From assembly GCA_029856525.1 (NCBI GenBank), contig JAHQXC010000004.1, positions 1 through 32,000 of the forward strand: DNA of 32,000 nt, read 5' to 3'. Positions within the stretch are counted from its first letter, which is position 1. Each line of letters opens with the position of its first letter. The stretch comes from Candidatus Odinarchaeia archaeon. Lineage in GTDB: Archaea; Asgardarchaeota; Odinarchaeia; Odinarchaeales; Odinarchaeaceae. Shown here in pieces: positions 1 to 32,000 of the stretch. The notes beneath the pieces were generated by a model. It was not told the origin of the DNA. It worked only from the letters and a program-made list of their open reading frames with translations, and ran no database searches. A program made the translations under genes and the position numbers.

Positions 1-287
1 CTTATTATTTGGAAGAATTGTTTGAAATCATTTACACTAGTTTTCGCATCCGCTAATATAACGGCGATAACATCATCGTTAAGTTTTTTGAAGAATACTT
101 TTCGATCGGATATTAAAAGCTCACGCGGCTCTGATTTAAAGGCTTCTCTGAAAAACGAGCTGAAAGCGCTTAGAAAACCAGCTATAATCTCCGGGGAGAG
201 GCCCCCTCCGATGAAATCTTTACGATATAATAGTTTACCTCCATCGGTGATTATGTAAACCTGTTTTAACGAGTTTTTCTGATCCAT
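1..287 (-). CDS. Longin-like domain protein (partial, runs off the left edge; not in ORF track)
   Basis: Manual translation from ATG at 287 (GGTGTG SD-like motif upstream): MDQKNSLKQVYIITDGGKLLYRKDFIGGGLSPEIIAGFLSAFSSFFREAFKSEPRELLISDRKVFFKKLNDDVIAVILAD..., with no stop before base 1. The pattern beta-beta (VYII-x-x-GG-x-LLY), helix (I-A-G-F-L-S-A-F-x-x-F), then beta hairpin is typical of Asgard longin/sensor-like domains. Confidence 0.7.
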   Translation of the reverse strand, partial: MDQKNSLKQVYIITDGGKLLYRKDFIGGGLSPEIIAGFLSAFSSFFREAFKSEPRELLISDRKVFFKKLNDDVIAVILADAKTSVNDFKQFFQII

Positions 288-581
288 TCACACACCTTAT
301 CTCTCACCGGGTTTTATTATTAAATATGCGCTCTATTTTATTATAATATGAAATACACTTTTATTATAAAAATTGATTGTATAAATTAAACAGAGGAATT
401 GATTATTAAATTCTTTTTTGCTTTTAAATTTATTTTTAAGATTAAAGTTTAACGTTTTAAAAAATATAATCTAGATTTAATTAAAAATTATTGTTAGCTT
501 TCGCTAAGACTAAAATATTACCATAGCAAATAAATAGTATTAGGGAGCGTATTATTTTAGGTCATAGGCGGGATTTAAACC

Positions 582-3500
582 ATGGCTTTTAAGCTTGAAG
601 AGTTTATTAAAGATTCTGTTAAACTCAGCAATCATGTAAGCACCCAGGACACCGGGTTGAATAAAATGCCATCGCAATCTAGTAGTAATATAATTGCCGA
701 GTCTCCGCCGGATTTAAGCCGAAGTATTCTATTATCAGTTAACTATGACGGTGTTAAAGGCCTCGCCTATGCTAAACTATACTGTTTAGAAGATAATAGA
801 ATCTATTTCTGGTATGATAACACTCAGCATCATCCATATTGTTTAACCGATTTAAATGAGGAGGAGCTTAAAACTATAGAAGCCTTGATGAAACATCCCG
901 GGTTACTTGGATTTAAAAAAATTAGAAAGCATAGTCTACTATATGATAGAGATATTGAAATGGTTAAAATAGAGGCTAAGGATCCTTTAAGCATAGGCGG
1001 TAAAAAGAATTCGATAAGAGAGATTCCAGGTCTTAGAACATGGGAGAGTAATATTAGATACCATCACTCTTATATTATGGATAGACAGTTAACCCCAGGC
1101 TGTATATACTATATTAAAAACGGTGTTCTACGCGAAGAATCATATGAGATGACTCCTGAACAATTAGCTGAAATAAGGCATCTTTTCAAAGAGGATTTAA
1201 AAATATACGAGGATCTTATAAAACGCTATCTACCGAGGATAATGGATGCAATCCCTGAATTATACCGTGTCGCGCTTGATATAGAAGTATCCACTCCTGT
1301 AGAGGATTTCATACCTGAACCTGAGACTTCAGAGTATCCGATAATATCTGTAGCTTTAGTGGATAGTAAAGATAATAGTAGGGTTCTTCTCTTATCCAAC
1401 GGTCAGAGTAAAGGTGTCAGACCTGAAAGCTTCCCCCAGGATGTTAAACTAGAATATTTTGAAAACGAAGTAGATTTAATTCGAACCGTTTTCTCATATA
1501 TAAGCGAGGTGCCTATACTATTAACTTTTAACGGCGATAATTTTGATTTAAGATACCTATATTATCGAGCTAAAAAATTAGGTGTTAGCGAGGATCAGAT
1601 TCCTATAGTTTTAGGAGACTACGCTGAACTTAAGAAGGGTATTCACATAGATCTCTACCCGTTTTTCAACAATGTATCGATTAAAGGCTATGCTTTCAGT
1701 AACCGATATATCGAATCAACTCTTAACAGTATAGCTAAATCTCTTTTAAACGAGGAGAAAATTCAATGCGATAAATTTATCACAGACCTCTCTTTAATGG
1801 AGCTCGCTCACTACTGCTGGAATGACAGCAGGCTTACAATGAAATTGACGAAATTTAATAATGAACTTGTGATGAGACTGATAATATTATTGATGAGAAT
1901 CTCCCATCTCCCCATAGAGGATTTAACTAGAACAGCGGTTTCAGCTTGGATTCGAAACCTCATGTTCTATGAACACCGGTATAAAAACTATTTAATACCG
2001 AATCAAGAGGATATATTAAAAGAGAAAGGGGAAATCCACAGTCAATCAATAATTAAAGGTAAAAAGTTTAAAGGAGCTATAGTTATAGAGCCGGTTAGAG
2101 GGGTTCACTTTAATGTAGTTGTTTTAGACTTCGCATCTCTTTATCCATCTATAATAAAGAAATATAATCTCTCATATGAAACAGTTCAATGCCCTGACCC
2201 TGATTGTAAAAATAATATTCTCCCTGGAACCGATTACTGTGTATGCAAGAAAAGGATAGGATTATTCTCTTCAATAGTAGGTTTTCTAAGAGATCTGCGT
2301 GTAAACTGGTTTAAAGTGAAGGCTAAAGATAAAAGTATAATACAGGAAACCCGAGACTACTATAAAGTTATAGAGCAGGCTTTAAAAGTTTTCATAAACG
2401 CTTGCCTCCCAGCGGATGAAGAGATACTAGTTAGAAGAGAAGACGGCTTACTTGAGAAGATTAGTATAGGTGAACTTAAAAAAAGAGATTGGAAAAAATT
2501 AAACGTTCTCTCAGTTCACAACACGCGCATTGGATTCGGTGAACCCTTCTTTTCACCTATACTAGACTTTGAAAAAAAATATAGCGCTGAATTAATAACT
2601 ATTACCACGGAAGATGGGCGTGAAATAAAATGCTCGCCTAATCATATTATCCCTAAAATTTCAGGAGGCGTTATTCAGGAGGCGCAGGCCTGCGATTTAA
2701 CACCGGGCGTAGATATTTTAATATACGCGCCAGCTCTTCTACCTGAAAAAAATATTGATCGGCTATTCATCCCAGACGTGTTATCTAATAAAGTGAAAAT
2801 CATAGTTAAATACCCTGCTCTAAACTCCCGGCTACTCTCCGTTCATCACTCTCAAAAAATCGCCTATTCAGCTGACGGAGGCTCCACAACCGTTGATTGG
2901 AATTTAATACCAGACGAGGAGAAGAAGATTATTAGAGATGAGTCGAATAATCTGGAATTTAAAATAGGATGGAACTCAAGTAACTGGTATCCAGGTTATT
3001 TGAATATAAACGATGATTTCATAAAACTTTTAGGCTATTATCTTAAGATAGGTGAGGTTGAACGAAACTATATTATTTTCAACACTCAATGTTCAAACAA
3101 TGTAAACCATGTGCTCTACTGTTTAAAACGTTTAAACCCAGGGTTAGATTATAAGATAATCAGTGCTGGAGTAAACAGTGTTAAAGTGAAATCTAAAATT
3201 TTAGCTTTAATATTAAGGAGATTATGCGGTGTTAAAAATAATAAAACTATTCCATTATATTTATTGAATCATAGAACTGCGAAGTTAATTTTACAATCCT
3301 ACACTGAGCTCGATGAATGCAATGTTATTAAAGTGAAAGGGAGAAAACTGAAAAATGATCTTATATACATCTTTGACTGTCTGAGGGTTAAATTCCACTG
3401 TGAAAGTGTAGGTGAAGACGAATATACATTTAGAATCAGCGGATTCTCAGCCGCTGAACATGAATTTAACAAAAAACTTGGAGGTCTTATCTTAAAACGT

Positions 3501-4403
3501 GTAGCAGCCATTAAACCTGTAAAAGGTAAGCGATACGTTTACGACTTATCGACTGTAAACGGCTGGTTTGTTTCAACTAATAATATAATAGTCCATAACT
3601 CTTACGGTGTGATAGGCAGCGATGTCTTCCCATTATATACTCCGCCTGTAGCTGACAGTACTACCGCTATAGGCAGATACGCTATAACTAAAGTTATTGA
3701 AAAAGCTAAATCCCTAGGCGTTCAAGTATTATACGGTGACACTGACAGCGTCTTCTTAAAGAATCCTTCAAGAGACCAGGTTAACGCGCTTATCGAATGG
3801 AGTTCACGAGAACTTGGCATAGACTTAGATGTTGATAAAATATACCGTTACGTGGCTTTAAGCGATCGGAAGAAAAATTACTTAGGAGTTTATGAGAACG
3901 GTGATGTTGACATTAAAGGGTTAACTGGTAAAAAGAAGCATGTCCCAGTATTCCTCCAGAGAGCTTTCAACGAGATGATAAAGGTTTTAAGTAATGTTCA
4001 CAGTGAACAGGAGTTTAACGAGGCTAAAAATAAAATCAGAGAGATTGCAACATCGCTTTACAGGAAAATCGAGCGCAGGGAAATACCTTTAGAAGAATTA
4101 GCGTTTAAAGTTCAAATGAGTAAACCGATTGAATCCTACACTAAGACAACACCCCAGCATATTAAAGCCGCTAAGCTTTTAGAGGATAGAGGGAAAGAGG
4201 TTAAACCGGGCGGGATAATCGCATTCGTTAAGACACGTGACGAGCTCGGTGTTAAGCCTTTATCCATAGCATCCATCAACGACATAGACACTGAAAAATA
4301 CAAGGAGGCGATTGAATCTACATTCGATCAGGTACTTGACTCTCTGAACATCGATTTCAAAGAGGTTATGGGTATCCGTAAGCTCTCTGATTTCTTCAGC
4401 TAA
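582..4403 (+). CDS. polB: Family B DNA polymerase, PolB1-like, intein-containing precursor (1273 aa; about 874 aa after splicing)
   Basis: ExoI ALDIEV, ExoII FNGDNFD, ExoIII YCWND, motif A DFASLYPS, motif B KVFINA/SYG, motif C YGDTDS. The N-terminal LLSVNYDG...YDNTQHHPY pattern resembles crenarchaeal PolB1. C-terminal KLSDFFS is PIP-like. Confidence 0.95.
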   Translation: MAFKLEEFIKDSVKLSNHVSTQDTGLNKMPSQSSSNIIAESPPDLSRSILLSVNYDGVKGLAYAKLYCLEDNRIYFWYDNTQHHPYCLTDLNEEELKTIEALMKHPGLLGFKKIRKHSLLYDRDIEMVKIEAKDPLSIGGKKNSIREIPGLRTWESNIRYHHSYIMDRQLTPGCIYYIKNGVLREESYEMTPEQLAEIRHLFKEDLKIYEDLIKRYLPRIMDAIPELYRVALDIEVSTPVEDFIPEPETSEYPIISVALVDSKDNSRVLLLSNGQSKGVRPESFPQDVKLEYFENEVDLIRTVFSYISEVPILLTFNGDNFDLRYLYYRAKKLGVSEDQIPIVLGDYAELKKGIHIDLYPFFNNVSIKGYAFSNRYIESTLNSIAKSLLNEEKIQCDKFITDLSLMELAHYCWNDSRLTMKLTKFNNELVMRLIILLMRISHLPIEDLTRTAVSAWIRNLMFYEHRYKNYLIPNQEDILKEKGEIHSQSIIKGKKFKGAIVIEPVRGVHFNVVVLDFASLYPSIIKKYNLSYETVQCPDPDCKNNILPGTDYCVCKKRIGLFSSIVGFLRDLRVNWFKVKAKDKSIIQETRDYYKVIEQALKVFINACLPADEEILVRREDGLLEKISIGELKKRDWKKLNVLSVHNTRIGFGEPFFSPILDFEKKYSAELITITTEDGREIKCSPNHIIPKISGGVIQEAQACDLTPGVDILIYAPALLPEKNIDRLFIPDVLSNKVKIIVKYPALNSRLLSVHHSQKIAYSADGGSTTVDWNLIPDEEKKIIRDESNNLEFKIGWNSSNWYPGYLNINDDFIKLLGYYLKIGEVERNYIIFNTQCSNNVNHVLYCLKRLNPGLDYKIISAGVNSVKVKSKILALILRRLCGVKNNKTIPLYLLNHRTAKLILQSYTELDECNVIKVKGRKLKNDLIYIFDCLRVKFHCESVGEDEYTFRISGFSAAEHEFNKKLGGLILKRVAAIKPVKGKRYVYDLSTVNGWFVSTNNIIVHNSYGVIGSDVFPLYTPPVADSTTAIGRYAITKVIEKAKSLGVQVLYGDTDSVFLKNPSRDQVNALIEWSSRELGIDLDVDKIYRYVALSDRKKNYLGVYENGDVDIKGLTGKKKHVPVFLQRAFNEMIKVLSNVHSEQEFNEAKNKIREIATSLYRKIERREIPLEELAFKVQMSKPIESYTKTTPQHIKAAKLLEDRGKEVKPGGIIAFVKTRDELGVKPLSIASINDIDTEKYKEAIESTFDQVLDSLNIDFKEVMGIRKLSDFFS
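2403..3599 (+). mobile_element. Intein (399 aa, residues 608-1006) with degenerate LAGLIDADG homing endonuclease
   Basis: Starts with Cys (CLPADEEILV, block A), block B IKCSPNH, block F YVYDLS, ends IIVHN followed by +1 Ser. Removing it restores KVFINASYGVIG. Confidence 0.93.
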
Positions 4404-4511
4404 ACTATTTATAATCTAAGCTTAAACTTCGTAGTGAAACTACAAAAATTATAGAAAGATTTTTAATATTTAAAATATATATTAAGTTTAATAAATATAA
4501 GAGGGTTTTAA

Positions 4512-5339
4512 ATGCCACTTCATGGAACAGCTAGCGACATAGTTAAAAAACTAGTGGAACTAGGATTCACCACATATGAGGCTAAAGTCTATTTAGTGTT
4601 ATCTACTGAAGGCCCATTAAACCCCACGGAAATAGCTGATAAATCAGGTGTCCCCAGACCAAACGTGTACAGGGTTCTCGAGAAGCTTGAAGCTGAAGGC
4701 TATGCTAGACGAGAGGCTGTTCCGAGAGGAGCCAGATATTTAGCGGTAACCCCTGAAGAGGTTATTTCAAAAATAGAGCAGCATCTTAGAAATAAAACAG
4801 CAGCCGTAGAAGAGCTTAAAGGGCTTATCAAGTCGCTTAAACCAGCCGAGATCGTAAGCGCAAGTGAAACCATGTGGCTTGTAAACGGCGTTGAAGAAAT
4901 AAAAAATTTAGTTCAGAAGTCGATTCTAAAATCAGAGAAAGAGCTTATCATTCTCTCACCCCCCTTGTTCGGGCAGGAAACATTAGAAGAGAAAAAAAAT
5001 GTTTTAGACCAGCTGATCAAAAAAGTGGAGGCTAAAGTGGAGTTAATAATAGGATGGCCTATAGGCAAGGAAGATGTAGATTTCGTTCAAGAATTATTAA
5101 AAAAGGCGACAGTCTACCACTGGAGTCTAGGAGAAGTACCTATGGGAATATACTGCTCTGATGGAAAAGAGTGTTTGATAACATTCATAGGTAAATGGGC
5201 GCCTATACTAACATATGATTTAGGTTTATGGATAAGAAATCCTATATACGTGAAACCTATAGAATATTTAGCTAGTAAATTATTGACTATTACAAAACCC
5301 GCCGAGGAACGTATTCGCGAATTAATGGAGGCGCATTAA
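4512..5339 (+). CDS. TrmB-family transcriptional regulator (wHTH plus C-terminal PLD-like effector domain)
   Basis: LGFTTYEAKVYLVL...EIADKSGVPRPNVYRVLEKLEAEG is the TrmB N-terminal signature, followed by a coiled coil and an SEKELIILSP...SDGKECLI-type C-terminal domain. Confidence 0.88.
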   Translation: MPLHGTASDIVKKLVELGFTTYEAKVYLVLSTEGPLNPTEIADKSGVPRPNVYRVLEKLEAEGYARREAVPRGARYLAVTPEEVISKIEQHLRNKTAAVEELKGLIKSLKPAEIVSASETMWLVNGVEEIKNLVQKSILKSEKELIILSPPLFGQETLEEKKNVLDQLIKKVEAKVELIIGWPIGKEDVDFVQELLKKATVYHWSLGEVPMGIYCSDGKECLITFIGKWAPILTYDLGLWIRNPIYVKPIEYLASKLLTITKPAEERIRELMEAH

Positions 5340-5861
5340 TTGAGTAAAAAATACGTGTTTAAACTGGTAGTTTTAGGAGATGAAAGAGTAGGTAAAACCT
5401 CTCTCATATTCAGATATACTGAAAGAAGATTTCTAGGAGACTATAAACCTACGATAGGAATCGATTTCTCAGCTAAACTTGTCGAGATAGGTAAATATAA
5501 TGTTGATCTTATCATCTGGGATTTAGGCGGACAGGAGAAGTACAGGATTTTGAGAAAACACTATTTAGAAGGCGCTAGGGGAGCTATACTAGTATTCGAT
5601 TTAACTAACAGCCAGTCTCTTGAACATATAAACAGCTGGTATACTGATCTTCAACAAAACTGCGGTGACGTCCCAGCCATACTCGTCGGTAATAAAGCTG
5701 ATTTAGTTCAAGAACGGAAAGTATCAGCTGAAGAAGCTAGAAGAAAAGCTGAACTGTTAGGGTTAAAATATATGGAATGCTCAGCTAAAGATGGAACAGC
5801 GGTTGATGAAGCGTTCAAGGATATAACCCAGCAGATGATAGAGAAATATGTATACGGCTGA
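5340..5861 (+). CDS. Rab-like small GTPase (Ras superfamily), no C-terminal prenylation motif
   Basis: G1 GDERVGKTS, G2 YKPTIGIDF, G3 WDLGGQE, G4 NKAD, G5 CSAK. TTG start with GGAGG at 5327-5331. Confidence 0.95.
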   Translation: MSKKYVFKLVVLGDERVGKTSLIFRYTERRFLGDYKPTIGIDFSAKLVEIGKYNVDLIIWDLGGQEKYRILRKHYLEGARGAILVFDLTNSQSLEHINSWYTDLQQNCGDVPAILVGNKADLVQERKVSAEEARRKAELLGLKYMECSAKDGTAVDEAFKDITQQMIEKYVYG

Positions 5862-5868
5862 ATTCGAT

Positions 5869-6024
5869 TCAACGTTTAACAGGAAACTCATAACCACACT
5901 CAGGGCATTTACAAAAACCACAGTCGCCTAAAGACCTACTAGGGCATGAACCGCACGCGAAAACTCGACCATAAGATATATTAAAGGTGAAACCGCATTT
6001 AGGGCATTTAACAAGATTACTCAT
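5869..6024 (-). CDS. 51-aa cysteine-rich microprotein with four CxxC motifs (not in ORF track)
   Basis: Manual translation: MSNLVKCPKCGFTFNISYGRVFACGSCPSRSLGDCGFCKCPECGYEFPVKR*. Alternative in-frame ATG at 6033. Confidence 0.85.
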   Translation of the reverse strand: MSNLVKCPKCGFTFNISYGRVFACGSCPSRSLGDCGFCKCPECGYEFPVKR

Positions 6025-6176
6025 ATCAACCATCTCTTTAAGCTAAAGAAACTTTAACCATACATTTTTTAAACTTAACTCTAAATTACAGCTATATAAG
6101 CTGAGAGGAAACAATAAATACCAGCGTTAGCAAATTAACTATAATAATTTTAATCCATGTTTAAGATTGATGGAAA

Positions 6177-6800
6177 ATGGAGATCAAAGGATATATATTG
6201 ATAAAAGGGAATGTATACCCGGCCTCTGAAGTGTTAAAGGCGATTGCTAAAAATCCTCATATAAGGTTATCTTTAACTGATAAAGGAGCTCTACTGATAG
6301 GGGACTCCAAGATCGATAAATTAAACGAGCCTCTACCGAACATAATCAAAAACATTCTCTGCTTTAAAGCGTTAGCATACTGCTGTCCACTAGACAGGCC
6401 TTGCTCCAACCGAGATTTAGCATTAGAATTATTGGGGATAAGTAAAACAGTGTATAAGAATCTTAAAGAAGAATTCGAGGGGAAACTGTTAAACTATATT
6501 AGTGAATCAGGAATTCAAGGTAAATCTATACCAGGTAAAGAAATATTTTACAGTGAGCAACCTGACCGTGATATTTTAGAAGAATGGGATTTCTCATCTC
6601 TATCGAAACCTGAGAATCCTTATAAAAATGTAGAGGAGAGTAAACATGGAGAGACTGACGCGTTAAACTTCTTTACAATTTTAAGCGGTGAAACAGAATC
6701 TGAAAGACGGAAAGAAATTTATTGTAAAAGATGCGGGCGAAGCGTCGAAGCTTCAGCCAGATACTGTCCTAATTGTGGTAGTTTAATCGAAAAAGTTTAA
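6177..6800 (+). CDS. Hypothetical protein with a methanogenesis-marker-9-like Cys motif and a C-terminal zinc ribbon
   Basis: CFKALAYCCPLDRPCSNRDLALELLGISKTVYKNLKEEF (residues 62-100) and C-terminal CKRC...CPNC. Confidence 0.65.
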   Translation: MEIKGYILIKGNVYPASEVLKAIAKNPHIRLSLTDKGALLIGDSKIDKLNEPLPNIIKNILCFKALAYCCPLDRPCSNRDLALELLGISKTVYKNLKEEFEGKLLNYISESGIQGKSIPGKEIFYSEQPDRDILEEWDFSSLSKPENPYKNVEESKHGETDALNFFTILSGETESERRKEIYCKRCGRSVEASARYCPNCGSLIEKV

Positions 6801-6814
6801 AATAATTACAGAAA

Positions 6815-6951
6815 TTAGTTTTATAAATTTCGCTGCTGGAAGAGCAATGGTTTTAAGTGGTTGATGCGAACCAGCCTAAAATCTCACAGTGTACTTGTTA
6901 ACAGCACGCTGCGCGAGGGGAGAACCCCGTCTTTAGATGTGGGTAGTTCAC
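6815..6951 (+). mobile_element. Non-autonomous IS200/IS605-like element or TnpB omega-RNA-like locus, copy 1
   Basis: First 91 nt are 90/91 identical to 9758-9848. Ends GAACCCCGTCTTTAGATGTGGGTAGTTCAC, a hairpin plus AGTTCAC typical of IS605-group right ends. Confidence 0.7.
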
Positions 6952-6953
6952 TT

Positions 6954-7886
6954 TCAAGTTATTAAAGGTTTAATTCTTCTCCCAACATTAAACATTCTAA
7001 ACCATTCACTGTCATTTAAAAATAATCCAGCGTAGGCTCCAGCATTACATCCTATACCACACCTTTCACATATAGGTTTAGCTCCATCACTATCTGTATT
7101 AGAAATCACGCATGATTGTTTTCTTCTACCTTTATTATCCAAATTTATAAAAAACCATTTCGGACAGTTTAAACTCCACCCTCCATCTCTAAATAAATTT
7201 AACTGCATTGAGGTGTTAGCGATAAAATCAGGGAGTTTCTCTTTTATTCTTATTATGTTATCTATAGTAGCATTCCGCTCTTTCCCGTAGGGTAACCACA
7301 ATTCGTCATCATAGGAAAACGGTGTGTGAAACTGAAATGTAATCGCTTGAGCTATAGGATACCACTCGCTAATAACTTTCGGAATTACTTTATAGTTTAA
7401 TCTGTTTATCGTCATATTAATTACACATTTTATATCTGGATGGTCAATTATATTCTGTTTTATTTTTTCGTATATTTTCGCGCCTCTAATCATATTATGT
7501 ATCGACTCTGTTCCATCTATCGAGGTGAAATAACCCACACCGAAATTAATTAAAGGGATTGTCCCATTTGTTACTATGGAGACATTCCTCCACTTCATCT
7601 CATCTAAAATAGCTTCAATAACATCAACTCTAAGAAGCGGTTCACCGCCAGTTAAACTAATAGCGCATACTCCTTTCTCTATAATTTCTTTCCTTACTAT
7701 ACTTCTCCATTCATCGGCGCTTAACTCCCTGCTTGAATCATTATTTCGCCACCAGTAGCAGTGAATACAATTTAAATTACAGGCAGAGGTAATATCTATA
7801 GAACCGAATATCGGAATTTTTTTACCAAACAACTTTATTTGAATTATCTTCGAAGCGATTTCAGCGATGGTAATTATTTTTTTCAA
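6954..7886 (-). CDS. Radical SAM protein with C-terminal Cys cluster (SPASM/twitch-like)
   Basis: CNLNCIHC (CxxxCxxC), GGEP, TNG, SIDG motifs. C-terminal CV...CERCGIGC. TTG start. Confidence 0.88.
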   Translation of the reverse strand: MKKIITIAEIASKIIQIKLFGKKIPIFGSIDITSACNLNCIHCYWWRNNDSSRELSADEWRSIVRKEIIEKGVCAISLTGGEPLLRVDVIEAILDEMKWRNVSIVTNGTIPLINFGVGYFTSIDGTESIHNMIRGAKIYEKIKQNIIDHPDIKCVINMTINRLNYKVIPKVISEWYPIAQAITFQFHTPFSYDDELWLPYGKERNATIDNIIRIKEKLPDFIANTSMQLNLFRDGGWSLNCPKWFFINLDNKGRRKQSCVISNTDSDGAKPICERCGIGCNAGAYAGLFLNDSEWFRMFNVGRRIKPLIT

Positions 7887-8226
7887 TTAAAAGCCTTCCT
7901 TAAATTATATGGATATGAAATTAATTTTATATTTTTTTTAAAAAATTTTTAGAATATAAATTACTCTAAAAAATAAATTAACCTATATCCAAATCTATGT
8001 ACTTTAACTAACACCAGCTTTTAAAGTTGTTTAAATTTTATTTTAACCCTGCTCGCTGGAAGCCATCTCCAAATAGATGAGGGCTCCCTGTTCCTATTTT
8101 GCTATGACTTATGACAAGGACACAGTTTATATTTACAGGTAATGTTTAGTTCATGCTACTAACCGGTCGGCGGTAAGGCAAGATGCGCCTTTATGTAATT
8201 TCACAGTATAAATCTTCTAGATAACC

Positions 8227-9222
8227 TTATCTGCCTAAATGAAGTTCTCTAAGCTGATTGTATCCTGAAAGATAACAGTTATATGTGTATATTTCTTCAG
8301 CGGAAATCTTATCAGCTATTGATTTAATTATGTTCAATTCATCCTCGCCTGTTATATTCCAATAGAGGAGAGCTGGTTTAACATCTCTGTGTTTAAATGA
8401 TTCACTCTTAGATATCGATGACGTCAATCTATTATACTCTGTAGTGTTAACTTCAGGAAGTATAGGAGTCCACGGGTGAATGTTAAACACTATCTTAGTA
8501 GCGCGGCTTATTGACTCAACATTTTGCCCGTACTCTAATTCTAAGTTCTCTGTATAGTTTACAGCTGGTTCAAGATAAATTTCAGAGTAAACTTCAAGCT
8601 TCTCGTTAACTTTTCTTAAACGCTCTACAAGTGTTGTTATCATACTTGATAGTTTATCCGCCCTCCACATTAACCATTTAGACTGCAAGTCACGGTCTGC
8701 TTGTATTCTATTAAAGTCGAATGAGGCGGGTATACCCGCTATCTGACTGAACTCTGCTTTACAATTATCACAGAAACAGTAATTTCTATTTGTAAAAGTG
8801 TTTCCTGCAAGTATAACACCTTTAACAGGGTATTGGGCAACTTCTTCTAAGATTTTGGCAAGATAGTTGACAGTCATCTCAGAAGGGCATATATGGGTTG
8901 CACTAATCTGACCGCCAGATTTAACACTAGAGTATTTTGGATCCTCAGCCATATAATTATCTAAAAGCGTGTTGACAACAGCATAGACGTCGAAAATATC
9001 AGATGAAATTTTAATAAATTCATTTAGAAAGTTTCCGTGAACAGGATCCTTTGGGGCTGTTGAACTATCATAGAATACGCGGCCTGATGGAGGTTTAACA
9101 ACTAACCCTATTTTTGAGAGATTCCCCCCGTATTCAGCTATAAACTGAGATGGCTTCATATTAATAGCAGTCGGATCTAGTATCAGATTCAGATTATTAA
9201 CTAAAAGCTCTCTTAAATCCAT
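8227..9222 (-). CDS. Glycoside-hydrolase-like TIM-barrel protein (GHL10/DUF4015-like), probably catalytically divergent
   Basis: ICP...YL..ILEEV..YPV.GV.L, YCFCDNCKAEF, W.MWRADKL, GQN motifs follow the order seen in GHL10-type barrels. Confidence 0.55.
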   Translation of the reverse strand: MDLRELLVNNLNLILDPTAINMKPSQFIAEYGGNLSKIGLVVKPPSGRVFYDSSTAPKDPVHGNFLNEFIKISSDIFDVYAVVNTLLDNYMAEDPKYSSVKSGGQISATHICPSEMTVNYLAKILEEVAQYPVKGVILAGNTFTNRNYCFCDNCKAEFSQIAGIPASFDFNRIQADRDLQSKWLMWRADKLSSMITTLVERLRKVNEKLEVYSEIYLEPAVNYTENLELEYGQNVESISRATKIVFNIHPWTPILPEVNTTEYNRLTSSISKSESFKHRDVKPALLYWNITGEDELNIIKSIADKISAEEIYTYNCYLSGYNQLRELHLGR

Positions 9223-9513
9223 GATACCACCCTAAAAAACATATTTTTCTAGTATTGAATATTTCAACAGATATTTATAAACTACTCTAAGATCTTAACT
9301 TCACCGGTATGGACTTTCAATTTAATATGAAGATTTGAAAACTAAAACACCTTATATTCCACGGCTCACTAGACGTGTCCTAGCTGACGGTACACTCGCA
9401 GACACTGAAGCCTCAGCTTGAGCGTGGGAATTGAGCTTGATCGGGTAAGTGTCTGCGAAAACTGTAGTATTTTAACTCTCTAAAAACGAAACTTTAAATT
9501 TTAAATAAAAATT

Positions 9514-9657
9514 TTATCGGCACATTATTTTTTTCACTATTGGCGGTCTAACCTTATATAATACACGGTAACCGCAATATGGACATTTAACACCGGACAC
9601 CGTTTTAAGACTCTCTATTGTAATCTCTTTCTTGCAATTCCCGCAGATATAACTCAT
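9514..9657 (-). CDS. rpo12: DNA-directed RNA polymerase subunit Rpo12 (RpoP) (not in ORF track)
   Basis: Manual translation: MSYICGNCKKEITIESLKTVSGVKCPYCGYRVLYKVRPPIVKKIMCR*. Y-x-C-x-x-C...CPYCGYRVLYKVRP is the RpoP signature. Confidence 0.95.
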   Translation of the reverse strand: MSYICGNCKKEITIESLKTVSGVKCPYCGYRVLYKVRPPIVKKIMCR

Positions 9658-9757
9658 CTTAAACCACTTCCCTGATCAATGAGGATTCCTTTAATATAAA
9701 AATTACGTTTATATTTAAAGTTAACTTGAATTATAGAATAAGCCGTCTAGATCATCC

Positions 9758-9892
9758 TTAGTTTTATAAATTTCGCTGCTAGAAGAGCAATGGTTTTAAG
9801 TGGTTGATGCGAACCAGCCTAAAATCTCACAGTGTACTTGTTAACAGCCCGCTGTGCGGGGGAAGCCACCGTCTTTATACTGTAGGAGTCTA
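9758..9892 (+). mobile_element. Non-autonomous IS200/IS605-like element or omega-RNA-like locus, copy 2 (right end more decayed)
   Basis: Direct-orientation copy of 6815-6951. 3' part is GGAAGCCACCGTCTTTATACTGTAGGAGTC. Confidence 0.65.
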
Positions 9893-10025
9893 ATTTAAGA
9901 ATAATAAAGTATAAATATTAAGTAACATCTTTTTATTAGTCAGAGGCTCAGTTGTTAAGCAAAGTTTTATATTTATAATATTTCTAAATTCATTTAAAAA
10001 AATTGAAATTATGAGGAAAATTTGA

Positions 10026-10337
10026 ATGGGTTTAGAGATCTGTGCTAAGTGCGGTTTGCCTAAGGATTTATGTGTTTGCGAGCAGATTGTTAAAGAGGAG
10101 CAGCGTATAAAGATACGCACGGAGAAAAGGAAGTGGGGTCGTGAAGTCACGGTTATAAGCGGCTTAGATAAGAAAGAGGTTAATATCGATGAGTTAGCTA
10201 GTAAGCTGAAGGCTAGTTGTGCTTGCGGTGGAACATATAAAAACGATCAGATAGAGTTGCAGGGTGCTCATAAAGAGAAAGTCAAGGAGTTGCTGATCTC
10301 CTGGGGTTTCTCCGAGGATAAAATAGACGTTAGATAA
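10026..10337 (+). CDS. Translation initiation factor aIF1 (SUI1 family)
   Basis: CxxCGLPKDLCVC N-terminus, EKRKWGREVTVISG, LKASCACGGT, IELQGAH. Confidence 0.95.
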   Translation: MGLEICAKCGLPKDLCVCEQIVKEEQRIKIRTEKRKWGREVTVISGLDKKEVNIDELASKLKASCACGGTYKNDQIELQGAHKEKVKELLISWGFSEDKIDVR

Positions 10338-10359
10338 AATTTTATAATGGACGATTGAA

Positions 10360-10602
10360 ATGAACTTTTTTAAAAGGCGTAGTCGACCTAAAGAAGGCTA
10401 TGTTTTAATAAGATTATGCCCTGTATGCGGTTCAAGTAAGCTTAGAGAATTCAACTTTCTATCTGGCTGGTATACTCAGCTTCAATATATTTGCGAGTCT
10501 TGCGGTTATTCAGGCCCATTATATTTAGAGGTTGAAGTTGAAAAAAACCAGGTGAACGACCAGAATACTAGTGGAGTTGTTAACCGTGAAGATACTTTAT
10601 GA
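10360..10602 (+). CDS. Small zinc-ribbon protein
   Basis: CPVCGS...SGW...YICESCGYSGP. The 3' end overlaps the convergent epimerase gene by 23 nt. Confidence 0.75.
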   Translation: MNFFKRRSRPKEGYVLIRLCPVCGSSKLREFNFLSGWYTQLQYICESCGYSGPLYLEVEVEKNQVNDQNTSGVVNREDTL

Positions 10603-11524
10603 ATCTTCTAATACCTTCAGCTATGGTTATTTTAGGCTGCCAGCCGAGTCTCTTTATTTTTCCAATATCTAGTAGCATTTTAGGAATATCGCCGGCCCAG
10701 CCTCCTCTCCCACCTGTGAACACGTATCTAACATTTTTTAACCCTAACATATCTACGATGATATCTGCGATTTCTCTGACGGTTATCCATTCTTCAGAAC
10801 CGATGTTAAAGAAATCGAAGCCTTTAATATTCTGTTCTTTCAGATAAAAGACAGCGTCGATGCAATCATCTATATATAAGTAAGATTTTTTTTGCTGCCC
10901 GTCTCCTAATATTTTTAATTCATCTGGTTTATTAATTAATTTATGATAGAAGTCGTATATCACTCCGTGAGTTGATCTAGGTCCGAAGATATTCGCAAAC
11001 CTGCAGGAGATTATGTTTAAACCATATGTCTGCGCGTAAGCTGAACAATACATTTCACAGCTCGCTTTTGAAGCACCGTAGCAGCTTACAGGTTTAAGAG
11101 GAGCTGTTTCAGGGGTTGGAAGAATGTCAGCTTCACCGTATAATGTTCCACCTGAACTGGCGAATATGATTTTATTCACATCCGTTTTTCTAGAAGCTTC
11201 GAGAATATTTAATGTTCCTAAAGTGTTTATCATAAAATTTTTAACAGGGTCAGCGGCGCTAGCGTCTACACGCGGATCAGCTGCGAAATGGAAGATTTCT
11301 CTAACATCTCTGCAAGCTTCTAAAACAGTTTCAGCGTCTCTTATATCCCCTTTTATGAATTTCACTTTTTTATTTTCGACGAGTTGTTTATAATAATCTC
11401 CTGCAGGGGATGAGAGATTATCTAGGATAACCACCTCCTCCCCCCTATTAATTAAGCGATCCACTATGTGACTGCCTATAAACCCTGCTCCCCCTGTTAC
11501 TAACACATAACTCATATAGTTCAC
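10580..11524 (-). CDS. NAD-dependent epimerase/dehydratase (UDP-glucose 4-epimerase-like extended SDR)
   Basis: TGGAGFIGSH, HFAA, ASSGGTLYG, YGASK (YxxxK), RFANIFGP. True start may be the ATG at 11515. Confidence 0.92.
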   Translation of the reverse strand: MNYMSYVLVTGGAGFIGSHIVDRLINRGEEVVILDNLSSPAGDYYKQLVENKKVKFIKGDIRDAETVLEACRDVREIFHFAADPRVDASAADPVKNFMINTLGTLNILEASRKTDVNKIIFASSGGTLYGEADILPTPETAPLKPVSCYGASKASCEMYCSAYAQTYGLNIISCRFANIFGPRSTHGVIYDFYHKLINKPDELKILGDGQQKKSYLYIDDCIDAVFYLKEQNIKGFDFFNIGSEEWITVREIADIIVDMLGLKNVRYVFTGGRGGWAGDIPKMLLDIGKIKRLGWQPKITIAEGIRRFIKYLHG

Positions 11525-12456
11525 CTTGTAGTGACTTCACAACCGTCATTTGTCACTATTAAAGTATGCTCCGCCTGAGATACGTAGCTTCCCTTCACGT
11601 CTGCTAAAACATGATATTGGTGGAGGACTCCACTGTTAACGAGTTCTCTGAAAGCTAGTTTAACTGAACCTAAACTCATATCTTTTAAAAGCCATCTTTG
11701 AGAGAATGGGAGTGTTTTAAACTCTTCCACTATCTTTTTTAAAACATTTCTAGCTAGCTGAGAGCGGAGGGGGGCTCTCACAGGGATAAAACTGTAAATA
11801 TAAACATAAGGGGTTTCATGAGCGTATCCTTGACCTGTCGTCGCGAAGGTTTCGACAGCGTAAACCTCTCCTTCGAGTACCTCTTTACCGAATGGCACTT
11901 TTATGTTAGGTATATTTTTAGCGCCGTGCAAGTTGTATTGGTCGAGTATATGACCTGAGAGATCTCTCACCGGTCTGTAACCGTATTTCTTAATAGTCTC
12001 CTCTATTATTCTCCCAACTTCATTTGTTTTAACTTTCGGTTTAATAGCCTCAATAGCCTTGTTTAAAGCCTCCTCTGACGCTTCAACTAATTTATTATAC
12101 TCTTCATTGAACGCTACAGTGAAGGCTCCATCCGCTATGTACCCGTCTACGTGAACTCCGAAATCTATTTTCACAACATCCTTATCCCCTATTACGGTTT
12201 CATCACCTGGAGGGGAGGAGTAATGAGCTGCAAGATTATTTATTGAAATATTAGTTGGAAAAGCGCATTTCCCTCCTAATTCAACTATTTTCCCTTCGAT
12301 CATCTCACATAAGTCGATTAGTTTAACACCTACTTTCACATGCGGTTTTATATACTCAGCCACCTGTCGGTGGATGCTACCAGCCTTCCTATATTTCTCT
12401 AATTCTTCTCCCTTACTTAATTTTTCACGCTGCTCGTTTTCGCTCACGTATTTCAC
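11521..12456 (-). CDS. map: Methionine aminopeptidase type II
   Basis: AFPTNISINNLAAHY, KIDFGVHVDGYIADGA, LSGH, YAVETFAT, QAEHT. Confidence 0.96.
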   Translation of the reverse strand: MKYVSENEQREKLSKGEELEKYRKAGSIHRQVAEYIKPHVKVGVKLIDLCEMIEGKIVELGGKCAFPTNISINNLAAHYSSPPGDETVIGDKDVVKIDFGVHVDGYIADGAFTVAFNEEYNKLVEASEEALNKAIEAIKPKVKTNEVGRIIEETIKKYGYRPVRDLSGHILDQYNLHGAKNIPNIKVPFGKEVLEGEVYAVETFATTGQGYAHETPYVYIYSFIPVRAPLRSQLARNVLKKIVEEFKTLPFSQRWLLKDMSLGSVKLAFRELVNSGVLHQYHVLADVKGSYVSQAEHTLIVTNDGCEVTTR

Positions 12457-12572
12457 CTTTAAACGAGTTATAACTAAATAATTATTTATAGAAACCTAAA
12501 CTATAGCGCTTATAAATAATTTCATAGTAAATATTAAACATAACTGTTTAATATTATAAGTGTGGTGGGAGA

Positions 12573-12944
12573 TTGGCTGTTAACCGTGTCCCTCAAATAG
12601 AAGAGGTTCTAAGAGAATTAGAGCTTACAACTAGTCAAGTGGAAGCCAGCGCGGTTGTGAGCGTTGAAGGTCTTCCAATATGCTCGGCTATGCCGTTAGG
12701 GGTTGATGACGGTATTTTAGCAGCTATGACTGCGACTATTTTAAGCGTGGCTGAAAGAGCTGCAGGTGAACTGGCGCGGGGTAAATTGAACCGTGTTCTA
12801 GTTGAAGGAGGAGACGGATATTTTATAATCTCCTCCGCTGGTAGAGATGCGATTCTAGCTGTTCTAACAAAAAGTAAAGCGAATCTGGGAATGGTTTTCT
12901 TAGCTATGGATAGAGCGTGTGAAAAAATAAGTAAACTGATATAA
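12573..12944 (+). CDS. Roadblock/LC7 domain protein
   Basis: VEASAVVSVEGLPICS...LAAMTATILSVAERAAGEL.RG.L.RVLVEG..GY...LGMV is the roadblock consensus. TTG start. Confidence 0.93.
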   Translation: MAVNRVPQIEEVLRELELTTSQVEASAVVSVEGLPICSAMPLGVDDGILAAMTATILSVAERAAGELARGKLNRVLVEGGDGYFIISSAGRDAILAVLTKSKANLGMVFLAMDRACEKISKLI

Positions 12945-13106
12945 GCAGGCTCAGATCGCCCGTCGATGATCATCCATTTTTAATGTCAACTTTCAAGCTT
13001 TCTTCATTGCCTATAACTCTTTTACAGTTATTAATATTTAACATTTAACTTTTAACTTTAAATACTCGTATTTTAATAATCTGATTAAATTATTTCGGTG
13101 GGTTAA

Positions 13107-13709
13107 TTGCTAATAGACTTTGAAGGCATTGACGGTTCTGGGACTGAAACATGGTCTAAGTTTACTTTAAAATATATTCTCGAAAAAGGCGGTAAAGCTG
13201 TTATTTACCGTTTCCCTGATTATAACAGTCCGTGGGGTAGAATAATCAGATCCTTTCTAGACGGGGAGATAGAGCTTAACGTTGACATTCAATTTTTAAC
13301 TTATTCAACGGATATACTTAAAGACGCTGATAATATTAGACGGGATTTACAGGATAAAATAGTTTTAACAGACCGTTACATTCTTTCAACAATGGCTTAT
13401 CAATGTAGTAAAGGTTTCCCTGTTGAGAAAGCGTTATCCTTCTACAAGATTTTCAATTTCCCACTACCAGATTATGTTATTCTACTTTTAACTTCGAGTG
13501 AAATCAGTAAAAGCCGTAAGCTCTCAGAGAATAAGATTCTAGACCGTCATGAAAAAGACAGTGATCTTTTAAAAAAAGTTTCAGATAATTATATAAGATT
13601 TTCAAGAGAAAAATATATATGTGAGAGATGGTTTCTCGTTGACACAAGCAGGGAGTTAGAAGCTACTAAAAAAGATATGGAGAATATTCTAAATCTTATT
13701 TTAAAATAA
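13107..13709 (+). CDS. tmk: Thymidylate kinase-like protein with atypical P-loop
   Basis: IDFEGIDGSG, FP.Y, TDRY..STMAYQ, PDYVILL. The Walker A Lys is replaced by Thr. Confidence 0.8.
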   Translation: MLIDFEGIDGSGTETWSKFTLKYILEKGGKAVIYRFPDYNSPWGRIIRSFLDGEIELNVDIQFLTYSTDILKDADNIRRDLQDKIVLTDRYILSTMAYQCSKGFPVEKALSFYKIFNFPLPDYVILLLTSSEISKSRKLSENKILDRHEKDSDLLKKVSDNYIRFSREKYICERWFLVDTSRELEATKKDMENILNLILK

Positions 13710-13727
13710 AGCGTTGAAGTGGTTTAA

Positions 13728-14495
13728 ATGGGAGATTATTTTATTCAAAATTATAATAGTTTCGAAGGGTTTGGAAACCGTAAAATATGTATTCAGGGAA
13801 TGCCGGGTATCGCTTTAGCTGGAAAATATACTGTAGACTATATTATTAAAACTTTAAGCGCTAGGAAAATATTCGATTTATATTTCTATGATTTCCCGCC
13901 TCAAGTTTTAATAGACTTAGGTTTAATGAATCTTCCTTCCGTTTACCTTTTCCATTATTATAATGAGCTTAGCGGTGATGATCTTCTACTCCTCTCATCA
14001 GATTTCCAGCCTTTAACACATTACGGTGTAAACGCTCTCAGTTTAATTTTAGCTGAGCAACTTAGAAAGCTGGGTGTGAAACTTATTATCTCACTAGGAG
14101 CTTCAGCTGTTAACATAATTGTTAAAGATCCTAAGATATATGCTTCAGCCACTTCTCCGAGTATTTTAAACACTAGTTTTAATACCCCAGATTTTGAGCG
14201 ATTCGCAGACGGGGTTATAACAGGGATGAACGGTGTTCTACCAGCTATCATAGGACGGGAGGGAGATATACAAGGTGTCATTTTACTTGCTGAAGCGTGC
14301 CGTTATCTGACATGTGATTTCAGAGCGGCTAAAAAACTATTAGAAGTGTTGGAGAAAACTCTTAATTTGAAAATAGACTACACGGAGATTAACAATAAAA
14401 TTAGAGAATTAGATGAAAGCATCGAAAGACTAAAACTTGAAGAGCAGTCTCGCAGACAGCCAGTGAGAGATGAGAAAACTAATTATATAGGTTGA
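13728..14495 (+). CDS. PAC2-family proteasome assembly chaperone-like protein
   Basis: IQGMPGIALAGKYTVDYII, DFQP, ISLGA, GMNGVLP, D..AAK.LL, C-terminal YIG. Confidence 0.85.
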   Translation: MGDYFIQNYNSFEGFGNRKICIQGMPGIALAGKYTVDYIIKTLSARKIFDLYFYDFPPQVLIDLGLMNLPSVYLFHYYNELSGDDLLLLSSDFQPLTHYGVNALSLILAEQLRKLGVKLIISLGASAVNIIVKDPKIYASATSPSILNTSFNTPDFERFADGVITGMNGVLPAIIGREGDIQGVILLAEACRYLTCDFRAAKKLLEVLEKTLNLKIDYTEINNKIRELDESIERLKLEEQSRRQPVRDEKTNYIG

Positions 14496-15254
14496 TCAAG
14501 TAGCTGATTTAACAGCTTTAATTATCTCTTTAAGAGACGCGCCGCCGTCTTTTAAAACAGTTTTTTCAATAAAAGTGCCTTGAACGATTACAGAGGCGCC
14601 TGCTTCAACAGCCTTCTTAGCGTCAGCCGCCGTGTTTATCCCTCCGCCTACTATCACCGGGATTTGAACTGAACGTGAAACAGCTTTTATAAACTCTGTT
14701 GGAATGCACATGTCAGCGCCTGAACCAGCTTCTAAGTATATAAGCTTGTATCCTATTAATTCAGCCGCCATCGCGTATGCAACCGCTATTTTAGGCTTCG
14801 AACGTGGGATTAAGTGAGCGTAACCCATGTAGCCGGCTGTAGCCCCAGGCTCTACAATAATATAAGCCATTGAGATAGGCTCAACCCCCATTTTTTTAAT
14901 GAGAGGAGCGGCTATCGCCTGAGCTCCTATAATCATATAAGGGTTTGTCGAGTTCAATAAACTCATGAAAAATATGGCGTCAGCATACTTGCTTATCCCT
15001 GCTAAGCTACCTGGAAATAAGATAACCGGTATCTTAACATTCTCTTTTATTTTTTTAACAGCTAAATCTATATCTAGAGCTGTTGATCCGCCTACCATTA
15101 TAGCATCGGTTCCAGCCTCATAGGCTAACCGGGCGATTCTACCCGCTTCCTCATAATCCTGTGTTAAAGGATCGGGATCGATTAAACTGAAATGTAACGC
15201 TTTCTCTCTTATAATTTTATCAGTGATATAACTCCACACACTTTTCCAAGTCAA
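14496..15254 (-). CDS. Geranylgeranylglyceryl phosphate (GGGP) synthase
   Basis: HFSLIDPD, DAIMVGGST, PVILFPG, ADAIFFMSLLNS.NP, YLEAGSGA, VGGGI. Confidence 0.94.
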   Translation of the reverse strand: MTWKSVWSYITDKIIREKALHFSLIDPDPLTQDYEEAGRIARLAYEAGTDAIMVGGSTALDIDLAVKKIKENVKIPVILFPGSLAGISKYADAIFFMSLLNSTNPYMIIGAQAIAAPLIKKMGVEPISMAYIIVEPGATAGYMGYAHLIPRSKPKIAVAYAMAAELIGYKLIYLEAGSGADMCIPTEFIKAVSRSVQIPVIVGGGINTAADAKKAVEAGASVIVQGTFIEKTVLKDGGASLKEIIKAVKSAT

Positions 15255-15398
15255 TTCAATTACACCATCCTTTTAAAACATAATAGAAATCTCTGTAAAC
15301 TACTATTAAATATATTTTTTCTCTTTAGATGGTGGTCTTGACGCGGATGATATTTAAAGGGGTTTATTGTACTAAAATAATAGGAGGCTGGAGGGGAG

Positions 15399-18300
15399 TT
15401 GTCTTCTACTAGCCGGTTAAGCGCTCTACTCTTATTAGCTTTAATAATAGGTTCAAGCGTATACTTGTATCTGAATCGATCAGGCTTCCTCGGTTTTAAT
15501 ATATCTCAAATACCGTATGATGAGATTAAGACACAGGATTCTAGAATAATTTTTTCAGGTAATAATCCGGAAACAGGCTTCGACCCATCCGCTTGGGGTG
15601 AGATGGGGGATTTTCTAGCGAATCTAAGCTACGGGTTCTATGATCAGTTAAGTTATCCAAATAATCTACCGTTCACACCCCCACTTAACCCGCTTTTAGC
15701 CCCCCTCTACCTACCTTTAATGCAGACTATTCTATTCAATGTTACTCCAGCTAATCCAGCCAGATACTGGAAGATGACCGCTTACGACGAGTATAATGGT
15801 GAAAACTGGTTGAAAACCATTTCTACTAGTCAACCTCTCACACAGGTTACAGCCGGCCCGCTGATATATCAAGTATATATTAATATTACAAGTCAGCTTC
15901 AAGGTGAAATGTTACTTCCGATTATTTCACCTGAACCGTTAATAATAGAGGATTCGTTGAACGTTACCTCTGAGTCAAATTTACTCAGCCAGAATATTAG
16001 ATCCGACCTGTATGGAAGCGCTATTTTAAGTTTAACTTTCTCCGCCCCTTCCAATTCCCTAATCTCATATCAATTAACATTTCTCCCTGTTAATTTATCT
16101 TCCATGCAAGCTAACTCCCTTCCCCCCTCCTATACCGATGACAGGATAAGACAGGTCTACCTTCAACTCCCGTCCCCTAGAGTTGCCTATCTTGAATCTA
16201 ATCCTAGATTAGCCGCTCTCGTAGAAATGTTCGGCTCCTACGCTCAATCTCACAGCGTTTACGATACAGCGATTCAGGTTTTAGGTTATCTTTCAACAAA
16301 CTATGTTTTCGACCCGTTTGCTTCATATCCTGGAGGTTTAGATAGAGTTGAATGGTTTCTAGCCAACGGCCGCGGTACAAGCTTCGATTTCTCAACCGCT
16401 TACGCGATTATACTTAGATGCTTAAATATCTCGTCTAGACTCGTCTATGGTTTTCTACCAGGCGAGCAGATAGGCGATACACGCGTTATCAGAGGCTGGA
16501 ATGTTCACTTCTGGGTGGAGGTTTTCAATCCTACGAGTACATGTGAAGATAACTGGGTTCAATTCGATCCAACTCCTTTACCAGCAGATATAACAAGTGT
16601 AGTCGGCGGTGACTCTCAGATCGGTGACGTTGAATACAATCTTATTTTAACCGTTGAAAATCAATCCTCTTGGGTAACTACACGGGGAACTGTCTTCGAA
16701 TTAGAAGTGTTTTTAACAAACACCACCGGGCCTATGGCTGATACTAATATAGAATTATATGATCTAACAGAGAACAGGCTTATAACCACCGGTTTAACCG
16801 GTTCAAACGGTGTCTTCACATACCAATATTCGTATAATAATATGGATCGAATAGGTCCACATCTAATATACGCTCTTCCCACATCTCTCCCTTTAATCAG
16901 AAACTATACAGTTGTAGTGGTTGACGGGGCTACTCAACTCTCTTTAGATGTCTCTCCAACCCCGCCTGAAAATATTACTAGAGGTAGAGAAAGTTTAACT
17001 TTAACAGGTATATTAACCGATGAATTAACCAATCAGCCTATCCCAAACCAGTATGTGAATATACTGTTTGATAATATTCAAGTCGCTACTGCTTTAACAG
17101 ACGCTTCAGGCCGCTTTACATACTCTCTCACACCGCCTTTAACAAGTATAGGCGATATCCCTGTTCGCGCATATTTTAACGGTGTATTCTACTACTATTT
17201 TAGTGGTCAAATATTACAAGCCGTCGCCCCATCCGCTGAATCTTATAGCGATGAGAAAACGGTTATAGTAGTCGCGTCAACCACGCTAACAACCATGTTA
17301 AATAGAACAGCAGTGGCACCCGGAGACTGGATTAGAATATACGGTTATCTTACGTTTGATAACCGCTCAGGGTATGCGAATCAACCTGTAAGCGTTTACT
17401 GGTCTAACTCTTCAGGTACAATTCTGTTGACTTCGACTGTCACAGACTTCACCGGCTTCTACTCATACGATTACCGTGTGCCACCTGGAGTGTACGGTGA
17501 AGCTAAAATCTTCGCTGTATTCACTTCTAGTGACCCTTACGTGTTAAGCTCTTTCACAGATCCAACCATCTATATAGGAGAGGAGAAGATAACCATGCTA
17601 AACTGTTCTCCTAGCATTCTACACAGAGGTGAATACACTGAAATAACAGGGCTGCTCACGAACAGTTCAGGGAGCTCTCTCGCTGATCGAACAGTTATCG
17701 TTAACTTTTACTATATGGATACGATGAGCTTAGCGGCTTCAATATCATCTATTACTAATGAAACCGGCTGGTTCACAGTTAACTATCGTATTCCCTCCTT
17801 CTTTCAGCCTGGAACCTATATTATTAACTGTTCAACAACCTCCCTTGCAGTGATCGCTAGCGAACGTGTTTATCTTAATGTTAGCTCATCAACTATAATC
17901 AGATTCGAAGCGCACCCAGTATTTATAGCGCCTGGTGAAAACTTCTCTATAACAGGTTTAATATTAGATGATCAGGGTAGCGGGTTAACCGTAAACCTAT
18001 CCTTCTATTTAAACAGTATTCTACAATATAATATTACCGCGTTGAACGGTGGTTTCCAGATAATAAACTATACTCTTCCATTCGGTTTCTCATCTAGTAC
18101 TGTTAATTTAACAATTCAATTTATAGGGGATTCATTCTACGATTCTTCAAATCTCACACGCCAACTTATGGTTTTCACAAGTGTAAACGTTTACGTTAAC
18201 GTTGATCCTTCTATATGCTCACCTGGTCAGAGAGCGATATTTAATATAAGTGTGATTGATAATCATGGGAGAGGTGTCTACGATAGAAGCGTTAACTTAT

Positions 18301-18914
18301 TCTTGAATAACACGCTTCTAACAACTTTATATTTAGACACATCTATTAAATTATTAGAATGGGTTATACCTGAAAACACTCCAAACGGTCCTATAACAGT
18401 TTACGGTGTTCTAGTGGCGAGTGTTAACTCAAATTATTCACCCGCTACTTTAACAGTTCAGGTGGTTGGATTGCAATTAACAGGCGAGTATATTATTATA
18501 ATTATAGGGTTTGTAATAATTATCGGAGTGAGCTCTCTAATTTACTTTATAGTTAAGAGGAGGAGAAGCGTTTACAGGGGGCCTAGAGAATTAGATTTGA
18601 GCAGTCAGATAAATAGACTTCAACAATATATTAGAGATGGGAAATCGAGAGACGGATTACTGTTCATGTTTAACCTGCTTGAGCAACTAATCTTAAAGAA
18701 ATATAATCTTAAGCGGGGGAATTACCAGACTATGCGCGAATATGCTGGAGAGGTTACTAGTAAAACAGATATAAATTCGAAAGCGCTGTATGATATTCTC
18801 AACATGGTGGAGAAAGCTAAGTATAGTAGGCTTAATATAGGTGAAAACGATTTAGCCCAGGCGATGGCGGACTTCAAACTCCTCTACACTCAACTGACCG
18901 GAGCGGAATTTTAA
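15399..18914 (+). CDS. Transglutaminase-like surface protein with about six Ig-like repeats, N- and C-terminal TM segments and a DUF4129-like tail
   Basis: RYWKMTAYDEYNG.W, G.S..FS.AYAIILRCLNISSRLVYGF, HFWVEVF, WVQFDPTP. Repeated G.L.D..G..L.N..V units. TM segment YIIIIIGFVIIIGVSSLIYFIV followed by KRRR. Confidence 0.85.
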   Translation: MSSTSRLSALLLLALIIGSSVYLYLNRSGFLGFNISQIPYDEIKTQDSRIIFSGNNPETGFDPSAWGEMGDFLANLSYGFYDQLSYPNNLPFTPPLNPLLAPLYLPLMQTILFNVTPANPARYWKMTAYDEYNGENWLKTISTSQPLTQVTAGPLIYQVYINITSQLQGEMLLPIISPEPLIIEDSLNVTSESNLLSQNIRSDLYGSAILSLTFSAPSNSLISYQLTFLPVNLSSMQANSLPPSYTDDRIRQVYLQLPSPRVAYLESNPRLAALVEMFGSYAQSHSVYDTAIQVLGYLSTNYVFDPFASYPGGLDRVEWFLANGRGTSFDFSTAYAIILRCLNISSRLVYGFLPGEQIGDTRVIRGWNVHFWVEVFNPTSTCEDNWVQFDPTPLPADITSVVGGDSQIGDVEYNLILTVENQSSWVTTRGTVFELEVFLTNTTGPMADTNIELYDLTENRLITTGLTGSNGVFTYQYSYNNMDRIGPHLIYALPTSLPLIRNYTVVVVDGATQLSLDVSPTPPENITRGRESLTLTGILTDELTNQPIPNQYVNILFDNIQVATALTDASGRFTYSLTPPLTSIGDIPVRAYFNGVFYYYFSGQILQAVAPSAESYSDEKTVIVVASTTLTTMLNRTAVAPGDWIRIYGYLTFDNRSGYANQPVSVYWSNSSGTILLTSTVTDFTGFYSYDYRVPPGVYGEAKIFAVFTSSDPYVLSSFTDPTIYIGEEKITMLNCSPSILHRGEYTEITGLLTNSSGSSLADRTVIVNFYYMDTMSLAASISSITNETGWFTVNYRIPSFFQPGTYIINCSTTSLAVIASERVYLNVSSSTIIRFEAHPVFIAPGENFSITGLILDDQGSGLTVNLSFYLNSILQYNITALNGGFQIINYTLPFGFSSSTVNLTIQFIGDSFYDSSNLTRQLMVFTSVNVYVNVDPSICSPGQRAIFNISVIDNHGRGVYDRSVNLFLNNTLLTTLYLDTSIKLLEWVIPENTPNGPITVYGVLVASVNSNYSPATLTVQVVGLQLTGEYIIIIIGFVIIIGVSSLIYFIVKRRRSVYRGPRELDLSSQINRLQQYIRDGKSRDGLLFMFNLLEQLILKKYNLKRGNYQTMREYAGEVTSKTDINSKALYDILNMVEKAKYSRLNIGENDLAQAMADFKLLYTQLTGAEF

Positions 18915-20207
18915 TTGAATAAGCCGAGTTTGAAAATAATTCTTTTCACATTTATATTCTTTTTCAGCTTCACTCCTTTAATAATGCCTTTAATAGGAGT
19001 CGGCGGCGTGACAGTCGCAGACTACTCTATTTATAATACTAACTGGAACGGGCTCTCCACGTTTAAAAACATGATTGAACTTGAAGGATACCAGGTTAAA
19101 CCTCTCATCTCATCTTTAAGCTGTATTAATCGAATTAATAATAAATCTGTTTTATTTATAATCGGCCCCTCCACTTTCTATGACAGTCTTTCAGCGCTTG
19201 CTTTAGTTGATTACCTTAATAAAGGCGGTAAAGTGATTATCGCAGACGACTTCGGCTCCTCTTCCTCTCTACTATCGATATTAGCGTCTATTATACCAGG
19301 ATTAGGTTTATTTGAAGGAGATCTGCTTTTAGACGCAGGTTCATATGATAAAAATGTTTCTTTACCGGTGATAACCTCTCTCAGCGATCACCCGATTTTT
19401 AACGGTGTGAACGCTATAATGTTAAATTACGCTACGGTTATAAGCGGGGGGATGATTTTTCTAGCCTACACTTCAAGTTTATCCTGGCTTGATGCGAATG
19501 CTAACTATGCTTACGATACAGGTGAAATAGTCGGCCCGTTCCCTGTTATCGCTTCAGCTAGCTGCGGAAACGGAACTATCATCTTAATATCAGATCCATC
19601 TATATTCAACAATGACATGATTAACAGAGCTGATAATCTAAGATTCGCTGTCAACCTTGTTAACTGGGCTGCAGAGTATAATACTTCCACTCTTATAATA
19701 TTTGATGAAGGACATAGAATGGACGTCTCCACGTCAACATTCTTTTTCGGTGTTATATTAGGGGAGGTTAACTGGATTTCAAGCAACTGGCTTATAGCAC
19801 CATTATATCCGTTAATAGCTGTTTATCTTGTGAGATCATGGCTGCCTAAAAGAGAGAAGAAGAAAATCATCTATGAAGCTTCACCTCGCTTTAAAAGCGC
19901 GTTTTCACATAAAATAAGCTGGTATACTCTATCCCAGAACTATAATAAAGCCGTGGATGTTCTCTTCAAGAAATTGAAAAAGGATCTTTTAAAAACCTAC
20001 CACTTAAAAGACTATGATGTCTCTTTAATATCTGAGGCTGTGGCTGTTAATAAACCTGAGATTGAAAGAGTGGAAGTCGAAAACTTTCTTAAAAATCTTG
20101 AAAACATTATTAACAGCGGTAGAATAATAGTTGATAAAGACGTTTTCCTCAAAATTTTCATAGATATAAAAAAATTCAGGGAGAAGGTGGGTTTAAAATG
20201 GTGGTAG
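18915..20207 (+). CDS. DUF4350-like membrane-anchored protein
   Basis: DYSIYNTNWNGLSTF, GGKVIIADDFG, G.IILISDPSIFNNDM, FDEGH. Located in a MoxR operon. Confidence 0.8.
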   Translation: MNKPSLKIILFTFIFFFSFTPLIMPLIGVGGVTVADYSIYNTNWNGLSTFKNMIELEGYQVKPLISSLSCINRINNKSVLFIIGPSTFYDSLSALALVDYLNKGGKVIIADDFGSSSSLLSILASIIPGLGLFEGDLLLDAGSYDKNVSLPVITSLSDHPIFNGVNAIMLNYATVISGGMIFLAYTSSLSWLDANANYAYDTGEIVGPFPVIASASCGNGTIILISDPSIFNNDMINRADNLRFAVNLVNWAAEYNTSTLIIFDEGHRMDVSTSTFFFGVILGEVNWISSNWLIAPLYPLIAVYLVRSWLPKREKKKIIYEASPRFKSAFSHKISWYTLSQNYNKAVDVLFKKLKKDLLKTYHLKDYDVSLISEAVAVNKPEIERVEVENFLKNLENIINSGRIIVDKDVFLKIFIDIKKFREKVGLKWW

Positions 20208-21166
20208 CTGATGAGAAAATAATTGAACAGATCACGGTTGAAAATATTAGAAACTTCAGTAACGCGGTTATAAGAGAGGTTGGTAAAGTTATAGTAGGTA
20301 AAAAAGACCTTATCAGAAATATTCTTATAGCTTTACTATGCCGCGGCCATGTTTTACTTGAAGGTGTGCCCGGTGTAGCTAAAACAGAGCTCGCTAAAGC
20401 TTTTGCGAAAACTTTAGGCTGCGATTTTAAGAGAATCCAGTTCACACCCGACCTTCTCCCCTCCGATATTCTAGGTTCAGTTATATTCGATCAGCAGAAA
20501 GCCCAGTTTTATCTAAGGAAAGGCCCGATATTCACGAACATCCTCTTAGCTGATGAGATTAATAGAGCTCCGCCTAAAACTCAAGCTGCGTTACTTGAAT
20601 CAATGCAAGAGTTCCAGGTTACTATTGAAGGTAAAGCAAATCCTTTAAACCATCCGTTCATGGTTCTAGCTACACAGAACCCGCTTGAACAGGAGGGCAC
20701 CTATCCGTTACCGGAGGCGCAGATCGATAGATTCATGTTCAGGTTAATAGTCGATTACCCTGATGATAAAGAAGAGGTTGAACTGCTTTTGAAAAGAAGC
20801 ATACAAGCATCAGTAGATGTGAAGTCTATCGCTTCACCTGACATCATAGTAGCGTTACAGGAGTATATTAACAAAATCTACGTTGACCCGGCTGTGATCG
20901 CTTACATTAAAGATTTGATTGTTAAGACTAGAAGTGATCCTCAAATCCTTCTAGGCGCGAGCCCCCGCGCTTCAATTGTTCTTTTAAACTCTGCTAGAGC
21001 TCTAGCAGCTATAAGTGGGCGTGAATACGTTATACCTGACGATGTGAAAAACTTAGCGTTTAACGTTTTAAACCATCGTTTAATTTTAAGACCTGAGATA
21101 GAATTAGAAGGCGTCTCTGTTAAAAGAATCATCGAAAGAATATTAGAGTCAACTCCGATTCCTTGA
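20198..21166 (+). CDS. moxR: MoxR-family AAA+ ATPase
   Basis: LLEGVPGVAKT, RIQFTPDLLPSD, LADEINRAPPKTQAALLE, ATQNPLEQEGTYPLPEAQIDRF. Confidence 0.97.
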   Translation: MVVADEKIIEQITVENIRNFSNAVIREVGKVIVGKKDLIRNILIALLCRGHVLLEGVPGVAKTELAKAFAKTLGCDFKRIQFTPDLLPSDILGSVIFDQQKAQFYLRKGPIFTNILLADEINRAPPKTQAALLESMQEFQVTIEGKANPLNHPFMVLATQNPLEQEGTYPLPEAQIDRFMFRLIVDYPDDKEEVELLLKRSIQASVDVKSIASPDIIVALQEYINKIYVDPAVIAYIKDLIVKTRSDPQILLGASPRASIVLLNSARALAAISGREYVIPDDVKNLAFNVLNHRLILRPEIELEGVSVKRIIERILESTPIP

Positions 21167-21181
21167 AAACAGTGGTGTTTT

Positions 21182-22498
21182 ATGTTCACAGGTAGAGGGC
21201 AGGTTTTAGTTTTATCCGGTGTATTCTTTTTAACAGCAGGTTTCTCATTTATAAACTATTATCTGCTCGCAATCGGCGTTATGCTTATATTCGCAGCTGT
21301 CGTTAACCTCCCCTTCTTTAAATTAAAAAAATACAGGGAAAACATTAAAGTGGAGCGTAGTATTAGCAGTGAAAAAGTTTTCGCACTCGACTATCTGCAT
21401 GTAAACGTTAAAATCGTGAACACAGGGGGCGTGATAGATTACCTAGAGTTTTTAGACGAAATCCCTAAGACTTTTAAATTAGTTTTAGGAAGGAATAGTT
21501 TATCCACGTATCTTACAGCTGGTGGTAGAGTAGAATTCTCCTATATCGTTCAACCCCGGCTTAGAGGAGTCTACCGTTTAGGTCCTTCTAAAGTTAAAGT
21601 TCATGACCGCCTTCATTTAAACTCGGAGGAGGCTGTCTTCGAAAACTATTCTGAGATTATCGTCTACCCTCCCTACGATGACATACGCCGTTACGGACAG
21701 ATCGGTCAGAGAAGAATTCTAGGAGTTTTATTCGGAGCCCATAAATCTAAGGATAAAGGTGTTGGAATGGATTTCTTTGGAATTAGAAGATACGATCCTT
21801 CAGATGAACTCCGCTGGGTTGACTGGAAGGCTACAGCTAGAACAGGTAAACTTATGAGTCGAGAGTACGAGACTGAAAGAAATATTAAGATTATGATTCT
21901 CTTAGACTCTTCAGCCTCAATGTGTTCAGGTGACTTAGAGAATAATAAATTCGAGTATTCTATAAGAGCCGCTGTTCTACTCTCTCAAATCGCGTTAAGC
22001 CGGAGAGATGAAATAGGTTTAGTAGCTTATAGTTCGAAGATAGATGTTTTCATAGAGCCTAAAAATGGTAGAAGACAAATATTCCGGATTTTAGACGCTT
22101 TAGCGCGTTTATCACCTTCCGGTTTATCTCAAACATACGCTGCGGTTAAGTACACAGTTAACCGGCTTAGAAAGAACGCCTTCTATATTATGTTAACAGA
22201 TTTGGAGGGTTCTTCTAAACCATTATTAGAGGCTGTTAAGCTTATAAAAGCCCGCGGCTCAGAGTTGTTGATCATATCCCCTTTCACCCCATGGTTTGAA
22301 GCCGAATTATATAGTTCACCTGTCGAAAAAGCATTGTCTGTAGCTGTAGCCGAGGAGCTTTATGAAAATAGGGAGAAAGTGATCTTCGAGTTAAATAAAT
22401 ACCAGGTTCCAGTTTTAAACGTTGGACCTGAAGACTATATTCCCACTATTATGTCAGCTTATCTTAAAGCTAAGAGAAGAGGGGTCGGCTTAACTTAA
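21182..22498 (+). CDS. DUF58 / VWA-like MoxR partner protein
   Basis: RGVYRLGP, IRRYDPSDELRWVDWKATAR, MSREYE.E, LLDSSASM (MIDAS-like), TD. Confidence 0.92.
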   Translation: MFTGRGQVLVLSGVFFLTAGFSFINYYLLAIGVMLIFAAVVNLPFFKLKKYRENIKVERSISSEKVFALDYLHVNVKIVNTGGVIDYLEFLDEIPKTFKLVLGRNSLSTYLTAGGRVEFSYIVQPRLRGVYRLGPSKVKVHDRLHLNSEEAVFENYSEIIVYPPYDDIRRYGQIGQRRILGVLFGAHKSKDKGVGMDFFGIRRYDPSDELRWVDWKATARTGKLMSREYETERNIKIMILLDSSASMCSGDLENNKFEYSIRAAVLLSQIALSRRDEIGLVAYSSKIDVFIEPKNGRRQIFRILDALARLSPSGLSQTYAAVKYTVNRLRKNAFYIMLTDLEGSSKPLLEAVKLIKARGSELLIISPFTPWFEAELYSSPVEKALSVAVAEELYENREKVIFELNKYQVPVLNVGPEDYIPTIMSAYLKAKRRGVGLT

Positions 22499-22507
22499 GG
22501 TGGGTTT

Positions 22508-23566
22508 ATGAGTAGAATAGTATATTTGTTCAAGATTCTAAGTATTCTAATCGCGGTGGTGCTACTCTCCCTTATAATCACGCATGTTAAAATAGATGTT
22601 TGGCGTGTTGAAGCCCTCCCAACAGTATTATACCAATTAAGCGCTTTAATTAGATACGGATTCGGTTTAGTAAATTATTATTCTACAATATCTTTTATCA
22701 GAATGTTCTCTCTTCTAACCTCCTCTTTTAACAGTGAGCTAAGCCAGGCTTTAACTCAACTATCCTCTCATTACTATGATATTATCTGGGGCGCGCACTC
22801 TCTAACCCCCCCTTCTATAATCTCTGTTTTAACGAATTTATACTATTTAAGCTTCCAGATAATATTAGCAGCCGTCAGTGTCTCACTGATATTATTTACT
22901 TTTAGAAACCGTTTAAAATACATATTCATCATATTTCTCGGGTTAAACAGTATCATTATCCTCGCAGCCTTACAGGGAAACGCATTAATCGGTTTAACAT
23001 CTTTAACCGGTAACCCTCTGATATTTCTCATAAACCCTGTATTCTCGTTAACAGTCCTATCATACTATTACTTGGAAGTCTCTTTCACATGCGTGCACGT
23101 CAACGAGCTTTTTAAAGAAAACATCAAGCTCAGCGAAGAAACTTTGAAGAAGCTTGCCAACGCTAAAAACGCTAACGTTGAAAACCAGTATACTACCAGT
23201 GAAATCAAGGGTGTAAAGAGCGGTAGAGTCGATTTATTCAAGCTATCCGCGTTCATAGAGAAATTGGAGCGTGATAACCCAGATTTCAGCAGGCTGATAA
23301 GCGGGGAATCCATTATTCCAAATGCGAGAAAACTGGTAAGCGACTTCATTGTTAAATCAATTCTACGGGTGAGTTTGATTATAACACTCACATTTATATG
23401 CGTTAACCCCGCGCCATTACTGGCTTTAATAGGGTCTAGAGCACTTGTTGAGAGCGTTGAATTTATAACACCTGAAATAGCGATTCTTCTACTACTGCCT
23501 TTAGCATTATTCTTCCCGATGATTTCACTGATAATCGACTACCGGAAGCGTAAACGTGAACAATGA
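22508..23566 (+). CDS. Polytopic membrane protein of unknown function (last gene of the MoxR operon)
   Basis: Several hydrophobic segments. 9 nt downstream of the DUF58 gene with a GGTGG SD. Confidence 0.7.
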   Translation: MSRIVYLFKILSILIAVVLLSLIITHVKIDVWRVEALPTVLYQLSALIRYGFGLVNYYSTISFIRMFSLLTSSFNSELSQALTQLSSHYYDIIWGAHSLTPPSIISVLTNLYYLSFQIILAAVSVSLILFTFRNRLKYIFIIFLGLNSIIILAALQGNALIGLTSLTGNPLIFLINPVFSLTVLSYYYLEVSFTCVHVNELFKENIKLSEETLKKLANAKNANVENQYTTSEIKGVKSGRVDLFKLSAFIEKLERDNPDFSRLISGESIIPNARKLVSDFIVKSILRVSLIITLTFICVNPAPLLALIGSRALVESVEFITPEIAILLLLPLALFFPMISLIIDYRKRKREQ

Positions 23567-23665
23567 TCTAACCGTCTTTAAATAATATTTATCAATATAT
23601 TCGCCTTAAACTAGCTTTAAATAACTGGACACCAATTATATTTTTGATTACTTTGAAAAATAGGG

Positions 23666-24406
23666 ATGTTGGAAATGGTTAAAATCTCATACTCTAAAAA
23701 AGTCTCTGTAGAGGACCTTACCAGATTGCTTAGAGAGCTTATCAGTGTCGCGGAAAAGAAAAACACATCTATAACAGTGGAGGGTATACCTGTACCTTTA
23801 TCGTTGAATAAAATCTTAGAGCTTGAATTAGAGCTTGAAATAGGCGAAGAGGAGAGTGAACTTGAACTATCCCTCACATGGTCTAAAAGCGAGGGTGTTG
23901 AAACAAGTAAAGAGATGGCTGAAGCTATAGAAAGATTCGAGGAGTCGCCTCACGTGGAGGTTGAGGCTCCTACTCTTAAAGTATCTGAAAATATCGGCAA
24001 GATTCCAGAACCCGTATTAGAGGAGAAGGATATAGCCGGTGAACGTATCGGATTAGAGGAAAAAGAAGATTTAGATGTTGAAAAAAAATTGGAGGAGGTT
24101 ATATCAACTTTAACCTCTGAAAGCATATCTGAGACAGGGCGAGAGGAGGATATAGATTTTAAACCTCAAGGTAATCTTTTAAAAATTTCAGAAGAGCAGG
24201 CTTCAGCAAGCGAATTAAAATTTGAGATCCCAGAGTATAAGCCAGTTGAAGAGTCCACTTCAACATTAGAGTTAGAGAAACCGGAGCGGGAAATTGAGAA
24301 AACCGAGGTTGAAGTGAAAGAGGATAATTCAACTGAAGAGCTTGAAAGAATTTTGAAAGCTTTAAAAGAGAGTCGGTTAACAGGAGAGGAAGGTAGAGAG
24401 CAGTAA
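23666..24406 (+). CDS. Amphi-Trp-like domain protein with long acidic tail
   Basis: N-terminal VSVEDLTRLLREL...LELELELEIGEEESELELSLTW pattern, then about 170 aa Glu-rich low-complexity sequence. Confidence 0.65.
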   Translation: MLEMVKISYSKKVSVEDLTRLLRELISVAEKKNTSITVEGIPVPLSLNKILELELELEIGEEESELELSLTWSKSEGVETSKEMAEAIERFEESPHVEVEAPTLKVSENIGKIPEPVLEEKDIAGERIGLEEKEDLDVEKKLEEVISTLTSESISETGREEDIDFKPQGNLLKISEEQASASELKFEIPEYKPVEESTSTLELEKPEREIEKTEVEVKEDNSTEELERILKALKESRLTGEEGREQ

Positions 24407-24485
24407 ACCATTAAAAATATATTTTAGTTTTTCAACCTCTATCTTCGGGCCCGTAGCGAAGCCAGGACATCGCGCAGCCCTCCGG

Positions 24486-24497
24486 ATGATAGGGGGG
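24486..24497 (+). other. tRNA intron at canonical 37/38 position (12 nt)
   Basis: ATGATAGGGGGG. Exon CUCC (32-35) pairs with intron GGGG, with 3-nt bulges GGA on both strands (relaxed BHB). Confidence 0.85.
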
Positions 24498-24519
24498 AGG
24501 CTGAATTCACCGGTTCGAA

Positions 24520-24535
24520 TTCTATGAGACGGAAA
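24520..24535 (+). other. tRNA intron at non-canonical T-loop 59/60 position (16 nt)
   Basis: TTCTATGAGACGGAAA. UUCG (54-57) pairs with intron CGGA, bulges AAU on both strands, inner helix UCU/AGA, outer helix is the T stem. Removal gives TTCGAAT. Confidence 0.82.
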
Positions 24536-25064
24536 TCCGGTCGGGCCCGCCACGTTTAAAACCGCATGCTTTTATAAATTCATCGTTATCGACAGGTGTT
24601 ATAACAGCTGTGAGAGCACCCTCCTGGTATATTTCAAGTAGGTTTCTATCTCTTATTAATGCGGTTATTATCTTATCTCCGCTGCTTGCAAGCAGCGCTA
24701 GCTTCCTCTTAGAGGTTAATTCGTCTACCTTCTTGATCGCGGTAACTTTCTCTAAGGGTATTATTTTTTTCTCCAATCCGTTTTCTATTATAATCTGTTT
24801 CTCGGTTACAGCTAATCTTATAAACTTATATTTAATGTGAAAATAACCTCCTAAAGCTATTATAACGACGCCTATCGCTATAGAGAATAAAAGATTATAG
24901 AGTGATACTTCAGGAAACGGCATAAGAAAGTACACTACAGGGATAAGTGTGAAACCTATAATAATTAAAGGCAGAGATCTACGCCAGCTTGAAACTTTTA
25001 TTCTATCCTCATATATGAGATCTCTCTCGCATACTTCTCGATCACGTTTCAACGCATTTTCCAC
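24522..25064 (-). CDS. Membrane protein with two TM helices and a PH-like (bPH) C-terminal domain
   Basis: Two hydrophobic helices, then LAVTEKQIII...IPLEKVTAI pattern. Likely start is TTG at 25052 behind an AGGTGG SD. Confidence 0.65.
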   Translation of the reverse strand: MENALKRDREVCERDLIYEDRIKVSSWRRSLPLIIIGFTLIPVVYFLMPFPEVSLYNLLFSIAIGVVIIALGGYFHIKYKFIRLAVTEKQIIIENGLEKKIIPLEKVTAIKKVDELTSKRKLALLASSGDKIITALIRDRNLLEIYQEGALTAVITPVDNDEFIKACGFKRGGPDRISVS

Positions 25065-25305
25065 CTAGATCATTGTGAGAAGTCCTCCTTAAAGGAGGGG
25101 ATGTATCGCAGTAAAACTAGTTTATAACAGTTATTATTTAAGTATTTATTTGTCTAATATATAATGACGTCATTGTACTTTAAGACTTCTTCTTTGAAAG
25201 GGAAAGGTAGTTGAGAAAATAATAAATATAATAGTGTGTTATTATTATCGCCGGACGGTTTTATATAACCGGTGAATAATTTTTACCTGTTAACGGTGTT
25301 ATGTT

Positions 25306-27105
25306 ATGGCGCGTATCGCTGTTTTAAAAAAATCTAGCTGTAAGTCTAGGGACTGCGGGAAACCTTGCATGACCTTCTGCCCAGGTGTTAGAATGGGTGA
25401 GGAGACTGTTAAATTCGAGGAAGGTTCAAAGTATCCTATTATATCAGAGGAGTTATGCAGCGGATGCGGTATATGCGTTAAGAAATGCCCTTTCAGAGCG
25501 ATCGCAATAGTTAATACCCCTGAAACGGTTGAAGAGGAGGCTTCTCATAGATATGGGGTTAATCAGTTTACGCTTTTCAGGCTTCCCATACCTAGACCTG
25601 GGAAGGTTCTAGGTATAATAGGTAGAAATGGAGCAGGTAAATCCACGGCTTTGAGAATACTCGCAGGTGAGATAAAACCTAACCTAGGTAATGTTCAAAA
25701 CCCCCCTGACTGGAATGAAATAATCCAGTTTTACAGGGGCTCCGAGCTTCAAGCGTATTTTGAAAAATTATCTAAAGGGGCTCTCAAAATAAGCTATAAA
25801 CCCCAGTATATTACGAATATACCTAAAGTTTACACTGGTATTGTAGGTGATTTAATAAGTAAGGTGGATGAACGTGGCGTTGCTGAAAAGTTGATGAAAG
25901 AGCTTTATTTAGAATCCATTTGGGGTAATCAGCTTTCAACTCTTTCAGGCGGTGAGCTTCAACGTGTAGCTATAGCTGCAACAATCGCTAAAGAAGCTGA
26001 AGTGTATCTTTTCGATGAACCTTCAAGTTATCTAGATATTTTTCAAAGAATTATAGCGGCTAAAATTATAAGAAGTTTAGCTGAAATCGGTAAAACTGTT
26101 ATCTGCGTGGAGCATGATTTAGCTGCCCTAGATTTTATAAGCGACTATACCTGTGTTATATTCGGTGAACCAGGCGTCTACGGTATTGTATCCCATCCCT
26201 ACGGTGTTAAAGAAGGGATAAACATTTTTTTAGACGGTTATCTTCCAGACGAGAATATCAGGTTTAGAGAGGAGAGTATCTCTTTCAGTAAAGCTCCTGC
26301 CATGCCTAAACTAGACTTGAAGACTACAGGTAGTTTACTAGAGTACAGCGGGTTTGAAATAAAATTAGACGGTTTTAAGCTTAAAGCTTCTAGCGGGGGT
26401 GTTAAAAAATCTGAGATTATAGGAATTTTAGGAGCTAACGGAATAGGTAAAACAACTTTCATAAAAGTTTTAGCCGGTTTACTTAAACCTGACACAGCTT
26501 TCACAGGAGTAGGCTCGCTGAAAATAAGCTATAAACCCCAGTATCTTGAAGGCGATTACACTGGTACTGTAAGAGAATTTCTTTTATCCGCTGCAGGCGC
26601 ATCTATCCTGGACTCTTCCGTTAAATCTAGTATAATCCATCCGTTGGAGCTTGAAGATTTAATGGATAAGTCTATTTCAATTTTAAGCGGCGGTGAACTT
26701 CAGAGAGTAGCTATAGCCGGGTGTCTTCTAAGAGACGCGGATATATATTTAATAGATGAGCCTAGCGCGTTTCTCGACGTTGAACAAAGGTTTGCAGCCG
26801 CTAAAACTATTAGGAGAATAGTGGAGTCTAAGAGTAAGGCTGCTTTTATAATAGAGCATGATCTTATCATGTGCGATTTAGTCTCGGATCGCTTAATAAT
26901 ATTTGAAGGCGAACCAGGCCGGCATGGACTAGCTAGTAGCCCTCAGGATATGCGTAGCGGAATGAACTCTTTCTTGAAAATGATGAATATAACGCTTAGA
27001 AGAGATGTTAAAACAGGTAGACCTAGAATAAATAAATTAGGGTCTAAACTCGACTCCGCGCAGAAATCGATAGGAGAATATTATTATGCGCCTGTAAAAA
27101 AATAA
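25306..27105 (+). CDS. rli: Ribosome recycling ATPase ABCE1/RLI
   Basis: N-terminal two-[4Fe-4S] ferredoxin Cys pattern, two ABC domains (GRNGAGKST, GANGIGKTT, LSGGELQR twice), GRPRINK..S C-terminus. Confidence 0.98.
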   Translation: MARIAVLKKSSCKSRDCGKPCMTFCPGVRMGEETVKFEEGSKYPIISEELCSGCGICVKKCPFRAIAIVNTPETVEEEASHRYGVNQFTLFRLPIPRPGKVLGIIGRNGAGKSTALRILAGEIKPNLGNVQNPPDWNEIIQFYRGSELQAYFEKLSKGALKISYKPQYITNIPKVYTGIVGDLISKVDERGVAEKLMKELYLESIWGNQLSTLSGGELQRVAIAATIAKEAEVYLFDEPSSYLDIFQRIIAAKIIRSLAEIGKTVICVEHDLAALDFISDYTCVIFGEPGVYGIVSHPYGVKEGINIFLDGYLPDENIRFREESISFSKAPAMPKLDLKTTGSLLEYSGFEIKLDGFKLKASSGGVKKSEIIGILGANGIGKTTFIKVLAGLLKPDTAFTGVGSLKISYKPQYLEGDYTGTVREFLLSAAGASILDSSVKSSIIHPLELEDLMDKSISILSGGELQRVAIAGCLLRDADIYLIDEPSAFLDVEQRFAAAKTIRRIVESKSKAAFIIEHDLIMCDLVSDRLIIFEGEPGRHGLASSPQDMRSGMNSFLKMMNITLRRDVKTGRPRINKLGSKLDSAQKSIGEYYYAPVKK

Positions 27106-27118
27106 AGGAGAGGAGGGT

Positions 27119-29089
27119 TTAGTCAGGTCCCTTATAGCCAACCGCGCTCTTTAACCCTTCAACACTCTCCGGGTTTTGAAGCGTCATAATGTTTCCTAAA
27201 GGCTCGTTTCTGACCAGCGCTCTGAGAACTCTTCTCATTATTTTACCACTTCTAGTCTTAGGCAGATCCTCTGCGAATATTATTTTCTCAGGTTTACCTG
27301 TCGGACCTATTCCTTTCACAACTTGATCGACAATCTCTTTCTCAAGTTGGGGGCTCGCTGTATAACCTGGTTTAAGTATTATGAAAGCTACAGGCGCTTC
27401 CCCTTTAATCTCGTGCGGCTGAGCTACCACCGCTGCTTCAGCTACAGCTGGATGCCCGCAGATAACACTTTCAAGCTCACCTGTTGAAAGCCTGTGGCCT
27501 GCAACCTTCATCACATCGTCGACTCTGCCTGTGATTCTAATATAACCGTCCTCCGTGTAGTATGCTCCGTCAGAGCTGAAATAGACTTTTCCACCGTACT
27601 CGCCGAAGTATGTTTTCTTATATTTCTCAGGGTCACCCCAAATAGTTCTTAGCATACCTGGTGCAAGTGGAGGTATCTGAACAAGGTAACCTGAATCTCC
27701 CTGAGCCGGTCTGTTACCTTTCTCATCATATATGTCGTGTTCAACACCTGGGAATGATCTGCAAGCCACGGTTGGAATAAACGGGCCGATACCTGGTATC
27801 GAGTTAATAATTGTACCACCTGTCTCCGTCTGCCACCATGTATCTGTTATCACGCAACGGCCGCCGCCGATTACATTAAAGTACCATAACCAAGCGTCTA
27901 AGTTTATCGGTTCACCTACAGAGCCTAGTACTCTAAGCGTGCTTAGATCATATTTCTTAACCCATTCATCACCCATTTTAATGAACATTCTAATCGCTGT
28001 CGGTGCTGTGTAGAAGATGTTAACCCCGTATTTCTCAATAATAGACCACCATCTACCCCAATCAGGTGTATCCGGCGCGCCTTCGTATATTACCTGGGTG
28101 CCACCGCATAGCAGGGGCCCATAGCAGGCGTATGTGTGACCTGTAACCCAGCCGATATCGGCGGTACACCAGTATATGTCTTCATCATGTAAGTCGAAAA
28201 CCCACTTAGTCGTTATATAAGCTTGGACAGCGTAGCCTCCTGTCGTGTGAACTACACCTTTAGGTTTCCCGGTTGTTCCACTAGTGTAGAGTATGAATAG
28301 AATATCTTCGCTATCCATCTGTTCAGGTTCACAGTAGTCGTCTGCTTCATTCATTAATTCATGATACCAGTAGTCTCTTCCATTCACCCAGTTGACTTCA
28401 TTACCAGCGCGTTTAACCACAACTACTTTTTCAATTGTAGTTCCAGCCACAGCTTCATCAGCGCTAGCTTTCAGATTTATCACTTTACCTCTTCTATAAT
28501 ATCCATCAGCTGTTATCAGAACCTTCGATTTAGCGTCTTCGATTCTATCTTTAAGCGATTGAGCGCTGAAAGCTGAGAAAACCACGCTGTGAGGGGCGCC
28601 TATTCTAGCACATGCCAGCATCGCTATGTGAACTTCAGGTATCATTGGAAGATAGATGCTTACCCTATCCCCTTTCTTCACACCTAGCTTTTTTAACGCG
28701 TTAGCGAATTTGTTAACTTCCCTGTAAAGATCATTGTATGTGAGTATTCTATTAGGTTCGTTTATAGGCTCAGGCTCCCATATGATCGCTGCTTTATTCC
28801 GCCTCCATGTTTCAACATGTCTGTCCACCGCATTATAGCAAACGTTTAGCTTACCCCCTATAAACCATTTGAAGAACGGTAGATTCTCCTCGTAGACTTT
28901 CTCGAATGGTTTAAACCATGTTATCACTTCTTTAGCTATATTCGCCCAGAAGCCTATTCTATCTTTTCTAGCTTTTTCATATATGGTTTCATCGCTCATA
29001 TTAGCGTATTTTTTAAGCTCTTCAGAAGGCCAGAAAACGTTTTCTCTCTTAGGATCTTTAACAACCCATTGAACACCCTTTCTAACCAT
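27119..29089 (-). CDS. acs: Acetyl-CoA synthetase (AMP-forming)
   Basis: YTSGTTGKPKG, ADIGWVTGH, GSVGEPIN, DTWWQTETGG, LPKTRSGKIMRR. Confidence 0.96.
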   Translation of the reverse strand: MVRKGVQWVVKDPKRENVFWPSEELKKYANMSDETIYEKARKDRIGFWANIAKEVITWFKPFEKVYEENLPFFKWFIGGKLNVCYNAVDRHVETWRRNKAAIIWEPEPINEPNRILTYNDLYREVNKFANALKKLGVKKGDRVSIYLPMIPEVHIAMLACARIGAPHSVVFSAFSAQSLKDRIEDAKSKVLITADGYYRRGKVINLKASADEAVAGTTIEKVVVVKRAGNEVNWVNGRDYWYHELMNEADDYCEPEQMDSEDILFILYTSGTTGKPKGVVHTTGGYAVQAYITTKWVFDLHDEDIYWCTADIGWVTGHTYACYGPLLCGGTQVIYEGAPDTPDWGRWWSIIEKYGVNIFYTAPTAIRMFIKMGDEWVKKYDLSTLRVLGSVGEPINLDAWLWYFNVIGGGRCVITDTWWQTETGGTIINSIPGIGPFIPTVACRSFPGVEHDIYDEKGNRPAQGDSGYLVQIPPLAPGMLRTIWGDPEKYKKTYFGEYGGKVYFSSDGAYYTEDGYIRITGRVDDVMKVAGHRLSTGELESVICGHPAVAEAAVVAQPHEIKGEAPVAFIILKPGYTASPQLEKEIVDQVVKGIGPTGKPEKIIFAEDLPKTRSGKIMRRVLRALVRNEPLGNIMTLQNPESVEGLKSAVGYKGPD

Positions 29090-29278
29090 TGAACCACCTC
29101 TAGTGAAAATGTTATTTCAGTTCAGTGTTAAAATATATTCCTATAAAAAGCTTTAGGGATTAAGTGAATGTACGATAGGGAACTTATTTTCCTATTAATG
29201 TTCCCGTATAAACGTAAAATTTATAATGTTAATATAGGTTAAAGTTTTGAGCTTAAGATAATCGATTCTGGTGTAGAC

Positions 29279-30415
29279 ATGAACAGCGACCAGGAGTCAT
29301 TTACCGCGATACTTGTATTAGAGGACGGCTCTATTTTCAGAGGCTTCAGTTTTGGTTGTAAAGGTGAATTCGAAGGCGAGGTTGTGTTTAATACAGGTAT
29401 GGTCGGCTACCCTGAGTCTCTTACAGATCCATCGTATCACGAACAGTTTTTATGTCTAACATATCCGCTGATAGGAAACTACGGAGTCCCCTCCTACGAT
29501 GTTTTCGAATATTCTCTTCCGAAATATTTTGAATCTGATAGAATCCAGGTTAAAGGATTAATAATAAGCGAGTTATGTTTTCAGCCAAGTCACTGGCTTT
29601 CTGTTAAAACTTTAAGTGAATGGTTGAGTGAGCAGGGTGTACCTGGAATATACGGGGTTGATACACGAGAGTTGACTAAAAAACTCCGTGAGAAAGGGGT
29701 TATGCTCGGTGTTCTTAAAACATTTAGTGAAGGGGATGAAGTGGACGAGTCGGAGTTGATTAAAAAAGCTGGGCGGATAAAGGATCCTAACGAGAGAAAT
29801 CTGGTAGCTGAGGTGAGTACTAAGAGAACTCTAATTTATAATAAAGGCGGTCGGCTGAGAGTGGTATTATACGACTGCGGTGTTAAATATAATATTATAA
29901 GATGCCTTGTGAAGAGGGGTGTTGAAGTTATACGTGTTCCATATGACACGCCATTCGATAAGGTTCTCGCGTATAAACCTCAAGGTGTATTACTGAGCAA
30001 CGGTCCGGGTGATCCTAAGAAAGTGTCTTCTCTAATTCTTAATGTTCGAAGACTTTTAGAAGCCGATATACCTATAATGGGTGTTTGTTTAGGAAATCAG
30101 ATTTTAGCTTTAAGCGGGGGAGCTGACACATATAAGTTAAAATACGGTCATAGGTCTCAGAATCAACCCTCCCTGAATGTTTTAAATAATAAATGTTATA
30201 TTACCAGTCAAAATCACGGCTACACTGTTTTAGAGAATACCTTGGATGAAACAGACTTTAAACCATGGTTTGTTAACGTTAACGACCATACTAATGAAGG
30301 TATAATAGATAAAACTGGCAGGGTTTTTGCAGCTCAATTCCACCCTGAGAATCATCCCGGTCCAGTTGACACTGAATTTATTTTCGACTTATTTGTAAAA
30401 AGAATGAGTGGTTAA
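29279..30415 (+). CDS. carA: Carbamoyl-phosphate synthase small subunit
   Basis: GEVVFNTGMVGY.ESLTDPSY, LSNGPGDP, GVCLGNQ, SQNHG, QFHPE. Confidence 0.97.
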   Translation: MNSDQESFTAILVLEDGSIFRGFSFGCKGEFEGEVVFNTGMVGYPESLTDPSYHEQFLCLTYPLIGNYGVPSYDVFEYSLPKYFESDRIQVKGLIISELCFQPSHWLSVKTLSEWLSEQGVPGIYGVDTRELTKKLREKGVMLGVLKTFSEGDEVDESELIKKAGRIKDPNERNLVAEVSTKRTLIYNKGGRLRVVLYDCGVKYNIIRCLVKRGVEVIRVPYDTPFDKVLAYKPQGVLLSNGPGDPKKVSSLILNVRRLLEADIPIMGVCLGNQILALSGGADTYKLKYGHRSQNQPSLNVLNNKCYITSQNHGYTVLENTLDETDFKPWFVNVNDHTNEGIIDKTGRVFAAQFHPENHPGPVDTEFIFDLFVKRMSG

Positions 30416-30417
30416 CC

Positions 30418-32000
30418 ATGCCTAAAATGGATTGGATTCATAAAACTCTGATACTGGGGAGCGGAGCTATTAGAATAGGTCAGGCTGGTGAATTCGATTA
30501 CTCAGGAAGTCAAGCTTTAAAAGCGCTTTCCGAGGAGGGTGTTGAAACAGTTTTAGTTAACCCTAACATCGCTACTATTCAAACAGATCCTAAGCTTGCC
30601 GGTAAAGTCTATCTTCTACCTTTAACCGCGGATTTTATTGAGAAAGTGATTGAGAGAGAACGGCCTGACAGTATTCTTCTAAGCTTCGGAGGTCAGACTG
30701 CTTTAAATGTAGGCGTAGAACTCGCTGAGAAAGGTATCTTAGACAAATACGGTGTTAAAGTTATAGGAACCCCTATTGAAGCCATTCAAATCACAGAGGA
30801 CCGCGACCTGTTTAAAAAAGCTATGTTTGAAGCCGGCGTTAACGTTTTAAAAAGCCAGGCGGCTGTGACAGTTGAGGAAGCTGTTAGAATAGCGGATGAG
30901 ATAGGTTACCCTGTTATAGTGAGGGTTGCCTATACTCTAGGAGGTAAAGGATCAGGTGTAGCTTTTAATAAAGAGGAATTATTAGAGATCGCTCAACGCG
31001 GTTTAAAACAGAGTAGAATCAGCCAGATACTCGTAGAGGAATATGTGGGTGGATGGAAGGAGATAGAATATGAGGTGGTCCGTGATAGAGATGATAATTG
31101 TATAATCGTATGCAACATGGAGAATTTTGATCCGATGGGTATACATACAGGTGAGTCTATAGTAGTAGCCCCATCTCAAACCCTCAACAACAATGAATAC
31201 CATGCTTTAAGAGAGGCTTCTATTCGAGCTGTGAGAAAAGTTGGAGTTATAGGAGAGTGTAATATTCAATACGCGCTTGACCCTAAATCTGAGAGATTCT
31301 ATGCTATAGAGATTAACGCCCGTCTGTCAAGGTCTTCAGCACTAGCCTCTAAGGCTACAGGTTACCCTCTCGCTTATATCGCTGCTAAACTCGCGTTAGG
31401 GTATACTCTGCCTGAATTAATCAACAAGGTTACGCTTAAAACCACAGCCTGCTTTGAGCCGGCTTTAGACTATATAACCGTGAAAATACCTAGATGGGAC
31501 CTACGTAAATTTCAGAATGTCAGCCGTATACTAGGCCCTCAGATGAAAAGTGTCGGCGAGGTTATGTCTATAGGTAGAAGCTTCGAGGAGGCGCTTCAAA
31601 AAGCTGTTAGAATGCTAGATATAGGTAGAATAGGGTTAGTCGCAAATAAAAGTGAGCCTAAGCTTACACGCGATGAAATAAAATACCGTTTAACTCACCC
31701 TACTGATGAGCGGCTTTTCGATATAGTAACCGCTTTAAAATCCGGGTTCACCGTTGGCGAGGTCAGCGAGCTGACTGGAATAGATTCATGGTTTATAACT
31801 AAAATAAAAAATATTATTGACTTAGAGCGTAAACTATCTAATTATAAAGGCAGAGTCTCCGAGAGAGATTTTAAACTGATAAAACTTTTAAGAGAGGCTA
31901 AGAAATCAGGGTTCTCAGATCTTCAATTAGCTAGAATTCTCGGAGACAGTGAGAGAAATATAAGGAGAATTCGTATAGAGCATGGTATAATCCCGTACGT
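30418..32000 (+). CDS. carB: Carbamoyl-phosphate synthase large subunit (partial, runs off the right edge; not in ORF track)
   Basis: ATG at 30418: MPKMDWIHKTLILGSGAIRIGQAGEFDYSGSQALKAL..., then CNMENFDPMGIHTGES and EINARLSRSSALASKATGYP. Confidence 0.97.
   Translation, partial: MPKMDWIHKTLILGSGAIRIGQAGEFDYSGSQALKALSEEGVETVLVNPNIATIQTDPKLAGKVYLLPLTADFIEKVIERERPDSILLSFGGQTALNVGVELAEKGILDKYGVKVIGTPIEAIQITEDRDLFKKAMFEAGVNVLKSQAAVTVEEAVRIADEIGYPVIVRVAYTLGGKGSGVAFNKEELLEIAQRGLKQSRISQILVEEYVGGWKEIEYEVVRDRDDNCIIVCNMENFDPMGIHTGESIVVAPSQTLNNNEYHALREASIRAVRKVGVIGECNIQYALDPKSERFYAIEINARLSRSSALASKATGYPLAYIAAKLALGYTLPELINKVTLKTTACFEPALDYITVKIPRWDLRKFQNVSRILGPQMKSVGEVMSIGRSFEEALQKAVRMLDIGRIGLVANKSEPKLTRDEIKYRLTHPTDERLFDIVTALKSGFTVGEVSELTGIDSWFITKIKNIIDLERKLSNYKGRVSERDFKLIKLLREAKKSGFSDLQLARILGDSERNIRRIRIEHGIIPY

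Follow-up and report, generated by a model that had tools for sequence, protein, structure and literature searches.

The two repeats and their surroundings

The window, the whole 32,000-nt stretch that was analysed, is part of contig C37 of the 1.32-Mb MAG of an uncultured sediment archaeon (127 contigs, 93% complete, GC 38%), and it carries two gene-less repeats in direct orientation. The stop codon of a radical SAM gene lies 3 nt past the right end of element 1 according to the ORF list, and element 2 has a minus-strand rpoP-like gene of 47 aa on one side and plus-strand SUI1 on the other. The guide which copy 1 would give had earlier been described as antisense to the radical SAM gene; the relation holds, but it is merely the element's landing place. 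Neither tnpA nor tnpB was found on contig C37, in agreement with what had been stated for the window, and searches of this contig with the PF07282 profile and with TnpB sequences (tblastn) gave no signal. A composite transposon consisting of the two direct copies around 2.8 kb was rejected, the gene at 8227-9222 being syntenic in congeners; what is new relative to these genomes is the left-hand radical SAM gene alone. The features of the two elements were delineated as follows.

6815..6905, + strand: near-identical tract, matching 9758-9848 and taking in the five flank bases TTAGT ahead of TTTAT
6819..6827, + strand: TTTTATAAA, archaeal TATA-like box, composed of the target TTTAT and the first left-end bases AAA; assigned from sequence alone
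6820..6824, + strand: TTTAT target and presumed TAM of element 1; host DNA outside the element, where homology to G002 ends
6825..6951, + strand: element 1, a PATE, from the family alignment, the census and the clean insertion relative to G002 and G003; no ORF
6825..6858, + strand: left-end remnant, equal to AAATTTCACCGCTAGAAGA plus the TTTTAA-loop hairpin of longer copies; arms pair poorly
6859..6876, + strand: stem P1 (GGTTG/CAGCC) with loop GATGCGAAC; doubles as the probable deletion junction
6886..6905, + strand: best-conserved family motif, ACAGTGTACTTGTTAACAGC, standing where intact relatives have a CTCC-GAAA-GGAG inner hairpin
6926..6943, + strand: right-end subterminal hairpin, weakened to three G-C and two G-T pairs (CCCGT/GTGGG)
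6944..6951, + strand: right end TAGTTCAC, boundary of element 1; 10/10 tnpB-linked tails in relatives end AGTTCAC
9763..9767, + strand: TTTAT serving as target of element 2; the equivalent spot in congeners reads CTTTTATA
9768..9893, + strand: element 2, with the same left-end/core fusion as element 1 and its 3' third from another family lineage; ends GGAGTCTAA

In a global alignment of both copies, positions 6815-6905 and 9758-9848 were identical at 90 of 91 sites, the one exception being G/A at 6838, whereas the last 47 columns contained 33 identities (~70%), a contrast between the 5' and 3' parts with a Fisher p of 7e-7. In the family alignment, the cores of the two copies were 100% identical in the 5' half and 58% identical in the 3' half. 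The 5' near-identity and diverged 3' part described in the earlier note were therefore reproduced, and the hairpins TGCT/AGCA, GGTT/AACC and CACAGTG/CGCTG[C/T]G, together with the hairpin plus GGGTAGTTCAC at the end of copy 1, were all located. Its placement of the copies was retained with adjusted boundaries: TTTTATAAA, given as their common start, is present in both (at 6819 and 9762), but the near-identical block opens 4 nt earlier with TTAG, the true element starts are 6825 and 9768 (AAATTTC...), after the target-owned TTTAT, and copy 2 extends to 9893. The elements measure 127 nt (copy 1) and 126 nt (copy 2), and neither contains an ORF. Element 2 has lost its right-end hairpin together with the terminal TTCAC; since its diverged end (GGAGTCTAA) resembles that of family member C125, however, copy 2 is not missing its end.

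The repeat family and its tnpB relatives

The ~95-nt core was identified in 10 copies on 9 contigs of this MAG using nhmmer (E 1e-9 to 1e-25), with 64-90% identity in its 5' half, and the window copies are the two shortest members. The target position is occupied by (T)TTTAT in 7/9 family copies, the exceptions being C24 (ACTAT) and C82 (GTTAA). The longer copies possess a 5' stem-loop module (ATATAG/CTATAT), missing from the window copies, as well as left-end and right-end hairpins of 7 bp and 4-6 bp, respectively. The left-end hairpin is poor in the window type, down to ~4 bp in copy 1, as judged from comparison of the left-end remnant with the left ends of C14, C111, C121, C125 and the tnpA+tnpB element on C44. 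P1 is maintained in the family and in relatives with altered pairs (GGGCTG/CAGCC, GGGCGT/ACGCC), and the right-end hairpin reads CCCGT/ACGGG in copy C121.

Copy C121 is preceded by a 112-codon open frame, which ends a few nt upstream of the core; its product shows the RuvC-III region (..NRDLTGSVNIG..) and, with a PF07282 score of 33.9 bits that exceeds the cut-off, a Cas12f1-like/TnpB Zn ribbon. At 49-55% identity, the 63-aa remnant matches tnpB genes of G004, G006, G007 and G018 that are intact and reach 418 codons, and the 3' tails of these genes give a full-length match to the family HMM and all end AGTTCAC. The set of tails comprised 10 tnpB copies in relatives, several full-length and several truncated. 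The right ends were accordingly confirmed to be of IS200/IS605 type, as proposed in the earlier note, by homology to the region 3' of tnpB both at the C121 remnant and in relatives. No tnpB of the cognate lineage was detected in the assembly (93% complete) beyond the 112-codon remnant. As the assembly contains no intact parent of the exact lineage, we infer the parent from the remnant and from relatives at ~50% protein identity.

The intact elements of G004, G006, G007 and G018 share with the family a homologous TnpB C-terminus (..CxxC..YNRDLNGAINIGN..), a homologous P1 stem with a GTGAAC loop, a CCTCCC/GGGAGG stem, the right-end hairpin, the AGTTCAC end and a left end of the form ..TTTCA..C(T/A)AGAAGA followed by a hairpin. 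Unlike the window elements, they encode a TnpB of ~390-420 aa, have an additional inner GNRA hairpin and, in G004 and G006, a P1-loop insertion, and fold significantly better than shuffled sequence. In their left end the window elements are similar to the elements of C44 and of G006/G018; the C44 left end has a TTTTAA-loop hairpin followed by GGATGAATT, and its element includes the one apparently intact tnpA (HUH motif and catalytic-Tyr region; PF01797, 1e-39). A blastn search with a full-length family copy against 12 relatives returned zero matches in the three congeners. A pattern combining the P1-loop with the 15-nt motif, applied to the species genomes of GTDB and to JGI metagenomes, yielded chance matches only and no close family relatives; in an Archaeoglobaceae MAG, for example, the match falls within a gene for a membrane protein, and the family HMM recognises the motif alone.

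Insertion sites and origin of the two copies

Comparison of copy 1 (TTTAT, element, TTTCAAG) with the empty sites of two congeners, G002 and G003 ((GAT)TTAT/TTTAAG and CTTAAT/TTTCAA, the slash marking the insertion point), revealed a scarless insertion without target duplication, although the similarity of the right flank at these sites is short and AT-rich. TTTAT-like motifs had earlier been named as target/TAM sequences, which this comparison supports for copy 1. Copy 2 is absent at the orthologous site in G001, G002 and G003; the site is not cleanly empty in relatives, with ~25 and ~60 extra nt on either side in G000.

Given the 10-copy family, the tnpB remnant, the tails of the relatives, the clean insertion of copy 1 and the absences of copy 2, the repeats are very probably of PATE type, derived by internal deletion from a tnpB-only (IS1341-type) element of the IS200/IS605 group, left without genes and now decaying, and the MITE/PATE-type passenger is favoured of the two alternatives raised in the earlier note. 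Their non-coding size, IS605/IS1341-type ends, lack of target duplication and dispersed multi-copy family are those of PATEs. In the proposed mechanism, a repeat-mediated deletion at a GGT(T/G)GATG microhomology would have joined ~34 nt of left end to a ~95-nt parental stretch just 3' of tnpB that encodes the scaffold of the omega-RNA and the right end; comparison within the family places the putative recombination junction between left-end ..GGTGGATGAA.. and core ..GGTTGATGTGAA.. sequences. Mobilisation would have occurred in trans by a Y1 TnpA, for which the C44 tnpA, with its very similar left-end hairpin, is an apparently intact candidate, and the window copies would now be decaying passengers. 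The sharp break between 5' and 3' identity and the five common flank bases point to gene conversion instead of fresh transposition: the 91-nt near-identity may represent a local conversion tract, exchanged between two older insertions separated by 2.9 kb, and not recent copying of a whole element, with strong selection on the 5' part as a less likely reading of the same identity pattern. Neighbouring PATE copies could in this way be homogenised over ~95 nt while their other ends are still diverged, which can mimic recent activity.

PATEs (palindrome-associated transposable elements) were described in Haloquadratum walsbyi and other haloarchaea by Dyall-Smith et al. (2011, PMC3119063), according to whom they arise when repeats mediate deletion of the core of an IS605-type element. 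Like the haloarchaeal PATEs, the window elements are archaeal, too short to code, devoid of inverted terminal repeats and target duplications, inserted 3' of a 4-6-nt targeting sequence, and bounded by ends homologous to the IS605/IS1341 type; the haloarchaeal HqIRS71 type similarly retains part of the tnpB C-terminal region, and the families are heterogeneous and decaying. Unlike these, the window elements are unrelated in sequence, target TTTAT, have their junction at a left-end/core microhomology instead of duplicated palindromes, have a degenerate left-end palindrome, and reside in a small-genome sediment archaeon of another phylum-level lineage. Gene-less IS200/IS605 elements of Geobacillus stearothermophilus, where PATEs often encode omega-RNAs (Meers et al., 2023, PMC10055086), likewise consist of a left and a right end retaining the omega-RNA region, and their use in trans by the TnpB of other copies was proposed there. 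However, cognate TnpB and TnpA are present and omega-RNAs are expressed in Geobacillus, whereas the window copies, in an archaeal host with a TATA-type promoter, are known here from their sequence, lack an assembled cognate tnpB and have a truncated, eroded scaffold. The finding is real yet ordinary, PATEs encoding omega-RNAs having already been described (PMC3119063, PMC10055086). Its value is mainly one of housekeeping: it accounts for a striking repeat, provides exact boundaries and a TTTAT target for annotation of the MAG, and resolves the orphan omega-RNA-like loci across the genome into at least two PATE families.

Guide-RNA, regulatory and artefact readings

The TATA-like box noted earlier is present as sequence. 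It is made up of the TTTAT target/TAM and the opening bases of the left end, a combination that reads as a TATA box in this archaeal family. By the textbook archaeal spacing from box to start, TTTTATAAA would put a start near 6849-6852, ~8-10 nt ahead of the core, and a transcript may begin ~25 nt past the TTTAT+AAA box and run into the flank; that such a transcript is a working guide RNA today is unlikely. The correspondence to omega-RNAs, which originate from the tnpB 3' end and right end and take their guide from the flank, would be one of homology and position only.

Single-RNA folds of the window copies were no better than those of shuffled sequences (z = -0.74 and -0.12), compared with z = -2.7 for an intact relative tail. 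The tails of the relatives have a conserved structure with four compensatory pairs, and their homologue of the right-end hairpin shows compensatory changes. By contrast, the family consensus fold reaches only -4.3 kcal/mol with many broken pairs, and pairing across the family is in decay. The P1-loop GTGAAC and the right-end GTTCAC are complementary and invariant in 10/10 relatives; variants in the family break this potential pseudoknot without compensation, and covariation supports it neither way.

These results bear on the possibility that the window copies are working stand-alone omega-RNA genes, each transcribed from its TATA-like box as a ~100-nt scaffold plus flank guide and used in trans by a TnpB (from C93, C44 or an unassembled locus), which would either re-cut the empty donor site (TTTAT plus flank), thereby retaining the mini-element, or act on another target. 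We regard this as improbable, despite a box suitably spaced ~25 nt upstream of the core, the superior conservation of P1 and the 20-nt motif in the family, the almost identical 5' 91 nt, and the trans use proposed for PATEs in PMC10055086. Two apparently intact tnpB genes of other lineages, on C93 and C44, and one tnpA are available in the genome, and the C93 tnpB tail and the window copies have in common the P1-loop GCGAAC, a CAGC arm and an AGCTCAC end. However, the cognate lineage is represented by the remnant, to which the C44 TnpB is 46% identical over 50 aa and the C93 TnpB has no tblastn match, and the C93 and C44 3' tails are otherwise dissimilar to the window copies. A complete conserved omega-RNA scaffold is not present, the 5' stem-loop module and inner GNRA hairpin both missing, the folds are no better than those of shuffles, and family pairs are broken without compensation. 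Loss of the right-end hairpin and TTCAC from copy 2 means that its scaffold/guide junction is altered, and no TTTAT-flanked match to either 16-nt guide was found elsewhere in the genome with ≤2 mismatches. The self-transcribed trans-guide loci for a TnpB/TldR-like protein suggested in the earlier note consequently lack support, given the absence of a cognate tnpB from the assembly, the truncated scaffold, the poor fold, the altered right end of copy 2 and the lack of a TAM-flanked target in the genome. TldR is a nuclease-dead TnpB repressor whose guide adjoins the tldR gene and targets a promoter. The window copies would resemble such systems in that a TnpB-type guide RNA serves something besides transposon homing, but they have no target match, and no adjacent or nuclease-dead TnpB homologue is found on C37.

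A variant that we consider very improbable holds that the elements are minimised, self-promoted omega-RNA cassettes, in which TTTAT and the first left-end bases would rebuild an archaeal TATA box at each insertion with a start just ahead of P1, the trimmed scaffold would be accepted by a non-cognate TnpB (of C93 type or from an unassembled copy), and the 5' identity would derive from selection. If true, archaeal tnpB elements would generally rebuild a promoter from TAM plus left end, and the ~100-nt RNA would be a guide scaffold of naturally minimal size.

Domestication of the elements as promoter or regulatory modules, whose TATA-like box would drive or modulate the neighbours, is also very improbable; copy 1 would produce antisense RNA over the radical SAM 3' end and copy 2 sense read-through toward SUI1. 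The orientation and distances are compatible, copy 2 lying within the divergent rpoP/SUI1 promoter region with SUI1 130 nt downstream, but a conserved promoter-like block belonging to SUI1 itself (AAGCAAAGTTTTATATTT) is retained in 4/4 genomes and lies downstream of element 2, a T5 run separates copy 2 from SUI1, and congeners manage without either element.

The chance that the duplicate is an assembly artefact, or another class of small RNA (C/D box, H/ACA, tRNA-like), is close to nil: the MAG is in 127 contigs and TGATG-like and ACA-like strings are present, but homology to tnpB tails is clear, Rfam gave zero matches for the whole window at gathering thresholds and noise only for 6700-7050 at E ≤10 (TtnuCD3 at 16 bits; Ysr35), ARAGORN found no tRNA, and the copies diverge in their 3' thirds. 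The repeat is not a chance occurrence, its core being present in 10 copies in the genome, nor is it an assembly artefact: an independent set of contigs, derived from the probable source run, spans 4/4 flank-element junctions, with the common 67-nt piece appearing there as a separate, deeper unitig.

The repeat pair and its family

Both repeats described in the earlier note are real and sit where it had placed them, and the hairpins it named are present, as is the copy 1 end GGGTAGTTCAC. Global alignment of 6815-6905 with 9758-9848 gave 90/91 identities, the sole difference being G/A at 6838, and 33 identities in the remaining 47 columns between copy 1 (element at 6825-6951) and copy 2 (Fisher p = 7e-7 for the 5'/3' contrast). 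The archaeal MAG assembly studied, G000 (1.32 Mb, 127 contigs, 38% GC, 93% complete), in which the window is contig C37, probably originates from a sediment metagenome. Independent contigs, taken from the run that is the probable source, contain the left-flank/element and element/right-flank spans of both copies, with the common 67 nt forming a separate unitig, and an assembly artefact was therefore ruled out as the cause of the duplicate. Searches using Rfam and ARAGORN gave no match.

The core, the 3' ~95 nt of the elements (6857-6951 in copy 1), was identified with nhmmer in 10 genome copies, including eight besides the window pair (E 1e-9 to 1e-25). The family copies, named here after their contigs, were oriented and then aligned together with their upstream DNA, revealing a shared plan, in order:

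(T)TTTAT
AAATTTCACCGCTAGAAGA, after (T)TTTAT
hairpin with TTTTAA loop, then GGATGAATTC
~50 nt encoding ..G(S/A)VNIG.. in one frame
core
boundary at ..GGTAGTTCAC

In the C121 copy an open frame of 112 codons persists; it encodes a TnpB Zn ribbon (PF07282, above cut-off) and the NRDLTGSVNIG RuvC-III region, and its stop codon is a few nt upstream of the core. Because this tnpB remnant stops just before it, the core is the stretch immediately 3' of tnpB, which is the position of TnpB omega-RNA scaffolds and of IS200/IS605 right ends. No family member was found in the congeners G001-G003 using blastn or the TnpB remnant as query. Two copies (C24:13449-13610 and C82:20216-20380) have the left-end segment inverted relative to the core, with AAATTTC.. 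on one side and ..GAAATTTAT on the other, which suggests that an inversion spanned the left-end palindrome or that insertions occurred head to head.

Insertion sites and neighbouring genes

The features neighbouring copy 1 and surrounding copy 2 are:

6954-7886, minus strand: radical SAM gene (PF04055)
8227-9222, minus strand: gene for a 331-aa protein, syntenic in congeners (Pfam GHL13 sub-threshold, 22.9 bits only)
9514-9657, minus strand: 47-aa CxxC..CxxC ORF (MSYICGNCKK...)
9768-9893: copy 2, between the 47-aa rpoP-like gene and SUI1

Homology between G000 and G002 spans the Zn-ribbon gene and stops at the TTTAT at 6820-6824. When 6825-6951 was removed, the joint of TTTAT with TTTCAAGTTATT aligned with GATTTAT followed by TTTAAGTAAATC in G002 and CTTAAT followed by TTTCAACATTG in G003, although on the right flank the aligned stretch is short and AT-rich and hence only suggestive. 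From these empty-site alignments, copy 1 was inserted scarlessly 3' of TTTAT, with no duplication of the target. This pattern is the IS200/IS605 signature. Copy 2 is absent from the orthologous spacer in G001, G002 and G003, where CTTTTATA stands instead; this is not a clean empty site, as G000 has ~25 and ~60 extra nt flanking copy 2 relative to the congeners.

The earlier context implied two radical SAM genes; the one at 6954-7886 is the only one. It is without synteny in the congeners, its place being taken in G002 by an opposite-strand gene resembling beta-carbonic anhydrase and in G001 by ~3.8 kb of other DNA, and its best DNA matches are 77-78% in G005 and G006 (another family in the same order), with congener paralogues at 70-71%. 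The gene appears to occupy a variable or horizontally acquired slot beside copy 1. The 47-aa ORF, missed with a 50-aa ORF cut-off, shows 77-83% DNA identity in the three congeners and resembles RNA polymerase subunit P (Rpo12).

Intact relatives and the window-type deletion

The 63-aa TnpB remnant matches intact tnpB in G004 and G006 (same order) and G007 and G018 (same phylum) at 49-55% identity, with open frames reaching 418 codons. In 10/10 of the relatives' tnpB copies inspected, several full-length and several truncated, the family HMM matches full-length directly downstream of the Zn-ribbon region, and AGTTCAC closes the tail. These tails share a fold comprising P1 (the first stem of the core) with a GTGAAC loop, CCTCCC/GGGAGG, an inner CTCC-GAAA-GGAG hairpin and the right-end hairpin (23 pairs, compensatory changes in 4). 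The P1-loop GTGAAC exactly complements the right-end GTTCAC in 10/10 tnpB-linked tails (alignments A4/A5; L060-L063, L074-L080), and this invariant pair is a candidate pseudoknot or DNA-level contact. In copy 1 (6864-6872 vs 6946-6951) the loop reads GCGAAC, with one mismatch; copy 2 has lost the pairing.

The family left end resembles that of the C44 element, the only tnpA+tnpB element in G000 (ACGG-TTTTAA-CCGT, then GGATGAATT), the tnpA of which looks intact. In IS608, the 4 nt before the hairpin foot and the cleavage site correspond as TTAC/AAAG on the left and TCAA/GAAT on the right. The family ends read TTAT/AAGA on the left and TCAC/GAAG on the right, the fourth position co-varying, and presumably follow the same pattern.

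Copies 1 and 2 are the shortest family members. Their left end (to ..TTTTAAGTGG) is fused directly to the core at GGTTGATG, and in longer copies the left-end ..GGTGGATGAA.. resembles the core ..GGTTGATGTGAA.. at the fusion point. This is repeat-mediated core deletion, which often generates archaeal PATEs (PMC3119063). It took the tnpB remnant and a 5' stem-loop (ATATAG/CTATAT) kept by longer copies; all G000 family copies lack the inner GNRA hairpin of the intact relatives.

In the family alignment, the cores of copies 1 and 2 have 100% identity over the 5' half and 58% over the 3' half, the latter no closer than random family pairs; in the 3' third, copy 2 resembles C125/C14 and copy 1 resembles C33/C121. 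The identical tract takes in 5 flank bases (TTAGT) before TTTAT that are not common to other copies. The simplest reading is that a ~95-nt gene-conversion or recombination tract formed between two older insertions 2.9 kb apart.

Eroding PATEs and the guide-RNA question

In Haloquadratum, where PATEs were defined, they are gene-less derivatives of IS605/IS1341 that carry near-terminal palindromes but neither ITRs nor a target duplication (PMC3119063). The window elements fit this definition, apart from their eroded hairpins, and depart from several criteria of a functional omega-RNA. They are eroding PATEs, a known kind of element, rather than a new system of stand-alone guides. The transposon-end reading of the earlier note was correct.

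The window copies are very unlikely still to supply a trimmed, self-promoted RNA for use in trans. The TTTTATAAA box, formed by the target TTTAT and the first left-end bases, is TATA-like and lies at a fitting distance, ~25 nt ahead of the core, making a transcript of scaffold and flank from the window copies plausible. However, the assembly has no tnpB of the window-element lineage, those of C93 and C44 belonging to other lineages with different tails, and the window copies lack two scaffold modules. Their folds are not superior to those of shuffled sequence (z = -0.74 and -0.12, against -2.5 for a longer family copy and -2.7 for one example of the intact relatives' tails), and the family consensus fold (-4.3 kcal/mol) has broken pairs, few of them compensated. 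Copy 2 is without the right-end hairpin and TTCAC end, and no TTTAT-flanked match (<=2 mismatches) to either 16-nt flank 'guide' exists elsewhere in the genome. The proposed stand-alone guide system is thus not borne out by fold, scaffold, cognate tnpB or target evidence. The copy 1 'guide' is indeed antisense to the radical SAM gene, but this follows solely from the position of the insertion, 3 nt away from the stop codon of that gene.

The TATA-like reading of TTTAT + AAAT occurs at 6819-6827 and 9762-9770 and at the C14, C111 and C125 left ends; as it reads as an archaeal TATA box, the element promoter would be rebuilt at each insertion. Intact relatives have CAT followed by AAATATTTTC at this place.

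A second G000 family derives from the C93 tnpB and includes five short copies; the peptides they encode match the C93 TnpB C-terminus at 90-100% identity:

C93:26009-27289: tnpB, ending exactly at the contig end with ..GTAGCTCAC
C125:32-230, C71:10614-10760, C29:3851-3970, C77:29838-29927, C78:10460-10531: short fragments

What the fragments keep of C93 TnpB is its final 24-49 aa, and in one of them the first 20 aa as well; this mini-element family is younger.

Follow-up and report, generated by a model that had tools for sequence, protein, structure and literature searches.

The window analyzed here, a stretch of 32,000 nucleotides, derives from an archaeal genome of 1.32 Mb with a G+C content of 38.5% and a completeness of 93% (G000). 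Between positions 24447 and 24552 of its plus strand lies an interrupted tRNA-Arg(CCG) gene, which is called by ARAGORN following in-silico splicing and for which a cloverleaf solver returns a unique solution scoring 30/30. The gene corresponds to a pre-tRNA of 106 nt with an encoded CCA (24550-24552) and has the layout GGGCCCG-UA-GCGA-(D-loop)-UCGC-G-CAGCC-CUCCGG-[12 nt]-A-GGCUG-AAUUC-ACCGG-UUCGAA-[16 nt]-U-CCGGU-CGGGCCC-G-CCA. Exon 1 (24447..24485), placed by ARAGORN and the solver and shared without change by the four genus genomes, spans tRNA positions 1-37, i.e., the 5′ strand of the acceptor stem, the D-arm, and the 5′ strand of the anticodon stem, and contains the anticodon CCG at 24482-24484. 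It is followed by intron 1 (24486..24497, ATGATAGGGGGG), a 12-nt insert at the canonical 37/38 position that is recovered by ARAGORN, a bulge-helix-bulge (BHB) search, and the solver. Exon 2 (24498..24519; ARAGORN and solver) covers positions 38-59, comprising the 3′ strand of the anticodon stem, the variable loop, the 5′ strand of the T-stem, and the T-loop segment UUCGAA. Intron 2 (24520..24535, TTCTATGAGACGGAAA), which consists of 16 nt inserted into the T-loop at 59/60 and is found by the BHB search and the solver, separates it from exon 3 (24536..24552; ARAGORN and solver), which supplies positions 60-73 and the CCA: U60, the 3′ strands of the T-stem and acceptor stem, and the discriminator G. 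All of these elements lie on the plus strand. The spliced tRNA-Arg(CCG) is a class I cloverleaf with U33, the T-loop UUCGAAU, and a G53:C61 pair.

Upstream of the gene, an A/T-rich box on the plus strand, AAAAATATATTTT (24413..24425), is centered ~27 nt before tRNA position 1 and, as read from the sequence alone, is likely an archaeal TATA-type promoter. The 3′ flank of the gene is conserved across the four genus genomes. An ORF of 180 residues harboring a bPH_4 (bacterial PH) domain (24522-25064, minus strand) runs antisense over the final 31 nt of the tRNA gene, and an ABCE1/RLI-like gene with 4Fe–4S domains and two ABC ATPase domains (25306-27105, plus strand) is found downstream.

Intron 2 adopts a strict hBHBh′ arrangement, in which the 5-bp T-stem is the outer helix (ACCGG/CCGGU), T-loop nucleotides U54-G57 pair with CGGA to give the central helix UUCG/CGGA, the two bulges are AA|U and AA|U, and a 3-bp inner helix (UCU/AGA) closes an AUG loop. 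In intron 1, the outer helix is the 5-bp anticodon stem and a 4-bp central helix (CUCC/GGGG) is flanked by the bulges GG|A and GG|A; because the inner helix is just 1 bp, this intron is classed as a relaxed BHB. Without constraints, the minimum-energy fold of the precursor at 37 °C differs from the BHB cloverleaf, which sits ~5 kcal/mol higher, and the minimum-energy fold at 60 °C is a near-BHB cloverleaf. Folding mismatches of this kind are common for bulged motifs that are stabilized by protein, and these organisms are thermophiles; we regard the 37 °C result as a caveat and not as a refutation.

Orthologs of the gene are present in three other genomes of the same genus, with 90-93% identity across the full precursor, and the assignment of two of these genomes (G001 and G003) to the Odinarchaeota upholds the initial identification of the host as an Asgard archaeon. 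In each of the four genomes, the solver returns the same unique 37/38 plus 59/60 architecture. Exon differences are confined to the variable loop, and the introns differ both in sequence and in length (12, 12, 14, and 12 nt for intron 1; 16, 17, 17, and 16 nt for intron 2). The T-loop BHB is kept in four of four genomes with all four central, five outer, and three inner pairs. Its inner helix varies among UCU/AGA, UUU/AAA, and UUU/AGA, which replaces a C:G pair by U:A or U:G, and the 3′ strand of its central helix is CGGA or CGAG, each of which pairs fully with UUCG. In intron 1 of one ortholog, that of G003, one pair of the central helix is mismatched. Divergent introns with conserved pairing are what selection on the splice motif would predict, with the covariation drawn from four related genomes that form a small and non-independent sample.

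The exact register of the T-loop insert is not apparent from the mature sequence, as cuts at 57/58, 58/59, 59/60, and 60/61 all give the identical T-loop UUCGAAU; that is, a shift of the 16-nt deletion by −2 to +1 nt has no effect on the product. The T-arm register is also slightly shifted in the 60 °C fold, and the gene could be genuine with its insert cut at 57/58, 58/59, or 60/61. We consider this very unlikely, since 59/60 is the only T-loop register that qualifies as a BHB, and two 3-nt bulges set 4 bp apart with flanking helices are found there alone among the neighboring candidates. Of the registers that it tried (56/57, 58/59, and 59/60), the first-pass annotation had singled out 59/60 as the only one offering the 4-bp UUCG/CGGA helix, two 3-nt bulges, and an inner helix, and our BHB search and solver concur. 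The 59/60 register is furthermore common to all four orthologs and to three additional tRNA genes of the same genome, discussed below.

No second Arg(CCG) gene was found in the host genome by ARAGORN, the Rfam tRNA model, or BLAST with the mature sequence, and none of the four genus genomes, one of which (G002) is a single contig, yielded an uninterrupted Arg(CCG) gene. Neither G000 nor G001 contains the spliced anticodon-arm junction, CCTCCGGAGG, and its occurrences in G002 and G003 lie outside any tRNA. An ARAGORN call of “Arg ccg” on contig C8 was entertained as a second Arg(CCG) gene and rejected, as this locus is a mis-spliced tRNA-Pro(CGG) with D-loop and 59/60 introns. CGG accounts for 6.8% of the Arg codons in 460 long ORFs, and a decoder is therefore needed. 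It could be argued that CGG is read by another tRNA, e.g., an Arg(UCG), whose gene could exist among the loci outside the resolved tRNA census, and that the interrupted gene is a pseudogene undergoing decay or a disabled copy that yields no mature tRNA. Such a scenario is scarcely credible for a gene with all stems perfectly paired and the conserved nucleotides intact (30/30), with exons that are kept across four genomes, the variable loop aside, while the introns and the flanking DNA diverge and the BHB pairing stays, and with an interrupted layout that is typical of most tRNA genes in this genome; that no other Arg(CCG) gene is detected further argues against it.

In raw DNA, the gene is invisible to the finders that we used. 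ARAGORN made zero tRNA calls on the unspliced window; Rfam at the gathering score left the locus unmatched, and a search of its 301-nt neighborhood at E ≤ 10 gave no match to the tRNA model, the sole match being a meaningless U6atac. Deletion of both 24486-24497 and 24520-24535 in silico leaves 78 nt including CCA, which ARAGORN calls as tRNA-Arg(ccg). When the T-loop insert alone is deleted, ARAGORN reports Arg(ccg) interrupted by 12 nt at the canonical intron position, and when the 12-nt insert alone is deleted, no call results. We also analyzed the locus with a custom, SPLITS-like exhaustive solver, which deletes BHB-bounded segments only and applies a strict cloverleaf score with a maximum of 30. 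A single solution was obtained, with 12 nt removed at 37/38 and 16 nt at 59/60 and a score of 30/30. The initial reading, that a cloverleaf forms only upon removal of 12 nt at 37/38 and 16 nt from the T-loop, agrees with both the ARAGORN deletions and this unique solution, and its warning that standard annotation may miss the gene proved apt for ARAGORN and the Rfam tRNA model, neither of which handled the introns and both of which came up blank. Here lies the main value of the locus, which is one of annotation: intron-unaware finders could make it seem that the genome lacks a tRNA to decode CGG. As a control for chance, the true acceptor stem was supplied free and the interior was swapped for 1000 shuffled and 1000 genomic interiors; scores >25 were reached by 0/1000 interior shuffles and 0/1000 genomic interiors. 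Arbitrary removal of segments does add degrees of freedom, and ARAGORN makes spurious calls at other mis-spliced loci, such as “Arg ccg” at the Pro(CGG) gene on C8, but the probability that free deletion of segments until a cloverleaf emerges produced a mere resemblance is practically nil, this explanation being refuted to a practical standard by the empty tally of 0/2000 controls even with the acceptor stem given, by the single solver solution, and by the ortholog conserved in three more genomes.

To place the gene among the other tRNAs of the genome, ARAGORN was run genome-wide on BHB-spliced candidates; this gave many miscalls (“tRNA-Stop,” “Pyl,” and the C8 “Arg ccg”) and was replaced by the stricter cloverleaf solver. 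We resolved 27 tRNA loci, of which 7 lack introns and 20 contain them, 13 of these with two, in a census that is a lower bound, with ~14 of the 41 strict-solver loci unresolved or false anchors. The survey, which had been suggested in the first-pass annotation, reveals at least three more genes with 59/60 introns and shows that most tRNA genes are interrupted. Strict-BHB introns at 59/60 are found in Arg(CCG), Arg(GCG), Pro(CGG), and Pro(UGG). The tRNA-Arg(GCG) gene (L049; G000:C111:14881-14997, minus strand) has the same architecture as Arg(CCG), with a 15-nt 37/38 intron, a 24-nt strict hBHBh′ intron at 59/60, and an encoded CCA. The tRNA-Pro(CGG) gene (L050; G000:C8:3873-3985, plus strand) harbors a D-loop intron of ~14-16 nt and a 19-nt 59/60 intron, and tRNA-Pro(UGG) (L051; G000:C13:3918-4048, minus strand) has introns of 28 nt in the variable loop and 26 nt at 59/60. 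Some 12 tRNA loci, e.g., C84:2465-2566, C97:2066-2167, C13:4065-4187, and C5:342-474, contain a variable-loop intron of 19-30 nt (~45/46 to 46/47). These introns are of the HBh′ type, which combines a central helix of 4 bp with a strong inner helix and lacks an outer one, and the variable loop looks like a second intron hotspot beside 59/60. The Asp and His tRNA genes have introns at 53/54. CCA is encoded by most other tRNA genes of the genome; the intron-less tRNA-Arg(UCU) (G000:C77:20609-20683, plus strand) and tRNA-Arg(CCU) (G000:C61:10414-10488, minus strand) are followed by CTC, not CCA.

The genome encodes two EndA paralogs, a 188-residue protein on contig C56 and a 187-residue protein on contig C61, each with both the N-terminal and the catalytic-type domain (PF02778 and PF01974). 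The C56 protein is closest to the catalytic alpha subunit from Aeropyrum pernix (3P1Z_B, E 6e-44), with which it aligns through AVYEHGPGIDHSPF...VRKKF and shares the Tyr/His/Lys triad. Its Crenarchaea-specific loop, GKPVGIRKPKVPEF, aligns ungapped to A. pernix GQPLDVEKPRGADF, with K44 on K44; this loop confers broad substrate specificity, and Lys44 recognizes RNA (Hirata 2011, PMC3241643). In the C61 protein, an alignment with 1A79 reveals that Ala replaces the catalytic His, as expected of a structural beta subunit. The enzyme that had been postulated from the tRNA gene, an endonuclease of broad specificity, finds its candidate subunits here, and classification of the EndA proteins, likewise proposed at the outset, gives a catalytic alpha subunit with the triad and the Lys44 loop (C56) and a beta subunit that lacks the catalytic His (C61). 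From homology and from the published assignment of related proteins (Kaneta 2018), we infer an (alpha-beta)2 heterotetramer with a broad substrate range. A gene for the ligase RtcB is also present (L048; G000:C95:1-1311, minus strand) as a fragment that is cut off by the contig end; it is split after ~residue 102 by an intein with Intein_splicing and LAGLIDADG_3 domains.

Collectively, we consider it very probable that the locus serves an Odinarchaeia (Asgard) archaeon as a functional tRNA-Arg(CCG) gene, the only one detected, with two introns that are spliced by proteins. The listed sequencing runs that contain this stretch are all of DNA, one of them probably from the source sample. From sequence, we infer that the gene is transcribed, where exactly it is cleaved, and that its exons are ligated, and propose the following route. 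The pre-tRNA of ~106 nt would probably be transcribed from the A/T-rich promoter ~27 nt upstream, and in this precursor, the anticodon stem and the T-stem would each extend into a BHB motif. Within each 4-bp helix, the exon would supply the 5′ strand (nucleotides 32-35 in one case, T-loop nucleotides 54-57 in the other), and the 3′ end of the intron would supply the 3′ strand. A heterotetramer-type EndA, assembled from the alpha subunit with its Crenarchaea-specific/L1 loop and the His-less beta subunit, would cut inside each 3-nt bulge and thereby free a 12-nt and a 16-nt intron. Ligation of the three exons by RtcB would yield a tRNA body of 75 nt, with the CCA already encoded.

Multi-intron tRNA genes with introns at non-canonical positions have reportedly been known from the Crenarchaeota/Thermoproteales since the work of Marck and Grosjean in 2003 and of Sugahara in 2007 and 2008. 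The tRNA genes of these organisms contain up to three BHB introns, and their (alpha-beta)2 EndA possesses the Crenarchaea-specific loop (PMC4090602, PMC3241643). The present genome belongs to another phylum, and its mix of intron positions is dominated by variable-loop and 59/60 sites. The first-pass annotation took such genes as a hallmark of the Thermoproteales, a view that does not hold, as they are not special to that order and have been published for Asgard archaea including Odinarchaeota LCB_4. According to Kaneta 2018 (PMC5829648), Odinarchaeota LCB_4 is among the Asgard archaea with an (alpha-beta)2 EndA and an L1 loop, and Asgard tRNA genes can contain several introns, some at non-canonical positions; that the tRNA sets are incomplete is taken to suggest hidden disrupted genes. 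Two later studies describe Asgard tRNA genes as heavily interrupted, with T-arm introns that have a canonical BHB and are common, and with introns that standard software misses (Valentin-Alvarado 2024, PMC11291895; Goswami 2026 preprint). The text of these Asgard papers, as far as it is accessible, leaves the tRNA-Arg(CCG) of this genome unnamed, and the census of Goswami 2026 focuses in its accessible part on Jordiarchaeia and Atabeyarchaeia, with Odinarchaeia unmentioned. The positions 59/60, 53/54, 45/46, and 30/31 are all known non-canonical intron sites (Yoshihisa 2014, PMC4090602).

A close parallel at 59/60 comes from ARMAN-2, in which the pre-tRNA-Pro(GGG) intron is a strict hBHBh′ and an archaeal endonuclease cuts the pre-tRNA-Cys(GCA) intron in vitro (Fujishima 2011, PMC3239211). 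As in the ARMAN-2 59/60 introns, the T-stem here is the outer helix and T-loop nucleotides form the exon strand of the central helix. ARMAN-2, however, is a member of the DPANN with an epsilon2 endonuclease, whereas the present host is an Asgard archaeon with alpha and beta subunits; the tRNA identity is different, and the second intron lies at 37/38 rather than at 53/54. The layout is thus of a kind already known in Asgard and other archaea, and the locus adds one more conserved example of heavily interrupted Asgard tRNA genes paired with a broad-specificity EndA to a published picture that remains unchanged.

Finally, comparison with other Asgard lineages bears on the history of these introns. 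An intron-less Arg(CCG) gene is found in ten genomes of other Asgard families, and it matches the mature layout predicted here. In the sister family (f2), neither pattern searches nor BLAST found an Arg(CCG) gene, a result from genomes that are 78-91% complete and one that does not imply absence. The sister-family genomes G004 and G005 contain an Arg(CCU) gene with a 30-nt variable-loop intron and an Arg(UCU) gene with two introns of 28 nt each, one in the variable loop and one at 59/60 (Arg(CCU)/Arg(UCU) at L055:1501-1608 and L057:1202-1335). Arg(UCU) and Arg(CCU) are intron-less in the genus of the window and interrupted in the sister family, which indicates that intron positions shift between close lineages. 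On a tentative reading, which we hold to be possible if somewhat short of evenly balanced, the 59/60 introns of Arg(CCG), Arg(GCG), Pro(CGG), and Pro(UGG) could be fairly recent gains in the Odinarchaeum lineage, with the T-arm supplying half of a BHB. The T-stem would provide the outer helix, the central helix would draw one of its strands from U54-R57, and A58-N59 would form the bulge, such that an insert ending in YGRR plus two nucleotides and containing a small hairpin could be spliced out of any tRNA straightaway. This reading fits the intron-less Arg(CCG) in the ten other-family genomes, the 59/60 intron of the sister-family Arg(UCU), and inserts of the 59/60 type in Woesearchaeota MAGs. 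If it is true, the genus would be a compact system for studying the arrival of archaeal tRNA introns.

The last-mentioned inserts occur in contigs labeled Woesearchaeota, “Methanosarcinales,” or “uncultured archaeon,” which contain tRNA genes with T-loop inserts of 31-37 nt at 59/60 and more inserts upstream. These tRNA genes contain the identical T-arm and 3′ strand of the acceptor stem, as in L043:3795-3851 (plus strand) and L045:2260-2320 (minus strand) and also in L042 and L046.
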